Source of the DNA: Armatimonadota bacterium
GTDB lineage: Bacteria > Armatimonadota > HRBIN16
DNA length: 64,000 nucleotides
Assembly (NCBI GenBank): GCA_963677485.1
Contig: OY781964.1
Span: 672,001-736,000, forward strand
Direction of reading: 5' to 3'
Shown here: one piece after another, positions 1 through 64,000 of the stretch
How the letters are laid out: each line of letters starts with the position of its first letter
Position numbering within the stretch: position 1 is the stretch's first letter
The notes under the pieces: generated by a model
The model's input: only the letters and a program-made list of their open reading frames with translations
Databases searched by the model: none
Told to the model about the DNA's origin: nothing
Translations under genes and position numbers: made by a program

Positions 1-220
1 GATCGACAAATGTGCTGATATAGTCAAAACAGCCATATACCATCTTTATATGTTGCACTAACCTTGGAAGACTAACACTACCACCACCTCGGTCTCTTTC
101 ATGTTTCTTAAGTAAGGTCGTTCTGATATCCTGGTTATACAATGCGAGATGTGGTTTGATACAACGTTCGACGAATACCAGTTCGGTATGACCCTCACAG
201 ATGATACAAACTCGTTTCAT
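1..220 (-). CDS. DUF4276-like (TOPRIM-type) protein, truncated by window edge
   Basis: Manual translation from ATG at 220: MKRVCIICEGHTELVFVERCIKPHL...RGGGSVS...STFVD. The EGxTE and GGG motifs are present. Its ATG overlaps the ATPase stop (ATGA). Confidence 0.7.
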   Translation of the reverse strand, partial: MKRVCIICEGHTELVFVERCIKPHLALYNQDIRTTLLKKHERDRGGGSVSLPRLVQHIKMVYGCFDYISTFVD

Positions 221-687
221 ATCTCACTCTCAAACACGTTCTGCAGCCATAAATCTGATATCAAATAGTCATCGTGAAGCCATTGATCATACTGCTTTTG
301 GGGTAGGCACTGTAAACTGGTAGCACCGTCAACTGTCTTGGCAACTATGATGTTTTCAAGGTCAAAGCAATCAACCATATATGGCGACTGTGTGGCGATG
401 AAAACCTGCCGTGACTGAGCAACCCGTTTGATCATATCAGACACAAGCATGATTGCTTGAGGATGCAATCCAAGTTCCGGCTCATCGAAAAACAGCACAT
501 CAGACATCATCTCTGCAGGCATATTTAGCAAAGTCAGTAAACAAAACTGTCGCTAATCGGGTTACACTATACCAGCCCATTCGGCATGTGTGAGCCACCC
601 ATGTTCGGCATGACTATACCACTCTAGCCGTGTTTCGATGCCCCTGACCGCCTAAATGATAGACACAGTTTTATCAGGAGGGCATAC

Positions 688-2247
688 ATGGAAAGGCTAA
701 GAATGCAGATCATAGAAGAGATCATATTCCGACTGCGGCGTGGGCAGTCCCAACGAGCGATTTCTCGTGACACGGGCTGCGCTCGTAACACCGTCAGCCA
801 ATACGCACAGTGGGCATCTCGACTTGGATACCTGGCTCCAGATTCAGATATGCCGAGTATGGAGGCATTTCGTGACACCTTACCGCAGCGCAAACGACGC
901 AGTAATGTGTCTAGTGCTGAACCATACCGCGAAGTCATCGAGACTTATCTCCAGGCTCACATAGAGGCAGTGACCATCCACAACAACCTAAAGCGACTAT
1001 ACGGGTTTACCGGTAGCTACTCTTCGGTTATTCGCTTCATTAGCGGATTGACCCCCAAAGAGCAGTTGGCCATTATACGTCTAGAGACAGATCCAGGAAA
1101 ACAGGCCCAGGTTGACTTCGGATTTGTGGGGCAAATGAAGGACCCCGCAACAGGCAAGATGCGTTCAACGTATGCCTTCTTGATGACGCTATCACACTCT
1201 CGACATCAATACGTGGAGTTTGTATTCAATCAAAGGATACCCACATGGGTGAACTGCCATATCAACGCCTTTGAATTCTTCGGAGGCGTTCCAGAGGAAC
1301 TTGTGATAGACAATCTAAAGTCAGCGGTTCTCAAAGCAGATATATACGACCCTGTCATCTCGGAGCCGTATCGGCAACTGGCCTTGCACTACGACTTCCT
1401 CATTCATCCATGTAGAGTGAGAACCCCGGAGCATAAAGGAAAAGTGGAAAACGGGGTTCATTACGTGCAGCGAAACTTCATTGCAGGCCGGGAGTTCATG
1501 GATATCGACGAAGCGAACCTGCTTGTGAAGACCTGGATCACACAAGAGGCAGGTCTGCGTAACCATGGAACCACACATAAACAGCCATTGGCGCAGTTCA
1601 ATCAGGTAGAGAAGAGCACGCTTAAGTCATTACCAGACACGGAATTTGATCTCATTGAAGTTCGTAGTGCGAAAGTCCATCGGGACTGTCATGTTACAGT
1701 GTATGGTTCTTACTATTCCGTGCCCTACAGCTACATAGGCAGCCAAATGGACGTGCATCTGCACGAACGAGTGGTGCAGATATATGATAACGACCATAAA
1801 CTAGTTGGAACACATCAAAGAGCGACACAACAAGGGCAGCGCATTACCCGCATGACTGATTACCCAACACATAAAGTGGCCTATATGGTTCTTTTAATCG
1901 AGAATTGCCTGGAATTAGGGCATGACATCGGCCCCAGTTGTGTTACGGTGCTTAATGCTTTGCTGGCTGACAGGCCTGTAGACCGAAGACAATCCGTGAA
2001 GAGGATCGTCCGGCTAGTTCAAACGTACAGCAGTAGTCGCCTGGAAGCGGCCTGCGCACGCTCTCTCTATTACCAAGATGGTAGTTACCAACGCATTGCT
2101 AAGATACTGAGGGCCGGTACAGATCACGAGCCAATGGGAATAACATCTTCTCTTCCCCCTAAAAAAGACTACCTCTTCGCTCGTAGTGCCGACGAATTCA
2201 TTTTGGTCAGTAATGCTGACACCAATATGGAGGTAGAAGCGTGTTAA
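688..2247 (+). CDS. istA: IS21 transposase IstA
   Basis: N-terminal HTH; ETDPGKQAQVDFG, IDNLKS and KGKVE DDE motifs. Confidence 0.95.
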   Translation: MERLRMQIIEEIIFRLRRGQSQRAISRDTGCARNTVSQYAQWASRLGYLAPDSDMPSMEAFRDTLPQRKRRSNVSSAEPYREVIETYLQAHIEAVTIHNNLKRLYGFTGSYSSVIRFISGLTPKEQLAIIRLETDPGKQAQVDFGFVGQMKDPATGKMRSTYAFLMTLSHSRHQYVEFVFNQRIPTWVNCHINAFEFFGGVPEELVIDNLKSAVLKADIYDPVISEPYRQLALHYDFLIHPCRVRTPEHKGKVENGVHYVQRNFIAGREFMDIDEANLLVKTWITQEAGLRNHGTTHKQPLAQFNQVEKSTLKSLPDTEFDLIEVRSAKVHRDCHVTVYGSYYSVPYSYIGSQMDVHLHERVVQIYDNDHKLVGTHQRATQQGQRITRMTDYPTHKVAYMVLLIENCLELGHDIGPSCVTVLNALLADRPVDRRQSVKRIVRLVQTYSSSRLEAACARSLYYQDGSYQRIAKILRAGTDHEPMGITSSLPPKKDYLFARSADEFILVSNADTNMEVEAC

Positions 2248-3008
2248 CTCACACACTGCTACCCAAGCTCAGGCAACTCAGATGGTCTGGCATGGTTGAT
2301 AGCCTCGAAGAGAGAGCGGAGCTAGCCCGTGAGCAAAAGCTCTCACCAACGGAGTTCCTTGCGTTATTAGTAGATGATGAGCTTGAGCGACGCAGCCAAA
2401 CTAAACAGGTAAAGATGGAGAAGGCGGCCTGTTTCGAGAACACGAAACTGCTGTCCCACTTCGACTTCAACGCTGTACCTACCCTTGATCGTTCGCTGGT
2501 AAGGGAGATGGCGACCTGCCAGTTTATCGCTCAACATGCCAACTGGCTGGTGTGTGGTCCCACTGGTGTGGGCAAGACACATCTAGCCACCGCCATAGGT
2601 TATGAGGCCATTAAGCGAAGCTACAGTGTTTATAACAGTTCTGTCCACAAGTTGCAACAGGAGATGTTTGCGGCCAGGGCAGACGATGCTTATACGCGGT
2701 TGATTAAGAAATTGGTCAACGTTGACCTCCTGATACTCGACGACTTTGGTCTTCGCCCCATCACAATTCAGGGAGCGGAAGACCTCTACGAGATCATCCA
2801 CCAGAGATACGAGAAGGGCAGTATTGTATTGACATCTAATCGGGCTCCCTCCGAATGGCCGGAGATGTTTGGCGACTCTCTTCTCGCTTCAGCTGCTATG
2901 GACAGATTGACTCACCATGCCCGGGTGACTGTTGTCACCGGTGAGAGCTATCGCCAAAGGCAGCGCAGAGGGGAGGTAAGCAAGCCGGATAATGCATCCG
3001 TAGAGTGA
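2241..3008 (+). CDS. istB: IS21 helper ATPase IstB
   Basis: GPTGVGKT, LLILDDFG, TSN, DRLTHH motifs; overlaps the end of istA. Confidence 0.95.
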   Translation: MLTHTLLPKLRQLRWSGMVDSLEERAELAREQKLSPTEFLALLVDDELERRSQTKQVKMEKAACFENTKLLSHFDFNAVPTLDRSLVREMATCQFIAQHANWLVCGPTGVGKTHLATAIGYEAIKRSYSVYNSSVHKLQQEMFAARADDAYTRLIKKLVNVDLLILDDFGLRPITIQGAEDLYEIIHQRYEKGSIVLTSNRAPSEWPEMFGDSLLASAAMDRLTHHARVTVVTGESYRQRQRRGEVSKPDNASVE

Positions 3009-4108
3009 GATACCGACGCATCCAACACTTACATTGGGCAATGAACACGAACTAGTCAAGTGGTATACATATGCCGAACATGGGTGGTAGTAATAAGGTG
3101 ACTATTGACAAACAAAACAATCGTAGTGATCCATCGGAAGTCAAATGAGGTCCGAACGTCTTCCCATTGTGCGAACTTTTCCACCTGATCTGCACTTTAC
3201 CAAACGCAGGCTGTAATTCGAAATCTTCGAAGCCTGGCAGCACGCGTGATACTTGCTTCACAATCAGTTTGTAGCGCCTGATATCGTGATTCTGTAGATA
3301 TAGTAGTACCGGTGCAAGATTGGCACCGTCGCTACGCATCCAGTTGTAGTCATCTACATCCCAGGGTTGCCTGATGTATGCATGTGCTGAAGTGTCATGG
3401 AATTGGTAAGTGACACAACTCTTCAAAAGGCTGGCAACAACCTGCGCCGTCTTGTCCTGCGTGATATATTCGATCAGAGCTGCTTCTTTACTCGGTCCGG
3501 GCAGCTCTTTCCACCCAGCCTCCGATTCGAGTGATAAACTCGAATAACGATAAGCTTCGTGAACAAACAACAGTGAATCATCTGAGCTTATATGGGAAAG
3601 TGCAAACTCATAGTCGTTAACTCCAGTCTGCGTTTCAATGCGGACACGTGCATCCATTCGTGGAGTGGCGCGAGCACCCATGTAGAGTTGATCATCACCG
3701 CCTCCATGCCGCATGACAAACTCCTGCAGTTTCTGGCCGCGCAACATCCATCCCAGCATCTCAAAAAATCGGATGAAGTTTGATTTTCCCGCACCATTTG
3801 CCCCGATGAGGACGGCAAGCTGAGGAATATCCAGGTTATCAACACACTGCAGGCTCCTAAAGCCATGAATGCTGACTTGTTTGATACGACCCACTAACCG
3901 TTGTTGTGGTGCGATGTCATCATGCATTTAGCTACCCCTGTAATGGTTATGTAAAGAAGGTGAGGTCTTGTGGAATTACTATACAGCCATATTGTACCCA
4001 ACATCAACGAGCTGCCATTCATCACAATGGATCCCGCGAAACCTCATTAAGATGTATCCTATAACAAATAGGAAATACCTAAAACCGCATTACTCGAAGG
4101 AGAATAAC

Positions 4109-6535
4109 ATGAAACCTGCGATCATTTTGGGGCTGCTTGTGGGCACTTTCTGCGCCAGCCTCTGCTCCGCTGTGCCTTACGATAAGGCAGACCAGCGGGC
4201 CCTGGAATTACTAAACAAGATGACGCTCGAGGAGAAGCTGTCATACATTGGCGGCGGCAACACAGCCCTGGATATCAAGCCGATCCCACGGCTGGGCATC
4301 CCTCAGATCATCATGTCCGATGGTCCCTCAGGCGTACGCTGCTACGGACCAGCAGCCGCTCTTCCAGGCGGGCTTACACTCGCCGCCAGTTGGGACAAGC
4401 AACTTGCGCACGAATACGGGGTGATCATGGGCAAGGAAGCCCGAGCTCGTGGCGTGCATATTATGCTTGGCCCTGGAGTCAACATCACCCGCTCACCCAT
4501 GGCTGGACGCAGCTTTGAGTATTTCGGCGAGGACCCCTACCTTGCCTCAGAGATCACGGTGCCATGGATCAATGGCCTGCAGTCTCAAGAGGTGCTGGCC
4601 ACGGTCAAGCACTTCGCAGCGAACAACCAGGAGTGGGACCGAAATGGTGTCAGCTCTGAGGTCGACGAACGAACATTGCGTGAGATCTACTTTCCAGCTT
4701 TTGAGGCGGCAGTCATACGAGCCCACACCGGATGCGTGATGGACTCCTATAACCTGGTGAACGGAAAACACGCTTCAGAGAACGACTTCCTGCAGAACCA
4801 GGTGCTTAAAAAGGAATGGGGATTCAATGGAATCCTGATGTCTGACTGGGGCGCTGCCCATAGTGCTATCGGATGCGCACTAGGCGGTCTAGACCTGGAG
4901 ATGCCCAGCGGAGCCTTCATGAACGAGGCCAACCTGAAAGAAGCAGTGCTATCGGGGAAGGTGCCCGAGCGTATCATCAACGACAAGGTTCGCCGGATAC
5001 TCCGAACCTGCATCGCTGCGAACTTTTTCGACCGACCCCAAACACTCAGCAACATTCCGAAAGATAATCCCGCCAGCGATGCGTTTGCGCTTAAAGGCGC
5101 ACGCGAAGGTATCGTTCTGTTGAAAAACAGTAAAAACTTCCTGCCGTTGGACAGGAACAAAGTGAAGCAAATCGCCGTGGTTGGTCCCAATGCTCATCCG
5201 GCGGTATTCAGCGGTGGAGGCAGCGGCTACACCTCACCATTCAGAGCTGTCAGCATTTTTGATGGCATCAAGTCGGTGGTTTCTAACAGCTCCACCGTTT
5301 CGTATGCCAGCGCTTCCCTTCCCATCGGCACGGCGGTGATGGAGGTTTTCGACAACAAGCTGCTTGAGGGTAAGCCGGTCTATACCACCAAGGCTGAGGC
5401 AATCGATTACCACTGGACCAACGGTAATGGGCCAGGACTATCCAAGGGTGATAACTTCTCCGTCCGATGGACATTCACTGCCCATCCTAAAAAGACTGGA
5501 GTGTATGAAGTATCCACCAACTCAGACGATGGCGCCCGCGTGTTCGTCAACGGCAAGAAAGTGATCGACAACTGGACTGACCATGCCACTACCCGGGACA
5601 TCGGATCAGCTCGACTTGAGGCGAAGGACAACTTGATCGTCGTCGAATATTACCAAGGCGCTGGTGAGTCCGTCATGCAGTTTGGCTGGCGACCGTTCGT
5701 CACCGCTGATGAGCAGTTGGCTGGACTGGCCAAGATGGACGCAGTGGTGTATTGCGCAGGCCTCAATGACCAGATGGAAGGCGAAGGGCATGACCACGCC
5801 TACGGGTTACCTGCGGCTCAGCTCATGGAAATCCAGAAGATCGCCACGATCAACCCCAATATTATTGTGGTCATCAACAGCGGCTGCGCGATGTCATGGG
5901 ATGGATGGCTCGATAAGGTGCCGGCCGTTCTGCAGGCATGGTATCCAGGTCAGCAGGTTGGCCGTGCGGTGGCTGATATTCTTTTTGGCGATGTGAACCC
6001 TTCGGGTAAGCTGCCTGTCAGCTTTGAAAAGCGCCAACAAGACAACCCCACTTACCCCTACTATAGCATTACCAACAAGCAGACCACCCCGTATACGGAA
6101 GGCATCTTCGTGGGTTACCGCGGATTTGATAAGAAGAACGTCAAGCCGATGTTCCCCTTCGGATATGGGCTGTCATATACCAGTTTCAAGCTGTCAAATA
6201 TGAAGATCACACAGCAAGGAATTGGTGCGGAACGAAAAGTGCTGGTCTCCTGTAAACTCACCAATACGGGGAAGCGCGCCGGTGCGGAGGTGGTTCAGCT
6301 TTACATTGGTGACGCCAAGTGCTCCGTGCCTCGTCCCATTCGCGAACTGAAGGGCTTCGAAAAGAAGCCGCTTGAGCCTGGTAAGAGCACTCAGGTGAGT
6401 TTCACTCTGAGTAAGAGGGACCTGTCTTTCTACGATGTGAAGTCCCATAGCTGGGTAGCCGAACCAGGCTTGTTCAACGTGTATGTTGGCAACAGCTCCC
6501 GCAACCTGCCGCTGCGCGGCTCGTTCAACTGGTAG
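4109..6535 (+). CDS. Secreted GH3 beta-glucosidase with PA14 insert and Fn3-like C-terminus
   Basis: Signal peptide after AAGGAG RBS; GRSFEYFGEDP, KHFAANNQE, MSDW motifs; PA14-like NSDDGARV. Confidence 0.92.
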   Translation: MKPAIILGLLVGTFCASLCSAVPYDKADQRALELLNKMTLEEKLSYIGGGNTALDIKPIPRLGIPQIIMSDGPSGVRCYGPAAALPGGLTLAASWDKQLAHEYGVIMGKEARARGVHIMLGPGVNITRSPMAGRSFEYFGEDPYLASEITVPWINGLQSQEVLATVKHFAANNQEWDRNGVSSEVDERTLREIYFPAFEAAVIRAHTGCVMDSYNLVNGKHASENDFLQNQVLKKEWGFNGILMSDWGAAHSAIGCALGGLDLEMPSGAFMNEANLKEAVLSGKVPERIINDKVRRILRTCIAANFFDRPQTLSNIPKDNPASDAFALKGAREGIVLLKNSKNFLPLDRNKVKQIAVVGPNAHPAVFSGGGSGYTSPFRAVSIFDGIKSVVSNSSTVSYASASLPIGTAVMEVFDNKLLEGKPVYTTKAEAIDYHWTNGNGPGLSKGDNFSVRWTFTAHPKKTGVYEVSTNSDDGARVFVNGKKVIDNWTDHATTRDIGSARLEAKDNLIVVEYYQGAGESVMQFGWRPFVTADEQLAGLAKMDAVVYCAGLNDQMEGEGHDHAYGLPAAQLMEIQKIATINPNIIVVINSGCAMSWDGWLDKVPAVLQAWYPGQQVGRAVADILFGDVNPSGKLPVSFEKRQQDNPTYPYYSITNKQTTPYTEGIFVGYRGFDKKNVKPMFPFGYGLSYTSFKLSNMKITQQGIGAERKVLVSCKLTNTGKRAGAEVVQLYIGDAKCSVPRPIRELKGFEKKPLEPGKSTQVSFTLSKRDLSFYDVKSHSWVAEPGLFNVYVGNSSRNLPLRGSFNW

Positions 6536-6550
6536 CCATCGCAGAAACAC

Positions 6551-6580
6551 AAAAAGGCGGGCCTTGCGGCCCGCCTTTTT
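6551..6580. terminator. Bidirectional intrinsic terminator
   Basis: AAAAAGGCGGGCC-TTGC-GGCCCGCCTTTTT between convergent genes. Confidence 0.9.
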
Positions 6581-6599
6581 CGTATCTATCGGTAGCTGG

Positions 6600-8249
6600 C
6601 TATTTAGCCAGAACCGTGGCGATGTCCTGCTCAGGTGTGGTGATGGGCTTGATATCAAACGCATCCACCAGCACTTGAAGCGCAGCCGGTTTGATGAAGG
6701 CCGGCAGGCTCGGTCCAAGCCGGATATCCTTGATACCCAAATGCAGTAGTGTCAGCAGTATCGCGACCGCCTTCTGCTCATACCAACTGAGTATCATGCT
6801 CAACGGTAGCTCATTCACGCTGCAGCCAAACGCCTCACTGAGCGCGACCGCTACGCGGATCGCGGAATAGGCGTCGTTGCACTGCCCCATGTCCAGCAGA
6901 CGCGGGATACCGCCGATATCGCCAAACTCTAGCTTGTTAAACCGGAACTTACCGCAAGCCAGCGTCAAGATCACGCAATCATCGGGGATTTGCTCAGCAA
7001 GCTTGGTGTAGTAGTTGCGGCCAGCACGAGCACCGTCACATCCACCTACCAGGAAGAAGTGCTTGATAGCCCCAGCCTTCACAGCATCAATCACCACATC
7101 AGCCACTCCAAGCACCGCATTGTGGCCAAAGCCCACGGTGATGAACTGCTCAGGTGCATCGGTCGCGAAGCCATCGGCCTCTTGTGCAGCTTTGATCACC
7201 GCACTGAAGTCACGGCCAGCCACATGCTGGACACCGGGGAAAGCCACCATACCGGTAGTAAAGATGCGTCCTTTGTATACAGGTGAGGGATCCTGGATGC
7301 AGTTAGTGGTCATCAGCACCGCGCCGGGGAACAGGCTGAATTCGCGGACTTGTAGCTGCCAGGCTCCGCCATAGTTGCCCACGAGATGCTTATATTTGTT
7401 CAGCTCAGGATAGCCATGTGCAGGCAGCATCTCACCGTGGGTGTAGATGTTGATGCCCATGCCCTCTGTCTGTTCCAGCAGGTCAGCCAGGTCACGCAGA
7501 TCGTGCCCGGAAACCACAATCGCCTTACCCTTCACTGGGGTCACACGAACCTTGGTGGGCACTGGATGGCCATACACGCCGGTGTTAGCAGAATCCAGCA
7601 GCTCCATCACCTTCAGGTTGAGTGCGCCGACTTCCAGCGCGATACCCAGCAGATCATCAGCCGTGGGGTTCGGTGCCATACTGCGGTCGAGAAGTTCGAA
7701 GAACTTCGCGTTCAGTCCAGCATCCTCAGAACCCAGACGAGCGGCATGGTGAGCGTAAGCCGCGGTGCCCTTCAGGCCATACACGCAGGTCTCAACTAGA
7801 CCTGCCAGCACGTCGCCCAGCTTGGCCACACGAGCCTCGATACCGACTTCGGCAACTTGGCTGACGATCTTCTCGATACTGTCCGCAGGCATTACCTCGC
7901 AGATAGCCGGTGCAGGTAACGGCTTCAGACCGGCGTTGACGGCGGCCTTTTCATACAGTGCCCGTGTCTGGTTCCGCAGTTCGGAAAGATCAGCCACCTG
8001 AATGGCCAGCCTCTCGGGGTCGAAACTCACATTGGTCACAGCGGTGAACAATGCGTCGATCAATCCCGCCTGGGCCTCTTTTGATGGAGCCTGCCCTACT
8101 TCGTAAGCCAGACGACCCCAGTGAGCCAGCCCTTCGGCCACTACCATCAGCATATCCTGCATCGCTGCAGTAGTTTCGTCCTTACCGCACACCCCACGCA
8201 CGGTACAAGCCAGGCCATCCTTAGTCTGTTCGCATTGGTAGCAATACAT
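6600..8249 (-). CDS. hcp: Hybrid cluster protein (hydroxylamine/NO reductase)
   Basis: MYCYQCEQT...C...GVCGK, THGEMLPAH, GGCDG, GQCND, SWYEQKA. Confidence 0.97.
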   Translation of the reverse strand: MYCYQCEQTKDGLACTVRGVCGKDETTAAMQDMLMVVAEGLAHWGRLAYEVGQAPSKEAQAGLIDALFTAVTNVSFDPERLAIQVADLSELRNQTRALYEKAAVNAGLKPLPAPAICEVMPADSIEKIVSQVAEVGIEARVAKLGDVLAGLVETCVYGLKGTAAYAHHAARLGSEDAGLNAKFFELLDRSMAPNPTADDLLGIALEVGALNLKVMELLDSANTGVYGHPVPTKVRVTPVKGKAIVVSGHDLRDLADLLEQTEGMGINIYTHGEMLPAHGYPELNKYKHLVGNYGGAWQLQVREFSLFPGAVLMTTNCIQDPSPVYKGRIFTTGMVAFPGVQHVAGRDFSAVIKAAQEADGFATDAPEQFITVGFGHNAVLGVADVVIDAVKAGAIKHFFLVGGCDGARAGRNYYTKLAEQIPDDCVILTLACGKFRFNKLEFGDIGGIPRLLDMGQCNDAYSAIRVAVALSEAFGCSVNELPLSMILSWYEQKAVAILLTLLHLGIKDIRLGPSLPAFIKPAALQVLVDAFDIKPITTPEQDIATVLAK

Positions 8250-8253
8250 GGTA

Positions 8254-8700
8254 TTATCTCTCCTCGAGTGTGGTTAGTTTGTGATTATTGCCAAGTGCTT
8301 CGGGTGACAAAGACACTTGGTCCAGGGTGGTATTTAGAAAGTAGCTGCTTACCTCGCGGTTCACGCGCTGCAGCACATCGCCCATTACGCATTGAGTATG
8401 GCACATCGGACGGCCTAAAAGGCAATCACATAGCTCCATTTCACCCTCAATCGCCTCGTATATATCTAGTAGTCGGATTTGATTGCTCGGTCTGGCCAAG
8501 GTCAGACCACCTTTGGGCCCGCGCTGTCCGTCCAGTAGGCCGGCTTTAACCAGTCTCTGGCACACCTTTGAGAGGTGCGTCTGGCTGACATCCAGTGTCC
8601 GCGCCACTTGAGACATGGCCATGGCATGTTCCTGACGAGCGAGCACGGTCATAGCATGGAGCCCCAGTGATGCGGCTTCGGAAATTCTTAGCAGTCCCAT
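8254..8700 (-). CDS. Rrf2-family transcriptional regulator with Cys-rich C-terminus
   Basis: HLSKV..RLVKAGL...RGPKGG winged helix; CDCLLGRPMCHTQC. Confidence 0.9.
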   Translation of the reverse strand: MGLLRISEAASLGLHAMTVLARQEHAMAMSQVARTLDVSQTHLSKVCQRLVKAGLLDGQRGPKGGLTLARPSNQIRLLDIYEAIEGEMELCDCLLGRPMCHTQCVMGDVLQRVNREVSSYFLNTTLDQVSLSPEALGNNHKLTTLEER

Positions 8701-8713
8701 ATACACCCCTTTC

Positions 8714-8749
8714 ATATTGTGGTATTACTACTCCATAATACCACAATAT
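8714..8749. promoter_or_regulatory. Perfect 14-bp inverted repeat, likely Rrf2 operator overlapping the rrf2-hcp promoter
   Basis: ATATTGTGGTATTA-N8-TAATACCACAATAT. The minus-strand TTGCAG-N16-TATTAT promoter-like match overlaps it. Confidence 0.65.
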
Positions 8750-9034
8750 ACGCAGGCTGCAAGTGTTTGGTTATGTATTTTCTGAGAAAACAGGTCCTAT
8801 TTACTCAAATTGTCCTACTCGTCCTACTGGTCCTACCCGCCTTATCTTTGGGAAACACACGACAATTAGGACAATTAGCACCGAAAGTAAAGGATGACGC
8901 GCAGCCCGCCCAATTCACCTCACACACGCGATTCGATTCAATTATGTACAATACAATGGTTGAGTGTGGGTAACCACACCACTGCCAGAGGTGTCTCACT
9001 GTACGGCGTCAGTGCGATACGTTGAGGTGAAAAA

Positions 9035-11512
9035 GTGCAATATCGGAAATTAGTCTTCCCCATCATGTTCTTGAGTTACCTATTTGGGCTCACTGTTGGA
9101 TCACATGCTCAGACCAAACCTGGTCTTGGTACCTACACACCAAATGGCGGAGCCGCGCAAAGCTGGAGCATAGATGACTCACACCGACTGATATGGCAAG
9201 GCACCCCATACACGCCGTCATGTTTTAGTTTCACTCCAGAAAGCACCGTTAAGGGCGCGGCAACCGTGGCGGTCGAAAACGACACAGCCAAGCTGAAGGC
9301 GCTGATCGATGCGGGAGTGGCCTCCATATGGCTCGTGCCGAAAAGCAGCCTGGCAGCAGAAGACCCCGTCGCCTGGCAAAAAATCATCGACCAACTGGAA
9401 GCCTCTTCGGTCACATATGGAATAAGCCTGGGTTCCGATACCCTGGCATTGGCCAATGGCTATTCTGTGGCACCGGGCATCAACCGCATGAGCAATGTCA
9501 ATGCCAACGGCATCGTGACATTCCGTGCGCCGAAAGCCACACGAGCCGTCGTCACCTTTGTAGATCCGCACGACTCATCCGCCGGCCCCATGACCAGTGT
9601 CAAAGTGGACCGCGGTGTGGGACGCTACCCCTTACAAGACACACGCACACCCAACGGTGTGGTGCTCATCTATCCCTTTGGCCCACTTGTCGATGAGCAA
9701 GGCTTATTACCGGACATCTGGGATGATTTCGATCGCTGGCGCGACGAGACCTTGATGGTGCTTCAAAAGATAAAGTTCGGCCCTGGCTTACGCTACTTCA
9801 GCGACCCAATTGGGCAATTTACCCCACCCCTTGACGGAGCAGGCTTGATACCAAACAGCCCGATGTACGCCATCGGATTTGAAGCGTATCTGCGGGAAAA
9901 ATACCAGACCGTTGAGAACCTCATGTCCTCATGGAGCATGAGCGAGCGGGACTTTAACAAATTCGGTGATGCGGCACAGCATATTCCATTATGGTGGGGC
10001 ACTAAAGGCCTGAAGTCGATTTGGAATGTCCAAACCAACACATCTCGGCGCGTTGAAGTCAATACTTGCACCATTTGGAGCGACATCAACGGCTATCTGC
10101 AGGTGTCCCTGCGTCAAGCTCAGGACCGTATGGCCTCCATGCTGCACACACAGATCGCAGATGTGCCTGTGCTGGCCAACTGGAAAACACCCGCGAACAG
10201 TTATGTCAACTTGCTGCAACCGACCATAGTGGATGGGCTTATCGTGATCAACACCACGGATGACCGCAACGAAACTGCGAAATCCGTAGCCTACGCCACC
10301 GGACAGGCCAGCGAGAACGTTCGCCCTTATATGTTGTTCCTGGCACAGCCTCCTATGAAGTCGCCGCAGGTGGCGCTCAGCGATCAGACCGCGGCGATAC
10401 CTTTGTATGCATCGGCTGGAGCCAGAGGGTTGATTTGGAGCGGATTAAATGCACCTTCATCAACCGACGTGCAGACATTGAAGAACGCGATGACCCAAAA
10501 CGAAGCGATTCTCGGAACCACCCCTCGTCTTCTCTACTACCCTCGTGAGGCGGAACCCTTCATCGTTCGTAACCAGCTTCCAGGAAGCATCTGGTGGGTG
10601 CCGACGGTCCGTGAAGGCAGCATCGTGGATGTAGGGCCCAACTACCGATCTTATACGATGAAGAGTAACCAGGGCGATGCCCAGGTAATGTGGAGCACCA
10701 CAGAACCACGCAAGACCACGTTCAAACTGCAGGAACCGCGACAGATTAGCATCACCGATGCCGCTGGTTCCGCACAGCAATTTAACCAAAAAGGAAAAGA
10801 CTTCACAGTATTAGTAGATACCTCTCCCTCGGTGTTTCGTGGAGCCGGGATCATCGTGCCGCAGGAATCAGTGCAAGATATCATGATGGAACTGGCCAGG
10901 TTATTGAAGGTCGCCCAGGATCGGAAACTCGACCAGCAAAACGCGAAATACCGCTTGAACCAGGCGCAAGACAACCTGAAAAACGGCCAGATTCTCACAG
11001 CCTATCTGATGGCCAGCTCCACTGTAAATGAGCTGATGAATCAGTTATCTAACTACCTGTGGTTTGAAGCTGAAAACGCCAAAGATACCAACTTTGATGA
11101 CGGCCGTGCTGGGGCTTGGGCGTCTGGCGGCAGCACGCTGCGCTTGAACAACCCCAATGACCCGCAAGCGCGCGGCTACTATGTGCGATACGAGCTGCCT
11201 ATTGCGATGGATGGGCAGTATCACATCTGGATATCGCGGCGTATCAACAACAGCTCACCGCTGGAGTGGACAGTTGATGATGCCGCCCCTGTGCCGGTTA
11301 ACAACGTGCAGCCCGTAGGCACCTATGCCAACGGCTTTGGATGGTATCAACTGGGCACGGTCCGTCTGGCACCCGGGAAGCACAGTGTAGAGATACGCGT
11401 CACCAAACGAGTCGGTGCTTCAGATACCAACTACTGTGCTGAGCTAGACTCTATGTTCATCACACCTGACCCAATCATACCAAACGGGCAACACCGCCCC
11501 ACTGTGGAGTAG
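9035..11512 (+). CDS. Large secreted hypothetical protein, possible glycoside hydrolase-like fold with C-terminal CBM-like domain
   Basis: Signal peptide; FEAYLREKYQTVENLMSSW resembles a GH42-type segment; WFEAE...LAPGKHSVEI beta-sandwich. Confidence 0.55.
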   Translation: MQYRKLVFPIMFLSYLFGLTVGSHAQTKPGLGTYTPNGGAAQSWSIDDSHRLIWQGTPYTPSCFSFTPESTVKGAATVAVENDTAKLKALIDAGVASIWLVPKSSLAAEDPVAWQKIIDQLEASSVTYGISLGSDTLALANGYSVAPGINRMSNVNANGIVTFRAPKATRAVVTFVDPHDSSAGPMTSVKVDRGVGRYPLQDTRTPNGVVLIYPFGPLVDEQGLLPDIWDDFDRWRDETLMVLQKIKFGPGLRYFSDPIGQFTPPLDGAGLIPNSPMYAIGFEAYLREKYQTVENLMSSWSMSERDFNKFGDAAQHIPLWWGTKGLKSIWNVQTNTSRRVEVNTCTIWSDINGYLQVSLRQAQDRMASMLHTQIADVPVLANWKTPANSYVNLLQPTIVDGLIVINTTDDRNETAKSVAYATGQASENVRPYMLFLAQPPMKSPQVALSDQTAAIPLYASAGARGLIWSGLNAPSSTDVQTLKNAMTQNEAILGTTPRLLYYPREAEPFIVRNQLPGSIWWVPTVREGSIVDVGPNYRSYTMKSNQGDAQVMWSTTEPRKTTFKLQEPRQISITDAAGSAQQFNQKGKDFTVLVDTSPSVFRGAGIIVPQESVQDIMMELARLLKVAQDRKLDQQNAKYRLNQAQDNLKNGQILTAYLMASSTVNELMNQLSNYLWFEAENAKDTNFDDGRAGAWASGGSTLRLNNPNDPQARGYYVRYELPIAMDGQYHIWISRRINNSSPLEWTVDDAAPVPVNNVQPVGTYANGFGWYQLGTVRLAPGKHSVEIRVTKRVGASDTNYCAELDSMFITPDPIIPNGQHRPTVE

Positions 11513-11513
11513 C

Positions 11514-12341
11514 TTGCCTGATATGACATTGCCTAAAAAGGAATCGACGACCGTCCGTTTTTTTCGTTCAATAAGAGCGGCATTTGGCCAACTTTTTGAG
11601 TTTCTGGGATACACAACCCTCAGCAGTTTTGTGTGGTACCTGCTATTTGGCCTTTCAGGGTTACTCCAGATATGGCTCTACCGCAACGAACTGGGCTACC
11701 AGGAGTATGCATTCACAGCCATCGCTTGCGGTCTTGTCTCGGTCGGCTTAATGGGCATCATGTGGGGCTGCAACTGTGCCATCACTCGGGAAATCGCCGA
11801 ACATGATATCCCCAGCTTTGGCCTGTACAAAGAGGTCTTCAAGAAGGCCGCCTGGAACAGCCTTCTGCTGGGCCTGCTGCAGGGGTTTGTGTTCCTGGTT
11901 TCATTCGCAGGAATGATCTTCTACTGGATGATGGCCGCGATGGCATTCAAACTTGTGGCTATTGTCTGCTTTTACATCATGCTGATGTGGGCCGCAGCCT
12001 GCATCTACCAGCACCCGCTGCTGATTGAGCACCTGTATGGGGCTTACCAGGGAGAACCGCGGAAGCGCGGTCTGCTGCCCACCATCGTGCAGCGATCTGT
12101 CTATATGATGATGGCTAACCTGCCCTACAGCTTTGCAGCTCTCACCAGTCTTCTCGTGTGGACTGCCCTTTGCGTGGCCACCATCCTCCCCATGGTGCTG
12201 TTCTACCAGGTGGGAGCCGCCGCTTTCGCTACAATATGGACGCGTAAACTGCTGATGAGGTACGATGTTATCACAGACACAGAACTGACCGCAGAACAAG
12301 AGATATCGTCAAAGCCTAATCAAGATCGGAGAAGCCGTTAA
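11514..12341 (+). CDS. Multi-pass membrane protein
   Basis: About 5-6 hydrophobic segments; operonic spacing. Confidence 0.7.
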   Translation: MPDMTLPKKESTTVRFFRSIRAAFGQLFEFLGYTTLSSFVWYLLFGLSGLLQIWLYRNELGYQEYAFTAIACGLVSVGLMGIMWGCNCAITREIAEHDIPSFGLYKEVFKKAAWNSLLLGLLQGFVFLVSFAGMIFYWMMAAMAFKLVAIVCFYIMLMWAAACIYQHPLLIEHLYGAYQGEPRKRGLLPTIVQRSVYMMMANLPYSFAALTSLLVWTALCVATILPMVLFYQVGAAAFATIWTRKLLMRYDVITDTELTAEQEISSKPNQDRRSR

Positions 12342-13283
12342 ATGCCCGACATCACCTGTATAGGAATCCTCGTTGCGGATGTGGTAGGATTGCCCATCGA
12401 CCAAATGCCGGATCGAGGCAAGTTAAGCCTCGTGGACCGCATGGAGCTCCATTCGGGCGGCTGTGCAGCCAATACCGGCATCAGTCTGGCTAAGATTGGC
12501 ATCAACACCGCTGTGATCGGCAGTGTTGGACAGGATGGTTTCGGTGACTTCATGGTCAACACGATGGCGAAGAACGGCATTGATCCGACTGGTATTCACC
12601 GCGACCAGAGCCAGGCCACCAGTGCCACGATGGTGATGGTACACAGCGATGGCGAACGCACCTTTATACACTATCTGGGAGCCAACGCCACCTTCTGCGA
12701 GCACGACATCGATATGAGCATCGTGAATAGCAGTAAGCTGGTGCATATCGCAGGTTCGCTGTTGATGCCCACATTCGACGGGGAGCAGACCGCCACCGTG
12801 TTGAAGAAAGCCAAACAGGCGGGCGTGCTGACAAGCCTGGACACTTGCTGGGACAGCAAGGGCCGCTGGATGGAGCTGATCGCCCCCAGTCTGCCCTACT
12901 TGGATTACATCGTGCCCAGCATCGAAGAGGCTAAAATGCTCACGGGTAAGACTCAACCGGATGATATCGCAAAAGTGCTGATGGACGCCGGCGTGGGATG
13001 TGTAGCCCTGAAGATGGGCAGCGATGGCTGTTATGTTCGCACCGCCACCCAAGAAGTGCGTGTGCCCCGCTTCACCGTCACGGCGATTGACGCCCTGGGA
13101 GCGGGCGACTCCTTTGCTGCCGGCTTCCTTGCCGGTGTCATCAAAGGCTGGGACATGGAACAGACCGCCACCTTCGCCAATGCCGTGGGGGCCTGCTGCG
13201 TAATGGCAGTCGGTGCCACCACCGGCATACGCAACATGGAAGACACACTGCAGTTCATACAAGACTATAAAGCCACGGCTTAA
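12342..13283 (+). CDS. PfkB-family carbohydrate kinase
   Basis: GGCAANT, VGQDGFG, DALGAGDSF. Confidence 0.93.
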   Translation: MPDITCIGILVADVVGLPIDQMPDRGKLSLVDRMELHSGGCAANTGISLAKIGINTAVIGSVGQDGFGDFMVNTMAKNGIDPTGIHRDQSQATSATMVMVHSDGERTFIHYLGANATFCEHDIDMSIVNSSKLVHIAGSLLMPTFDGEQTATVLKKAKQAGVLTSLDTCWDSKGRWMELIAPSLPYLDYIVPSIEEAKMLTGKTQPDDIAKVLMDAGVGCVALKMGSDGCYVRTATQEVRVPRFTVTAIDALGAGDSFAAGFLAGVIKGWDMEQTATFANAVGACCVMAVGATTGIRNMEDTLQFIQDYKATA

Positions 13284-13303
13284 CATAAGGACCACCTGAC
13301 TAA

Positions 13304-15940
13304 ATGCTGACCACACATGAGCTTCGATCTAAATATATAGAATTCTTCGTAAGCAAGGCGCACCTGCACCACGCTTCCGATAGCCTGGTGCCAAATGACC
13401 CGTCGCTGCTGTTTACCAGCGCAGGCATGGTGCAGTTTAAGCCTTATTATATGGGCACGGCGATACCGCCTTCCCGCCGACTAACCACCGCGCAGAAATG
13501 CCTCCGGACCACAGACATCGATGAGGTGGGCGACAACTCGCACCTCACCTTCTTCGAGATGATGGGCAACTTCGCCTTCGGTGACTACTTCAAAAAAGAG
13601 GCCATTGAGTGGGCCTGGGAGTTCCTGACTGAGGTCTTGCAGATATCTGTCAGCCGCTTGCGTGTGACGGTGTTCACCACAGATGAGGAAGCATACGGCC
13701 ATTGGGTTCGAGTTGGTATGCCGGAAAACAAGATATTCCGGTTTGGTGAGAAGAGCAACTACTGGCCGGCTAACGCCATCAGCGATGGCCCCAGCGGTCC
13801 TTGTGGCCCTTGCACCGAGATCTTCTTCGACACCCAGCCAGAGCTTGCACCCACGCCAGACGGCGAATGGGACGATGCCCGCTGGATGGAGATATGGAAC
13901 CTGGTCTTCACACAGTTCAACCGTCAGGATGATGGCAGTATGGAGCCGCTTCCCCAATGCAACATCGACACCGGCATGGGGCTGGAGCGCACCGCCACAG
14001 TGCTGGCCGGAGCTTCCAGTGTGTTCGACACTGACGCCTTCCTGCCGATCATCGCACAGATCGAAAAGTATGGTCATATGACCTACACCCGTTCGCAAAG
14101 TGCCGTGGACATCGCAGTGCGGTTAGTGGCGGATCACGTCCGCAGCACCACGCTCTGCATCGCAGACGGAGTGCTGCCATCCAACGAAGGGCGCGGTTAT
14201 GTGCTCCGCAGGTTGATCCGACGGGCCATCTTGAAGGGCGTCAAACTGCTGGGCTTCACTGAACCGGTGATGGTCTCCCTAGCCCCCACCGTCATTGAAT
14301 GCCTGGGCGACATCTATCCGGAGCTAAACGAACGCCGCACGCACATCCTGGGCACTATGAAGGCCGAGGAGGACAGGTTCCGGCACACCATCGACAGCGG
14401 ATCAGACCGCCTGAACGACATTCTTTCGTCTGAAGATGTGGTAAACAGCAAGAAGCTGGATGGCGCCGTCGCCTTCAGTCTGTATGACACCTACGGTTTC
14501 CCGTATGAGCTGACCGAGGAGTTGGCTGCCGACAAAGGCATCAGCGTAGACCGCGAAAGCTACGATCAGGCCATGCAGCAGCAAAAACAGCGCGCCCGCG
14601 GGGCCAGTGCCATCGCTTCTGCCCTCTTTGGCAACCAGACCGACCTCAAGCACCTGCCCGCATTGGCACGCAGCACCGAGTTCGTGGGATATACCGATGA
14701 AGAGGCCGATGCAGAGATCATTATGCTGCTGTCCGGCACCGAGGCTGTGCAACAGGTCGGTGAAGGTGAGCGCGCTGCGGTGATACTTAATGTGACCCCG
14801 CTCTACGCGGAGTCGGGCGGTCAAGTAGGCGACATCGGCACCCTCTCCGTGGTGAACGGCGCCACTCTGCCGGTTCTGGACACGAAGAAGGTGGACGGCT
14901 GTCATCTGCACCTGGTGGATGTCACCTCAGGTGAACTGCACGTGGGCGACAAACTGCATGCGGTGGTCGATTCCCGCCGAAGGGCCGCCATCAAGCGCAA
15001 CCATACCAGCACGCACTTGCTTCAAGCGGCCCTTCGCCGCGTGGTGGGTGAGCATGTGCATCAGGCCGGTTCGCAGGTGGACGAAGAGCGGTTAAGATTT
15101 GACTTCACCCATACCAGTGCGCTTACCCCCGCAGAAATCGAGCAGGTGGAGCTTCTGGTGAACCAGTATATTCTGGACGGCACCAGCTTGAACATCGTTC
15201 AGGATGTGCCCATCGCCGAAGCGCGTGCCATGGGAGCCATGGCGCTGTTCGGCGAGAAATACGGCAACAGCGTTCGTGTGGTCCAGGTGCCTGGCGTCAG
15301 TATTGAGCTCTGCGGCGGCGTCCACCTGAACAACACCGCTCAGGCGGGTATGTTTAAAATCCTCAGTGAAGCATCGGTCGCTGCCGGTATCCGGCGCATC
15401 GAAGCGGTCACCGGCTGGGGTGTCTACAGCCTGATCACACAGCAGCAGCAGCAAGCGGCGGAAGTAGCCGAGGCTTTGAGGTGCCAGCCAAACAAGCTGG
15501 TGGAAGCCGCCTATAAGCTAAATGAAACACGCAAAGAGCTGGAAACTGCTGTGAAAGAGATGAAAGCGCAACTGGCTAGCCAGAATGTCGACAAGCAGAT
15601 CACTGAGTTCCATGGCCTTAAACTGATGGTCGCCACTCAGCAGAACGTAGAAGCAGACACTCTCAGCTCACTGGCTGATCAGGCACTTGCTGAAGGTATC
15701 GACATCGTGGTGCTGGCCTCCGACAACGGCGAGAAGGTGCTATTCGCCATCAAGCTTAGCGACGCCGCCATCAAGGTCAAGCTGCATGCCGGAAACATTG
15801 TGCGCAACCTGGCCAAAATGACCGGTGGAGGCGGAGGCGGGCGGGCCGACTTTGCCCAGGCAGGCGGGAAAGACGCCACCAAGCTGCCCGGTGCCCTGGC
15901 TACCGTACCTACGGCACTGGAAGCGATGTATCAAGCGTAA
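13304..15940 (+). CDS. alaS: Alanine--tRNA ligase
   Basis: DPSLLFTSAGMVQFK, HLTFFEMMGNF, NHTSTH, ELCGG, GGGGG..FAQAGG. Confidence 0.99.
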   Translation: MLTTHELRSKYIEFFVSKAHLHHASDSLVPNDPSLLFTSAGMVQFKPYYMGTAIPPSRRLTTAQKCLRTTDIDEVGDNSHLTFFEMMGNFAFGDYFKKEAIEWAWEFLTEVLQISVSRLRVTVFTTDEEAYGHWVRVGMPENKIFRFGEKSNYWPANAISDGPSGPCGPCTEIFFDTQPELAPTPDGEWDDARWMEIWNLVFTQFNRQDDGSMEPLPQCNIDTGMGLERTATVLAGASSVFDTDAFLPIIAQIEKYGHMTYTRSQSAVDIAVRLVADHVRSTTLCIADGVLPSNEGRGYVLRRLIRRAILKGVKLLGFTEPVMVSLAPTVIECLGDIYPELNERRTHILGTMKAEEDRFRHTIDSGSDRLNDILSSEDVVNSKKLDGAVAFSLYDTYGFPYELTEELAADKGISVDRESYDQAMQQQKQRARGASAIASALFGNQTDLKHLPALARSTEFVGYTDEEADAEIIMLLSGTEAVQQVGEGERAAVILNVTPLYAESGGQVGDIGTLSVVNGATLPVLDTKKVDGCHLHLVDVTSGELHVGDKLHAVVDSRRRAAIKRNHTSTHLLQAALRRVVGEHVHQAGSQVDEERLRFDFTHTSALTPAEIEQVELLVNQYILDGTSLNIVQDVPIAEARAMGAMALFGEKYGNSVRVVQVPGVSIELCGGVHLNNTAQAGMFKILSEASVAAGIRRIEAVTGWGVYSLITQQQQQAAEVAEALRCQPNKLVEAAYKLNETRKELETAVKEMKAQLASQNVDKQITEFHGLKLMVATQQNVEADTLSSLADQALAEGIDIVVLASDNGEKVLFAIKLSDAAIKVKLHAGNIVRNLAKMTGGGGGGRADFAQAGGKDATKLPGALATVPTALEAMYQA

Positions 15941-15992
15941 TATAAACAGAGCACATATGGTGTCTCTCTCACTTTAAGGAAGGTTACATACG

Positions 15993-16760
15993 ATGAAACA
16001 TCGATATCTCAATATCACGCTGCTTGGGTTGGCGATCACGCTGCTCAGCAGCAGCAGCTTCGCACAAGATGGTAAACAGCTCATGAAAAAGACTGTGAAC
16101 CTCTATGCAAAGGCGAAATCCATCAAGACGGTCATGATCACAAGATCAAGCATGAAGATGGGCGACAAGTCACGCAATGATGCCATGAAACTCGTCAGCG
16201 CATACCAGCAACCCGACAAGTTCCATTTTGAAATTGGTCCTGTCAGTGGTAAAGCCACAGCAATCATCGTAAGCAACGGAACGTTAATGACCGTGTATGA
16301 CGCCAAAAAGAACACATATTTCCAGATCAAGCCCAGTGGCCAAGCCGGACCGCAAGCACCTGTCGCTGGAAAACCAGAACAGACAGTTCAGTTCCTGGCG
16401 ATGCTGTTTCCAGCGACGCCAAAGGTGAAGTCCGTTGGCAGCAACTACGTGTTGACCAACACCAGCACTCAGTCCAACGATGACACCAAACAGAATTTGA
16501 ACAAGGCGCTGACCGTTGATAAGAGCTCAGGTCAGATCCGATCGATCAATGTTGATATGGTGATGAGTAGCAAGAGCCGCAGTATGGTGACACACCAGAA
16601 CTTCACGGTGGTATCGCAAAGCATTAACTCCTCCATCAACCCATCGGATTTCAGGTTCGTAGTACCAAGTGGAGCCAAGAAGATTGAAGCTCCAAAACCG
16701 CCAGCAGGTGGGCCCGGAGGGCCGGGGAAACCAGGACTTCCAGGCGGACCAGGACGCTAG
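15993..16760 (+). CDS. LolA-like/DUF2092 exported protein
   Basis: Signal peptide, IVSNG..TVYD, FRFVVPSGAKK, Pro/Gly tail. Confidence 0.7.
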   Translation: MKHRYLNITLLGLAITLLSSSSFAQDGKQLMKKTVNLYAKAKSIKTVMITRSSMKMGDKSRNDAMKLVSAYQQPDKFHFEIGPVSGKATAIIVSNGTLMTVYDAKKNTYFQIKPSGQAGPQAPVAGKPEQTVQFLAMLFPATPKVKSVGSNYVLTNTSTQSNDDTKQNLNKALTVDKSSGQIRSINVDMVMSSKSRSMVTHQNFTVVSQSINSSINPSDFRFVVPSGAKKIEAPKPPAGGPGGPGKPGLPGGPGR

Positions 16761-16774
16761 GGACGCCCTGATTT

Positions 16775-17503
16775 ATGCCGATTGAAGACATCCAAACAGC
16801 CATCGTGACAGGAGCAGGACGCGGCATCGGTCGCGCCTGCTCCGTGGCACTGGCAGCACATGGTGTGAAGAACCTGTTGCTGACAGCCCGCACACAGCAT
16901 GAGCTAGACGAAACAGCTTCCCTCTGCCAGCAATACCAATGTCGCACCATTTGTCTCAGCATGAACATCGCCGACGATGACACACCTGACAAGCTGGTAT
17001 CGACTGCGCTCAGCCAGTTCGGCCAGATCGATCTGCTGGTGAACAACGCAGGCGTAGCCCATTTCGTGCCTCTGGTAGAGACATCAGATGAACTATTCGA
17101 TGACCACTATTTGGTCAATCTGCGCGCACCCTTCAGGCTTAGCCGTGAAGTCATCAAACATATGATGCCTCGCAAGGCGGGTGCCATCATGAATATCGCC
17201 AGCTCTGCCTCCCTCAAACCATACAAGAACCAGGGATCATATGCCGCTAGTAAATACGCATTGTTGGGCATGACCCAAAGCTGGGCGATCGAGCTGCGGC
17301 CGTACCGCATCAAGATGAGCTGCATCTGCCCAGGTGGAGTGAACACCCGCCTTTCAGATGAAAGTCACGCTAACAGAGATAAGACAGGTTGGATTCAGCC
17401 AGAGGACATCGCGGATGGCCTGATCTACTGGCTGCAGCAGCCCGACAACATCACCACCGATGTCATCACCATCAGGCGATTCGATTCGGAGCCGTTATGT
17501 TAG
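16775..17503 (+). CDS. SDR-family oxidoreductase
   Basis: TGAGRGIG, NNAG, YAASK. Confidence 0.95.
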   Translation: MPIEDIQTAIVTGAGRGIGRACSVALAAHGVKNLLLTARTQHELDETASLCQQYQCRTICLSMNIADDDTPDKLVSTALSQFGQIDLLVNNAGVAHFVPLVETSDELFDDHYLVNLRAPFRLSREVIKHMMPRKAGAIMNIASSASLKPYKNQGSYAASKYALLGMTQSWAIELRPYRIKMSCICPGGVNTRLSDESHANRDKTGWIQPEDIADGLIYWLQQPDNITTDVITIRRFDSEPLC

Positions 17504-17525
17504 TGAGTTTTATGAAGGTGCGGCG

Positions 17526-18338
17526 ATGAGCCTCAACCACAACCAAGATCATCTTCCCGATGTCGCGGCTGGCAAAGACACGCGTGAGATACACATTCCA
17601 AGCGTCGGTGTGCGTAAACTGCGGATGCCCTGCCAGGTTATCTGCACAAACAGTGCTGTCATGCCCACAGTGGCGGAATTCGAGCTCACGGTTTCGCTGG
17701 AAGCTTCTGATCGGGGTACTCACATGAGCCGGCTTGTGAGCATTGTTGACGAAACCTGCCAGTCCCCTATTACTCTGGAAGCGTTAAAGCAGACGGTGAC
17801 ACAAGCTGCTGCTGCTCTGGACACTCATTCGGCACAGATCAAGATGTGTTTCCCATATTTCGTGCGTAAAGAGGCACCGGTGACCGGTAGCTCTGGGCTT
17901 CTCGATGTCGACATACAATGGAGCGTCCAATTATCCAGCGAAGACTATTCCCAGCAGTTGATGCTGCTGGTACCGGTGCAGTCGGTCTGTCCTTGTAGCA
18001 AAGAGGTGTCTGAATATGGTGCGCATAACCAAAGGTGCCTGATTCAAGTGACGCTAGATATCTCTTCGGATGCGCCTGCAGTCAATATAGATGAGATCAT
18101 CACCGGAATCGAGGCAAGCGCCAGCATGCCCCTCTTTTCCGCGTTAAAGCGGGAAGACGAACGCTATGTCACCGAGTCGGCGTACGAAAACCCGAAATTC
18201 GTGGAAGACATCCTGCGTGATCTGGTGCTGTTCCTTCGGACACTGACCGGTATCACTGGCTTCCATATCGATGTTGAATCAATAGAATCCATACACAACC
18301 ACAACGTCTGCGCGAGCATTGAGGAGAGTCTGGCTTGA
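17526..18338 (+). CDS. folE2: GTP cyclohydrolase IB
   Basis: GTHMSR, CPCSKE...GAHNQR, KREDE..VTE.AYENPKFVED, ESIHNH. Confidence 0.95.
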   Translation: MSLNHNQDHLPDVAAGKDTREIHIPSVGVRKLRMPCQVICTNSAVMPTVAEFELTVSLEASDRGTHMSRLVSIVDETCQSPITLEALKQTVTQAAAALDTHSAQIKMCFPYFVRKEAPVTGSSGLLDVDIQWSVQLSSEDYSQQLMLLVPVQSVCPCSKEVSEYGAHNQRCLIQVTLDISSDAPAVNIDEIITGIEASASMPLFSALKREDERYVTESAYENPKFVEDILRDLVLFLRTLTGITGFHIDVESIESIHNHNVCASIEESLA

Positions 18339-19312
18339 AAAGATGCATTGCCATCGTCACCTGCTTTTTGGTGCACAGCCTGCTGATGGCCTCACCCCAA
18401 CCCAGCGTGCGCAATTCCCAAGCCAGTGATCCCACTTACCGTTGGAATTTCAGCTATGTCGTGCGGATGCGTGATACAGAGACAGGCCAGTTTGACAACA
18501 CCATTCAAGTGCATACCCAATCCACCGCCTCTGTCGAGTTGGCACAGCAGACCCTCACCGCAGCTTCGGGTATGGTTCAACTGCTGAAAGACCACCTCGG
18601 ACGCATGTTCCGCATATCGGAGTCGGGCAGCCTGCATATCTGGCTATGCGAAAATGGTGAAAGCGGCGGGCAGCTCAGCAAGGATAACCTCTACATTTTC
18701 AGCATAGGGAAAGAACGGACTGCTGCTCAAAGGTGCCGTGAGCTGTCTCATGAGTTGGGGCATTCGGCATTACCTGGCATCAGCGGATACACCGAACCTG
18801 AGCCCTGGGCCAACGGATACCTCGGTGAACAGATGCTGCTCAGGTGGTTGGACCAGACCATGAAGGACGGCACCGCGAAACCAGAGCAGTATTTTGGTGC
18901 CGCCCCCAAAGAGATCACCGAGATGGTGACCAGCCGGTACGAAAATCTGTTGGCCGCCTGGCGTAACGGGCAGTTCACTGAAACGGATTTGAACCGCCGT
19001 GACTCCGTGGGCATGAAGGCACTGATTGGATTCGTGGCGTATATTCAGACCACTTACGGCGACGACATACTTTCGGAAAGCTTCCGACGGCTCATGGCAC
19101 CCACTTCGCTTGAACTTCTGTCGGCTTTCAAGCGAAGCGTCAACGACTCGCTTCCAAGCAAGTTGATGATATCGCAACCCACTAGAATCTATTTACCAGT
19201 GTGCCGAGTCAGAATGGGTATAACACCTGAACAGATACTCAAGAAACCGGAATGGCGAAAAGTGAATGCTGCTCCTTCTGCGCCGGTCGAAGTCAGCCTG
19301 CGGCAAAAATGA
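18335..19312 (+). CDS. Secreted putative zincin metallopeptidase
   Basis: Signal peptide, HELGH motif. Confidence 0.55.
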   Translation: MKRCIAIVTCFLVHSLLMASPQPSVRNSQASDPTYRWNFSYVVRMRDTETGQFDNTIQVHTQSTASVELAQQTLTAASGMVQLLKDHLGRMFRISESGSLHIWLCENGESGGQLSKDNLYIFSIGKERTAAQRCRELSHELGHSALPGISGYTEPEPWANGYLGEQMLLRWLDQTMKDGTAKPEQYFGAAPKEITEMVTSRYENLLAAWRNGQFTETDLNRRDSVGMKALIGFVAYIQTTYGDDILSESFRRLMAPTSLELLSAFKRSVNDSLPSKLMISQPTRIYLPVCRVRMGITPEQILKKPEWRKVNAAPSAPVEVSLRQK

Positions 19313-19417
19313 TGCCGTTCGGTACTCACCATCGGCTGAAATGACGCAAACAAGCATACTGGTGTGGTACCATCACCTCAGGTGCATACAGAAATACACA
19401 CTACGAACAGGATAAAT

Positions 19418-19711
19418 ATGGGCTCAGTAGAGGAACTAATCAAACAGAATCGTCATGACGAACCAAGTTCTGAGCAACTTCGGCTTGATGTGGTGGCACT
19501 TCGGCAGCGAATCAGGGGTCTAATACAGGATAACAGCCAGAATGATGACCGGATGCTTAAGCAGTTGCGCGAAAACCTGCGATTGCTGGAGCAAGAAATG
19601 CTGATTGCAGAGTACATTGAAGACTGCATACGCGTGACATTCAATGAAAACAATATACAAGCTGCGTTGAATGGTGATGATTCATCAGACTACGACAGCC
19701 AGGGGGAATAG
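19418..19711 (+). CDS. Small coiled-coil hypothetical protein
   Basis: AGGA-preceded ATG; abuts the ASCH gene. Confidence 0.55.
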   Translation: MGSVEELIKQNRHDEPSSEQLRLDVVALRQRIRGLIQDNSQNDDRMLKQLRENLRLLEQEMLIAEYIEDCIRVTFNENNIQAALNGDDSSDYDSQGE

Positions 19712-20062
19712 ATGTTTGCCATTAACTTCTATCCGGAACTATATGAATCTGTTCTAAAAGAGGGTCGTAAGACTGTCACTATCCGCTTGGGTGATAAGGC
19801 CTGCAAGTATCAATCTGGCCAGATAGTATGGCTTACCGTGGGACACAGGTTCTCACGACGCACCAAACTGTTCTCGGCTGTGCTGGATAGGGTTGAAGTC
19901 AAGCCGATCTCAGACCTTAGTCCGCGCGATATATCGCGGGAAAACAGCCAATTCCGGACTCCTGAGGATGTTCGGGATCTTCTAGAACGAATACACGATC
20001 GCCCGATCGCTCTTCAAGAGCTGGTCACAGTGATCTACTTCTCCGCAATTGATGGCGCATAA
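19712..20062 (+). CDS. ASCH-domain protein
   Basis: GRKTVTIR motif (GxKxxTxR). Confidence 0.85.
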   Translation: MFAINFYPELYESVLKEGRKTVTIRLGDKACKYQSGQIVWLTVGHRFSRRTKLFSAVLDRVEVKPISDLSPRDISRENSQFRTPEDVRDLLERIHDRPIALQELVTVIYFSAIDGA

Positions 20063-20097
20063 CAGCATGCAACCAAATCCAGGAGTGCATACATAAA

Positions 20098-21666
20098 ATG
20101 ATGATATTTTTAGCAGCGATGGTCGCTTTCGCAGCACCGGTCAATATTGAACCCGTGCCTGACAGCAGCGTAAGTGATACCGTGGAAGTCCGAGTGACCA
20201 CTGAAACACCGATGAACTCCGTAGAGTTCCTCATCGACGGCAAATCTGTCGGTTTCGACAGCTCTACACCCTATGTATATAAATGGGATACTGTAGCCGG
20301 TGATGAAGGTGCTCATACAGTCACGCTGGTGATGACCGACGAAAAATACCAGGTTGAACGTAAAGAGGTCAACTATGTCGTTGACAATGGGCTTGGGCAA
20401 GGGCTGGACTACTGGATCAAAGAAGCAAAAAGCCAGATGTCGACCACCAACCGTAAGCAGCTAAACGCGGCTGCGAAGCGTGCCTACAAGATCGATCCTA
20501 AGTCAGCAGTAGCCAATGCGTTGATGGGGATCGCGACTTTACGCATGGGCGACGTACCTAAAGCCAAACCTTACATTGCGATGGCTGTGGCACAGCCTAT
20601 GAGCAAAAAACTTCTCTCCGTATTGAACACATATTGGGTGGATTACGCCTTTACTGATGGTATTGATGAAGTGGAACAATACTCCACCCTAAAGACGGCC
20701 ATCACCACCAATAAGGCATTCCTCGAATCTGTGCTGGTTCAAGTGGAAAAAGGCAACAACGCGCTTGATGTCGCCACTGCCAATCTGGCACTCAATCGGT
20801 TTGAAAAAGCCGCCACCGAATACATTCGAGCTGGTAAAAAAGAGAATACTGGCGACCGCAATATGGATGCCGCTTTGTGCTGGCTGCGTGCTGGCCGATG
20901 GCACGACGCCCAGTTACTGGTCAATATGACGAAGAGCATTGACCCCACTAACCCTCGCCTCGTTCTTGTGGAAAGTGCCATCAAGAGCTGCATGGGGAAT
21001 GGTGCCGATGATATCGCATCATTGAATAGCATGACAAATCTGGCAGTGCCCATCGCCAACCTGAAGCGCTACGTGCAGATTGACATCAGCCTGCGCCTCA
21101 GCCGAAACCCCGCCGAGTGCCTGTCACTGCTTGAAGGAGCGGCAAAGGGAGGCGACACCAGTGCCATTCTGCACTACTACACAATGGTCGCCAAAACCGA
21201 GCAGCGGGAGTATCCAGACGCCGAAGAGGCCATCCAAAAAGCACTCCATTCGGACATCATGTTCTTTGATGTTTATGCCCAAAGAGGATTTACCGAGATG
21301 GCGCTCGGTAACAATGAGATCGCCGCTAAGTGGTTTGAGCTGGCGGATTTTGCCCGCCAGGATGACCCGTGGGTGCTGGCAGCAAAAGCCTACCTCTCGC
21401 GTGATAACAAGCAAGCCCTCGATTACGCCAAGCGTGCGGTAGACGGTCTTCCCAGCATTCCCTGGCCGCTGATCGTGCAGGCTTTCGTGACCAACCGAGC
21501 TGGTGCTAATGATCCAAAACTGCAGGATGCAGCCAGTGAGATGATGTCGAAAGCGCGGGCTCTTGACGGCCGCAACTTTGATATGGTGCTTGTGCGCACC
21601 CAGGTGGAAACCAGCCTGATCATGCGCCGCTACGGCCGAAAGCAGCCGCTGCCTACGCAGTATTAG
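20098..21666 (+). CDS. Exported Ig-like plus TPR protein
   Basis: VEFLIDG...PYVYKWDT...EGAHTV Ig-like segment followed by helical repeats. Confidence 0.75.
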   Translation: MMIFLAAMVAFAAPVNIEPVPDSSVSDTVEVRVTTETPMNSVEFLIDGKSVGFDSSTPYVYKWDTVAGDEGAHTVTLVMTDEKYQVERKEVNYVVDNGLGQGLDYWIKEAKSQMSTTNRKQLNAAAKRAYKIDPKSAVANALMGIATLRMGDVPKAKPYIAMAVAQPMSKKLLSVLNTYWVDYAFTDGIDEVEQYSTLKTAITTNKAFLESVLVQVEKGNNALDVATANLALNRFEKAATEYIRAGKKENTGDRNMDAALCWLRAGRWHDAQLLVNMTKSIDPTNPRLVLVESAIKSCMGNGADDIASLNSMTNLAVPIANLKRYVQIDISLRLSRNPAECLSLLEGAAKGGDTSAILHYYTMVAKTEQREYPDAEEAIQKALHSDIMFFDVYAQRGFTEMALGNNEIAAKWFELADFARQDDPWVLAAKAYLSRDNKQALDYAKRAVDGLPSIPWPLIVQAFVTNRAGANDPKLQDAASEMMSKARALDGRNFDMVLVRTQVETSLIMRRYGRKQPLPTQY

Positions 21667-21687
21667 CACCACCCGAAGGTTAGTATC

Positions 21688-21727
21688 AGCCCAGGCAGAC
21701 CACACGGTCTGCCTGGGCTATTTTTTT
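21688..21727 (+). terminator. Intrinsic terminator
   Basis: AGCCCAGGCAGACC-ACAC-GGTCTGCCTGGGCT followed by a T7 tract. Confidence 0.9.
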
Positions 21728-21746
21728 GCATCACTACGAGCCAAGC

Positions 21747-21916
21747 GTTGCCTATGTCCGGGGCGGTCTGGGTGTAGGTTAGCGGATGCAGAAGGCTCAA
21801 GACCGCGCCGGTCTGGCGGATAGCCATGAAAAATATGTGTCAGGAACAAGACCGGCGCGGTCTATAGACAGTGGTCTCCACAAGCGTACTGACAGACCGC
21901 CCCGGACATAGCCAAC
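21747..21916. repeat. 170-bp palindromic MITE-like element, copy 1
   Basis: 24-bp terminal inverted repeats (23/24 match); internal AGACCG-N3-CGGTCT hairpins; second copy at 47619-47788. Confidence 0.8.
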
Positions 21917-21943
21917 CAAGCTACTACTAACAAACACCTTACT

Positions 21944-22450
21944 TTACAGCTTGTGTTGGGTGAACATATGGGTTACGGCTTGTATCAGCCGGGGGATACG
22001 GCAACCGAAATAAGACCTTACCATGTGCCAGACCAGGCATATCCTACAGCCGCGCAGCCGAACATCCTTCAGATTCGCTCCAGACAGTATCACTCCGTCT
22101 AGTTTCGCATCACATAGATCCGCACCACTCAGATTGGCCCCCCTCAGGTCGGCCCTCCGCAAGTCAGCACGTTTCAAATCCGCGCAGGTGAGGTTCGCAT
22201 GACGTAGATCAGCTCCGGTAAGTACCGCGTCGAACATGATCGCCTTTTGCAGGTTCGCCTCTTTCATTTTCGCACCGGCCAGAGAAGCATGACACAGATA
22301 CGCACCCGCCATGTCGACTCCATTCAGATCAGCATCACCTAGGGAGGCGGCACGTAAAACATCCTTGTTAGCCTTTACCGCCGATTTCAGGTCGGTATAG
22401 TCACCGTAAACAATGACATCGGACGCTGTATTACGTACTTTAATTACCAC
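21944..22450 (-). CDS. Pentapeptide repeat protein
   Basis: Repeated A(D/N)LxG pentapeptides. Confidence 0.9.
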   Translation of the reverse strand: MVIKVRNTASDVIVYGDYTDLKSAVKANKDVLRAASLGDADLNGVDMAGAYLCHASLAGAKMKEANLQKAIMFDAVLTGADLRHANLTCADLKRADLRRADLRGANLSGADLCDAKLDGVILSGANLKDVRLRGCRICLVWHMVRSYFGCRIPRLIQAVTHMFTQHKL

Positions 22451-23296
22451 GACTGGTTACCTCGTTTGCGACAGTTAAGGCGTTGCTGTGACGAAAATAA
22501 TAGATAGGGATCATCTTTAACACTAGGATCGGTCGGAAAGGATGATGTTGTTAGTCGTGAGGTGTTGGTGTGGCTGGCGGAATTTCTGCAGCTAAGGTTG
22601 ATGAGTTCCCGTTTCAACGGGATCATACCAATTGCCCGATGTGAAGCGGCGATCGGCATTCCGTGGGCTTCTATCATTATTGAATTTCCGCGCAAATCTG
22701 ACGCAGATACATCATGCGCTTTATGGCCTATTGCCAGCTTCATGTTCATCTCCCCGGATGTTGGAATGCTAATATCACATGCCGACAGGGGCTATAAAAT
22801 ATGATGCACCAGCAAGGGCACCGTCCACCAGATGGGAACAACATGACCCATCATGCTAACATCATACATAAAAATCGTCGAATATACCAGTGCTCGAAAA
22901 AGGGAGAGATCATGTGGGGAAGGGATTCAAGCGAAAGCACCGCTCTTGAGTTCAAAGCGGTCATCTCAAGCCACCTGGCAGTTTGTTTTCAATGACGTGT
23001 TGAACTACAACAAGAGATATAATATGTTGATTAGGTATCACACTGCCAAACAACGCAACCAAGGCGTTTGGTGATCGCTTCCGTATATTGTCACAGATGC
23101 GGCCATATCTGCGGTTTTTCGATATCTGGAGGCAGCTAAATCCAAACTGCTTAAATCGGTCGGAATATGACTCAATCCTGTCGACCGACCAGCTTACCAG
23201 GCGAAATGGCCAGTATATGACGCGGGGAACAGAGCCATGCCCCAGTGGTCCGAAACCGACAAATGACCCGCAACAATACAACAAAGGAGAATACCC

Positions 23297-24025
23297 ATGA
23301 CACACACAGATTCCGCGCAGCGGATTACCGAAGCTATGAGCCTTTCTGAGGCTCCCATTGCACTCTATTACGCCAACGAACCATTACCGAATAGCTACAT
23401 GTGGAATGGTCAAAAGGGCCATTTCTGCACCATCAGCCGTATGGCGATGGTCAGACAGGGCACACCTTTATTTGTAAATGGTGAGAACCCCGGTTGTCAG
23501 GGAGGGGCGTACTTCTTGGGGTTTAGTCCTGAGGTCAGGCCTGGTTTCGAGTGTTTCTTGTCCCATGCACCTGATGGCAGCGGGGAGCGGTACAAAAAAA
23601 CACCTGAACTGGCGAAGGCCTTCATCAACAACCGCAAGTTCGTAAAAGCAACTGCTCGATATGCGGTATTCCAACGACTGTCCGATGTGCCAGATGAGGT
23701 TGTACCGGAGGTCGTCATTTTCTTCGCTCCGCCTGATGAGCTGAGCGGGCTGTTCTGGCTAGCGAATTATGGCAGTGAAGAGCAGAATGCGGTGATTTCG
23801 CCGTTCTCAGCCGGCTGCGGCAGCATTGTCAGCGAACCCAGGGCACAAGCGTTGTCTGAGCATCCTAAAGGCGTGCTAGGCATGTTCGACCCATCGGCAC
23901 GACCGCACGTCGATAAATCGCTATTGACGATTTCGGTGCCGTATGGCTTGTTCGCAGAGATGGTAGACAATATCCCTGGGAGTTTTGTGGAGATCGCTCC
24001 CTGGACACGTCTTAAAGGCCGCTAG
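23297..24025 (+). CDS. DUF169-family protein
   Basis: AAAGGAG RBS; C...GC.GG...PF.AGCGS...G.FDPSAR. Confidence 0.8.
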   Translation: MTHTDSAQRITEAMSLSEAPIALYYANEPLPNSYMWNGQKGHFCTISRMAMVRQGTPLFVNGENPGCQGGAYFLGFSPEVRPGFECFLSHAPDGSGERYKKTPELAKAFINNRKFVKATARYAVFQRLSDVPDEVVPEVVIFFAPPDELSGLFWLANYGSEEQNAVISPFSAGCGSIVSEPRAQALSEHPKGVLGMFDPSARPHVDKSLLTISVPYGLFAEMVDNIPGSFVEIAPWTRLKGR

Positions 24026-24034
24026 CGTTTCCAA

Positions 24035-27000
24035 ATGAAAGAGGGTAGTATCTTGCAGAGATGTCATAGACTTGCGTTGTTCCTGTCAGGGATCGGCGTA
24101 TTAATGGTGCTGGGATGCACTCGCCTGGCTGTAGCCACACAGGCTGGTGTGGAGGAGATAGGAAATGCCCGGTTTACGGTGGTAACACCTAACCTGATAC
24201 GCATGGAATACCATCCGAAGGGGCAGTTCGTGGATGATCCGTCGATATTTGCCGTGAACCGCGAGCTGCGGTTCCGGGACTACCGTGCGGAGATATCTGG
24301 CAAGACGCTGACGATTGACACGGGCAAGATGCGCCTGCATTATACAGACGACGGGAAACCGCTGTCTCAAGAGAACCTGAAGGTGAGCATCAATGGGGTG
24401 AAGTGGGTCCCGGGGCTGCCGAACCGCGGCAATCTGGGCGGCACTTCAAGGACCCTTGATGGTCAGTCACGGCCTTTCATGTTGGATGACGGCGTGCTCT
24501 CGACCAATGGCTGGTATCTGTTGAATGACTCCCGCAACCACCTCATGAAAGATGGCTGGGTACAGAGCCGTCCTGATACCGGAGCACAGGACTGGTACCT
24601 GTTTGGATACGGCAAGGACTACAAGGCCGCGCTGCGTTCACTCACGGCGATCAGCGGATCGGTGCCGATGCCTCGCAGATACGCACTCGGTGCCTGGTAT
24701 TCGCGATACTGGCCTTACTCCTCTGCCGACTACCGCAGGATCATCGAGGAATACCGCGTGCATGACTTCCCGATGGACGTCATCGTGATGGACATGGACT
24801 GGCACCGCGATGGCTGGACCGGCTGGAGCTGGAACAGAACGCTGCTGCCCGATGCCGAGGAGCTGCTGAGCTGGTTCCACAAGCAAGGCCTAGCCGTCAC
24901 GTTGAACCTCCATCCCGCCGATGGCGTGGGGCCGCATGAGGACGCATACCCTGCGTTCATGCGTGAGATGGGTGAAGATCCCGCCACGAAAGCTACCCTT
25001 CCGTTTGACGCAGGCGACAAAAAGTATATGGATGCTCTGTTCAAGCACGCCATCGTGCCGCTTGAAAAAGATGGCGTAGATTTTTGGTGGCTTGATTGGC
25101 AGCAATACGCCAAAACCCGATCGATCCCGGATTTGAACAACCTGACATGGTTGAACCACTACTTCTACAACCACACCGCACAGAATGACAAACGGGGTAT
25201 ATCATTCAGCCGATGGGCAGGATGGGGTGATCACCGAAATCCCATCCACTTCTCTGGCGATGCCTTCTCCAATTTCTCGATGCTGGCATTCGAGGTTCCG
25301 TTTACCTCCACCGCTGGCAATATGGGTTGCTTCTTCTGGTCACACGACATTGGCGGTCACATGGGACCTCGTAACGAGGAATCGTATACCCGATGGTGCC
25401 AGTTCGGCGCATTGACCGCCGCGATGCGCTCTCACTCGACCCGAGATGCGACTACCGATCGGCGTCCTTGGAACTACCCCAAGTGGGCCGAGAACTCGAT
25501 GCGGATCAGTTTCCGTCTGCGTTCGGTGCTATTCCCCTACATCTACTCCAGTGTGGCGCAATCGTGTCGACAATCGATACCGCTCAATCGCCCGATGTAT
25601 CTGGAGTATCCTGAAAAAGCACTAGCATACAATAACCCGCAGCAGTATCTTTTCGGCGATGCGCTGCTGGCAGCCCCTGTGGCTAGCGAGGGAGTGGGGC
25701 CCAACCGTGTGGGTCGGCAGGCGGTATGGTTCCCCAGCGGGGACTGGTATAACCTGTTCACCGGTGAACGCTACTCGGGTTCGCAGCAGGCGATGGTCAC
25801 GTCTGATATCAACGAGTTTCCCGTGTATGCCCGTGGCGGCATGCCCATCCCGATGCAGCCCTATCAAGCGCGCATGAGCTCTGCCCCGCTGAGCAGCCTC
25901 ATCGTACGCTGCTATCCTGGCGAGCAAGGCAAGACTGGTCGGTTCACCCTCTATGAGGACGATGGCATCAGTGAAGGATACAAACGCGGTGAGTCGGCTG
26001 AGACAAAACTGAGCTACACACGCAGTGGCGAGATCGCCAGTATGGTCATCTCGGCCACTAAAGGCAACTACAAGGGGCAGCTTGAAGAACGCGAACTTGT
26101 CGTGGAGTTTCCATGCACCACCAGAGCGAGTGAAGCCTCTGTGGATGGCCATCCCGTCCTCAGCAACTACAACATCGTGACGCACACCAACAGCGTCAAA
26201 GTGAGCACACGCTCGATCCGTCGGGGCTGTGTAGTCAAGGTGAAGGCTGATCTAGTAGACTTCAAGCAGCTTCAAGTTCAGCAGATCGTGCGCCGCGCTG
26301 GACTGGACCGCTCATTCAACAGGTTCGCCACAGTAAAGGCGCTGCTAAAGGCTGCTTTGCCAACAGTAACTAGTGAGGTTAACCGCGAACTGTTGCTGGC
26401 CTCCGCTGGTGTGGGCATCATGATACGAAACGACAAGCCCTACATGTACCCGGCCAACAACATGCCCTATCTGTATGTTGGGCAGGGTCTATCGAACTCC
26501 AAGATGATGAACTGGAGTTTGGTTGATGAAGATGATGCTGCCCGCACGAAACTGGCCAATGAAACATGGCCAATGAGCCCAGTCATGGTGGCACCAACAA
26601 TGGTGACCGATAATGAGCCGGTCGCACCATCGGCTTCGTTTGCTTTAACCGCAGAGTTCAAGATATCCGGAATGCCTGTGAGTTTGAGCTGCCCCTATAC
26701 GAGATGGAGCTTGAAACAAAGTAAGGGCGATGTGGCGCAACACGCGGTGGTGACGGTCAGCTCCGTACAACCGGAAACCACTAGCGTGGGAGCAAATGAT
26801 GGGGTGGTCGATGGTTACCCCGCTTCACCTGTGAATGAATGGGCCAGCAACGCAGAAAAATCTGGTGCCTGGGTGCAGCTCAACTGGGAGAAGGAGCAAA
26901 CGGTCAACCGGGTGTGGCTCTACGATCGGCCAAATGACGCTGACCAGGTTTTGTCTGGTGAGTTGAGCTTCAGCGACGGCAGCACCATGACGGTAGGTGA

Positions 27001-27139
27001 GCTACCCAACGATGGCGCAGGCGTGGCCGTCGGCTTCCCGACGAAGACAGTGAAGTGGATGAAGTTCACTATCAAGTCCGTCAGTGCCACCACCCAAAAC
27101 GCCGGACTGGCTGAGATCGCTGCATTTCGTGTAAAATAG
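24035..27139 (+). CDS. Secreted GH31 glycosidase with C-terminal F5/8-like domain
   Basis: WYSRYW, MDMDWH, FWWLDWQQ, FSGD, WSHDIGG, LYEDDG. Confidence 0.92.
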   Translation: MKEGSILQRCHRLALFLSGIGVLMVLGCTRLAVATQAGVEEIGNARFTVVTPNLIRMEYHPKGQFVDDPSIFAVNRELRFRDYRAEISGKTLTIDTGKMRLHYTDDGKPLSQENLKVSINGVKWVPGLPNRGNLGGTSRTLDGQSRPFMLDDGVLSTNGWYLLNDSRNHLMKDGWVQSRPDTGAQDWYLFGYGKDYKAALRSLTAISGSVPMPRRYALGAWYSRYWPYSSADYRRIIEEYRVHDFPMDVIVMDMDWHRDGWTGWSWNRTLLPDAEELLSWFHKQGLAVTLNLHPADGVGPHEDAYPAFMREMGEDPATKATLPFDAGDKKYMDALFKHAIVPLEKDGVDFWWLDWQQYAKTRSIPDLNNLTWLNHYFYNHTAQNDKRGISFSRWAGWGDHRNPIHFSGDAFSNFSMLAFEVPFTSTAGNMGCFFWSHDIGGHMGPRNEESYTRWCQFGALTAAMRSHSTRDATTDRRPWNYPKWAENSMRISFRLRSVLFPYIYSSVAQSCRQSIPLNRPMYLEYPEKALAYNNPQQYLFGDALLAAPVASEGVGPNRVGRQAVWFPSGDWYNLFTGERYSGSQQAMVTSDINEFPVYARGGMPIPMQPYQARMSSAPLSSLIVRCYPGEQGKTGRFTLYEDDGISEGYKRGESAETKLSYTRSGEIASMVISATKGNYKGQLEERELVVEFPCTTRASEASVDGHPVLSNYNIVTHTNSVKVSTRSIRRGCVVKVKADLVDFKQLQVQQIVRRAGLDRSFNRFATVKALLKAALPTVTSEVNRELLLASAGVGIMIRNDKPYMYPANNMPYLYVGQGLSNSKMMNWSLVDEDDAARTKLANETWPMSPVMVAPTMVTDNEPVAPSASFALTAEFKISGMPVSLSCPYTRWSLKQSKGDVAQHAVVTVSSVQPETTSVGANDGVVDGYPASPVNEWASNAEKSGAWVQLNWEKEQTVNRVWLYDRPNDADQVLSGELSFSDGSTMTVGELPNDGAGVAVGFPTKTVKWMKFTIKSVSATTQNAGLAEIAAFRVK

Positions 27140-27244
27140 CTCACTAGGAGACAAAGTTAAGCGATTAACCATATCGGCAGGCTTTGAGTTCCATTAAGAC
27201 AGATGGCATGAGCCACTGCCACAGGCAGCGTTATGGGAGGCAGC

Positions 27245-29848
27245 ATGAATCGGCGTAAATTTCTCAAATCTGGAGCCGCGGTGATCGGGGCTGGCATTCT
27301 GGGAACGGCGGGTTCTGCAGATACAAAGAAGGTGACACCACCAGCAAAATCTGCTGCTGGACCCGCAGTCCCGACAAATAGTATTCGTCCGGCCAACAGG
27401 AGGCTAGATATGGAAGTAGCGTTCAACCGCGAATGGGCTGAGGCTGTGTTCGCTGACCGCAGCTCGATCAAACAGAACCGCATCGGCATCGTGCGTGAAG
27501 AGGTGGCGGGCGACACCAAAATCAACCGCAGCACCACAAATGGTCCAATCAGCCTGCACGGTAAGACATACCAGCATGGCATCGGCGTGAACTCTTATAG
27601 CGTGATGCGGGTGACGCTGGCCCAGCCTGCGGACCGGTTTGTGGCGGATATCGGCCTGGATGATAACACAAAGGCTTTGACGGCTGGCGGAACGGTGGCC
27701 TTCCACGTGAGCGTGGCAGGCAAAGATATCTTTTCGACCCCTGTCATGCGCTGGGCCGATGGTGTGAAGTCAATTGATGTGCCTTTGAATGGTGCTCAAG
27801 AGTTTGACATCACCGTGGACGAAGGCGGAGACGGCCGTGGCTGGGACCAAGCTAACTGGGCTGATGCCAAAGTGATTTTGAAGGACGGCACTCAGTTGTG
27901 GCTTGATGAGATGTTCAAGAAGTGGCAACTCGGCACTGAAATCCCGTTCTCGTTTGTCTATGGCGGCAAGAAGTCTTCGGAACTCATAGGCAGTTGGAAG
28001 CGTGAGATTCAACAAGAGCCCGCGGGAGCTGGCCGGCTTCTTCGGACACTGACACTGACGGACCCGGTGACAGGGCTTGAGGTCAAAGCGCTCTGCACGA
28101 TCTACACCGACTGCGCAGGTGTCGACTGGACGCTGCACTTTACCAACAAGGGTAAAGCCGACACACCGGCTATTGAGCAAGTAAAGGCGGTGGATGTCTC
28201 CATCTGGCCAGACCTTTCGGGCAAGGCACCTGTGCTGCACAGACTGAACGGCGGCGGCGGAGGGGTCGATGACTGGATGCCCTTCGATGAGCCGGTGGCC
28301 ATGGGCAAACGGATCGAGTTTGCACCCCTCGCCGGTCGATCATCCATGGGGGTATGCCCGTTCTTCAACCTGGACTGGGGTGAGGCGGGTGTGATCACCG
28401 CCATCGGCTGGACAGGTCAGTGGGAAGCCTCGGTTGGCTATACCTCCGGCACCCTGCAGTTGTCAGCCGGTATGCGGCATCAGCATCTGTCATTGAAGCC
28501 TGGTGAGAGCATCCGCAGCCCGCGAGTTACCCAACTCTATTGGCAGGGCGGAGACGAGGCGCGGTCGTACAACCTGTTCCGCGAGATGATGCTGAAGCAT
28601 GTAGCACCGACCCACAATGGTGAGCCAGTGACGCCGCCCATCGCCCATTTGACCACGGCGTTCTACGAGTTTGACAACGGCACCGAAGCCGATGTTCTCT
28701 CCCACCTTAACGCCATGAAGGGGCTTGGTTTTGAATTCCTCTGGCTGGACGCCTACTACGGCAAGGATGTGTTTCCAAAGGTCGGCAACTATGTTCTGCC
28801 GATAGAACGCGGGCTGGACCTGAAGCGGTTCCCGAGAGGTATCAAGCCGATTGCCGATGCCACCCACAAAGCAGGAATGAAGTTCCTGATGTGGTTTGAG
28901 TTCGAGCGCATCTGCGGCGGCACGCTGATGGCCACCGAGCATCCCGAGTGGGTGGTGCTGCCCGATCCCAACGGCTGGGGTATGTTGAACCTGGGTCTGC
29001 CCGAAACCAGGGAGTTCATGACGAAGTTCTTCAACACCGTCATTAAAGACTACGGCATCGAGTGTATCCGTATCGATAACGCCGTCGGTTACGAGGGGTT
29101 ATGGGGCTCACTCGATGCGAAAGCCGGAACCGACCGCGTGGGCATGGCCGAAATCCGCTATGTGGAGGGGCTGTATCGTCTCATGGACGACGTGCTGGCG
29201 GCCAATCCTGGTCTGTTTTTCGATAACTGCGCCTCAGGTGGGTGCCGGGTTGACCTGGAGATGTGCCACCGCTCCATCCCGATCTGGCGCACCGACGCCA
29301 CGATCACCCCACTGTTCCAGCGCGATTTCCACCAGGCGGCACTTCAGAACCAGGTGATGACCGCGGGCCTCAGCCGATACATGCCATTCAACGCCAGCGG
29401 GCAGATGGGGGCTGATCCCTACAACTTCCGAAGCGGCTTCAATGGCGGCATCTCCTTCTGCGAAGATATCCGCCCGGCCGCGTATCCACGGGCGTTACTG
29501 AAGCAGGCGATAGCCGAAGGCAAGCGGATTCGCAAATACTTCAGCGGGAACATGTATGTGCTCACCGAGGTGACGGTCAGCCCGAAATTCTGGCAGGTGG
29601 TGCAGTATCACCGCCCAGACAAGCAGGATGGGCTGGTGATGTTGTTCCGACGGCACAAGTCCGCGTATAGCGGGTATACCCTTGATCTCCGTGAGATCGA
29701 ACCCACTGCCAAATACAGCGTGACCGTCTCGCGGAATTACAATCGGCCGGCGCCTCAGGTGATGACCGGCTCGGAGTTGAAGAGCCTCAACTTGCTTGCC
29801 GTGGAATGCCCCGACTCGTTCGTTGTGGAGTATGCAAGGATCAGTTAG
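27245..29848 (+). CDS. Tat-exported NPCBM plus GH36-like alpha-galactosidase
   Basis: RRKFLK Tat motif; NPCBM (GIGV..WDQANWADA); WLDA, WFEFER, DNCASGGCR. Confidence 0.85.
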   Translation: MNRRKFLKSGAAVIGAGILGTAGSADTKKVTPPAKSAAGPAVPTNSIRPANRRLDMEVAFNREWAEAVFADRSSIKQNRIGIVREEVAGDTKINRSTTNGPISLHGKTYQHGIGVNSYSVMRVTLAQPADRFVADIGLDDNTKALTAGGTVAFHVSVAGKDIFSTPVMRWADGVKSIDVPLNGAQEFDITVDEGGDGRGWDQANWADAKVILKDGTQLWLDEMFKKWQLGTEIPFSFVYGGKKSSELIGSWKREIQQEPAGAGRLLRTLTLTDPVTGLEVKALCTIYTDCAGVDWTLHFTNKGKADTPAIEQVKAVDVSIWPDLSGKAPVLHRLNGGGGGVDDWMPFDEPVAMGKRIEFAPLAGRSSMGVCPFFNLDWGEAGVITAIGWTGQWEASVGYTSGTLQLSAGMRHQHLSLKPGESIRSPRVTQLYWQGGDEARSYNLFREMMLKHVAPTHNGEPVTPPIAHLTTAFYEFDNGTEADVLSHLNAMKGLGFEFLWLDAYYGKDVFPKVGNYVLPIERGLDLKRFPRGIKPIADATHKAGMKFLMWFEFERICGGTLMATEHPEWVVLPDPNGWGMLNLGLPETREFMTKFFNTVIKDYGIECIRIDNAVGYEGLWGSLDAKAGTDRVGMAEIRYVEGLYRLMDDVLAANPGLFFDNCASGGCRVDLEMCHRSIPIWRTDATITPLFQRDFHQAALQNQVMTAGLSRYMPFNASGQMGADPYNFRSGFNGGISFCEDIRPAAYPRALLKQAIAEGKRIRKYFSGNMYVLTEVTVSPKFWQVVQYHRPDKQDGLVMLFRRHKSAYSGYTLDLREIEPTAKYSVTVSRNYNRPAPQVMTGSELKSLNLLAVECPDSFVVEYARIS

Positions 29849-29866
29849 TCACGATGCGAATGATGG

Positions 29867-30083
29867 TCCTGCACCCACGGAGTGGGTATGATTCTTATAG
29901 CCACGGGTGAGCGTAAGCGATACCCGTGGAGGCAGTCAAACACCATCTACCCACGAACGTGGGTCGGTTGCCGTGACCATCAGGTGCGACCCACTCCGGG
30001 GTAGGATTACTTGCGCCCTACCAGGGGTTACGCTTCGCTTACCCCTGGCTGTAATGAATCTTACCCACTTCGTGGGTGCCGGA
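29867..30083. repeat. About 215-bp multi-hairpin palindromic element
   Basis: About 60-bp imperfect terminal inverted repeats built from ACCCAC..GTGGGT and CCACGGGT..ACCCGTGG-type hairpins. Confidence 0.75.
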
Positions 30084-30153
30084 TCATCTTATGACGTATG
30101 CCATGGTCCATGGTCGGTTTTTGGCACCAACGACGCACTCTCAGGAGGCCGAA

Positions 30154-32109
30154 ATGGATAGACGCCGGTTCCTTATTTCCAGCGCATCGATGATCGGTGC
30201 AGGCATATTTGCCAGTGTAGCCTTGCCCGCGGAAACAAATGACCGGACGAATAGGAGAGCCGCTTTGAACCAACAGCTCAGCACCGTGCAGCTTGACGTA
30301 AAGAATCATGGGGGCGTGATATCCCCTTTGCTGTTTGGACACAACCTGGAGATCACACGCCGAGGTATCTGGAGCGGCCTCAGTGCCGAAATGGTGGCCA
30401 ACCGCAAGTTCGCTGCCGTGGAAAACAACCAGCCTAAACGCTGGACGGTTGTGGGCGGGGAAGGTGCCGCGCGCATCGAAACCTCATTTGGATATGCCGG
30501 CCACCAATGCCTCCGCGTGGAGGTTCCCGCAGATGGCAGCCCCACCGGCATCAAGCAGCAGCACGAAGTGCTGGCAGTTCACACAAGGAAGCCGTATTCG
30601 GTCAGGGTCTGGGTTAGATCCGAAGCCGCCAGGGTTCTTCGAGTCTGCCTGACGGACGGCGCTCATGAAGTATATCTCGAGAAGACAGCGACTTGTAAAT
30701 CTGGCGACTGGCAGTTGGTGAGTGCTGAGTTCACAGCGCATGACACTCAGGAAAACTGTGAGCTCAAGATCACCAGCAGTACACCCGGCAGTTATTGGCT
30801 GGGGGCTGTCTCTTTACAGCCAAAGGACGCATTTCATGGGATGCGGCGCGACGTCGTCGCATTGCTCAAGAAAATGAAGCCGGGCTGTCTGCGCTTCCCT
30901 GGCGGTTGCTATGAAGAGTTCTATAGTTGGGAGGATGGTCTGCTCCCTGTGGACCAGCGTCCACCCATCGGCCCGACAGGTCTGTGGTTCCTGCTGACGG
31001 ACACTGACGACTACGATACCCATGAGATCGGCATCGATGAGTTCATGGCCGTATGCCGCGAGGTGGGAGCAGAACCGGCTATCACGGTGCGCATGAGCGA
31101 AAAGACGCCCGAATCGGCTGCTGCGTGGGTGGAATACTGCAACGGCGATAAATCCACCAAGTGGGGGCAACTCCGGATTGAACGAGGGTATCGGGTGCCA
31201 TACCACGTGCGCTGGTGGTTTGTGGGCAACGAGATGTTTGCGTTTGGTCGTGGCGAGGTATTAAAAGCGGACGGCTATTCCGCACAATGCAGGCTGTTCT
31301 CTGAAGCCATGAAGAATGCCGATGATTCGATCTATCTGGTTCCATGTACGCAGTTCTCAAATGGCGTGGCCTGGCCTGATTGGAATACGCCGGTGATGGA
31401 ATCTGCGAAAGACACCATGCGAGCCGGTTCGGCACACCAGTACATGCTTGACCAGATACCTTTGGTCACTGAAGCTGACTACGCAAAGGTGATCAACACA
31501 CCGAGAGGTAGTGTCGTCGACACTCTGAAGCTGGCCAGAGAGCTGATGGACAAATACCAACCGGAGGACAGACGACTGGGGCTGGTCTACGACGAATGGA
31601 ACCTGATGTGGGGTCGAAAGGGCAGTGTCCCCGCCGCGCTTTATGTCGCGGGCATTCTAAATATGCTCTGTCGGGAAGCACAACCGCTGGGCCTCGAGAT
31701 GGCTTGCTATTTCATGCCCGTGAATGAAGGGGCCATCAAAGTCACGCCTCTTGCAGCCGAATTTGATACCACCGGCCATGTTTTCGAACTCTACAAGATA
31801 CACCAGGGTAACCGACTGTTGGAAGTCGCAGGAACTCCCACGGTTGATCTCTGTGCTTCGCTATCCCCCGATGGCAAGCGGGTGACCGTGACGGCTGTGA
31901 ATGGCATCACCGCAGAACAAATCGTGACCCTCACATTGCCGGCTGAGGCGATGACCAATGCCCGTGTGGTCCATCTGGTGCCGAAGTCTCTTGAGATCAC
32001 CGAGACGGAGCTGATCCGCACTGAAGAGCGGGTGAGCATCAAGCAAGGACGGCTGACGGTCCTGATGGCACCGGGAGAGATCGCCCGAATCACGGTGGAT
32101 ATCGCTTAG
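30154..32109 (+). CDS. Tat-exported GH51 alpha-L-arabinofuranosidase-like protein
   Basis: AGGAGG RBS, RRRFL, LRFPGG, GIDEF, VGNE, DEWN. Confidence 0.88.
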   Translation: MDRRRFLISSASMIGAGIFASVALPAETNDRTNRRAALNQQLSTVQLDVKNHGGVISPLLFGHNLEITRRGIWSGLSAEMVANRKFAAVENNQPKRWTVVGGEGAARIETSFGYAGHQCLRVEVPADGSPTGIKQQHEVLAVHTRKPYSVRVWVRSEAARVLRVCLTDGAHEVYLEKTATCKSGDWQLVSAEFTAHDTQENCELKITSSTPGSYWLGAVSLQPKDAFHGMRRDVVALLKKMKPGCLRFPGGCYEEFYSWEDGLLPVDQRPPIGPTGLWFLLTDTDDYDTHEIGIDEFMAVCREVGAEPAITVRMSEKTPESAAAWVEYCNGDKSTKWGQLRIERGYRVPYHVRWWFVGNEMFAFGRGEVLKADGYSAQCRLFSEAMKNADDSIYLVPCTQFSNGVAWPDWNTPVMESAKDTMRAGSAHQYMLDQIPLVTEADYAKVINTPRGSVVDTLKLARELMDKYQPEDRRLGLVYDEWNLMWGRKGSVPAALYVAGILNMLCREAQPLGLEMACYFMPVNEGAIKVTPLAAEFDTTGHVFELYKIHQGNRLLEVAGTPTVDLCASLSPDGKRVTVTAVNGITAEQIVTLTLPAEAMTNARVVHLVPKSLEITETELIRTEERVSIKQGRLTVLMAPGEIARITVDIA

Positions 32110-32113
32110 CGTC

Positions 32114-34372
32114 ATGCGAGGCCTTTACTTTACAGTCGTATCTCTAGCCGCGATGTGGCTATCCATCATCGGGTGCGTTGGGACCGCTGCACCGGCTGCT
32201 CCGATGTGCGAATACACCATCAACATGGCGGATGACCCCCACTGGACCGGGAACATCACCGAGTTACGGCTGGACCCCGTCAGCCAGGGAAAGACTGGCA
32301 GTGTGGATGTGGATTACATCCGTCTGATGCCCAACGGCCCTCAATGGAACTTCGATACCGGCTTGGATGGCTGGGGCAGCTACAGCAACAGCGTGGCCAT
32401 CACCTCCCCTGGCGGTCTATTACGGCTGGATATCACCGGCTTCGATCCCTTCATCGGCTTGAGTGGGCTGTCACTCGATGCGAGTAAAGTCAAGACACTG
32501 AAAATCCGGATGAGCAACAACACCGACCAGACCTTAGGCCAGATCCTGTGGCGTAATGAAACGGGCATGTATGCCATCACCTTTCGTAATGCGCCATCGG
32601 CGTTGTCTGGCGCGGTCAAACGCGCCTTGGCGAAGGGCGCCAGTCCGCCGGTGCCGATCCCCAGTGCCACATGGACAGCCACTGACCATCTGGGACGCAC
32701 GCTGCCGGGTCCAGGAAAGGCACCAGCACCGCGCAAAGGCAAATACATCGGCATCTACTATCTGTTATGGAGCCTGGCCACCTATGGCGGAGAAGAGCCT
32801 GACGGACCGTATGATCTGACGAAAATCCTAGCGAAATACCCCGAGGCGATGCAGGACATTAACCATCCTGCCCTGGGGGCTGTGGGCACGTTCCACCACT
32901 GGGGTAAGCCGCTGTTTGGCTATTACCGTAATGATGACCGGTGGGTTGTCCGCAAACATATGCGGATGCTGGCGGACGCCGGCGTGGACATGCTGCTGCT
33001 GGATGCCTCCAACGGCTTCAACTACGAGGACATGGTTGAGGTGCTGCTTTCGGTGCTCGATGAGCTGCAGGCCTTGGGCGAACCGACGCCTAAGCTGGCC
33101 TTCCATATGTATCCACAGGCAGACCCAGGCTCAAGGAAGGCACTACGGAACCTCTACCAGCAATTTTACCCGGGCGGCAAGCACGCCTCGCATTGGTTCC
33201 ACTGGGATGGTAAACCACTGATCGTGGGGGTTCCGTCCGACGATCTCGGCAAAGAGATACTGTGCTTCTACACCTGGCGCACACCCTACTGGTTGGGCAT
33301 GAACCCCAGGGTGGGGAGCTGGACTCTGGACGGGTATTACCCTTACTCCGAAGACAGTGCGTTCATGCTGAACGAGAACCTCGAGATCGAGCAGACCACC
33401 GTTCATACGGGAGCCAGCATGGGATCTCCGCCCATCTCAGACATGGGCAAGGGCAACGGACGATCCTGGCAGGGGCTGACCTGGGACGGCCACCGCGTGA
33501 CCACGCCTAGTGCGGTGGGGCACGGCTACATGTTCCAGCAGTGCTGGGATGTGGGGTTGAAGCTTGACCCGCCTTTCCTGCTGGTATACAACTGGAACGA
33601 GTGGCTGGTTCAGAAATACCCTCACATGAACGACGCCTCCAAGCCGATGTTTGTCGATGAATTCAACCAGGAGTTCAGCAAGGACATCGAGCCGATGGAG
33701 GGCGGCCATCGTGACGCCTATTTCCAGCAGATGATCGCCGGTATACGTCGCTACAAAGGGGTCGCCCCTGTGCCGACGGCACACTCCGTGAAGATCACTC
33801 TGGACGGTAAGGATGCCGACTGGAAGCGTGTGACACCGGAATTCAAAGACCACGTGCAGGATGTGCAGGCTCGCGACCACTTGCAGTACGGCAACAAGAA
33901 AGTGCGTCTGCAGGACAATACTGGCAGGAACGACATCATACTGAGCAAGATGACACGCGACCATACGAACCTTTATGCAATGGTGAAGACGGCTCGCAAG
34001 CTCAGCATCCCTGCAGCGTCTGACCGTAACTGGATGGTGCTGATGCTGGATGTCGATGAAAATGGATCGAACGGGTTCATGGGCTTCGATGTCGCCATCA
34101 ACCGGATGCGAGACAGCCATGGGCGCGCCTCGGTTCAGGTGCGTAAAGGCAAAGCGTGGAGCACTGTGGGCTGGGCGGAGATGGCCAAGGGCAGCCAGAT
34201 GCTGGAGTTGGCCATCCCGACCAAACTGTTGCCCAAAATGAGACACACGCTGAGTTTCCAGTGGACGGACAATGTCTGGCTGACAGAAGACTGGGGATCA
34301 GCCTACCTGCATGGCGACTCGGCTCCTGATAGCCCCTACCGCTACCAGGTGGTGCTGCCGTCGGTAAAGTAG
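32114..34372 (+). CDS. Secreted putative glycoside hydrolase (GH99/GH71-like TIM barrel, unclassified)
   Basis: Signal peptide; YYLLW, WGKPLFGYY, LADAGVD, WNEW, SKDIEP; lies in the GH cluster. Confidence 0.6.
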   Translation: MRGLYFTVVSLAAMWLSIIGCVGTAAPAAPMCEYTINMADDPHWTGNITELRLDPVSQGKTGSVDVDYIRLMPNGPQWNFDTGLDGWGSYSNSVAITSPGGLLRLDITGFDPFIGLSGLSLDASKVKTLKIRMSNNTDQTLGQILWRNETGMYAITFRNAPSALSGAVKRALAKGASPPVPIPSATWTATDHLGRTLPGPGKAPAPRKGKYIGIYYLLWSLATYGGEEPDGPYDLTKILAKYPEAMQDINHPALGAVGTFHHWGKPLFGYYRNDDRWVVRKHMRMLADAGVDMLLLDASNGFNYEDMVEVLLSVLDELQALGEPTPKLAFHMYPQADPGSRKALRNLYQQFYPGGKHASHWFHWDGKPLIVGVPSDDLGKEILCFYTWRTPYWLGMNPRVGSWTLDGYYPYSEDSAFMLNENLEIEQTTVHTGASMGSPPISDMGKGNGRSWQGLTWDGHRVTTPSAVGHGYMFQQCWDVGLKLDPPFLLVYNWNEWLVQKYPHMNDASKPMFVDEFNQEFSKDIEPMEGGHRDAYFQQMIAGIRRYKGVAPVPTAHSVKITLDGKDADWKRVTPEFKDHVQDVQARDHLQYGNKKVRLQDNTGRNDIILSKMTRDHTNLYAMVKTARKLSIPAASDRNWMVLMLDVDENGSNGFMGFDVAINRMRDSHGRASVQVRKGKAWSTVGWAEMAKGSQMLELAIPTKLLPKMRHTLSFQWTDNVWLTEDWGSAYLHGDSAPDSPYRYQVVLPSVK

Positions 34373-34432
34373 TCTGTGAGGAATAGCAACCGCCCGTGCT
34401 GGCACGGCAGCCTATACTGTAACGGATACGAT

Positions 34433-34515
34433 CGTAGGGGCGTCCCTTGTGGGCGCCCTAATCGTTGTTCATCCGATAGTGCCTGTTTAGGGCGCCCACA
34501 AGGAACGCCCCTACG
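34433..34515. repeat. Inverted GTAG-REP doublet (REPIN-like)
   Basis: CGTAGGGGCGTCCCTTGTGGGCGCCCT ... AGGGCGCCCACAAGGAACGCCCCTACG. Confidence 0.85.
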
Positions 34516-34585
34516 ACCAGTTATTTACAAGGGGTGCTGTGTACACGCCCCGGACGTAATCGAGATGCGTATCACCCGCTCACTA

Positions 34586-36580
34586 CTATCGCAGCTGACG
34601 CACCAGCTCAGGTAAATTCTGCCCTTCCACCACGCGGTCGCCCGAGCCTAGCTGCAACTTCACGACCTTCAGATTTTTGTCCTTGCCCGTATAAAGCGTG
34701 CGCATCCAAAGCAATCGGCCTTCCACCACCATCGGCCGGATTTCACCTTTTCGTAGCGTGCCGGAGCTCCGATTAGCCATCTGCGTGAACAGCTTCACGC
34801 TCATCTGCGGTGTCTTGAACACACTGCGCCACAGATGATACCCATCCGAAGCGAGATAGCCGGCGATTTGCGGGTTCTTTGCCGATACCTCGTAGGGCAA
34901 TACCTGCATCCAGTGACCGTCGCACAAAGTCCACCAAGGTTCCATCTGCTTCAAAGAAGGAAGTGGCACAGTGCGCACAGGCACCGTCACTGGCTGCTCG
35001 CTCTCAGGTCGGTCGACCACCGGCAGTTTCAGATCCAGGGCATATGCCTGGATGGCCATATAGTCAGAGCCAATTGACGGACCATCACCCTCCGTAAACA
35101 TCTTAGGAAAGACATTCCGGTAGGTTTGTAACAGCGGATTCGTTTTGTCTGTGATCATAAAGCTGATCTGACCACTGGTGGCATCAAGCCGGATATCCAC
35201 ACCAGGTTTTACACTTCGGAACCTATAGAACATGCCTGATGGCAGGTTGATAATGATCTGCTTGCTACCGGGCATATTTTCCGTGCCTGCGTACGCCAGC
35301 CGCTGCCAGTGAACTCTGTCGCCCTCGCGTACCAGTTGCACCGTGCGGTCATACATCAAGAATGGGGCCACGGCCCGCATACGGTCATATACGCTTCGTC
35401 GGAGCAATATGTGCGCATCCGACGGGATATCGCGTTTTAGAAGGCGCCGTTCCCCAACACGAAGACTCACCAGCCATCGCCGCAGTCCCGATTTCAGTTC
35501 GAAGCCTGCATTGGGATCGGTCAGTTTCGAGCTATATATCACGCCACGGTAATAGCCCGTTGCTCCCCGTAAGACCATCTGCTTTCGGTCGATGCTGTGG
35601 GCCAGCACAGGTTCCACACTGTTTTCCGAATACCAGACGGGCTGCACGTTGACATTCGTAACCCGTGGCTCTACCTGGTTGGCCTGAAACAGGCTAAGCT
35701 GGGTGCTATAGCCCAAAGGCATCACTGGCCCCTGCTTTGTCGGCAGGATGCTGGAAGGATCTGGGGCCGCAGGTTCGAGCAGACATAGCCACGTACCAGG
35801 CTCAGAGGGGCTCTGAGAGCCTCCCATGTAGCGGTTGCGCATTCTATCTGCATATGACGCATTCAGACGCTCCAAGACCATGTCACGGTCCCACAATAGC
35901 ATCTGATCGGACTGACATCCCGTTGCCTTCAGTTGGCCACCGACTGGCTGCACATCCAGTATATTGTTAAGCCCATAGGACAACGCGGTGTCTTTACTAT
36001 TGTCAGCGAGATTGGGCCAGCCATGCCCGTTCCCCACCGCCAACAACAATATGGCAGCCAGAGCGGTCAGCCCCATGCGCCACCTGCGTGGCACCGACAC
36101 CGCGCCAGATGGGTCTGCTGAGACCACCAGCGCCTGCACCATCCAGCAACCCGAAACCAGCCAGAACAGCCAGATCATCACCTGCTGGATAAATGGCAGC
36201 ATGAACACATCAAAGCTGGCGTCGACGCCAAAGGCTCCGATGTAGCCCAGGTTGGCCCGATGCGTGGCCAGCATCATGTTCTCCCAGAGGTTCGCAGCAC
36301 CGCCAGCAAAACATATGACGACTAATGCCACAAACACTTTAGGCATAAACTGCGGCCGTTTTCGGAAAAACATCCAGGGTAAAATCAGCGCAACGACCCC
36401 ACCCCAAAACGCTGCCACTAAGCGTGACTGAGTCACGGTGATATATGACGCCTCTTGGCCTAATTCCTTGAACCAACAATACTCCGTATACCCGCGCACC
36501 GAAAGAGAGACGAGAAACCCAAGGACGATCAGCGAGGTCGCCGACCAGCCCGCGACCCGAAGCCATTTCGCAACAGTCAT
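34586..36580 (-). CDS. UPF0182 (COG1615)-like membrane protein, divergent
   Basis: WFKELG, DASF.VF.LPF, LWDR, RSV.DR..AVAPFL.YD, DATSG. Confidence 0.7.
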   Translation of the reverse strand: MTVAKWLRVAGWSATSLIVLGFLVSLSVRGYTEYCWFKELGQEASYITVTQSRLVAAFWGGVVALILPWMFFRKRPQFMPKVFVALVVICFAGGAANLWENMMLATHRANLGYIGAFGVDASFDVFMLPFIQQVMIWLFWLVSGCWMVQALVVSADPSGAVSVPRRWRMGLTALAAILLLAVGNGHGWPNLADNSKDTALSYGLNNILDVQPVGGQLKATGCQSDQMLLWDRDMVLERLNASYADRMRNRYMGGSQSPSEPGTWLCLLEPAAPDPSSILPTKQGPVMPLGYSTQLSLFQANQVEPRVTNVNVQPVWYSENSVEPVLAHSIDRKQMVLRGATGYYRGVIYSSKLTDPNAGFELKSGLRRWLVSLRVGERRLLKRDIPSDAHILLRRSVYDRMRAVAPFLMYDRTVQLVREGDRVHWQRLAYAGTENMPGSKQIIINLPSGMFYRFRSVKPGVDIRLDATSGQISFMITDKTNPLLQTYRNVFPKMFTEGDGPSIGSDYMAIQAYALDLKLPVVDRPESEQPVTVPVRTVPLPSLKQMEPWWTLCDGHWMQVLPYEVSAKNPQIAGYLASDGYHLWRSVFKTPQMSVKLFTQMANRSSGTLRKGEIRPMVVEGRLLWMRTLYTGKDKNLKVVKLQLGSGDRVVEGQNLPELVRQLR

Positions 36581-36688
36581 ATGTAAACGTCACCTTGTGA
36601 TCAGACATTGTAATGAAACTAATACATTGTACCGTGTATAGGGTATTTGTTTGACTGAGGTATGAAGAGTACCGCATAATGTTACAGA

Positions 36689-37192
36689 ATGGACAGAGAA
36701 CACCATCAGCCCGATAGTTTCCCTCTGGTGTGGTGGGACGGAGCACTAGTCTCCTTCCGCACAGCAGAGAATGTGGATTCGTGGCCCGAAGCCGCTGAAG
36801 CCACGCTGCTTTTCGGTGTTTTCGAGAACCGGTTGCTGTTAGTTGATGTCAACCAGCGCGGCTGGAGTATTCCTGGCGGGCATATCGAGCTAGGCGAAAC
36901 GGTCGAACAGGCACTCATTCGCGAGGTCAAAGAAGAAGCAGGGGCTGCTGTGCAAAACCTGCAGCCGTTTGGCATCTATGAATTCCGTAAGGACGAACAG
37001 TCACCAGTTCATGCAGTGGTCACCACATATACCGGCCATGTCACTCATTTTGAGCCCATCTCGCTGGATATGGAATCACTGGGCATCATGCTGGTTCCCT
37101 TGGAGCAAGTCCAACGATTTTACTATACTTGGAACCCGCTGTTTGAAGCGGTGTTCAAGGCACTCATAAATCACGCAGCCTTATCGACGTAG
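36689..37192 (+). CDS. NUDIX hydrolase
   Basis: GGHIELGETVEQALIREVKEEAG Nudix box. Confidence 0.93.
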   Translation: MDREHHQPDSFPLVWWDGALVSFRTAENVDSWPEAAEATLLFGVFENRLLLVDVNQRGWSIPGGHIELGETVEQALIREVKEEAGAAVQNLQPFGIYEFRKDEQSPVHAVVTTYTGHVTHFEPISLDMESLGIMLVPLEQVQRFYYTWNPLFEAVFKALINHAALST

Positions 37193-37208
37193 GAGGAACA
37201 GAGAGACG

Positions 37209-38399
37209 ATGTACATTTCGCAGCGAGCTAAGAACACATTACCGTCACCCACCCTTGCTATCACCGCTCTGGCAAAAAGCATGAAGGAACAAGGGATAGA
37301 TGTGATCTCCTTTGGAGCTGGTGAGCCCGACTTTAATACCCCCGACGTGATAAACAAAGCGGCCATTGAGGCCATAGAATCTGGTTTTACGCGTTACACA
37401 CCTACCGCTGGCATCGAACCGCTGCGGCAGGCCATTGCAGACAAGCTGCTGCGGGACAACGGCCTGAGCTACAAGGCGACCGAGGTGATGGTCACTTGTG
37501 GTGCTAAACATGCGCTTTTCGGGATATTCCAGGCGATCTGCGATCCAGGCGATGAAGTGATCATCCCCGCACCATATTGGGTCAGCTATCCTGAGCAGGT
37601 CAAGCTGGCGGGTGGTGTACCCGTGTATGTGACCGCCGATTCGGCGGCGAACTTCATTCCCGATCCAGCTCAAATCGCTGCCGCGGTGACTCCCAAAACA
37701 CGAGCCATCGTCATCAACAGCCCGAACAACCCCTCTGGTGCCGTCTTCCCCGAAGCGGTCATCCGGGCAATCGCCGAAATCGCACTCAAACACGGTATTT
37801 ACTTGATTTCAGATGAAATTTACGAAAAGATGGTCTACGGCACGGAGCATTTCTCAGTGGCCAGCATCAGCGATGAGGTGAAGAAGCTCACCATCGTTGT
37901 GAATGGCATGTCCAAAGCGCACGCCATGACTGGCTGGCGCATTGGCTACGCTGCAGCAGAGCTTGAGCTGATCAAAGCGATGGTGCGGATGCAGGACCAA
38001 TCGACCTCTAACACCACTTCCATCGCTCAGAAGGCAGCAGTCGCCGCACTCAAAGCACCTGAAGGCCTTGTGACTGAGATGGTTGCCGCTTTCAATGAGC
38101 GGCGCGCGGTGATCGTGCAGCTACTGAACGACATCCCAGGGTTCAACTGCCCGAACCCGGGCGGCGCCTTCTATGCCTTCCCAGACGTGTCCGGTGTTTA
38201 TGGAAAGAGCTTCAATGGGAAGCAGATTAACAGCTCGGACGACTTCGCGGCATATCTTCTGAACGAAGCGCGGGTCGCCGTTGTTCCTGGCCGCGGGTTT
38301 GGACTTGATAGCAATATACGCCTAAGCTACGCCTGCTCGATGGACAGCATTAGGCAGGGGATCGCCCGCATTGCTGAAGCGGTATCAAAGCTCAGTTGA
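37209..38399 (+). CDS. Class I PLP aminotransferase (aspartate aminotransferase-like)
   Basis: GEPDF, NSPNNPSG, SDEIY, SKAHAMTGWRIG. Confidence 0.95.
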   Translation: MYISQRAKNTLPSPTLAITALAKSMKEQGIDVISFGAGEPDFNTPDVINKAAIEAIESGFTRYTPTAGIEPLRQAIADKLLRDNGLSYKATEVMVTCGAKHALFGIFQAICDPGDEVIIPAPYWVSYPEQVKLAGGVPVYVTADSAANFIPDPAQIAAAVTPKTRAIVINSPNNPSGAVFPEAVIRAIAEIALKHGIYLISDEIYEKMVYGTEHFSVASISDEVKKLTIVVNGMSKAHAMTGWRIGYAAAELELIKAMVRMQDQSTSNTTSIAQKAAVAALKAPEGLVTEMVAAFNERRAVIVQLLNDIPGFNCPNPGGAFYAFPDVSGVYGKSFNGKQINSSDDFAAYLLNEARVAVVPGRGFGLDSNIRLSYACSMDSIRQGIARIAEAVSKLS

Positions 38400-40393
38400 T
38401 AAGTGAACCACAGATACACATCGCATTAAACCTGCCTGAGGAGTGTGAAACACTTCTCAGGCAGGCCCTGACACATAAACACGACGACGTCACTGAGTTA
38501 GAATGCAACGAACGGCTGGAATTTCTGGGAGACGCGGTACTCGGCCTTATTGTGACCGAAGAGTTCTTCCGAAACCACCCCAAAGCGCGTGAGGGCCTGC
38601 TCAGCCGCGCCAGAGCGGCGGTGGTCAGCCGTCCCAGTTTGGCCGATTCGGCACGCAAGATAGGCTTGCACAACCTCATTTTGACCAGCAGTATGGAACG
38701 GAAACACGGCATCACACAGGGGCAGCGTGTGCTGGCCGATGCTATGGAAGCGGTGATTGCCGCGGTGTATATGTCGTTGGGATATGACACCACCAAGGCC
38801 TTCATACTACAGCACTTTGGTGATATTATGGACCACGCCCTGGAAAGCGCAGTGTCGCTTGACCACAAAACCGCATTGCAGGAATACGCGCATCTCAAAC
38901 TTTCAGTCACACCGACCTACGAACTGCTGACCGCGTTCGGCCCAGATCACAGCCGGAATTTCACTTTTCAGGCTTGTGTAGGTGATATCCCCTTAAGCAT
39001 CGGCACCGGAAACAGCAAAAAGTCCGCACAGCAAGACGCGGCTCAAAGCTCGCTGGTGATGCTTAAACGGATGGTGTCCGCACAGAAAACAGGTGTCGTC
39101 TCAGTTCAACCGGAAACTATACAGTTCAGGCCCGATTATGAGAACACCGCAGACTATATGAACATCGCCACGATGTTTAACCTTCCTCAACCTGTCACCA
39201 TCTCAGAGTTGGACTGCAAGGGCAATATCAACACGGAGAGTTTTCTCGTCGTTGCCGCAGATACGCGGTATATCATGCAAAAAGTGAACCCAGGGGTCTT
39301 CCCTCTGCCACACCGCGTGATGAGAAATCTTCTATCTGTCTGCCATCATCATGCACAGCAGCCTGGGAATATGCCCAAAAACTGGAAATGCCTGCAGCTT
39401 CAACCCACCAAACAAGGCGCTCCCTATCTCCAAATCATGCATGCAGACAGCAGTAGTGTCTGGCGTATGATGCATTTCATCGAGGGCACGTGCAGCTTCA
39501 AGCAGCTATCTGATGTGGGTGATGCTCAGCGAACGCTAAAGATCGCTACAGAGGCCGGTAAGGGTCTGGCGACATTTGTGCAGCTCACTCAAGGACTGCC
39601 TTTAGACCACTTTTATGCTAGTTTCCCGGGCTACCGAAACACACAGCTCTATATTGACCAACTAGAGGCCGTGTGGGATGGATGCCTAACGGTAGAAGAC
39701 GCCCAAAAGCATCTTCCTGAGGAACCATATCTACGCACTGCGGTATGGCCGCAGTATGTTCTGCACTGCGATACAGAGCAGTATAACTGCCGCAAAGCCG
39801 CCACAGAGGTGGTCGAGCTGCGCGACTACCTCCTTGAGAACCGTCATGTGGTGATGAAACTCTGGGACGAAGTGCAGTCAGGCAACCTCAAGACGAGTAT
39901 CATCCACGGGGATCCGAAACTTGAGAACTTCTTGTTTGACAAACAAACTGACCAAGTAGTTTCCATGATTGACCTGGACACACTCATGCCTTATACCTGG
40001 CTGGCCGACTGGGGCGATATGGCGAGATCGCTTGTCAACCCCATGGGCGAAAAGACGACGGATATAGATTCGGTCTATCTCGACGTCAGTGTCTTCAAAG
40101 CCTTGATGCAAGGGTATGTGGCATCAGCTCATACAATCCCCCCTTATGAACTAGAACTCATGACGCTCGCTCCGGCCGTCATTGCGATGGAGCTTGGGAT
40201 GCGCTTCCTTACCGACTATATCAGGGGAGACAACTACTTCGGACTGACAGAACAAGACATTGAACAAGGCGTGACCAACCTCAGCCGAGCCCGGGTACAA
40301 CTGCGCTTGGCTCAGTTGGTTCTTGAAGCACAAGATGAACTTCAAGATGCTCTTCACCAATTTCTAGATATGACAACGATCGCTGAGGAGTAA
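38396..40393 (+). CDS. rnc: Ribonuclease III fused to an APH/NahK-like phosphotransferase
   Basis: NERLEFLGDAVL, ADAMEA and dsRBD GNSKKSAQQDAA, followed by HGDPKLENFLF, IDLDT and RFLTDY. Confidence 0.88.
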   Translation: MISEPQIHIALNLPEECETLLRQALTHKHDDVTELECNERLEFLGDAVLGLIVTEEFFRNHPKAREGLLSRARAAVVSRPSLADSARKIGLHNLILTSSMERKHGITQGQRVLADAMEAVIAAVYMSLGYDTTKAFILQHFGDIMDHALESAVSLDHKTALQEYAHLKLSVTPTYELLTAFGPDHSRNFTFQACVGDIPLSIGTGNSKKSAQQDAAQSSLVMLKRMVSAQKTGVVSVQPETIQFRPDYENTADYMNIATMFNLPQPVTISELDCKGNINTESFLVVAADTRYIMQKVNPGVFPLPHRVMRNLLSVCHHHAQQPGNMPKNWKCLQLQPTKQGAPYLQIMHADSSSVWRMMHFIEGTCSFKQLSDVGDAQRTLKIATEAGKGLATFVQLTQGLPLDHFYASFPGYRNTQLYIDQLEAVWDGCLTVEDAQKHLPEEPYLRTAVWPQYVLHCDTEQYNCRKAATEVVELRDYLLENRHVVMKLWDEVQSGNLKTSIIHGDPKLENFLFDKQTDQVVSMIDLDTLMPYTWLADWGDMARSLVNPMGEKTTDIDSVYLDVSVFKALMQGYVASAHTIPPYELELMTLAPAVIAMELGMRFLTDYIRGDNYFGLTEQDIEQGVTNLSRARVQLRLAQLVLEAQDELQDALHQFLDMTTIAEE

Positions 40394-40397
40394 TCCT

Positions 40398-42359
40398 GTG
40401 ATGAAGCCCAACGAAGCATTACCCAAGCGGGGGCCGCTGCGAGCCATACTCATCGCAGTGCTACTACTACCGCCCAACGCATTGTGGCTTGTTCAGACCG
40501 AGATGCTTAACCGCGCCAGTAACACTCCTGGCAGCTCTGGTGGGCCATACCCCTCCACCTTTTCGCTATTTGCCAATGTCATATGTATCATTGCGGCTTT
40601 GTTGATCGTGAATGTGGTCATCAAACGCCTGAAACCCAGTGCTGTCCTGAACCCGTCTGAGCTTTTAATCATCTACTGCATGTTATCCATCGGTACCGCA
40701 ATGACCTCAGTGGATGGATTTCATATTCTAGTGCCGATGATCGGCCACCTGCAGCGGTATGCCAACAACGTGAACCAGTGGGCGAACACGGTAATCCCGT
40801 TGGTGCCCAAGTTCATGCTGGTGAGCGATCCGACCGCTTTGACCGGATGGTATACCGGATCTGGGAACCCTTTTGCCATCAGAAATATGCTGGCCTGGTG
40901 GAAACCAATGGTCTGGTGGGGCAGTTTTTCATTCATACTGCTGTGGGTGATGCTCTGTCTTAACGTGCTCATTCGCAAGCAATGGACTCAAAACGAGCGG
41001 CTAAGCTATCCTACCATCATGCTGCCCCTCGAAATGACCGAGAACACCAGTTTTTTCTTCCGAAACAAACTCATGTGGGCAGGATTCTTTATCGCAGCGG
41101 GTATTAGCTTTGTCAATGGCATCAGCTATTTTATGCCCAACGTGCCCACGGTGCCAGTCAAAGCATTGAACCTGGGGCTATATATCACCTCCGCTCCCTG
41201 GAATGCGATGGGTATCAACGGCTTCATGGCCAGTTTCTACCCCTTCGCCATCGGGCTTAGCTTCCTGCTGCCTGCGGATCTGTTGTTTTCGTGCTGGTTC
41301 TTCTATTTGATTAATAAGCTGGAGCTGGTCATCAGCTCGCAAATGGGATATCTGGGGATCAACCCCCAGTTCCCATACATCGCCCACCAAAGCCTGGGTG
41401 GATACTTGGCCGTGGGTGTGCTTGCCATCATGGGTGCGAGAATGCACCTGAAGAGCGTGTTCATCGCCGCCTGGCGTGGCGAAAATGAGCCCGACAGCGG
41501 CTGGTTGGGCTACCGGATCGCCTCCATCGGAGCACTCGTCGGATTAGTAATGCTGTGCCTCTATTTCAACTATATGGGCTTGCCTTTCGTCTACTGCGTG
41601 GTCGCTTTCCTGCTCTATTTCCTCATAGGCATCGCCATCACCCGTATGCGCGCTGAGCTTGGTCCACCTGCCCATGACCTGCACTACGCCGGTCCCGACA
41701 CACTCTTTATCTCAACCCTCGGCGCGGGGCACTTCACTACAAAACAGTTGACTGCGCTCAGTTGGTTTTACTGGTTCAACCGCGCTTACCGCAGCCTGGC
41801 CATGCCGCACCAACTTGAGGCTATGAAAATAGCCGAAAGACGCAAAATGAAGCAAAGCCCAATGCTCACGGCGTTGGTCGTTGCCGCCTTAGTGGGTGTC
41901 GCCTCAGGTCTGTTTGCCGAATACTGGTATGGATACACCAAGTCAGCCGAAGTGGGCATGGCTGCCTACTATACAGGATTTGGGAAAGAGGCGTTTGATT
42001 TCCGTCTGCAGAACTGGATCACCGCCTCACCAAAAGCAGAGGTCGGCTCTACAATCGCCGTCGTCGTCGGTTTCTTCATCACTCTGCTGCTGGGCTCCGT
42101 TCGTCTGGTGGCCCCCTGGTGGCCGCTGCACCCATTGGGCTTTGCCATCAGCGGAGGGTATTCAGTGGGGATGATCTGGCTTCCGATGATGATCGCCTGG
42201 ACATGCAAAGTGACCATCCTCAAATTCGGCGGTTTGAAACTATACAAACAAGCCGTCTACTTCTTCCTGGGTCTAGTGCTGGGCGACTACATCATGGGAA
42301 TGGCATGGCCGCTCTTTGGCTGGATCACCAAGATGGCGACCTACAGCTTCCAGCAGTAA
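40398..42359 (+). CDS. DUF6785/DUF6784-like polytopic membrane protein
   Basis: RKQW...ERLSYP, RMRAELGPP, WWPLHPLG, KFGGLKLY...FFLGLVLG. Confidence 0.75.
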   Translation: MMKPNEALPKRGPLRAILIAVLLLPPNALWLVQTEMLNRASNTPGSSGGPYPSTFSLFANVICIIAALLIVNVVIKRLKPSAVLNPSELLIIYCMLSIGTAMTSVDGFHILVPMIGHLQRYANNVNQWANTVIPLVPKFMLVSDPTALTGWYTGSGNPFAIRNMLAWWKPMVWWGSFSFILLWVMLCLNVLIRKQWTQNERLSYPTIMLPLEMTENTSFFFRNKLMWAGFFIAAGISFVNGISYFMPNVPTVPVKALNLGLYITSAPWNAMGINGFMASFYPFAIGLSFLLPADLLFSCWFFYLINKLELVISSQMGYLGINPQFPYIAHQSLGGYLAVGVLAIMGARMHLKSVFIAAWRGENEPDSGWLGYRIASIGALVGLVMLCLYFNYMGLPFVYCVVAFLLYFLIGIAITRMRAELGPPAHDLHYAGPDTLFISTLGAGHFTTKQLTALSWFYWFNRAYRSLAMPHQLEAMKIAERRKMKQSPMLTALVVAALVGVASGLFAEYWYGYTKSAEVGMAAYYTGFGKEAFDFRLQNWITASPKAEVGSTIAVVVGFFITLLLGSVRLVAPWWPLHPLGFAISGGYSVGMIWLPMMIAWTCKVTILKFGGLKLYKQAVYFFLGLVLGDYIMGMAWPLFGWITKMATYSFQQ

Positions 42360-42416
42360 ACCGCTCCGCCACGACCGGCAGACCGCAGGGGTGTTCGGTG
42401 ATCCCAGGAATCCTCT

Positions 42417-42442
42417 GTGGGGCAAGGCACGCCTTGCCCCAC
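42417..42442. repeat. REP-like palindrome
   Basis: GTGGGGCAAGGC-AC-GCCTTGCCCCAC; related to 54289. Confidence 0.7.
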
Positions 42443-42451
42443 CGTTCGATG

Positions 42452-43582
42452 CTACTTGGTGGATGCCTCCACTGGCACGGCGGTAGTGATGTCCAGTTTA
42501 GCCAGCTTGGCATCAAACTGCGCTTTCACACCCGGCAGGCTGTTCAGTGCCTGCCACGGCAGATACAGCACACCCTTGCGGTTGAGCACCTTGGCATCCA
42601 GTGCCAGCTGCTTGCCGTCTAAGCTGAACGCTTTAGCGTTGGCCTTGGCGGCGAGGGCGTGGCCCTTGGCTAGGGCCCGGACAGTAGTTAAAGCGATGTA
42701 GGCCTGATTCTTCACCACTACTAGCGGGAAGCCGAGTTTTGCATCCTTCCCGTTTTGCAATACGCTGACAGCCGGCCATTTGGTGGCTGCTTTGGTCGTC
42801 TTTTTCCCTAGATGGCGATCATTACTCGCGAAAATCAGCAACCTTGCATCAACAACATCGCCTGTTGTCGCACTCACATTTACACAAACGATTGGCAATC
42901 CCATCTTGTCTTCAGGGCTACATGTATCCCTATTACTAAGGTAGAAGTTAAAAGGATATGCAATGTATGGATCACCATTCATTTCGGTACATATCACCGC
43001 AGTTTTAAGCATGGAATCATCATCAAAAACATATGGCCATGTATATCTTTCATTATTGACCATGTAAACCCAGTTGCTTGCGACTCTATGCGCAATACGA
43101 TATGCATCTTCGATATTTACCTTATTTGGAGGTAGAGGCTTGTCTGTCGATTGTGATTGAGCCGTAAAACCAATCGCCGAGGTTCCTGCATATGCAATAT
43201 CAATTGCAACACGTGAATCGAGTAATCCTTCGTCATGTTCGAGGAGATACATACCACGATAGTATTTAACCATCCTATCCCTAGGAATATCTGGTCGTAG
43301 GTTCCACACCAAATCGTCGTTATAAGTCTCGATTAGTGGCCACATACCGTTTTCAGGTAAACCTTGACTGTTGTAAGTCAATGTAAAGTTTTGTTTATCG
43401 AATAGCACAAGGTATTTGGATGAACCTTTGACGTCAACAGAAGGAATGATCTTGGGACTTTCATTTTGGCAAATTTGGGGCAACTGCTGTTGCACCACAT
43501 TCATGATTCGTTCGATATCGTCGGCATGACAGGCGATAGTCAGAATGACTATTGCCCATATTACAGTAATGACACGTTTCAT
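42452..43582 (-). CDS. Secreted protein with PepSY-like segment and conserved C-terminal module (paralog 1 of 4)
   Basis: Signal peptide; VNIEDAYRIA..VSATTGDV; C-terminal LYLPWQAL..LPGVK. Confidence 0.8.
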   Translation of the reverse strand: MKRVITVIWAIVILTIACHADDIERIMNVVQQQLPQICQNESPKIIPSVDVKGSSKYLVLFDKQNFTLTYNSQGLPENGMWPLIETYNDDLVWNLRPDIPRDRMVKYYRGMYLLEHDEGLLDSRVAIDIAYAGTSAIGFTAQSQSTDKPLPPNKVNIEDAYRIAHRVASNWVYMVNNERYTWPYVFDDDSMLKTAVICTEMNGDPYIAYPFNFYLSNRDTCSPEDKMGLPIVCVNVSATTGDVVDARLLIFASNDRHLGKKTTKAATKWPAVSVLQNGKDAKLGFPLVVVKNQAYIALTTVRALAKGHALAAKANAKAFSLDGKQLALDAKVLNRKGVLYLPWQALNSLPGVKAQFDAKLAKLDITTAVPVEASTK

Positions 43583-43593
43583 CTCTTTCTCCG

Positions 43594-45667
43594 TTATAAA
43601 AGTGTAAGGCCAAGAACAACAGCGTGTTCTGGCATTGGGTATGGATATTCGTTTCCAAGTTGAGCCTTTGTATCGCTAAATGATGTTTGCAGTTCATCTG
43701 AGCTCATTCCAAAGTTATGTGAACTCCAGTGATCCATCCATACTTCTTCTAGGCGATCTAGCAGAGTATTAGGAACCTCAGTACTGAATGCTATAACTCT
43801 CCATCCACGATTATGAAGATGATAGGCAAAACTCGTACTGCCACCAGATGCAGTAAAGCATGCATGCAAGATAGCTAATCTCCCAGCATTGTTGTCGAGA
43901 GGCATTGGTAGTGTATCAATGTCCGATGTTGTTAGGTAAGTGTTATTAGAACAAAGTAGTCTGCTAGATTCACCATGACCGTAGAATACAAACAGAGTGG
44001 GAGAAACTCCTGCCTGTGGCGAACTCCAAGACAAGTAACCGGTTGGGCTCCCGTATGACAAAGTTGATTTGATTGCGTCTGCGTCATCCGGGTCTGGCAG
44101 GCTTTGTGGAACATATGATGTCCCGATCGCCTTCCCGCATGTCGAAATATAAAATCCACTGCTTCGGTTGATCGGAGTGCCATTCAAACTGACATATGGA
44201 GCAGACTTAATTGTTGGCACGGTATTATTAAAGTAGAACGATAATCCGTACACCCGCTGCACAATACTGGCCCCAAGAATTGGTCTGCTCCGGTGAGATT
44301 TATCTGTAGCCAAGTTGTTATCATCACCACATAGAAACAACCTGTAGTCGCCACAAATAGACGAAGGTGCATACGAATATGTTTTCACTAGTGCTCCAAT
44401 CTGGGCAGAGGCTACATTATATGACTGGGTAACTGCGATATCTAGGTCTGGTTTGAATATCGTCATTTGCCCGTTATCCACAGATCCTGATGTAGACCCA
44501 TATACATTGGTCGTGTATGTGCTGCCTTGCGAATTGACCGCAGATAATGATAACGAGCTTAGTGTAGTTGTCGATTTATCACATACCGTATCAACACCGC
44601 CATCTTGTGTATGTGATACGGTTACCTTGAACACATATATCCCTGGTGTACATAACTGTCCTGAGTCATTTTTTCCATCCCACTGAATAAAGGATAGGTT
44701 GCTGGTCCAAGAATCCGTCATAGTCCGAATCTGTATTACGAACGTACTTGATTGGGGTTTATTGTCAGATTGGGTGATCTCAATCGTGTCAATATTACCA
44801 CCAGGTTTTAGCTTTAAAAACGCAGGAGCGGTAGTAATATCAAGGTTACCAACATTGACCCCATATGAAGGTGTTTCCGGGAACACCGTTTCACTAAGTC
44901 CTGGTAGTAGTAGGTAGCCCTCATTCTCACCTCATAGTGCGAGTTATGCAGGGAAAGAGTGTTCCACAACACCTTGAAAGTTTTGGTTACCACAGAATGG
45001 GCATCTGTCGTTGTTGATAATAGCTCTGGGGGTGTCGTGATCGCGGTCCAGTCGGATGTATACGGTGAGTTGTTCTCACGATATTCGAGTACCAGGTTTT
45101 GCTGGGTAGCGGCGTATGTGGTTGTTGTGTAGTTTATCTCATGTAGACCTGCCGCAGAGGCATCACATTTAGTAGTTGCGATGGCACCGGTTGGTACTCC
45201 TACCTGGAATGTGCGGGTCACCGGCTTATCGTTCCTGTCGCCCGTGTCTGGTGGCCATATAGCTCCCACATCATCCACTATTAGCTGGCACGTACATAGA
45301 CCTTTAGCGTCTGATGCTAATGCCCAGTGCATAATAGCCCTCCAGTTACAAAACCAGAATCGGTTGACCATGAATAGGTGCATTGGTCTGAAGCAGGTCC
45401 GTTATCGGGTGACTCGATGTAGTAGTCCAGGTCTGATATCACGGCATATATAACAAAAGCACTGCCTGCATGGGTTACAGTAGCAGTTGGTGTAATACCT
45501 GTGAATACACTTATTTCGCTAGGGAGAGCGGCCCACGCCTTAGCGGCTTGTGCTTGTAGAGGAAAAACAGTCAACAACGCCGCTACAGCGCACAGCGCAA
45601 GCGGTGCGCAAGCGGTGCGCAAGCGGTGCGCAAGCGGGTGATTTCGTGACGTAGATTCATGACGCAT
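43594..45667 (-). pseudogene. Secreted Ig/FlgD-like plus caspase-fold (His-Cys) protein broken by two single-base frameshifts
   Basis: Three overlapping ORFs join into 691 aa if one base is added at about 45339 and one at about 44903; WDGKNDSG..PGIY; FYGHG and LHACFT motifs. Confidence 0.7.
45595..45637. repeat. 11-bp tandem repeat (GCGCAAGCGGT)x3.9 inside the 5' coding region
   Basis: Direct reading. Confidence 0.95.
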
Positions 45668-45717
45668 TACTCCTTTGGGTTAGTTATGCTTCGTATAAAA
45701 CGACAACATTGTATTGA

Positions 45718-45745
45718 GTATACTCCATTTCCACAGCATGTCAAG
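45718..45745 (-). promoter_or_regulatory. Sigma70-type promoter for the 45667 operon
   Basis: Minus strand TTGACA-N16-TATACT. Confidence 0.65.
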
Positions 45746-46036
45746 TCGTTTCTAGCATATTTATCACAAAGATACTATTTCCGTGTTATCCATTTTTGAT
45801 GGAAATATGTTCCGTTTGCATTCTTGTGGTTATGGATCGACTTGAAGGTATTGCGTACCGGCTACGCCACTCGCTCCGGCACATGACTATAGATCATAAA
45901 GACCTATGGAAGCATGCTGCAGGAATTAGCAAGGGTATGAAACCCGCGTCATGATGCAGTTTTTTCCGCTTAGTGAGAGAGATGGAACAGACGGAGGCCC
46001 ATATTTGGTATACTAATGTAAATTGAGGTTCAAAAT

Positions 46037-47518
46037 ATGATAGATAAACTCCGCGAAGGACTTAGCTTCGACGACGTGTTGCTAATCCCGTTAGGTACCG
46101 AAATTACACCCGACAAGGTCGATACATCCAGCCTGCTGATAGGCAAGATTGTATTACAAATCCCGGTGATCAGTTCACCAATGGATACGGTCACCGAGGC
46201 CCGCATGGCCATCGCCATGGCTCGCGAGGGCAGTGCCGGTGTCATCCACCGCAATATGTCCATCGAACAGCAAGCTGCCGAAGTAGACAAAGTCAAGCGC
46301 AGCGAACACGGCATCATCGTAGACCCGATCTCCCTAAGCCCCAACCACACCATCCGCGAAGCACTTGCGTTGATGGAGCATTACCATATATCCGGTGTGC
46401 CAATCACTGACGACGACAACATTTTAGTGGGCATCTTGACAAATCGAGATACCCGCTTTGAAACCCAGTTCGAACGTAAAATTTCCGAAGTGATGACGTC
46501 CAGAGACCGCCTGGTGACCGCGACGGTAGGCACGACCCTGGCACAGGCTCAAGAGATGCTGCACACGCACCGCATTGAAAAGCTGCCACTGACCGATGAT
46601 GCCGGCCACCTCAAAGGCCTCATCACCATCAAAGATATCCAAAAGGTGCGTGACTTCCCGAAAGCCACTAAAGACTCCCGAGGGCGTCTGGTGGTCGGCG
46701 CGGCCGTCGGCCCACTGCGGCAGCCCGTCGAGCGCTCGGCCGCGTTAGCAGCAGCCGGGGCGGACTTCATCGTGGTGGACAGTGCCCATGGTCACAGCAG
46801 AGGCGTGTTGAATGCCGTCACTGCAATCAAAACTGCTTTCCCTGGTCTATTAGTGATCGCCGGAAATGTGGCCACAAAAGATGGCACAAAAGCGATGATC
46901 GACGCTGGCGTAGATGCCATCCGTGTAGGTATCGGAGCAGGCTCCATCTGCACCACCCGAGTGGTGGCTGGCGTTGGGGTGCCGCAGCTTACGGCTGTGG
47001 TAGACTGCGCAGAAGAGGCCGCTAAGCACAATATCCCCACCATCGCTGATGGTGGCCTACGGCTATCTGGTGACATGGCAAAGGCATTGGCCGGCGGAGC
47101 CAGCGCTGTGATGGTTGGCAACGCACTGGCAGGTACCGAAGAGGCCCCCGGTGAGGTAGTCCTATATCAAGGCCGGTCTTACAAAGAATACCGCGGCATG
47201 GGTTCCATTGCAGCAATGCAGCAAGGCAGCAGCGACCGCTACTACCAGGACAAAGCGGCCAAGTTCGTGCCTGAAGGCGTAGAAGGCCGTGTGCCCTACA
47301 AAGGGCCAGTAGCCGATGTGTTGTATCAAATGGTGGGCGGTATCCGCAGCGGAATGGGATACCTGGGAGCTCACACCATTGCAGAGATGCAAGAGAAGGC
47401 GCAGTTCATCAAAATCAGCGCGGCATCCTTACGTGAAAGCCATCCGCATGACGTGTGGATCACGAAAGAACCGCCGAACTACTCCTCAGAAACCAGCCAG
47501 CAACAGAGCAGCGAATAG
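46037..47518 (+). CDS. guaB: IMP dehydrogenase
   Basis: SFDDVLL, MDTVTE, CBS pair, GIGAGSICTTR. Confidence 0.98.
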   Translation: MIDKLREGLSFDDVLLIPLGTEITPDKVDTSSLLIGKIVLQIPVISSPMDTVTEARMAIAMAREGSAGVIHRNMSIEQQAAEVDKVKRSEHGIIVDPISLSPNHTIREALALMEHYHISGVPITDDDNILVGILTNRDTRFETQFERKISEVMTSRDRLVTATVGTTLAQAQEMLHTHRIEKLPLTDDAGHLKGLITIKDIQKVRDFPKATKDSRGRLVVGAAVGPLRQPVERSAALAAAGADFIVVDSAHGHSRGVLNAVTAIKTAFPGLLVIAGNVATKDGTKAMIDAGVDAIRVGIGAGSICTTRVVAGVGVPQLTAVVDCAEEAAKHNIPTIADGGLRLSGDMAKALAGGASAVMVGNALAGTEEAPGEVVLYQGRSYKEYRGMGSIAAMQQGSSDRYYQDKAAKFVPEGVEGRVPYKGPVADVLYQMVGGIRSGMGYLGAHTIAEMQEKAQFIKISAASLRESHPHDVWITKEPPNYSSETSQQQSSE

Positions 47519-47618
47519 CGGACTTAGCGGACTAGGCAGCACGGTCCTGATTTCGAAGCGGCCCGTAGCAATGCCGATGTGGTGCCCTTGGGTGCCATTT
47601 GGCTTGTTCGCATCTAGC

Positions 47619-47788
47619 GCTGCCTAAGTCCGGGGCGGTCTGGCGGGACGCTTGCGGGTGCAGAGAGCTCAAGACCGCGCCGGTCTGGCGGACAGCCATG
47701 AAAAAATGGTGTCGGGAACAAGACCGGTGCGGTCAGTATCCAGTGGTCACAACAAGCCACCCGAAAGACCGCCCCGGCCAAAGCCAAC
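47619..47788. repeat. 170-bp palindromic MITE-like element, copy 2
   Basis: Ungapped alignment to 21747-21916. Confidence 0.8.
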
Positions 47789-47817
47789 ACGTGATATACA
47801 AGGATATGCGAATTTCA

Positions 47818-48279
47818 ATGCAGGGTCATAAAGGCAAACTATCCACCGCGTTGGCGGTGGTATATCTGCTGGCCCTGGCTGGAGTTCTTGTAGCCGGAAT
47901 GCTCACCTACTGGCATATCGTCGGTGCCGATGTTCCCTGCACTAACCAGGGGTGTGACATCGTGGCACAATCGCCATACAGTCGTATATTCGGCATTCCG
48001 GTCGCCGCGTTGGGTCTGGGGTTTTATGCATTCTGCACAGCGGTCACAGCCTTGCTGCCTTCACTCAGCCGAAAAGCGGCCATGTGGCTGTTAAATGCCT
48101 TGTTGCTGTTCTGCATCATAGCTGTGATGGCATCAATATACCTCACCTATCTAGAGTTGGCGGTTATACATGCCGTGTGTCAGTGGTGCATGGCTTCCGC
48201 GCTGATATCACTTTTGCTGCTTCCGGCCAGTATCGTGCTTCGACGCATCTACCATCGTTCCATACTTGATGAGGGGTAA
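47818..48279 (+). CDS. Vitamin K epoxide reductase (VKOR) family protein
   Basis: C..GCD.V..SPYS..FGIPVA, CQWC. Confidence 0.9.
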   Translation: MQGHKGKLSTALAVVYLLALAGVLVAGMLTYWHIVGADVPCTNQGCDIVAQSPYSRIFGIPVAALGLGFYAFCTAVTALLPSLSRKAAMWLLNALLLFCIIAVMASIYLTYLELAVIHAVCQWCMASALISLLLLPASIVLRRIYHRSILDEG

Positions 48280-48290
48280 TTCAATCATCG

Positions 48291-48947
48291 ATGAATATAA
48301 AACCTGAAACTAAATTCATGCTTACCGTTGCGGCCGTCGTAATCGTGTTAGGGGCCGTGACGGCCACGATCAACACAATCGCAAATCGTCCACCCGCGCC
48401 TCCGAAGGTCGCCAAGCCTGCGCGCGAGATATTTGATACCTCAGACCGTCCCTTTATTGGCCCGGCCGATGCGCCTGTGGTGGCCATCCAATTCAGCGAC
48501 TACTCCTGCCCTAGCTGTGCCCGCGGATCGCGACTGATACAGGAGCTCGTGAAACAATATAACCCCAAGCTCAAAATCGTGTTCCGCAATCTGCCCATGA
48601 CTAACATGCATCCCCTGGCTATGGAGCTGGCAGCGGCCGCAGAAGCCGCCCGGCTACAAGGCAAGTTCTGGGAGATGCATGACATGATGTATGCTAACCA
48701 GGACGATGCCGCCAGTAATATTCGTAAATATGCGAAATTCATCGGTATGGACATGAAGAAATTCGATGCAGACCGCGATGGTGAGGAGGCCCGCGTGGCC
48801 GTCACCAAAGACATGGAGCTGGCAGGCCGGTTTGGTATCAATAGCACCCCCTGCTATGTGCTGTTTGACGGCAACAAAGCCGGGATGATATACAGCGGCA
48901 ACGGCAAGTTTGAGCCTGCGTTGAAGAAGCTGATGGAATCCAAGTAG
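48291..48947 (+). CDS. DsbA-like thioredoxin-fold oxidoreductase
   Basis: FSDYSCPSC, QGKFWEMHD, GINSTP. Confidence 0.92.
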   Translation: MNIKPETKFMLTVAAVVIVLGAVTATINTIANRPPAPPKVAKPAREIFDTSDRPFIGPADAPVVAIQFSDYSCPSCARGSRLIQELVKQYNPKLKIVFRNLPMTNMHPLAMELAAAAEAARLQGKFWEMHDMMYANQDDAASNIRKYAKFIGMDMKKFDADRDGEEARVAVTKDMELAGRFGINSTPCYVLFDGNKAGMIYSGNGKFEPALKKLMESK

Positions 48948-49218
48948 ATACTGTGGCTTTTGTCAAGTCCCCAGGGGCAAATCTGGGGATTTGGACCTGA
49001 ATATCAGACACTGGCTCTAGACCACGTAGAATAACGTTAATGTGATGTTTGTGGCATATAGACCAAACCTGGATCCGCGACAGAAACAGGCTCAGATGGC
49101 ATCAGTTGGTCCGTAGCACCTCACATGACGCTCGGAGTCGCGAACGGACGTGCGACATCTTCGTGGCTTCGAAAGATATCGTTATGCTTCGATGCGTGCT
49201 ATCGGCAGACTGCCGCAG

Positions 49219-50511
49219 CTAGGATACTGGTGTCAGAACCCTCGGTTTGTTGCCCACCCGACTGCGCGATGGCCGGTTTCGGGATGCGGGCCGACCACCG
49301 CCGGCAGGAGTGGGCTCATTGGTGGGATTTCCATCCACGCATCCCCGTCTTGGAACGCTCACGTCCAGCCCAGGATCATTGCCTACACCGGCTATATCAT
49401 GGGCCGCTCCGGCACGATCCTGGACATGTCCGTTCGCGTCGGTCAGCGGTTGCTGGTTGGCCGCATTTGAAGCTTGTTCGATGCCGAAGTTTGGATCATA
49501 TGGCTGACGGCTGATTAATACCGACCACATGAGCACCAGCTGCTTGCGCATGATTGCGCACCGGACAACTCGCTTGGACTTCGGTTTCTTATTGGGATTC
49601 TTTACCAAATTCGGATGCTGCAGTTCCTTCACGAAGTCGTGCATGCTCTGGCCAAGCTTTTTCGACTTACCGTTGACCATCTTCACCACAGTGCTCGATC
49701 CACAGTAGAGTAATGTCCGCATATATCGGTCACCCATCTTGGATATGGAGCCGTCGTATGTCTTGCAGCTTCCTGACCGTTGCGGGCAGGGGTTCATTCC
49801 GAAATAGCGCGCGACCGCTTTCGATGTTTCAAATCGTTTAGCATCACCGATTTTCGCAAGGAAATAGCTTGCTGTGACGTCGCCGATACCCGGAATGCTC
49901 TTCAGCAGAGCCATATCTTCGGTCATCTGCGGTGAACTCATCACAAGCTCTTTGATCTGAACATCAAGCTTTTTGATGCCCATGTCATGAAAAGCGATCA
50001 TCTCGTCCAGCACTGTGCTCCGCGTAAGCCGACAGCTTTGGCGCTGGGCGATCGCCTGTCTGTGTTGCACCAGCATACGGCGGTCATTGGTGTAACCAAT
50101 AAGCGCATCATAGCATGCTAGACGAGGGACATAGAGTGAGACATTGTGACTTTTCACATAGTCAGCGATTAGCACGCTGTCAGAGCAGTCCGTCTTTTGT
50201 TCCCAGCCTTTGGCTTTGCGGTGATAGAGAACCCGTTTTGGCTCCAGTTGGACAGCATCGTGCTGGTGCTCGTAGAGGTAATCAAGCAGCGGTCGGCTGT
50301 AAGGCCCGGTGGCTTCAGCCGCATACAAGGCGGGAGTTCGGGTAAGCTTCTTCACCCATGACAACAACTCCTTGTATCCGGCCTTGTTGTTCTTGAACTC
50401 CTTATGGTCTATCGGCTTGTGCGATGAACCTAATACAGACGCGTCAAACGTCAATTTCGAGATGTCGATCCCGACATAATGGATGTAGATTTTGTCTTCA
50501 ACTTCGTGCAT
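49219..50511 (-). CDS. IS110 DEDD recombinase with long C-terminal tail
   Basis: VGIDISK, AEATG, KTDCSD, SIPGIG, RSGS; GGAG RBS before ATG 50511. Confidence 0.95.
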   Translation of the reverse strand: MHEVEDKIYIHYVGIDISKLTFDASVLGSSHKPIDHKEFKNNKAGYKELLSWVKKLTRTPALYAAEATGPYSRPLLDYLYEHQHDAVQLEPKRVLYHRKAKGWEQKTDCSDSVLIADYVKSHNVSLYVPRLACYDALIGYTNDRRMLVQHRQAIAQRQSCRLTRSTVLDEMIAFHDMGIKKLDVQIKELVMSSPQMTEDMALLKSIPGIGDVTASYFLAKIGDAKRFETSKAVARYFGMNPCPQRSGSCKTYDGSISKMGDRYMRTLLYCGSSTVVKMVNGKSKKLGQSMHDFVKELQHPNLVKNPNKKPKSKRVVRCAIMRKQLVLMWSVLISRQPYDPNFGIEQASNAANQQPLTDANGHVQDRAGAAHDIAGVGNDPGLDVSVPRRGCVDGNPTNEPTPAGGGRPASRNRPSRSRVGNKPRVLTPVS

Positions 50512-50545
50512 GTGGTAATCTCCAGTTGGTAGTGATTGATGGTGC

Positions 50546-50745
50546 AATCAACCAAATCAGCCTAGCGAACACGGGGTTTTCTCCCAAGATACTGTTCGAT
50601 ATGGGTTGATTGGGAGAAGGATGCCTATCTACGTCACGGTGTTTTCCACCAGGGGCGGTTCCGGCATCCAATCCTTCTCCTTCACCCCCAGCTAAGGGGT
50701 GAGATTAGCTCCCCGACTGCTTTTGGTGTCCGGGGAGCTCACCAT
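50546..50745 (-). ncRNA. Bridge RNA (target-binding and donor-binding loops)
   Basis: Two stem-internal-loop domains. The guides GAACCGCCCCT/GTAG and ACAGTATCT/CTAG match the target and donor junctions. Confidence 0.85.
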
Positions 50746-50757
50746 ATATAGCGTACT

Positions 50758-50780
50758 AGGGGCGGTTCGCGAACCGCCCT
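50758..50780. repeat. GTAG REP split by IS110 (pre-insertion GTAGGGGCGGTTCGCGAACCGCCCT)
   Basis: Palindrome GGGCGGTTCGCGAACCGCCC; its leading GT lies at 48944-45. Confidence 0.8.
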
Positions 50781-50791
50781 TGCATATGATC

Positions 50792-50991
50792 CTTCGCGTG
50801 AGACCTCCCTATTCGTGGTTAAATGGCCCGGACAAGTAAGATGAGTCAGACGTGTAGGACGTGAGGCCCACCTCATCGGCATCATCTGCGCCAGCGGTGG
50901 ATGGTCCTTCGCGTCTTCGCGTCTTCGCGTGAAACCTCCCTGTTCGTGGTCAAATGGCCCGGGCAAGCAAGATGAGTCAGACGAGTAGGAC
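50792..50991. repeat. 69-bp direct repeat x2 plus (CTTCGCGT)3
   Basis: 50792-50860 versus 50923-50991, 6 mismatches. Confidence 0.85.
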
Positions 50992-51031
50992 ATCTGGTTA
51001 GCCACCCATACCAAACACCGCCCGGGGGCTC

Positions 51032-51060
51032 TTGACAAACTGCCCATTGTCTGGCATAAT
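51032..51060 (+). promoter_or_regulatory. Sigma70 promoter of tRNA-Met-hisS-aspS
   Basis: TTGACA-N17-CATAAT, 12 nt before the tRNA. Confidence 0.85.
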
Positions 51061-51072
51061 ATTTTTGCCTAT

Positions 51073-51149
51073 GGCGGAGTAGCTCAGTTGGTCAGAGCAT
51101 ACGGTTCATACCCGTAGGGTCGACGGTTCAAATCCGCCCTCCGCTACCA
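51073..51149 (+). tRNA. tRNA-Met (CAT), probably elongator
   Basis: Cloverleaf with anticodon arm TACGG-TTCATAC-CCGTA, GGTTCAA T-loop and encoded CCA; lacks the initiator GGG/CCC stem. Confidence 0.93.
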
Positions 51150-51231
51150 ACTTTCACTGGCGACAACCGCGCAAGCAGTTGTCGCTTTTTTCATTCACGG
51201 CACCTGATAGGTCTTCAAAGGAGAACAGCCC

Positions 51232-52509
51232 ATGCGCTACAGCGCACCAAGAGGAACCAACGACTTCCTGCCCGACGACACCCCGCTTTGGCAGATGGTG
51301 GAAGATCGCTTCCGCTCGGTCGCCATGCGTTATGGATACCACGAGATCCGAACCCCCATCTTCGAGGATGTCGAGTTGTTTACCCGCAGCATGGGTGAAC
51401 ACACCGATGTGGTCAGCAAAGAGATGTATGTGTTCGAAGACCGCGGTGGGCGTAAGCTGGCCCTAAAACCAGAGGGAACCGCTCCAGCCGTGCGCGCCTA
51501 TGTGCAGCACAACCTGGCCGCGGAAGCCGGTGTGAACAAACTTTACTACCTCACCCAGATTTTCCGGTATGAGCGCCCTCAGGCGGGCCGGTATCGGCAG
51601 GCTCACCAAGTGGGCATCGAGGCGTTAGGATCGCAGCATCCCGCCATCGACGCCGAGGTGATCGCGCTGGCGATGCAGTTCTACCGCGAAATTGGCATCA
51701 ACGCGCTCAGCCTGGTGCTGAACAGCGTGGGCTGCCCGGTCTGCCGGCCCTCGTATCGCGAGAAGCTGCAGCAGTACGCTCAGCCATTCAAACACGAGCT
51801 TTGCGACGCCTGCCAAACCCGGTATGACAACAACCCCATGCGAATGTTGGACTGCAAACGGCCCGAGTGCCGTGAGCGGCTGGCCGACGCTCCTGACATA
51901 CTGGACAGCCTTTGCGATGAGTGCAGCACGCATTTCACTAAACTGCGGGGCTTCTTAGACGGCATGGCGGTTCCCTACCGTGTGGATAAGAACCTGGTGC
52001 GTGGGTTTGACTACTATACCAAAACCGCGTTTGAAATCCAGTCAGATGCCCTCGGCTCCCAGAATGCGCTCGGAGGCGGTGGCCGCTACGACGGCCTGGT
52101 CGAAGAGATCGGTGGTCAGAGCACCCCGGGCATCGGATTCGCGCTGGGTGTCGAGCGCGCCATCATCGTGCTGAAGGAACTTGGCGTGGTCACCACCGGC
52201 AGGAAACCCGTGCAGGTCTTCGTGGCCGCATTGGGCGAGCAAGCGGAAGCCCCTGCTCTGCTGTTGATGCAGCAACTGCGTAATGCAGGCATCAGCGTGG
52301 ACATGGACTTTCAACGCCGCAGCCTGAAGGCGCAGATGAAACTGGCAGACAAGTCCGGTGCATCTTACACCGTGCTCATGGGTGAAGATGAGTTGAAGAA
52401 CAACTCGGGGCTCATCCGTAACATGGCCAACAAACAGCAGCAGCTAGTCAGCTTAGACGAATGCTGCCATACCCTTTCACAGGCGCTAGACGCCCAATCT
52501 CGGAGGTAA
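51232..52509 (+). CDS. hisS: Histidine--tRNA ligase
   Basis: PRGTND, KEMY, PEGTA, RYERPQAGRYR, VRGFDYY, GGRYD. Confidence 0.99.
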   Translation: MRYSAPRGTNDFLPDDTPLWQMVEDRFRSVAMRYGYHEIRTPIFEDVELFTRSMGEHTDVVSKEMYVFEDRGGRKLALKPEGTAPAVRAYVQHNLAAEAGVNKLYYLTQIFRYERPQAGRYRQAHQVGIEALGSQHPAIDAEVIALAMQFYREIGINALSLVLNSVGCPVCRPSYREKLQQYAQPFKHELCDACQTRYDNNPMRMLDCKRPECRERLADAPDILDSLCDECSTHFTKLRGFLDGMAVPYRVDKNLVRGFDYYTKTAFEIQSDALGSQNALGGGGRYDGLVEEIGGQSTPGIGFALGVERAIIVLKELGVVTTGRKPVQVFVAALGEQAEAPALLLMQQLRNAGISVDMDFQRRSLKAQMKLADKSGASYTVLMGEDELKNNSGLIRNMANKQQQLVSLDECCHTLSQALDAQSRR

Positions 52510-52513
52510 CGCA

Positions 52514-54292
52514 GTGCAGCAGTGGCAACGAACCATATCTTGTGGCGATCTTCGCATAGAACATATCGGGCAGTCTGTAACCCTGAACGGGTGGGTGCAG
52601 CGAACCCGTGACCACGGTGGTCTACTTTTTGCGGATGTGCGCGACCGAACCGGCATCGTGCAGGTGGTGTTTGACCCAGATGTGAATGCTGCGATGCACA
52701 CGATGTCGCAGACTCTTCGAATGGAATTCGTGGTCGCCATCACTGGCACCGTGCGCCACCGCCCTGAGGGTGCTTCCAACCCGAAGCTGGGAACCGGTGA
52801 GGTGGAAGTGTTGGTGACGGATGCAGAGATACTAAACACCTGCAAGCCGCTGCCCTTCATGCTGAATGACGAAAACTTCAACGTGGACGAATCGGTGCGC
52901 CTGCGCTATCGATACCTCGACCTGCGCCGCCCCGAGATGTATAAGCGCATGGAGATTCGTCATAAGCTGGTCAACGGCATGCGCGAATTCCTGAACAAGA
53001 AGGACTTCCTGGAAATCGAGACACCCATCCTCATCAAATCGACGCCTGAGGGTGCGCGTGACTACCTCGTGCCCAGCCGCCTTTATGCCGGCCAGTTCTA
53101 CGCCCTGCCCCAAAGCCCTCAGCAAATGAAACAGTTGCTGATGGTTGCCGGCATCGAGCGTTATTACCAGATCGCAAAGTGCTTCCGCGATGAGGATGCC
53201 CGCAGCGACCGTCAGCCGGAGTTCACCCAACTCGACCTCGAGATGTCCTTCGTTAAGCAAGAGGACATCATGGAGCTGATTGAGGAGATGGCTCTGGAAG
53301 TCATCGGCAAGGTGACCACCAAGACGCTGCCCGCTCCCTGGCCCCGCTTGAGCTACGATGAGGCGATCCGCCGATACGGCTCCGACAAGCCGGACATCCG
53401 CTTCGGCATGGAGCTGCTTGACCTGACCGAGACGCTGGCGGACACAGAAGCCGGTGTCTTCCGCGGTGCTTTGGATTCCGGCGGACAGGTGAAAGCCATC
53501 TGCATCCCCGGCGCGGCCAGCTACAGCCGAAAAGAGCTGGATGAGCTCACCGATTTCGTGAAGCGATTCGGGGCCAAGGGCCTGGCCACCATCCAGTGGC
53601 AAGAGACGGGCGTGCGCTCCCCCATCGCGAAGTTCCTGAAGGAAGAGGAAATCGAGACCATCAAAACCGCTGTGGGAGCCAACACGGGCGACATGGTAGC
53701 CATTGTGGCAGGCGATGCCAAAATGGTGGCGAACTGTCTGGGACGCCTTCGTGTGGAGATGGGCAAACGGCTGAAGCTGGCCGACCCTAACTGTCTGGCT
53801 TTCCTGTGGGTCGTGGATTTCCCGTTGGTGGAATGGAATGCCGACAGCAACCGATGGGATGCGATGCACCACCCCTTCACCATGCCGCACGAAGAGGACC
53901 TGCCGATGCTGGAGACCGCCCCCGGCAAGGTGCGTGCCCAGTGTTATGACATCGTGTGCAACGGCGTGGAGTGGGCCAGCGGTTCTATCCGTATCCACCG
54001 GCCCGACATTCAGGAGAAGGTATTCGAGCTTCTGGCTTACACCCGGGAGCAGGCCCGCGAGCTGTTCGGTCACATGATTGAGGCCTTCGAGTTTGGGGCT
54101 CCGCCGCACGGTGGGATCGCACCCGGCATCGACCGTCTGGTGATGTTCCTGACCGATGATGACAACATCCGCGACGTCATCGCCTTCCCGAAGACCACCA
54201 CCGGCCAGGACATCCTGTTCGGCGCCCCAAGCACTGTGGACGAGGCTCAGTTGAGGGATCTTTCGCTGGTGATCAAGAAGGTAGTCAAGTAG
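52514..54292 (+). CDS. aspS: Aspartate--tRNA ligase
   Basis: RDHGG, PEGARDY, PQSPQ, RQPEFTQ, HHPF, PPHGG. Confidence 0.99.
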   Translation: MQQWQRTISCGDLRIEHIGQSVTLNGWVQRTRDHGGLLFADVRDRTGIVQVVFDPDVNAAMHTMSQTLRMEFVVAITGTVRHRPEGASNPKLGTGEVEVLVTDAEILNTCKPLPFMLNDENFNVDESVRLRYRYLDLRRPEMYKRMEIRHKLVNGMREFLNKKDFLEIETPILIKSTPEGARDYLVPSRLYAGQFYALPQSPQQMKQLLMVAGIERYYQIAKCFRDEDARSDRQPEFTQLDLEMSFVKQEDIMELIEEMALEVIGKVTTKTLPAPWPRLSYDEAIRRYGSDKPDIRFGMELLDLTETLADTEAGVFRGALDSGGQVKAICIPGAASYSRKELDELTDFVKRFGAKGLATIQWQETGVRSPIAKFLKEEEIETIKTAVGANTGDMVAIVAGDAKMVANCLGRLRVEMGKRLKLADPNCLAFLWVVDFPLVEWNADSNRWDAMHHPFTMPHEEDLPMLETAPGKVRAQCYDIVCNGVEWASGSIRIHRPDIQEKVFELLAYTREQARELFGHMIEAFEFGAPPHGGIAPGIDRLVMFLTDDDNIRDVIAFPKTTTGQDILFGAPSTVDEAQLRDLSLVIKKVVK

Positions 54293-54363
54293 GGGCAAGG
54301 CGTGCCTTACCCGTATAGGGGTGACCGCTGTAGGGGCGACCGGCCGGTCGCCCCTACCCCTAC
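54289..54363. repeat. GTAG REP cluster between convergent genes
   Basis: GTAGGGGCAAGGC..CCTTACCC and GTAGGGGCGACCGGCCGGTCGCCCCTAC; GTAG overlaps both flanking stop codons. Confidence 0.85.
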
Positions 54364-55466
54364 GGCTTCGCGCTGGTCGTCACCTGCAGGAAGTTCGCCT
54401 TCGGGTAATAGACTGTTTTTACGCCCTTGAGGTATTTCAACGCCTGCCACGGCAGATACAAAACTCCGTCCTTCGACACCACCTTCGATGGCAACACCAC
54501 GCGCTTCCCATCCACAATAAACGCCGCGTCACCGGCCTTCGCAGACAGCTTCTGTTGAGGAGCCACTGCAGCGAGTCTCTTCAGCGGTATGAGCCCATCT
54601 ATGTAACCACGGGCGAACTCTTTACCATATCCGATCACCAGCATGTTCGACTTAGCAACAATTTGATGTGACCCATCCCAGCCGTAGTCGGTAGAACTCC
54701 ACACTTCGCCGGTGACCGCATTCACTTTCATATCAAAGTGGGATGCGCAACCGCACCTGTTGAGTGAATCCGGCAGATCACACGTCACTGTATACACAGG
54801 TACAGGATATGCCAGCGACTTGTCGTAGAATCCATATGTCAACTGGAACTCACTGTCTGGCCACGTCAGCTTGCCCTGATCGGTTTGATGTGCCGTCCGC
54901 ACCCAATGGCCAGCGATTTCCATCGCTTTTGCCGGTGTGATGGGTATGCTGCCCCTATAGTCGGCAAACCCTTCATCATTCATTTCGGCAAAGTTTAGCA
55001 CTCCGTTATGGTCCACCTGCACATATACATAGGTGTCTGGATGTTCGATACCGTTGGCCTGGCGATATAGCCAGTAGCCCGGCTGCACCATAGTCAGCTT
55101 TGCCATCAGCGTTGGAGCTACATGGGTGGGTGCCCAGGCTTTGAACGCCTTCAGTATGGCATCCCGATCGGTACTCACATCTTCATAGTCAAAGTCACCA
55201 GAAACCCACTTCAATACCTTGCCGTTGCTGCGGTTGATATGAAGCGCATCCGTCTTGTTCTCCAGGAACATATGTAGCAAGATTCGACCGTTCGGGCCTT
55301 TGGTTTTCATGGCGTCACACACATCAGGCTCCCAGTCCGGTTTACCCAGCCAGGTGCGGGCAATTTTCGTCACCTGCTCATCGTTCAACAGCGGGGCACC
55401 TATGCTCATGCTGACGAACGACAGACAGGATAGCATGGCCACCATGATAATAGATAATCGCTGCAC
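54360..55466 (-). CDS. Secreted PepSY-like protein with conserved C-terminal module (paralog)
   Basis: Signal peptide; ITPAKAMEIA..VNAVTGEV; LYLPWQALKYL. Confidence 0.8.
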   Translation of the reverse strand: MQRLSIIMVAMLSCLSFVSMSIGAPLLNDEQVTKIARTWLGKPDWEPDVCDAMKTKGPNGRILLHMFLENKTDALHINRSNGKVLKWVSGDFDYEDVSTDRDAILKAFKAWAPTHVAPTLMAKLTMVQPGYWLYRQANGIEHPDTYVYVQVDHNGVLNFAEMNDEGFADYRGSIPITPAKAMEIAGHWVRTAHQTDQGKLTWPDSEFQLTYGFYDKSLAYPVPVYTVTCDLPDSLNRCGCASHFDMKVNAVTGEVWSSTDYGWDGSHQIVAKSNMLVIGYGKEFARGYIDGLIPLKRLAAVAPQQKLSAKAGDAAFIVDGKRVVLPSKVVSKDGVLYLPWQALKYLKGVKTVYYPKANFLQVTTSAKP

Positions 55467-56698
55467 TACTGCACCTTCTTCTTCATACTGCTCTTCGGTA
55501 TGCCGGTCCCTGTGGTGGTGACATCCAGCCGGTTCAATTTCGCGTCATAGCGGACCTTCACGCCAGGCAGGTATTTCAGCGCCTGCCAGGGCAGATACAG
55601 GTCACTGCCTTTGGCGATCACTTTGGCAGGTAACGGGATATTTAAACCGGACAGCATGAGTGCCATGTCACCTGCTTTTGCAGATAGCGGCTTCCCCCCA
55701 GCCAGAACCTTGGCAAATGCCAGACTCACCACGGGACTGCCATTTGCCATATGGGCTCCGCTCACTGAGGTTCCATTACGGTATAACGCCACGACTTTCG
55801 GGATATTCTGACGTGTGACTTGCACCCCTTTCACACTGTCATCTCCTGCACCTGTAAACAAGATATGGCTTGTTGATCCGGTCTGGGCATTGACTAACAC
55901 ACCATAGGCATACCCCCACCGATCATCATCATACTTTTCAAACACAGTGAAAGCATAGGCTACTTCATATGTACCAGCAGGCGTATACACGATCAATGGC
56001 ATGGGTTCCATTGGCTCGCAAACTACAGATGGTGCCTCTGTTATGCCATTTAGTAAATGCGCACCAGCATATGATTCGGCCTGCTGTATCGTCATGATTT
56101 CCGCGTCAGCAAATTCCGGTGATGGCTTTTCCTCGTAAGAGTACTTGTCTATCGTGCCATCTTCGAGCACATGAACGCGACAGGAATTGGTGTAGTCGTG
56201 GAACCCCCTTGAGGTAACCCGCCGGTACGACCCAGGCCACACTTCGGTATAGAAGCCTTTTGAAAACTTCGGCACCTTTTCCGACAGATACTTCATAGCA
56301 ACCGAGCGCGTTAACTCATCAGACGCACGCTTCCGTTTGCCCTTGTAGATACTATAATCCGAAACGATACCCTGATGCATCTCGACAACCCACATTTCAT
56401 CGCCTTTGGTGAACAGCCATCTGTTCTGCGCCAGAGGGTATTCGTCCTCTTCCACCAGTACCTTATCAATTTTATCAGGGACGAAAGACTGTAGGTTTGA
56501 AAACTTTTTAATCAGTTCGATGGCTTGCTTTTCGTTGATACGGTCCGGGAGACCTGCCAACACCAGTGACGGTACCATCACCGCCAACAGACAGATCATG
56601 ACTAAGCGAATGGGAGACATCACCATACCTCTTGAGCATCTACGGTTAATACCCGGATAGACAGGCATGTTTCTAGAGATGACAGGCATCAATCTCAC
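55466..56698 (-). CDS. Secreted PepSY-like protein with conserved C-terminal module (paralog; start may be about 56626)
   Basis: INEKQAIELI, VNAQTG, LYLPWQALKYLPGV. Confidence 0.8.
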   Translation of the reverse strand: MRLMPVISRNMPVYPGINRRCSRGMVMSPIRLVMICLLAVMVPSLVLAGLPDRINEKQAIELIKKFSNLQSFVPDKIDKVLVEEDEYPLAQNRWLFTKGDEMWVVEMHQGIVSDYSIYKGKRKRASDELTRSVAMKYLSEKVPKFSKGFYTEVWPGSYRRVTSRGFHDYTNSCRVHVLEDGTIDKYSYEEKPSPEFADAEIMTIQQAESYAGAHLLNGITEAPSVVCEPMEPMPLIVYTPAGTYEVAYAFTVFEKYDDDRWGYAYGVLVNAQTGSTSHILFTGAGDDSVKGVQVTRQNIPKVVALYRNGTSVSGAHMANGSPVVSLAFAKVLAGGKPLSAKAGDMALMLSGLNIPLPAKVIAKGSDLYLPWQALKYLPGVKVRYDAKLNRLDVTTTGTGIPKSSMKKKVQ

Positions 56699-57951
56699 TA
56701 CTGCACCTTCTTCTTCATGCTGCTCTTCGGTATGCGGGTCCCTGTGGTGGTGACATCCAGCCGATGGGTTTTCTCATCATAGCTCACCCTCACGCCGGGC
56801 AGGTATTTCAACGCCTGCCAGGGGAGATAATACCTGCCAGACTGGGCCGCCACCTTGTATGGAAGGGCTATTCGCTTGCCATCAAGCGTGAACGCCTTCT
56901 CGCCTGGTTTAGCAGTAATGGTTTGTGATGGAGCAAGGGCCATCATGGTTCTCAGCGGAACCATTCGAACAGACGGGGCCACGGTTTTGGTCTTAGCTTT
57001 AGCTGCCGTGTTTTTCCTGACTCCCTTTTTCGGTGCTGGAGGAGTCTTTGCACACAGATAAATACTGGCATCGGCCTGCAGGATAGCTCCCGAACAGGCA
57101 TCGACGTTGACGCGGTATATGCCACATCCTTCCAGCCCATGCTCGGATTGTTCGTCGGACCAGGACGCATTGACAGCGGGATCGTCCGAAATTAGGAAAG
57201 AAACCTCATAGACAGCCTCAGGATCGCCTTTTTGGTTGATATGCCACTTTATGCCATCAATGTCAAGCACATCGAAGTATGGCATGCCGCAGATATTGCC
57301 CTCATAGTCGTTCCAGGTATATGATCCAGCTATGGATTTCGCTATACTCACAGCTTGTTTGGGCGTCATTGTAGGAGTGGGAAGTGGTAGAGGTATGGGC
57401 TTATTCCACACAAATACCCCCTTTACTAATCCCTGCTCATCTCTATCCAAACTTAAGCGGACAAACGGGTTCCAGGTGCCGTCTGGATATCGCAGCTCCC
57501 AGTTATCTTCACCGTGTAGTTGCATCTGAGCTCTTGGCAGATCAGTGTGCCTGCTCCACATATCTTCTACATTCAGTGCATCAGCAGGGTATATAGTCAG
57601 GTCTGAGTCTGTAGAGACCATCTCTATGCAACCCGAGAGGGCGTTGACGAAATAACTTCGGTTGGCACAGTCAAATGGATAATGAGGATCTTTGTTACAC
57701 CACATTTCTAACGCGGTTCCGTAGTTTTCTGGGACACTCATATAACCTGACCCCATAGAATTGGTCACCATGGCAGTAGGATCACCGATGAATGCTCGGA
57801 CTCTCTCAATAGCCTGTTGCTCAGAGATAACAGCACCTGCTTGCAGCGACATTATCATCGCACAGAGGCTGAGTAACAATACGGTTATGACCTTGATGCG
57901 TACACGGGTGATGCATGCGAAACAGTCGGGTGTTACCATTACAGTGTTCAT
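56698..57951 (-). CDS. Secreted PepSY-like protein with conserved C-terminal module (paralog)
   Basis: ISEQQAIER, MTPKQAVSIA, VDACSG, YLPWQALKYLPGV. Confidence 0.8.
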   Translation of the reverse strand: MNTVMVTPDCFACITRVRIKVITVLLLSLCAMIMSLQAGAVISEQQAIERVRAFIGDPTAMVTNSMGSGYMSVPENYGTALEMWCNKDPHYPFDCANRSYFVNALSGCIEMVSTDSDLTIYPADALNVEDMWSRHTDLPRAQMQLHGEDNWELRYPDGTWNPFVRLSLDRDEQGLVKGVFVWNKPIPLPLPTPTMTPKQAVSIAKSIAGSYTWNDYEGNICGMPYFDVLDIDGIKWHINQKGDPEAVYEVSFLISDDPAVNASWSDEQSEHGLEGCGIYRVNVDACSGAILQADASIYLCAKTPPAPKKGVRKNTAAKAKTKTVAPSVRMVPLRTMMALAPSQTITAKPGEKAFTLDGKRIALPYKVAAQSGRYYLPWQALKYLPGVRVSYDEKTHRLDVTTTGTRIPKSSMKKKVQ

Positions 57952-58001
57952 GAATACATCCTTTCAGTGGTAGAACATCGACAAGCGTCTTCGCTTGTTT
58001 A

Positions 58002-58041
58002 GCTAGATTATACCCTCGTTTTCACGATAAACGTATGGTTT
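58002..58041 (-). promoter_or_regulatory. Duplicated promoter/operator motif, copy 1
   Basis: Minus strand CGTTTATCGTGAAAACGAGGG-TATAAT-CTAGC; near-identical copy at 60087-60126. Confidence 0.65.
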
Positions 58042-58150
58042 TCTGCGTTTTAAGGAGATCTAGTTATAATTTCCGCAGATGGTCGGCGCCCATTTGTGTG
58101 CATTCGTGGTTAAGATTATTCTGACGAGTAGAGCATGATGCTGACTATCG

Positions 58151-58178
58151 AGGGGTAAGCACGGGGGCTTACCCCTAC
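58151..58178. repeat. GTAG REP
   Basis: AGGGGTAAGC..GCTTACCCCTAC. Confidence 0.75.
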
Positions 58179-58254
58179 GCAGCCAATTCACGCACGCCCA
58201 AACAGCAGTCGACCAACCGGTTCTCGTCCCCCGTGCTGGTGTAGGCGCATCTCT

Positions 58255-60048
58255 TTATCGGCGGTTACTTTTCAAATAGCCGTCTATTTTCCGCATATAT
58301 TCAAGATTGGCCGATTGGTCGAGCTTCTGCAGTCGTTCGACTGACCGAAACGCACCAGTGCCGGTATGATCACTCTGGAGCACGATGACTTCGTGCAGAA
58401 TCTGAAGCGGCAGTACACCGATCGACGCAAACACCACCATCCAGGCCAGAAATCGCCGCGTCTCCCTATTCGCCAGGATGTAGTAGTCCTGGATGCGGTA
58501 TTTCCGGCAGAGCATTGGCGTCATTGCAGCCGTAAACAGGCAGCCCGCCACGAATAATAAAAGATACCGTTCTACCCAATCCATGCGGAGAGTGCTTAGG
58601 TATACGGATATGGCATATATCCCTGCAACTCCCGCCACGGGAAGCCAGTTATACAACATCTCGGCCCATCGGCCAGGCGCCGGAATGCCCTGAAGCTGGC
58701 AATTCCGTTTGAATTCAAACCTGACGGATATCCAGCCTACGATCAGCAGCAAAGGTGCCACATACTGCGTCCTACGCCATACCGCTGTCACGTCGTCTGC
58801 CCAAATGTGTAAGGCCGCTATCTGTGCCACGGTGAAAACCATCGCGGCCAGCGTAAATCCAAGCGCTAATCGCGATGGCTGATGATGCCATATGAACTCG
58901 GCCACAGACTTCCGCTTGACCCGATATGCGATCCACCAGACGAGATCTCGGATCAGTGAAATGACCACCAGCAGTGCCATGCCAAAGCACAACCATACCC
59001 AGACCGTCTGCTGCTGTATCACGACGTTAATGGCATCCCATCCGATCCAGGGTCTCCCCATTTCTTCCGCTTGGACACGATGGCTGACAGGTAGAAACTC
59101 CCGGCGTGTGACGGGTAAACCTGGGTGGGGACTTATAAATGAACCCATCGACTCTTGCGGTGTGCCATCCAGAATCGTTTCTGAACGACTGCAAAATACC
59201 GACACGATATGCTGACGGTATTCCGAAGCCTGCTTGTCAGCCAGCATCATATTGACATACACTTTAATATAAAGTAGCTCACGAGCGGTTGCTTGATCAC
59301 CCTTCTCCACATAAAACTGAGCAGCGTCTATTATTGTGTCAGGAGACAGAATCTCATATATCTGCCTTCCATACTCATCGTCCATTGTTCGTCGTATTTC
59401 ATAATGCTCCCACAACAGGGGTGTAGGTATCTTCTCAAAATCGGCTTTCAGGTGATCATTCTCATATAACCGTATCGTCTTCTTTTGAGCTAACTGGAAC
59501 TGGCGCACCCCTTCGATGAACATTTTTGAGTCTCTGACTACTATACGCCAACCTCGTTGAGTGCCATGACGGTTCGGTGGTTTGCTCGCAGTTACAGTTG
59601 AGTGGGATAACAGCACTTGGGATTGCAGCAGATTATACAGCGCATTCGCCGGATCGATTTGTTCCCCCTTCTTCATCACCGCAATGTAGTTGTCCAGTTG
59701 CTTCTTCTTGGGAGAACTGCCTGCAAGGTACTGCGGATTACTTTTGACCATCGTCGCGAGTCTGGCGAACACGGCTAAATCGGAGGTTCGATGAGACTGA
59801 GTTCCAAACTCGTGCAGCAACTGTTCGGGTTGTTGTGATTCGACATCATCCGTGTGACCACACAAATCCCAGTACCTAAGTCCTGGCCAGATCACAGGTG
59901 AGTGGTGGAGACAGAAAGATAACATATAATACCGAACGGTGAGACCATGATCGGCGATCCATGTCCTATATACGCCGCGGGCCATCCATAAGAGTGCCAG
60001 CAACAATGCGGCCAGCACGAGGGTAATACTGCGGATGTTGGGTTTCAT
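58255..60048 (-). CDS. Hypothetical membrane protein (N-terminal anchor, helical exported domain, about 6 C-terminal TMs)
   Basis: AAGGAG RBS; hydropathy by eye. Confidence 0.7.
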   Translation of the reverse strand: MKPNIRSITLVLAALLLALLWMARGVYRTWIADHGLTVRYYMLSFCLHHSPVIWPGLRYWDLCGHTDDVESQQPEQLLHEFGTQSHRTSDLAVFARLATMVKSNPQYLAGSSPKKKQLDNYIAVMKKGEQIDPANALYNLLQSQVLLSHSTVTASKPPNRHGTQRGWRIVVRDSKMFIEGVRQFQLAQKKTIRLYENDHLKADFEKIPTPLLWEHYEIRRTMDDEYGRQIYEILSPDTIIDAAQFYVEKGDQATARELLYIKVYVNMMLADKQASEYRQHIVSVFCSRSETILDGTPQESMGSFISPHPGLPVTRREFLPVSHRVQAEEMGRPWIGWDAINVVIQQQTVWVWLCFGMALLVVISLIRDLVWWIAYRVKRKSVAEFIWHHQPSRLALGFTLAAMVFTVAQIAALHIWADDVTAVWRRTQYVAPLLLIVGWISVRFEFKRNCQLQGIPAPGRWAEMLYNWLPVAGVAGIYAISVYLSTLRMDWVERYLLLFVAGCLFTAAMTPMLCRKYRIQDYYILANRETRRFLAWMVVFASIGVLPLQILHEVIVLQSDHTGTGAFRSVERLQKLDQSANLEYMRKIDGYLKSNRR

Positions 60049-60086
60049 AGTAAGCTCCTTTTGCATCAGGCTTCATCGCCTGCTTT

Positions 60087-60126
60087 GCTAGAGTATACCC
60101 TCGTTTTTATGATAAACGTGTGGTTT
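60087..60126 (-). promoter_or_regulatory. Duplicated promoter/operator motif, copy 2
   Basis: Minus strand CGTTTATCATAAAAACGAGGG-TATACT-CTAGC. Confidence 0.65.
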
Positions 60127-60186
60127 ACGAAAATATGCCACTGACAAGTAGGATGAGTAGGACGAGTAGGAAATGAGGGAGGGTAA

Positions 60187-60213
60187 AGGGCACCCACAGG
60201 GGGGTGCCCCTAC
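60187..60213. repeat. GTAG REP
   Basis: AGGGCACCCACAGGGGGGTGCCCCTAC. Confidence 0.75.
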
Positions 60214-60220
60214 CAAAGCA

Positions 60221-60958
60221 CTACCCCGCCGGCTTGCACAGCCAGTCAAACAATCGCTGGAAAGCTGCGACCTCATGCGACAGCTCCTCGGGGTGGAACT
60301 GCACCGCCAGAATGGGTCGACCGTCAGAAGCCTCAAGCCCCTCGATCACGCCATCGGCTGCCACCGCGTTGACCTTCAACCCATCGGCCACACAATCCAC
60401 GCTCTGGTGATGCCAACTGTTCACCGCGTTCAAATCGCTGCCTAGCACACTCTCCAACAATGAGCCAGGCGTCACGCTCAGGCTGTGCAGCAGCACAGGT
60501 GCGTATCCCCCGGCATAATGCTTCACGGAGCTACCGATCTGTGTGGGAATGTCCTGCACAAGCGTGCCGCCCATGGCCACATTCAACATCTGAATACCAC
60601 GACAAATCCCCAGCACGGGAATCCCCCGCCGCAGGGCGGCTTGAAGAGCCAGCTCCTCCATCGTGTCGCGCAGAGGGTCCTGCCCCGCGCTCATTCGGTG
60701 CGGCTCCTGACCGTATCGCAGCGAAAGCACATCACCACCCCCGGTCAAGATTAGCCCATCCACACGCTCCATCAAGGCATTGATGGCATCGGCCCCCGCC
60801 AGGTAGGGCAGCATCACAGGACAGCCACCCGAGCGGATGACGGAGTGCAGGTAGTTGACATTACTCCCGGCCCACACATTCTGAATTTCATTGTTACCGC
60901 TGAGTGGAAGGTTCACCCTCCCGGAAGTTATGGCGATAATTGGGGTAGACACACTCAT
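60221..60958 (-). CDS. Peptidase C26 / PuuD-like gamma-glutamyl hydrolase
   Basis: GLILTGGGD, LGICRG, VNSWHHQ, VQFHPE. Confidence 0.92.
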   Translation of the reverse strand: MSVSTPIIAITSGRVNLPLSGNNEIQNVWAGSNVNYLHSVIRSGGCPVMLPYLAGADAINALMERVDGLILTGGGDVLSLRYGQEPHRMSAGQDPLRDTMEELALQAALRRGIPVLGICRGIQMLNVAMGGTLVQDIPTQIGSSVKHYAGGYAPVLLHSLSVTPGSLLESVLGSDLNAVNSWHHQSVDCVADGLKVNAVAADGVIEGLEASDGRPILAVQFHPEELSHEVAAFQRLFDWLCKPAG

Positions 60959-61038
60959 TTTCAGACACCTTTTTCATAAAGACGGCCCGGCACCGCCTGG
61001 TTTGTGCGTAAACCTCAAGAATGCCGGGCCGTTGTAGC

Positions 61039-62259
61039 TTAGCGGGTGCGGCTCAGCCGCGGTCCGCGTGAGCTGGTCACCACTCTGTCGATCATGCCAT
61101 TGGCAATCAGCCTCTGAATGACCTCCTCGGTGTCTGGCCCGGAAAGATGCATCACGTCACGCAGGCGGTAGAAGTGAGTATCTTCACCCACCAGCGCGAG
61201 GTGCTCTTCCAGAACGGTGTCTTCGGTGACGGCAGCCGCGGCTTCTTTCGGCGACGCCGAATCCAGATATTGGTCGAACGCTTCCCAGTGTCTCGCAATT
61301 TTACTATACACCGAGTTGTACTGGTACAGCTCGGGATAGCGCGATCCTAGCTCCATGAACAGGTCAGCCTGACAGGTTCGCTTCGTGATCATAGCATTGA
61401 TCAAGCCGAGATCGGATACCGCGGCCCCGAGGTCGGCAAGCTGGGCTTCGCATTCCTGAAGCATCTGCTGCAGCACATCCGCCACTGTCCGCTCATGCCC
61501 GTCTATGATGAACGTCGCCTGCATGCCATGCTTCGCCGCCGCCCAGCGATTGAGCAAACCCTCACGGTATTGCTGCCGGTTAGGTTTGAAGCCGGGCTGC
61601 AGTTTGGTTGCCATGCAGTGAACATAGGCTGCCACGAAGCAGCAGTATTCGGCCATGAACCGGCGCGAACTGGCACAGTCACCTATCCGAACCTCAATGG
61701 TTGGCAGATTGTATAGCTTCGGACAGGTGTCCATGCCCCACTCTGGCTGCGATGTATACGGGTCGCGTATGGAGCTCGGATGGGTCGCCCCATGTGCCAT
61801 AAACTGCACACGATGGCTTTTGAACTCGTCCCTGTGTCGATGCACAGAGGGCGAGTTCGCTGCCAGTGCGGCAAAGGCAGGCACCACGCCGAAAAGCTGG
61901 TTCTCCAATTGGATCGCCGCCGCTTCGTCGTGGATGGTACCCACATGAACATGCGCACTGTGGAACATCGGCTCCATAGGCGTTGAACCGGCCGGAAAGA
62001 GCTGCAGCTCATATTCGGCCAGTAGCTGCGTGGTGTTGTCTGTGAGCAACTGGATATTCGTCCAAACCTCGTCCAGACTATGGTTCACACCCAGTCCAAA
62101 CTCCAGCGAGTTCCAGTCCACATGCACAGGCAGATCAAGTTTGCGCTTAAGCTGACCGGCGAAGCCCATCAACTTCCCGGTATCGACGGCCCGCTCAAGG
62201 CGGTCCATCACCATGATCTCCCAGTCTGCACTGAAAGTTTTAGGATCGAAGATGCTCAT
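61039..62259 (-). CDS. GCS2/YbdK-like carboxylate-amine (gamma-glutamyl) ligase, divergent
   Basis: ADWE, HVHVG, ALAANSP, TIEVRIGD, NRWAAAKHG. Confidence 0.75.
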   Translation of the reverse strand: MSIFDPKTFSADWEIMVMDRLERAVDTGKLMGFAGQLKRKLDLPVHVDWNSLEFGLGVNHSLDEVWTNIQLLTDNTTQLLAEYELQLFPAGSTPMEPMFHSAHVHVGTIHDEAAAIQLENQLFGVVPAFAALAANSPSVHRHRDEFKSHRVQFMAHGATHPSSIRDPYTSQPEWGMDTCPKLYNLPTIEVRIGDCASSRRFMAEYCCFVAAYVHCMATKLQPGFKPNRQQYREGLLNRWAAAKHGMQATFIIDGHERTVADVLQQMLQECEAQLADLGAAVSDLGLINAMITKRTCQADLFMELGSRYPELYQYNSVYSKIARHWEAFDQYLDSASPKEAAAAVTEDTVLEEHLALVGEDTHFYRLRDVMHLSGPDTEEVIQRLIANGMIDRVVTSSRGPRLSRTR

Positions 62260-63815
62260 ATTGCCACCTCACTTGCAGGGATGTCATCGACTTCCACTTG
62301 TATGGTGCTATCCAGTGCAGCCGCGAACTGAGCGGATGCGATCTGAACTTCACCCACTCCTGGGATTGGCACACTACGCAACAGCAGCTCCTGCTGCTGA
62401 CCGGCACAGCTTACTACGGCAGTAGCCCCCTCGTGGCTCTTCAACCGTGCTACAATGCCGACCATCAACTGGCCGTCATCGCTCACCCCGCGGCAAGCAA
62501 CCCAGGCACCGGCGTCGCCGGCACCGCATTGCTCGCCAAAGGCAAGAGCCACCGTCTGTCCCAGCCCACCGATTGGCCCTACAAGCTGGTCGCTCATGTG
62601 CCATTCCACGTTAAAGCATCCCGCATATGTGTTATGGTGCTGGCATTGGCAGTGGTCGGGGTTTATCAACACCAGGGTCATCTGCTGGCGGACAGGGTGT
62701 TCCACCACCAGCCATCCAGCATCCAGCTTCTTCCCGTTGCCGTGCGAATTCTCATATTCCTTAGCCAAACGCAGTGACACGAAACGGCCATCCTCGATAG
62801 CCGAAAGACGGCTTTGCAGCAGCCCTGAACCGTCGGTAACGCTGGACAAATGCCCATACAGCTTGAGTGATTCCACGCTATTGATGGGCACCTGCACACC
62901 CTCTGCCGACTTATCAAGGGGCTGACGTGCGTATTCACGCCGCCAGATGAGCAACGGAGCCCAGTCGGGCAGTTGGCAGTTGACCAGGCTGCGCAGCCGC
63001 AGCCCCTCATTCAACATCCCTTCCAGCCGAACTTGAGGGCCTTCACTCCCCGTATCTCCGCTGATGGATTTCGCCTGGATGGTTTCCAAACCGCCCAGTG
63101 GTCCCCAACCCTGACTTATGCCGTCGAAGTATCCGCCAAACTTCAGTTCGCCCAACACCGTATGCTCAGGTTTCGTGAGGTGCTCCTGCCCACGCAGCAG
63201 TTCCTTCACTCCACACAGCCCGCCCGCATAGCAGTTGGGGTTGATGTCGGCTTGCAGCCATCGGCCGCGTAACCGTACATAGTCACCCTGCGGCTGCTTG
63301 ACGTGCTGCCACACGGGCCCCTGCGCAGGCAACACCACGCACTGCTCGTGGAGTTTATCAACCTCAACGTCAATCACCACAGGTGCCCGCAGTTGCGTCA
63401 CCGCCTGGCTGATGTCAACCTTTGCAGTGATCTTCTCATCGTTCTTTTCGAACTTGCCGGTCATCTCCCAGCCGTTCACCTTCACGGTGTAGGTGGGCGG
63501 ATCGCCCTCTTTCCACCAGTGCAGCGACAGACTAAGCTTTTCTGGGATATCATGAACCACACCGCACGGCGTCACTTCAAGCGGAGTGAGCCACGGACGG
63601 CTCTCCTCGATGCTCAACACCAGGCTATCACCGGGGTGCCCTATTTCACGGAGGTCGTGTACTTGCCTTTCTACCTTAAGCGTCTGGTCCTTGATCCACT
63701 CTGGCGGAGCAGACCGGTTAGGGAGAACGCAGATGGGTTTGAAGGCAATACTGTATTGGTCGGTTTGACCCTCGATGGGATCCACGCTGACCAAGCGTCC
63801 TAACAGTGCTTTCAC
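62256..63815 (-). CDS. Hypothetical protein, translationally coupled to the ligase
   Basis: 519-aa ORF; stop overlaps the ligase start; no motif recognised. Confidence 0.65.
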   Translation of the reverse strand: MKALLGRLVSVDPIEGQTDQYSIAFKPICVLPNRSAPPEWIKDQTLKVERQVHDLREIGHPGDSLVLSIEESRPWLTPLEVTPCGVVHDIPEKLSLSLHWWKEGDPPTYTVKVNGWEMTGKFEKNDEKITAKVDISQAVTQLRAPVVIDVEVDKLHEQCVVLPAQGPVWQHVKQPQGDYVRLRGRWLQADINPNCYAGGLCGVKELLRGQEHLTKPEHTVLGELKFGGYFDGISQGWGPLGGLETIQAKSISGDTGSEGPQVRLEGMLNEGLRLRSLVNCQLPDWAPLLIWRREYARQPLDKSAEGVQVPINSVESLKLYGHLSSVTDGSGLLQSRLSAIEDGRFVSLRLAKEYENSHGNGKKLDAGWLVVEHPVRQQMTLVLINPDHCQCQHHNTYAGCFNVEWHMSDQLVGPIGGLGQTVALAFGEQCGAGDAGAWVACRGVSDDGQLMVGIVARLKSHEGATAVVSCAGQQQELLLRSVPIPGVGEVQIASAQFAAALDSTIQVEVDDIPASEVAI

Positions 63816-64000
63816 TGTATTCCATGCCCCTTTCTATTGCATCACTGCAAACGATAGGACGGCCACTGCACTCGCATCTGGCCGCAATAGCAATAAATAG
63901 CATCCCGTACAGCTCTACGGAACACCTGTGACGGTGATGTGGATTCGTGAGGTGGGCCACAATTGGTCACGTAAACAGTATCATATCACGGAATTGTTGT

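Follow-up and report, generated by a model that had tools for sequence, protein, structure and literature searches.

In the window, i.e. the whole stretch of 64,000 nucleotides analysed here, we confirmed that an RNase III with its dsRBD is joined in frame to a NahK-like phosphotransferase of the APH fold, the two being encoded by one unbroken open reading frame (Table 1). The source genome is denoted G000 below, and its genus, which carries the fusion, g1; g3 is the sister genus, and g2 is another genus of the same bacterial family. The start of the fusion gene overlaps the stop codon of an aminotransferase gene (TTGA). The aminotransferase is translationally coupled to the fusion gene and represents the ancestral 5' neighbour of rnc; it also lies 5' of the fusion in two further g1 genomes, G001 and G002, and 5' of the stand-alone rnc in g3. 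The DUF6785/DUF6784 gene on the other side has a ribosome-binding site of its own (GAGGAG), is the downstream neighbour in G001 and G002 as well, and probably belongs to the same operon as the fusion. As a candidate functional partner of the kinase it is uninformative, having 13-17 paralogues per genome in the bacterial family and not being adjacent to the kinase at any of 17 other loci.

Table 1. Positions of the fusion gene, its parts and the adjacent genes in the window
Feature	Position	Strand	Basis and remarks
Class I/II aminotransferase, upstream	37209..38399	+	Pfam Aminotran_1_2, E 7.8e-81
Whole fusion gene	38396..40393	+	ORF list; 665 aa, TTG start, stop at 40391-40393
RNase III catalytic (endonuclease) domain, residues 18-140	38447..38815	+	Pfam PF14622/PF00636, TIGR02191
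dsRBD, residues 158-220	38867..39055	+	Pfam dsrm, E 8e-13
Linker, residues ~233-255	39092..39160	+	pLDDT, identity, dN/dS
NahK-type APH-fold sugar 1-kinase domain, residues 256-665	39161..40390	+	Pfam APH, PDB sequence matches, Foldseek
DUF6785/DUF6784 membrane protein, downstream	40398..42359	+	Pfam; 4 nt past the fusion stop

The initial annotation described an RNase III signature and a dsRBD followed by a kinase with the HGDxKxxN and IDLD motifs, without an internal stop; Pfam, TIGR02191 and the motifs all agree with this description. For the N-terminal half, Pfam reports Ribonucleas_3_3 at residues 18-140 (E 1.8e-29), and the NCBIfam model TIGR02191 (RNaseIII) gives 197.2 bits, above its curated equivalog cut-off of 166.25; searching the genome with the model gave 200.2 bits. 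The segments NERLEFLGD (residues 38-46) and DAMEAV (residues 115-120) are invariant in all four fusion sequences, as are the acidic residues E39, E42, D46, E66, E101, D115 and E118, which we take to correspond to E. coli E38, E41, D45, E65, E100, D114 and E117. The dsRBD keeps the GPDH loop and the NSKK motif, and in the AF2 model it has the secondary structure alpha-beta-beta-beta-alpha over residues 157-232, with helix alpha-2 running on to approximately residue 232. Foldseek matches to this half include structures of bacterial RNase III (7r97, 1o0w, 2ez6).

This half is therefore organised as in the class 1 bacterial RNase III (Rnc of E. coli, Aquifex aeolicus and Thermotoga maritima), where an endonuclease domain with NERLEFLGD and the acidic residues precedes a single dsRBD; however, the protein is 665 aa long, not approximately 220-250 aa (231-243 aa in the stand-alone rnc relatives), and has a 410-aa kinase after the dsRBD. 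It also differs from most RNase III homologues in the loop 95-111 (GEE..GGR..S elsewhere), which is rewritten in the fusion and changed in the sister genus too, and from the usual dsRBD in strand beta-3, where P199 and S201 stand in place of V and G. As to a second rnc, which the initial annotation proposed to look for, there is only one TIGR02191 match in the closed 5.22-Mb genome, the fusion itself, hence the sole RNase III.

In the C-terminal half, Pfam finds APH at residues 276-548 (E 3.4e-11; score 43.8 bits, cut-off 23.2). Both HGDPKLEN (residues 504-511, nt 39905-39928) and IDLD (residues 525-528) are invariant in the four fusions, and so are K296, H504, D506, K508, N511, D526, D528, E552, R603 and Y614. 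A PDB sequence search matched this half to the NahK structures 4wh1, 4ocj and 4ocu (E about 1e-31), and Foldseek to NahK 4wh3 (E 2.3e-20, TM 0.94, rmsd 2.0 A). The counterparts of the NahK catalytic-loop and DxD residues (D208, K210, N213 and D228 in the 4wh1_A numbering) are retained as H504, D506, K508, N511, D526 and D528, while E552, R603 and Y614 are identical to the aligned NahK E254, R306 and Y317, presumably the sugar-binding residues. The domain shares with NahK of Bifidobacterium longum (4wh1-3, 4ocj) the APH fold, the H-x-D-x-K-L-x-N loop, D-L-D and the helix ME.GMRFL.DY..GD.YF, but is only 24-25% identical to it over the fold alignment, has about 40 more residues between the lobes, a trait common to the Armatimonadota subfamily of 405-455 aa, and is joined to RNase III.

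Elsewhere, kinases of this subfamily stand alone and are associated with sugar metabolism. Among the 120 best listed homologues (394-496 aa, mostly 405-455 aa), 116 have no fused domain according to precomputed Pfam (APH alone, n = 114; no domain, n = 2), and in the remaining four the kinase is fused to RNase III (n = 3) or to TIR (n = 1). One kinase homologue is fused to PGM/PMM, and carbohydrate genes lie beside the kinase in seven of 17 loci (PIG-L and PGM/PMM, twice each; GH95; LacI; a cytidylyltransferase with an epimerase). A conserved operon around the stand-alone kinase was rejected, the neighbours differing in nearly all of the 17 loci. For these largely uncharacterised NahK-like kinases of 405-455 aa in Armatimonadota, a role in sugar-1-phosphate salvage is suggested by their association with PGM/PMM, PIG-L and TIR. 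NahK itself is known in the context of the GNB/LNB pathway, with a GH112 phosphorylase, GalT, GalE and an ABC transporter (PMC8106489). The fusion locus has no such cluster, its neighbours being NUDIX, aminotransferase and DUF6785 genes, and GH112 (PF09508) gave no matches in the genome, in a search that is weak since it matched 0 of 14 controls.

If the kinase acted on a macromolecule, its substrate could be RNase III itself, in cis or in trans, or an RNA end. A precedent for the former would be the protein kinase of phage T7 acting on E. coli RNase III, which Mayer and Schweiger (1983, cited in PMC13645617) are said to have found to be stimulatory. The APH fold is akin to that of protein kinases, and the fusion would place a potential substrate at a very high local concentration. 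Nevertheless, we consider this variant highly improbable: the domain superposes on NahK with E552, R603 and Y614 kept, and its stand-alone relatives are found beside sugar-metabolism genes and, in one case, fused to PGM/PMM. The suggestion of the initial annotation that the kinase could modify cleavage products found no support, as the domain closely resembles an anomeric sugar kinase in structure and retains the presumed sugar-binding residues; RNase III cleavage products already bear a 5' phosphate, so no polynucleotide kinase is needed.

The two halves are connected by a stretch of approximately 22 aa, disordered in the AF2 model of the single-chain fusion (pTM 0.79), where pLDDT falls below 50 at residues 235-242. 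A short linker followed by a kinase of about 410 aa had been proposed in advance; the order and the size hold, but the boundary was displaced, as the homologous kinase begins near residue 256. The linker is the least conserved part of the fusion, with 35% amino acid identity between G000 and G002 and dN/dS of 0.11-0.55, and the frame is likewise open in G001 and G002.

Two separate proteins could still be made if the kinase were also, or mainly, translated alone from an internal start in the linker, the fusion then being only apparent. In G000, in-frame ATG or GTG codons are indeed present at residues 226, 255 and 260. However, no such codon is conserved in position across the four sequences, and no Shine-Dalgarno-like motif precedes the linker codons in the three genomes, whereas the downstream gene has its GAGGAG. 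In addition, the frame stays open through the fast-evolving linker despite saturated synonymous divergence. Hence we assign only a very slim chance to separate translation.

The full-length fusion was observed in all three g1 species genomes (41 genomes searched), that is, in G000, G001 (89% identity) and G002 (68%), and a fourth, metagenomic lineage with the fusion was found among 91 matches (P0002, 76% identity). The four fusion sequences are independent: two are from closed genomes, one is from a MAG and one from a further contig. Thus, the search for Ribonuclease_3+dsrm+APH in other genomes, advised by the initial annotation, yielded the whole genus (3/3) and the fourth lineage at 68-89% identity. 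When 1.84 billion representatives were searched exhaustively, the kinase (residues 235-663) occurred in only one other protein of the best 150 listed, P0003 from the same genus. Each g1 genome has one match to a kinase of this subfamily. We found no stand-alone rnc nearer than 49% identity to the fusion.

Two observations bear on whether the reading frame is real. Logan contigs from four runs in two studies, possibly the genome's own source data, span positions 38000-40800, including the junction at 39050-39160 singled out for checking, with no differing letters and no gaps. Of the runs listed for this stretch, none is recorded as RNA. In the comparison of G000 with G001 (dS 0.57-2.1), dN/dS is lowest in the RNase III domain and the dsRBD (0.020 and 0.021, respectively), followed by the kinase (0.038) and the linker (0.106).

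The rarity of the architecture is all that would speak for an artefact of sequencing or assembly, or for a recent read-through that inactivates the gene, as in a pseudogene. The chance of either is close to nil, as there are four independent sequences, identical contigs in four runs, and dN/dS of 0.02-0.04. The chance loss of a stop codon that the initial annotation held as its alternative, be it recent or artefactual, was ruled out by the three genomes, the fourth lineage and strong purifying selection on both halves; close relatives with two separate genes, together with a stop or indel in the linker, were to speak for it, and we found no split version in close relatives and identical contigs. 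Because the fusion is recurrent in the genus, evolves at dN/dS of 0.02 and 0.04 in its two halves, and has invariant catalytic residues, we conclude from these sequence comparisons that it is genuine and kept by selection.

We consider it probable that the protein is bifunctional, combining the sole housekeeping RNase III and an intact NahK-type anomeric sugar kinase via a disordered linker, and is selectively maintained as such. The N-terminal half would still dimerise and cleave dsRNA in rRNA and mRNA processing. The C-terminal half would transfer phosphate from ATP to the anomeric hydroxyl group of a sugar resembling an N-acetylhexosamine, and the resulting sugar 1-phosphate may feed a phosphohexomutase or a nucleotide-sugar salvage route.

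The rnc tree places g1 and g3 as sisters within their own family (support 90/89). In g3, the aminotransferase gene is followed by a stand-alone rnc; hence it was the kinase that was added, to an rnc native to the lineage and inherited vertically. The fusion presumably dates from the ancestor of a single genus in a family that is Armatimonadota-like by the names attached to the best matches; there, a kinase gene would have become located downstream of the ancestral aminotransferase-rnc pair, and the rnc stop codon would have been lost. Acceleration of rnc specific to the fusion was rejected, the stem of the unfused g3 being similarly long (0.78 vs 1.0) and the 95-111 loop being rewritten there too.

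The kinase part of the fusion forms a clade with a stem of 1.25 substitutions per site that does not group with the g3 kinase in the tree, and 27 kinase positions conserved in at least 75% of the stand-alone homologues are replaced in all four fusions. Given the long stem and the lack of grouping with g3, the function of the kinase may have shifted, or its donor may be unsampled. A common origin of the g1 and g3 kinases was considered; the AU test of a joint clade is borderline (p = 0.043) and the branches are long, so that vertical descent and transfer are indistinguishable.

Within this bacterial family, we found the kinase only in fused form, with RNase III in g1 (3/3) and with TIR in g3 (2/2), and did not find it in 13 g2 genomes. 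The TIR-kinase of g3 (P0107; L005:1090-2736) belongs to the same kinase subfamily (38-40% identity) and likewise has a nucleic-acid- or NAD-directed domain joined to the N-terminus of the kinase. It differs in that this domain is TIR_2, not RNase III, that its kinase nests among the stand-alone ones, a clade with the g1 kinase being weakly rejected, and that the gene occupies another locus, between those for an MBL-fold hydrolase and Ppx/GppA. PADLOC-DB yielded two marginal matches for P0107 (E 0.006-0.008) and no families for the fusion protein at E up to 0.01; the anti-phage defence reading of the fusion was dropped for lack of a PADLOC match.

RNase III is fused in other lineages as well, its partners among the 91 matches including PHP, URO-D, GrpB, SfsA, ROK, Fpg, guanylate cyclase and signal peptidase. 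The RNase III-PHP proteins of Desulfobacterales (about 520 aa), for example, similarly have an extra enzyme domain on a complete rnc and are lineage-restricted; however, in these 91 matches the partner is never APH outside g1. We found no described function for the other multidomain RNase III proteins in the literature searched. Since RNase III fuses sporadically with many unrelated domains, the fusion does not by itself imply coupling between the two activities.

The coupling of sugar or ATP status to dsRNA processing that the initial annotation proposed would require the two halves to communicate, and a contact between them is predicted. For the kinase and the RNase III part, complex prediction gave a score of 0.76 (runs 0.76, 0.74 and 0.77) against 0.18 for the best control, a mark attained in calibration by 58 of the 80 solved complexes and by 2 of the 110 mismatched pairs. 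These counts apply only roughly, as an alignment of our own was used. The docking runs agree in at least 100% of contacts, with partner pLDDT of at least 89. In the predicted contact, the N-lobe of the kinase, including the helix after the ATP-binding lysine (residues 304-313), lies on the back of the dsRBD. Thus, the N-lobe probably rests on the solvent-exposed face of the dsRBD beta-sheet, leaving the canonical RNA-binding surface free.

Two dsRBD positions within the predicted interface differ from most stand-alone rnc: position 199 is V in 88% of the latter but P in the fusions, and position 201 is G in 82% but S in the fusions. The interface residues are no more conserved than the rest (dsRBD, 0.59 vs 0.79; kinase, 0.67 vs 0.58), and clade-specific residues show no significant enrichment there (Fisher p 0.57 and 0.087; in a second analysis, 0.29 and 1.0). 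Independent backing of the interface by conservation or clade-specific substitutions was therefore rejected as not significant.

If the fusion were regulatory, the kinase would sense its ligand or ATP, and its open-to-closed motion would tune the activity or substrate choice of RNase III via the contact with the dsRBD; alternatively, RNA binding would tune the kinase. Either way, amino-sugar or energy status would be tied to RNA processing. Such regulation would fit the predicted contact with its score far above the control, the changes at 199 and 201 within it, the occurrence of the kinase only in fused form in g1 and g3, and the long stem of the kinase clade. We nevertheless regard it as rather unlikely, as neither conserved nor clade-specific residues are significantly enriched at the interface, the disordered linker evolves rapidly, and the rapid evolution of rnc is also seen in the unfused sister genus. 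Furthermore, the catalytic residues of the kinase are all kept, as in an ordinary enzyme, and the many unrelated partners of RNase III suggest that its C-terminus simply tolerates passengers.

A more specific scheme, which we find doubtful, would treat the kinase as a metabolite- and ATP-sensing module recruited twice onto degradative N-terminal domains (RNase III and TIR). Closure of its lobes on an amino sugar, e.g. a cell-wall turnover product, would then gate dsRNA processing via the back of the dsRBD. The protein would then connect envelope or carbon status directly, within one polypeptide, to the global maturation and decay of RNA.

The bifunctional protein, the reading preferred here, constitutes a new domain architecture; no description of an RNase III-APH/NahK fusion was found in the literature listings and abstracts searched, whose coverage leaves out subscription journals. 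The usual picture of bacterial RNase III is that of a minimal enzyme (about 230 aa) which is constitutive and whose regulation is exerted in trans (by YmdB or the T7 kinase). In g1, by comparison, a whole genus has its only RNase III copy joined to an apparently active sugar kinase, a state that extends down to 68% identity with synonymous sites saturated. Thus, the C-terminus of the dsRBD can bear a 47-kDa enzyme without losing a function that looks indispensable. If the predicted contact between the dsRBD and the kinase is both real and regulatory, a new mode of RNase III control would be at hand; if it is not, the protein would be a well-documented instance of a fusion that is neutral or serves co-expression, and a warning against inferring function from Rosetta-stone fusions. 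The fusion is also a natural system in which to ask whether a metabolic enzyme can be coupled directly to RNA processing.

The start codon of the fusion gene, TTG, and the TGA stop codon of the aminotransferase gene upstream overlap as TTGA. The architecture described in the initial annotation, RNase III followed by a dsRBD and an APH-like kinase, was borne out, as a single frame encodes all three Pfam domains and the product scores 197.2 bits with the NCBIfam RNase III equivalog TIGR02191 (cut-off 166.25). The NUDIX hydrolase gene, given its strand and its closeness to the aminotransferase gene, may share an operon with the fusion gene. The family of the downstream DUF6785/DUF6784 protein is strongly expanded in three genomes of the same bacterial family (16, 13 and 17 matches), with no matches in two genomes from a different family of the phylum or in 14 well-known control genomes. 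The UPF0182-like protein matches a 770-position profile partially, in three stretches.

The fusion gene, its domains and its neighbours (nucleotide positions in the window; residues in the fusion protein)
Feature	Position	Strand	Remarks
Fusion gene	38396..40393	+	one open frame, 665 aa, TTG start
Ribonucleas_3_3 domain	residues 18-140		Pfam, over gathering score
dsrm domain	residues 158-220		Pfam, over gathering score
APH domain	residues 276-548		Pfam, over gathering score
DUF6785/DUF6784 membrane protein	40398-42359	+	directly downstream of the fusion gene
NUDIX hydrolase	36689-37192	+	17 nt upstream of the aminotransferase gene, same strand
UPF0182-like protein	34586-36580	-	664 aa, divergent, further upstream

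That the fusion is an artefact is scarcely credible. The genome is closed, as one contig of 5.22 Mb, and Logan-assembled contigs from four runs (two studies) span 38000-40800, including the segment 39050-39160 proposed earlier for a check of reads, without a differing letter or a gap. Since these runs may be the source data of the genome itself, they exclude an assembly slip and give no independent support. Other contigs contributed many short pieces (32-39 bases, 2-3 mismatches) that matched only the region of the RNase III signature motif at 38506-38543, some of them at very high depth (3240, 5249); thus, the runs contain other, more abundant organisms too.

Among the 41 related genomes searched, a full-length match (query residues 1-665 or 2-659, no stops) was observed in all three genomes of the genus, once in each. 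The identity to the fusion considered here is 89% in G001, whose genome is also closed, 68% in G002, and 76% in P0002, a fusion from a fourth, metagenomic lineage and a separate assembly. In the comparison with G001 (Nei-Gojobori, dS 0.57-2.1), dN/dS was 0.020 for RNase III, 0.021 for the dsRBD, 0.106 for the linker, and 0.038 for the kinase, while in the comparison with G002 the synonymous sites were saturated. The catalytic residues of the nuclease half (E39, E42, D46, E66, E101, D115, E118) and of the kinase half (K296, H504, D506, K508, N511, D526, D528) are invariant in all four fusions, as are E552, R603 and Y614, aligned with the N-acetylhexosamine 1-kinase NahK of Bifidobacterium longum. 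Thus, the frame has stayed open and both enzymes have stayed intact over a long divergence, which excludes the chance or recent loss of a stop codon considered initially. Neither a Shine-Dalgarno-like motif nor a start codon conserved in position was found for the kinase, and its separate translation is highly improbable.

The TIGR02191 search of the genome found one place, the fusion gene itself, and hence no other rnc. In a search for stand-alone RNase III (proteins shorter than 365 aa; 2327 hits at E up to 1e-30, 8000 candidates scored), none of the best 120 hits exceeded 49% identity to the RNase III half; similarly, among the matches listed, no protein of 365-1164 aa other than the fusions exceeded 43% identity to the kinase half. 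Thus, all sequences more than about 50% identical to either half are fused among the matches listed, and the split genes in close relatives envisaged in the initial annotation were not encountered there.

Both domains come from well-known families; in the search of billions of proteins, their combination was not found outside one genus. Of 4115 hits of the kinase half (E up to 0.001) among 1.84 billion cluster representatives, the best 150 contained a single protein with the kinase at residues 235-663, the 671-aa fusion P0003 from the same genus. In 91 hits containing RNase III (365-1164 aa), APH was added to it only in three clusters, all from this genus. The same hits included RNase III fused to various further domains in other lineages (P0006-P0088), such as PHP (PF02811) in dozens of clusters from Desulfobacterales, each of about 520 aa, URO-D, GrpB, SfsA, ROK, Fpg/Nei, a guanylate cyclase domain, and signal peptidase. 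As RNase III is often fused elsewhere, the present case is less surprising, and rnc evidently tolerates passengers. No description of an RNase III-APH protein was found in the literature, as judged from listings and abstracts.

In the tree built from RNase III halves and stand-alone rnc, the genus with the fusion has g3 as its sister genus (support 90/89), both falling inside their own family, in agreement with vertical descent. In g3, an aminotransferase gene is followed by a stand-alone rnc, the same 5' neighbour as that of the fusion, and hence the aminotransferase-rnc pair is older than the fusion, and the kinase joined at the 3' end; in g2, another genus of the family, rnc lies downstream of R3H/Jag, thymidylate kinase and c-di-AMP receptor genes. 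Homology to stand-alone rnc stops near residue 229-233, and homology to stand-alone kinases starts near residue 256, corresponding to their own residues 9-32. The gap of about 22 residues is a fast-evolving, disordered linker whose length fits a former intergenic spacer, probably read through after the loss of a stop codon. The fused kinases form a clade with a stem of 1.25 substitutions per site, not joined to the g3 kinase; constraining the two together lowered the log-likelihood by 15.4 units (AU p = 0.043), which is borderline, and long branches are involved. The matches listed from the databases searched included no closer donor of the kinase.

Long stems are also seen in the rnc half (1.0) and in the g3 rnc, which is unfused (0.78), and both genera have a rewritten loop at residues 95-111. 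Thus, RNase III has evolved unusually fast in both, and since the unfused gene shares these features, acceleration as a result of the fusion was ruled out. In the g3 rnc (L014:3980-4834 (-), L015), the conserved loop G-E-E..G-G-R has become A-D-P-T-G-A-S-S, and due to this change the glutamate equivalent to E. coli E100 is an aspartate.

The kinase subfamily is patchy: in a sample of 201 genomes from the phylum, it was detected in 34 (E up to 1e-20). In the family of the fusion, it was seen in both further genomes of the genus, in both g3 genomes and in none of 13 g2 genomes, and only in fused forms, with RNase III or, in g3, with TIR. The latter protein, P0107 (549 aa; L005:1090-2736 (+), G004; L006, G006), has an N-terminal TIR_2 domain at residues 10-128 (E 1.4e-10), is flanked by an MBL-fold hydrolase and a Ppx/GppA phosphatase, and gave only marginal PADLOC hits (E 0.006-0.008). 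Of the best 120 homologues listed, mostly from Fimbriimonadaceae/Armatimonadota where the source is named, 116 have no fused domain by precomputed Pfam (114 APH alone, two with no domain), three are RNase III fusions and one is the TIR fusion. The unfused homologues have 394-496 aa, mostly 405-455 aa.

At 17 loci from other genomes, the neighbours of the kinase vary, and neither rnc nor DUF6785 adjoins it. Carbohydrate genes do so at seven (PIG-L deacetylase, two; phosphoglucomutase/phosphomannomutase, two; GH95; LacI regulator; cytidylyltransferase with epimerase), the mutase being directly downstream of a stand-alone kinase in two genomes (L030:2758-4194, L032:2400-3788). In the homologue P0246 (440 aa), PGM_PMM domains I-II follow the C-terminal part of the kinase, which, together with the mutase neighbours, hints in Rosetta-stone fashion that the subfamily supplies a mutase with sugar 1-phosphate.

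Among solved structures, the kinase half (residues 236-665) matched only NahK (three distinct sequences, E about 1e-31). The AlphaFold2 model of the full-length protein (57-sequence alignment; mean pLDDT 91.9, pTM 0.79), with pLDDT below 50 only at residues 235-242 within the linker, superimposed on NahK 4wh3 in Foldseek with TM 0.94 (target-normalised) and rmsd 2.0 A, and also matched E. coli, Thermotoga and Aquifex RNase III (E about 1e-11 to 1e-12). The kinase half thus has a fold near-identical to that of NahK and the same active-site motifs, which together with the carbohydrate context and the PGM/PMM fusion indicate a putative anomeric sugar kinase, presumably feeding a phosphohexomutase or nucleotide-sugar salvage route. 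The GNB/LNB pathway context of bifidobacterial NahK, described in the review PMC8106489, is absent around the fusion gene; a search for GH112 gave no match in the genome, nor in the control genomes. A macromolecular substrate of the kinase is very unlikely. Phosphorylation is reportedly able to raise RNase III activity, a premise that goes back to Mayer & Schweiger 1983, a reference cited in PMC13645617.

If the halves were truly coupled in regulation, this would proceed through contact between the dsRBD and the kinase. When residues 1-232 and 250-665 were modelled as a complex, each with its own alignment, the score was 0.76 (runs 0.76, 0.74, 0.77; best control 0.18), a mark that 58 of 80 solved complexes attained, as did 2 of 110 mismatched pairs, this calibration being rough because of the author-supplied alignment. 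The contacts of the runs agreed in at least 100%, with partner pLDDT of at least 89. We know of no solved complex of this kind, so a pass from the predictor's memory is unlikely. The predicted interface comprises dsRBD residues 178-179, 181-182, 188, 190, 192, 197-205, 218, 221-222, 226 and 229-230, that is, the outward beta-sheet face and the C-terminal half of helix alpha-2, and kinase N-lobe residues 304-313, 337-348, 353, 405-407 and 444-448. A dsRBD binds RNA by helix alpha-1, the GPxH loop and the N-terminus of alpha-2 with the KK motif; the latter two we take to be residues 183-187 and 206-212. As these elements are largely outside the predicted interface, the kinase would ride like a backpack, with RNA binding still possible.

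In the four fusions, the interface is not more conserved than other positions (dsRBD, 0.59 vs 0.79; kinase, 0.67 vs 0.58), and it shows no enrichment of fusion-invariant residues that seldom occur in stand-alone homologues (Fisher p 0.57 and 0.087). Of the positions with a conservation of 75% or more in stand-alone families, those replaced in all fusions amount to 2/5 in the dsRBD interface (V199P, G201S) vs 15/74 elsewhere (p = 0.29), and to 0/5 vs 27/143 in the kinase. As none of these comparisons significantly corroborates the interface, the docking is a model-based lead and not a finding: the model supports, but does not demonstrate, binding. Regulatory coupling, the main rival reading, is a rather doubtful one, in spite of the strong divergence of the kinase clade, the restriction of the kinase to fused forms in the family, and the large open-close movement known for NahK.

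The reading that we consider most likely is a bifunctional enzyme in which each half has retained its ancestral chemistry. N-terminally, this would be the housekeeping dsRNA endonuclease of the cell and, C-terminally, an ATP-dependent sugar 1-kinase; the fusion would have been retained as harmless or for a benefit of co-expression, and the dsRBD-kinase contact possibly stabilises it. It is common for RNase III to be fused to unrelated enzymes, and no long-standing question is at stake; the interest of the case is that a real and old fusion involves an essential-looking enzyme, with one in-silico hint of a structured contact between its halves.

Follow-up and report, generated by a model that had tools for sequence, protein, structure and literature searches.

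A window of 64,000 nucleotides of an Armatimonadota genome, which is the whole stretch of DNA analyzed here, raises the question of whether one of its loci carries a complete RNA-guided recombination system, how this system chooses its targets, and whether it still moves. A sequence-only reading of the window had placed such a system, of the IS110 group, at 48946-50780, and each of the sequences and coordinates that it gave was found on the minus strand, base for base. Its right end at 48946 holds, whereas its left limit at 50780 takes in a 23-bp REP-like hairpin (50780-50758) that lies outside the element. The element proper stops at 50757, or at 50759 with the left CT. The whole IS110-group element thus occupies 48946..50757 on the minus strand (1812 bp, right-hand CT counted in), with a CT on both sides, the left-hand CT (50759-50758) being the other copy of the core. 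It is a real RNA-guided (bridge RNA) IS110 insertion sequence. Since Durrant et al. 2024 (PMC11208160) have already predicted bridge RNAs for thousands of orthologues and for 85.7% of the IS110-group elements listed in ISfinder, it is a divergent new member of a well-described family and not a new type of system. We put at about 90% the probability that it is an autonomous insertion sequence moving by bridge-RNA-guided recombination like IS621. The anatomy, the guide-DNA matches, the co-variation in relatives, the copy number, and the occupancy bias detailed below are observations.

The recombinase open reading frame (49219..50511, minus strand, 430 aa) starts with an ATG at 50511, behind a GGAGA ribosome-binding site (50523-50519). 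Its product matches Pfam DEDD_Tnp_IS110 (E = 1.8e-21) and Transposase_20 (E = 4.4e-22), with PF01548 and PF02371 both well above cut-offs, and phmmer pairs it with IS621 (8wt6, E = 2.5e-28) and ISCro4 (9t56, E = 5e-26). Residues D16, E66, D108, D111, and S246 align with the catalytic residues of IS621 (8wt6) and are invariant across the clade alignment; the Pfam domains and this alignment bear out the earlier proposal that the recombinase keeps its DEDD and SG motifs. The conserved core runs to about aa 345 and is followed by a low-confidence tail (aa 346-430). A folded domain in this tail is not supported, AlphaFold2 giving pLDDT values of 21-33 over aa 342-430 from an alignment of 8 sequences only, and the tail is probably disordered according to this prediction.

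Upstream of the gene, the left end folds as the sequence-only reading had described, with two 5' hairpins followed by two stem-internal-loop domains, all on the minus strand. Hairpin 1 (50707..50739), placed by minimum-free-energy fold and column counts, pairs AGCTCCCCG (50739-50731) with CGGGGAGCT (50715-50707); three of its nine pairs differ between lineages in both bases, and paired cells make up 90.7%. Hairpin 2 (50682..50702), placed by the fold and by its equivalent in relatives, pairs TCACCCC (50702-50696) with GGGGTGA (50688-50682), the relatives having TCACACC...GGGGTGA; its column count is spoiled by an alignment that is off by one column. The target-binding loop domain (50613..50680, 68 nt) rests on fold, alignment, and the IS621 layout (PMC11208158). 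Its stem joins GGAGAAGGA (50680-50672) to TCCTTCTCC (50621-50613), with an inner GATGCC (50668-50663) pairing with GGCATC (50625-50620), and it holds the left guide (50661-50651, with a 9-nt core at 50659-50651), an inner hairpin (50651-50637), the right guide GTAG (50632-50629), and the handshake bases AU (50628-50627). The donor-binding loop domain (50546..50611, 66 nt), placed by fold and alignment, is closed by AATCAACC (50611-50604) and GGTTGATT (50553-50546) and holds the left guide ACAGTATCT (50595-50587), an inner hairpin (50586-50572), the right guide GTTCGCTAG (50570-50562, which includes CTAG), and the handshake bases GC (50561-50560).

The minimum-free-energy fold of 50757-50512 gives the same helices at -88 kcal/mol (z = -3.45), and none of 200 shuffles was as good. 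When the named structure was laid on 6 sequences, 84.8% of the cells were paired, compared with 35-50% in slid controls. In the same 6 sequences, which come from only two deep lineages and make the statistics thin, 8 pairs change on both sides versus 1.5 in shuffles, and 0/500 shuffles reach 8. A search of positions 48500-51200 against Rfam 15 (E <= 1), a release that need not hold the bridge-RNA family, returned only the neighboring tRNA (51073-51146). Among RNA libraries, 3 runs (2 studies) yielded contigs of relatives that include the left end and continue into the REP flank, with DNA contamination being possible; as these runs are assembled contigs, the uncovered parts carry no meaning.

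The guides can be read against the element's own target and donor, as had been claimed. The left target guide GAACCGCCCCT (50661-50651) is identical to the left flank at 50768-50758 (11/11), and this 11-mer occurs twice in the window versus 0.04 expected, a number that 0/100 shuffles reach. The target itself is a REP-like hairpin with the left CT core (AGGGCGGTTCGCGAACCGCCC, 50758..50780, minus strand), whose last 9-11 bases form the left target arm. On the other side, the right target arm AC (48944..48945, minus strand), which belongs to the flank and not to the element, matches the right target guide GTAG by complementarity. At the right end of the element, the sequence ACAGTATCT of the left donor guide recurs (48954-48946, 9/9); there the left donor arm ACAGTAT and the right CT core (48946..48954, minus strand) are the same in all four relatives examined. 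This 9-mer is found 3 times in the window versus 0.29 expected, with 0/100 shuffles reaching 3; its third occurrence (33255-33263) lies in unrelated, coding-looking surroundings and was set aside as a chance match. The sequence-only reading had stated that IS621 has the same donor arm, and a published IS621 donor oligonucleotide does contain ACAGTATCTTGTATGC (PMC13396178 Methods). The right donor arm AGTACGC (50757-50751), which overlaps a -10 candidate within 50750..50757 (minus strand), pairs with the right donor guide: GU-(UC)-G-CUAG against CT-AGTAC gives 2 paired bases, 2 flipped out, 1 G-T, and 4 paired, which is the discontiguous pattern of IS621 (PMC11208158). Moreover, two pairs would form at handshake positions: donor T7 with the A that follows the right target guide, and target C7 with the G that follows the right donor guide.

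We propose a model in which the left end would give rise to a ~200-nt RNA (~50743 to 50546, minus strand) presenting, in this order, the two 5' hairpins, the loop that binds the target, and the loop that binds the donor. Recognition of ACCGCCC-CT-AC, a site formed by the 3' arm of a REP-like hairpin together with its tail, would fall to the target guides (A)ACCGCCCCU on the left and GUAG on the right, and the joined ends ACAGTAT-CT-AGTAC would be read by the donor guides, ACAGUAUCU on the left and the discontiguous GU-(UC)-G-CUAG on the right. The DEDD/Ser recombinase would then exchange strands at the CT core, and end joining would bring the right-end TTGACA to 17 nt from the left-end TACGCT, creating a junction promoter. 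Within this model, we infer the transcription start, the binding of the RNA by the protein, and the circle intermediate. In the relatives, the candidate -35 box TTGACA (48961..48966, minus strand) is spaced identically from the core, in keeping with the published model (PMC11208160), and the candidate -10 box TACGCT (50755-50750) agrees with 3/6 consensus positions, the relatives having TATGCT. The 17-nt spacer between the joined ends was obtained by coordinates, the promoter scan having covered the integrated sequence only, where the minus strand gave no hit. The assembled contigs of one DNA-type run included no circle junction, and no right-end-to-left-end joint was reported in run X1. The sole joint reported was in a single RNA contig and consisted of a diverged stretch of 88 nt.

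Genome-wide, the element is present in 12 near-identical copies, all with the same ends. Single-base differences over the 1812 bp occur at 6 positions only, and the left end is identical in 12/12. The gene is intact in 10/12 copies and frameshifted in 2/12, and a 16-bp frameshifting deletion is common to two copies at different loci, which indicates that a defective copy was mobilized in trans. The flanks differ among all 12 copies, CT is present at both junctions in 12/12 as a core dinucleotide without a longer target duplication, and the right-hand AC is found in 11 copies (AT in the remaining one), so that GTAG pairs with CT-AC in 11/12. The check suggested for the other genomic copies was run, and the 11 others share the boundaries and sit in closely similar CCC-CT-AC sites. 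The element appears to have been active recently, and its present-day activity is what we infer. It could alternatively be a genuine bridge-RNA IS110 element that is now dormant, its 12 copies being relics of a past burst or of spread by duplication. The weak -10 box, the integrated state in which no promoter was found, the two frameshifted copies, three perfect targets that are still empty, and assembled contigs in which neither a circle junction nor a polymorphic insertion was seen would all agree with dormancy. Nevertheless, the missing junction says little because assembled contigs drop rare variants, and the intact reading frame in most copies, the scarcity of differences among them, the different flanks of all 12 copies, and the passage of a defective copy to a second site speak for recent movement. 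We consider dormancy unlikely, at roughly one chance in four.

Four related elements, with proteins ~42-45% identical where measured, have different target guides, each matching its own flanks, which fits the earlier suggestion that the element has its own target specificity. Over the 7 non-core bases, the five elements match their own flanks at 7, 7, 7, 6, and 6 positions, with cross matches of 2-6, and loci L103 and L104 match their own flanks at 8/9. The left donor guide of the relatives is imperfect over the core (ACAGTATCA or ACAGTAACA versus ACAGTATCT). At the right donor arm, the relatives have TGTATGC where the element has AGTACGC, with a matching guide: AGTAC and TGTAT differ at two positions, and the corresponding two positions of the right donor guide are different as well (CUAG here versus CAAG in the relatives, GU versus AU). 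This co-variation analysis rests on the 42-45% lineage, as a metagenome scan did not recover DNA for P0001-P0005, the closer relatives by protein (61-95% identical).

The boundaries are confirmed by an empty paralogous site with a single CT, ACCCCGCCC-CT-ACGCCAGACCATC, whose occupied counterpart reads ACCCCGCCC-CT-[AGTACGC...ACAGTAT-CT]-ACGCCAGACCATC. Because CCCCT-AGTACG(C) follows REP hairpins at element-free sites of this genome and of the sister genome G003, one might suspect that AGTACGC is a part of the REP, that the element begins 7 nt further in, and that the CT core has been misread; this is highly improbable, since the comparison of empty and occupied sites places AGTACGC inside the element, the right flanks are AC followed by variable sequence with no AGTACGC continuation, CT-AGTAC pairs with the right donor guide, and the relatives have TGTATGC with a matching guide at the same position.

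Ten of the 12 copies lie directly 3' of the hairpins of one REP family. In a genome-wide census of sites that have the right-hand AC or are already occupied, 6/9 perfect 9-nt sites are occupied, compared with 5 occupied versus 144 empty among one-mismatch sites and 0 occupied versus 584 empty among two-mismatch sites. One of the 3 empty perfect sites is an 11/11 match with a REP hairpin, and the copy at genome position 2863764 has 3 mismatches in ungapped register. The predominance of one hairpin family, together with the added specificity attributed to the target stem-loop of ISPpu10 in the accessible part of a preprint (bioRxiv 10.64898/2026.03.19.712850), could suggest that the recombinase finds the REP hairpin by protein-DNA or structure recognition alone and that the guide matches are incidental, but there is very little chance of this given that five elements with different targets each have a matching left target guide, that occupancy drops steeply with guide mismatches even among REP variants of the same shape, that the 11-mer match far exceeds its chance expectation (0.04 per window), and that IS621 depends on its RNA in vitro (PMC11208160 section 7).

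Bridge-RNA guidance of the IS621 type is also what the comparison with known systems supports, as the recombinase domains, the left-end noncoding RNA, the target pairing, the donor pairing, and the CT core are all found here. The comparison with IS621 was made on the text of the papers and on the PDB protein sequence. A distant blastn search of E. coli genomes for IS621 DNA, with the left end of type B as query, found no match, and the Brenneria and Pectobacterium loci L032 and L035, considered as IS621 DNA, proved to belong to other IS110 elements, whose donor is different. The element shares with IS621 and IS622/ISCro4 the DEDD RuvC-like and Tnp domains and the catalytic serine (PMC11208160; PMC11208158; Perry et al. 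2025 preprint). As in IS621, the bridge RNA is in the left end, upstream of the gene, with a 9-nt left guide, a 4-nt right target guide, a discontiguous right donor guide, handshake bases, and target and donor domains of similar length (65/68 nt in IS621, PMC11208158, versus 68/66 nt here). The CT core, the identical left donor arm ACAGTAT-CT, the candidate -35 box in the right end, and a REP-type target ending in CT-AC are also IS621-like, the wild-type target of IS621 being ATCAGGCCTAC (PMC11208160). Unlike IS621, which comes from E. coli, the element is hosted by an Armatimonadota bacterium and is known from sequence alone. Its recombinase is ~30% identical to that of IS621, with an alignment spanning aa 10-274 only, and relatives outside the small clade are at most ~30% identical. 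The protein is longer (430 aa versus 326-341 aa), an insertion lying near aa 293-310 and ~85 aa forming a tail. The extra 5' hairpin noticed earlier is confirmed, as two hairpins stand where IS621 has a single stem-loop (PMC11208158), and the relatives have both. In the right donor arm, AGTAC stands in place of TGTAT and the guide has changed to compensate, and the right end extends ~530 nt past the conserved core and includes a conserved 130-nt hairpin.

The Pseudomonas putida elements ISPpu9 and ISPpu10, likened here by description, are likewise IS110-group elements beside REP/BIME hairpins (PMC12288879), and a GC-rich stem-loop lies 5' of the core in ISPpu10, as far as the accessible part of its preprint goes (bioRxiv 10.64898/2026.03.19.712850). 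ISPpu9 has extra RNA modules and trans-mobilized derivatives (PMC12288879). It recombines at AG and has no junction promoter (PMC12288879), whereas the present element has a CT core and a readable candidate junction promoter. Moreover, the right-end hairpin of the present element lies inside the ORF tail and is not a separate sRNA gene with its own ends. The IS1111 group, whose seekRNA or bridge RNA is in the right end, belongs with this element to one recombinase family and likewise has a right end that is long and structured, but in the present element both guide loops lie upstream of the gene, within the left end, and not downstream of it.

The element leaves the present understanding of how bridge-RNA systems work unchanged. 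It provides a fully readable natural case of bridge-RNA targeting in a little-studied phylum, with a recombinase lineage far from IS621. With its relatives it forms a natural retargeting series of five elements that have a common scaffold and five different target guides. In one of these elements the right donor arm has also changed, and its guide has changed in a compensating way. Such a series may be used for picking divergent orthologues for trials as programmable recombinases, and for finding dispensable features of the scaffold (the second 5' hairpin, the ORF tail, the right-end hairpin).

The long right-end hairpin (49331..49462, minus strand; 47 pairs on the sense strand) lies beneath the ORF tail and is conserved and clade-specific. 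A role as a second guide RNA was rejected: its sequence is kept among elements with different targets, and it therefore cannot be a target guide. The hairpin is strand-specific and imperfect, and the recombinase ORF may merely read through it. It may serve as a regulatory structure within the mRNA of the recombinase or, more boldly, a folded single-strand element of the excised top-strand circle, e.g., a second-strand priming site, a single-stranded circle having been described for IS110 elements in the accessible parts of recent preprints. In a tentative and rather doubtful reading, this 130-nt hairpin of the small clade would be an extra functional module absent from IS621-type systems and, as a separate matter, REP variants could act as surrogate left ends. 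If REP variants do so, the element could excise together with adjoining host DNA.

As to these REP variants, CCCCT-AGTACG(C) is found 3' of REP hairpins at ~8 element-free sites of this genome, and the same variant is found in sister genome G003 at 8 non-rRNA sites and 3 further sites in rRNA. A search of G003 with the recombinase protein (E <= 1e-40) detected no copy of the element, and since the variant is present in a genome where this search found none, the solo CT-AGTACGC sites were rejected as excision footprints. The natural REP variants mimic the left junction of the element, with a left target arm, a CT, and the 7-nt right donor arm.

The element lies on the minus strand from 50757 to 48946 (1812 bp), its left end on the 50757 side, with CT cores at both boundaries (50759-50758 and 48947-48946). 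Its single long ORF (50511-49219, minus strand; 430 aa, ATG with GGAGA upstream) carries the Pfam domains DEDD_Tnp_IS110 and Transposase_20, and the solved structures matching the recombinase were those of IS621 (8wt6, E = 2.5e-28) and ISCro4 (9t56, E = 5e-26) only. Alignment to these structures placed the catalytic residues of IS621, whose composite active site was described by Hiraizumi et al. (PMC11208158), at D16, E66, D108, D111 and S246. Two housekeeping proteins encoded nearby have cluster mates (>= 90% identity) named as Armatimonadota, which points to a host bacterium of that phylum.

Folded without constraint, the 246-nt leader formed two 5' hairpins and then, in succession, two stem/internal-loop/hairpin domains (z = -3.45; 0 of 200 shuffles folded as well), thus reproducing the architecture proposed in the sequence-only reading, whose helices and guide strings were all found in place. 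In the published description of the IS621 bridge RNA (PMC11208158), a 5' stem-loop (nt 1-33) is followed by a target loop (nt 34-98; 9-nt left guide, 4-nt right guide) and a donor loop (nt 110-177; 8-nt left guide), the right donor guide consists of 2 paired bases, 2 flipped-out bases, one G-T and 4 paired bases, and the handshake bases stand immediately 3' of each right guide. The predicted loops and guides of the element (target domain 68 nt, donor domain 66 nt) fit this description in detail. In the first, target-binding loop, the left guide ACCGCCCCU would read the bottom strand of ACCGCCC-CT and the right guide GUAG would read CT-AC; in the second, donor-binding loop, the left guide ACAGUAUCU would read ACAGTAT-CT. 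The right donor guide had been proposed as CTAG, which is present but incomplete, the full string GU-UC-G-CUAG pairing with CT-AGTAC in an exact match to the discontiguous pattern of IS621. Moreover, the base following GUAG is A, the predicted handshake partner of donor T7, and the base following CUAG is G, that of target C7. The window contains two copies of GAACCGCCCCT, one in the first loop and the other in the left flank (0.04 expected), and ACAGTATCT occurs in the second loop, at the right end of the element and at one unrelated place (0.29 expected). On a six-sequence alignment, 84.8% of cells were paired in the named structure (35-50% in slid controls) and eight pairs were changed on both sides, compared to 1.5 in shuffles (0 of 500 reached 8), counts that are supportive and not strong alone because the six sequences represent just two deep lineages; the poor score of hairpin 2 was due only to a one-column shift by MAFFT.

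The genome contains 12 copies of the element, 10 of them 1812 bp long with an intact ORF, which differ at only six single-base positions and have identical leaders. The check proposed in the sequence-only reading, that other copies sit in CT-AC sites, was borne out, with CT on both sides in 12/12 and the right-hand AC in 11/12. Ten copies are inserted immediately 3' of a hairpin belonging to a single REP-like family, AGGGCG[GAT]TTC[GT]CGAA[CTA]CGCCC. When all CT dinucleotides of the genome were surveyed and the count was restricted to sites that are occupied or are followed by AC, 6 of 9 sites with a perfect 9-nt match were occupied, compared to 5 occupied (one with AT on the right) and 144 empty with one mismatch, and 0 occupied and 584 empty with two mismatches; the twelfth copy has three mismatches to the guide in ungapped register. 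A nearby paralogous repeat is uninterrupted, ACCCCGCCC-CT-ACGCCAGACCATC, and its occupied counterpart has the element between its two CTs; since the empty repeat matches the sequence of the occupied copy around CT, the element boundaries are fixed. The two remaining copies, at separate loci (G000:C1:1369172-1370993 and 1871157-1872978), have in common a 16-bp frameshifting deletion equivalent to 50058-50073 of the window. A defective copy was therefore moved, with the recombinase presumably supplied in trans.

The string CCCCT-AGTACG(C), made up of the left target arm, the core and the 6-7 bases with which the element begins, is present without the element at ~8 places in the same genome (among them G000:C1 near 264922, 1990840, 2010709, 2382961, 2851066, 2869711 and 3436709). 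These sites could be taken for footprints of the element, but the string is also found at eight non-rRNA places in the sister genome (L158-L162, L164, L167 and L168), six of which belong to the REP family described above, and a protein query at E <= 1e-40 found no copy of the element there. The string is therefore a natural REP variant, and the footprint explanation is rejected. Upstream of the target REP, 50790-51000 (minus strand) holds two tandem ~90-nt repeat units (GTCCTAC...CACGCGAAG) in a BIME-like cluster, just past which lies a tRNA gene (51073-51146, plus strand). On the other side, a DsbA/thioredoxin-like ORF (48291-48947, plus strand) ends with a TAG stop (48945-48947) that shares bases with the right CT core; as this stop is retained when the empty site is reconstructed, the insertion left the gene unaltered.

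Among the best 120 of 768 matches, the recombinase clade is very small, with five proteins 61-95% identical (430-433 aa) and two further ones 41-42% identical (400 aa), the others showing ~30% identity or less and mostly 306-375 aa. At the DNA level we compared the element with the 42-45% lineage, namely type B from the same genome, type C, which has nine copies in the sister genome of the same genus, and metagenome contigs L103-L105; L106 was excluded because its upstream region is unrelated. Type B, whose protein is ~45% identical and whose target guide is distinct, lies at G000:C1:1296666-1298066 (L014/L018) and 2667747-2671719 (L013/L017), the second copy being a partial protein match (aa 125-414 only) whose flank agrees with the guide at 7/9 positions. 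The RNA scaffold is common to the relatives compared. The first loops of four of them contain GTCGCGCCCCT, GGGTCATCCCT, GTGTGGCCCCT and GTCGTGCCCCT, and their left flanks, respectively, ACCGCGCCCCT, GGGTCATCCCT, GGGTTGCCCCT and GCCATGCCCCT. Over the seven non-core bases, the guides of the five elements match their own flanks at 7, 7, 7, 6 and 6 positions, versus 2-6 for the flanks of other elements, with one tie. The donor of all four relatives is ACAGTAT-CT-TGTATGC, with guide AU(U/A)U-A-CAAG; the element has CT-AGTACGC instead of CT-TGTATGC, and its guide is changed at exactly the two pairing positions. The donor of the relatives equals the same stretch of a published IS621 donor oligonucleotide, which contains ACAGTATCTTGTATGC (PMC13396178), as the sequence-only reading had correctly stated for the donor arm. 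This sameness agrees with the remark of Durrant et al. that conservation is higher in the second loop and the donor than in the target (PMC11208160).

Joining the ends would, by coordinates, place TTGACA (48966-48961) 17 nt upstream of a weak candidate -10 box, TACGCT (50755-50750), the junction-promoter layout described for IS110 elements (PMC11208160), and the relatives have TTGACA-17-TATGCT in the same arrangement. A scan of the integrated sequence found no minus-strand promoter; its sole promoter-like match in the region (49005-49032, plus strand), antisense into the right end, is at chance level (1 versus 1.6 expected). In public runs, taken as assembled contigs only, contigs of relatives ~86-98% alike (three metatranscriptome runs, two studies) spanned the leader and some stretches of the ORF; because they run past the leader into the REP flank and could derive from DNA, they hint at transcription weakly at best. 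In the one DNA-type run, element depth was ~10x that of the flanks, and none of the assembled contigs was a junction contig.

Altogether, at the sequence level the element has every feature of an IS621-type bridge system, the junction promoter being a candidate, and its identification as such a system is right. Of the IS110-group elements in ISfinder, 85.7% were predicted by Durrant et al. to have a bridge RNA, and the same study analyzed thousands of RNA-target pairs (PMC11208160); Perry et al. put 72 orthologues to the test. For ISPpu10, targeting of REP sequences whose stem-loop lies 5' of the core has been published (bioRxiv 10.64898/2026.03.19.712850), as have copy-out models for IS110 and trans-mobilized derivatives of ISPpu9 (PMC12288879). 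The element is hence a divergent newcomer to a known kind, some of whose clade-specific anatomy is noteworthy.

Its ORF extends ~85 codons beyond the usual end of IS110 recombinases, which stop soon after the YDP motif, and this tail (codons 345-430; 49476-49219, minus strand) is conserved without any codon periodicity, and disorder is predicted for it (AlphaFold2 pLDDT 21-33 for aa 342-430, from a shallow alignment). Third-position identity to types B and C is 0.26-0.46 along the gene and 0.65-0.76 in aa 345-400, the first and second positions staying at a steady ~0.6-0.7. In contigs of relatives, 9/9 of the differences listed in 49831-49888 are at third positions, and the 20 listed in 49342-49474 divide 9, 3 and 8 among the codon positions. 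The sense (minus) strand here folds into a single long, imperfect hairpin with 47 pairs (49462-49331), with 95.7% of cells paired in the six sequences (23-38% in slid controls) and six pairs changed on both sides versus 1.3 in shuffles (0 of 500), counts flattered by the derivation of the structure from the same alignment. On the opposite strand, three of the pairs, all invariant G-U, would become mismatches. An RNA-library contig of a relative ~86% identical has at least 14 differences within the hairpin, and those listed (7 unpaired, 4 mismatch to pair, 2 pair kept, 1 mismatch retained) break no pair. Covariance-model matches among 94 sources, including ~80 more distant IS110 loci, were confined to clade members. 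A role as target guide is ruled out, since the hairpin sequence is constant across different targets. The final codons and stop of the ORF (49219-49233, minus strand), ACACCAGTATCCTAG, resemble the joined donor ACAGTAT-CT-AG plus one base, a likeness that may be due to chance or to descent from an earlier right end.
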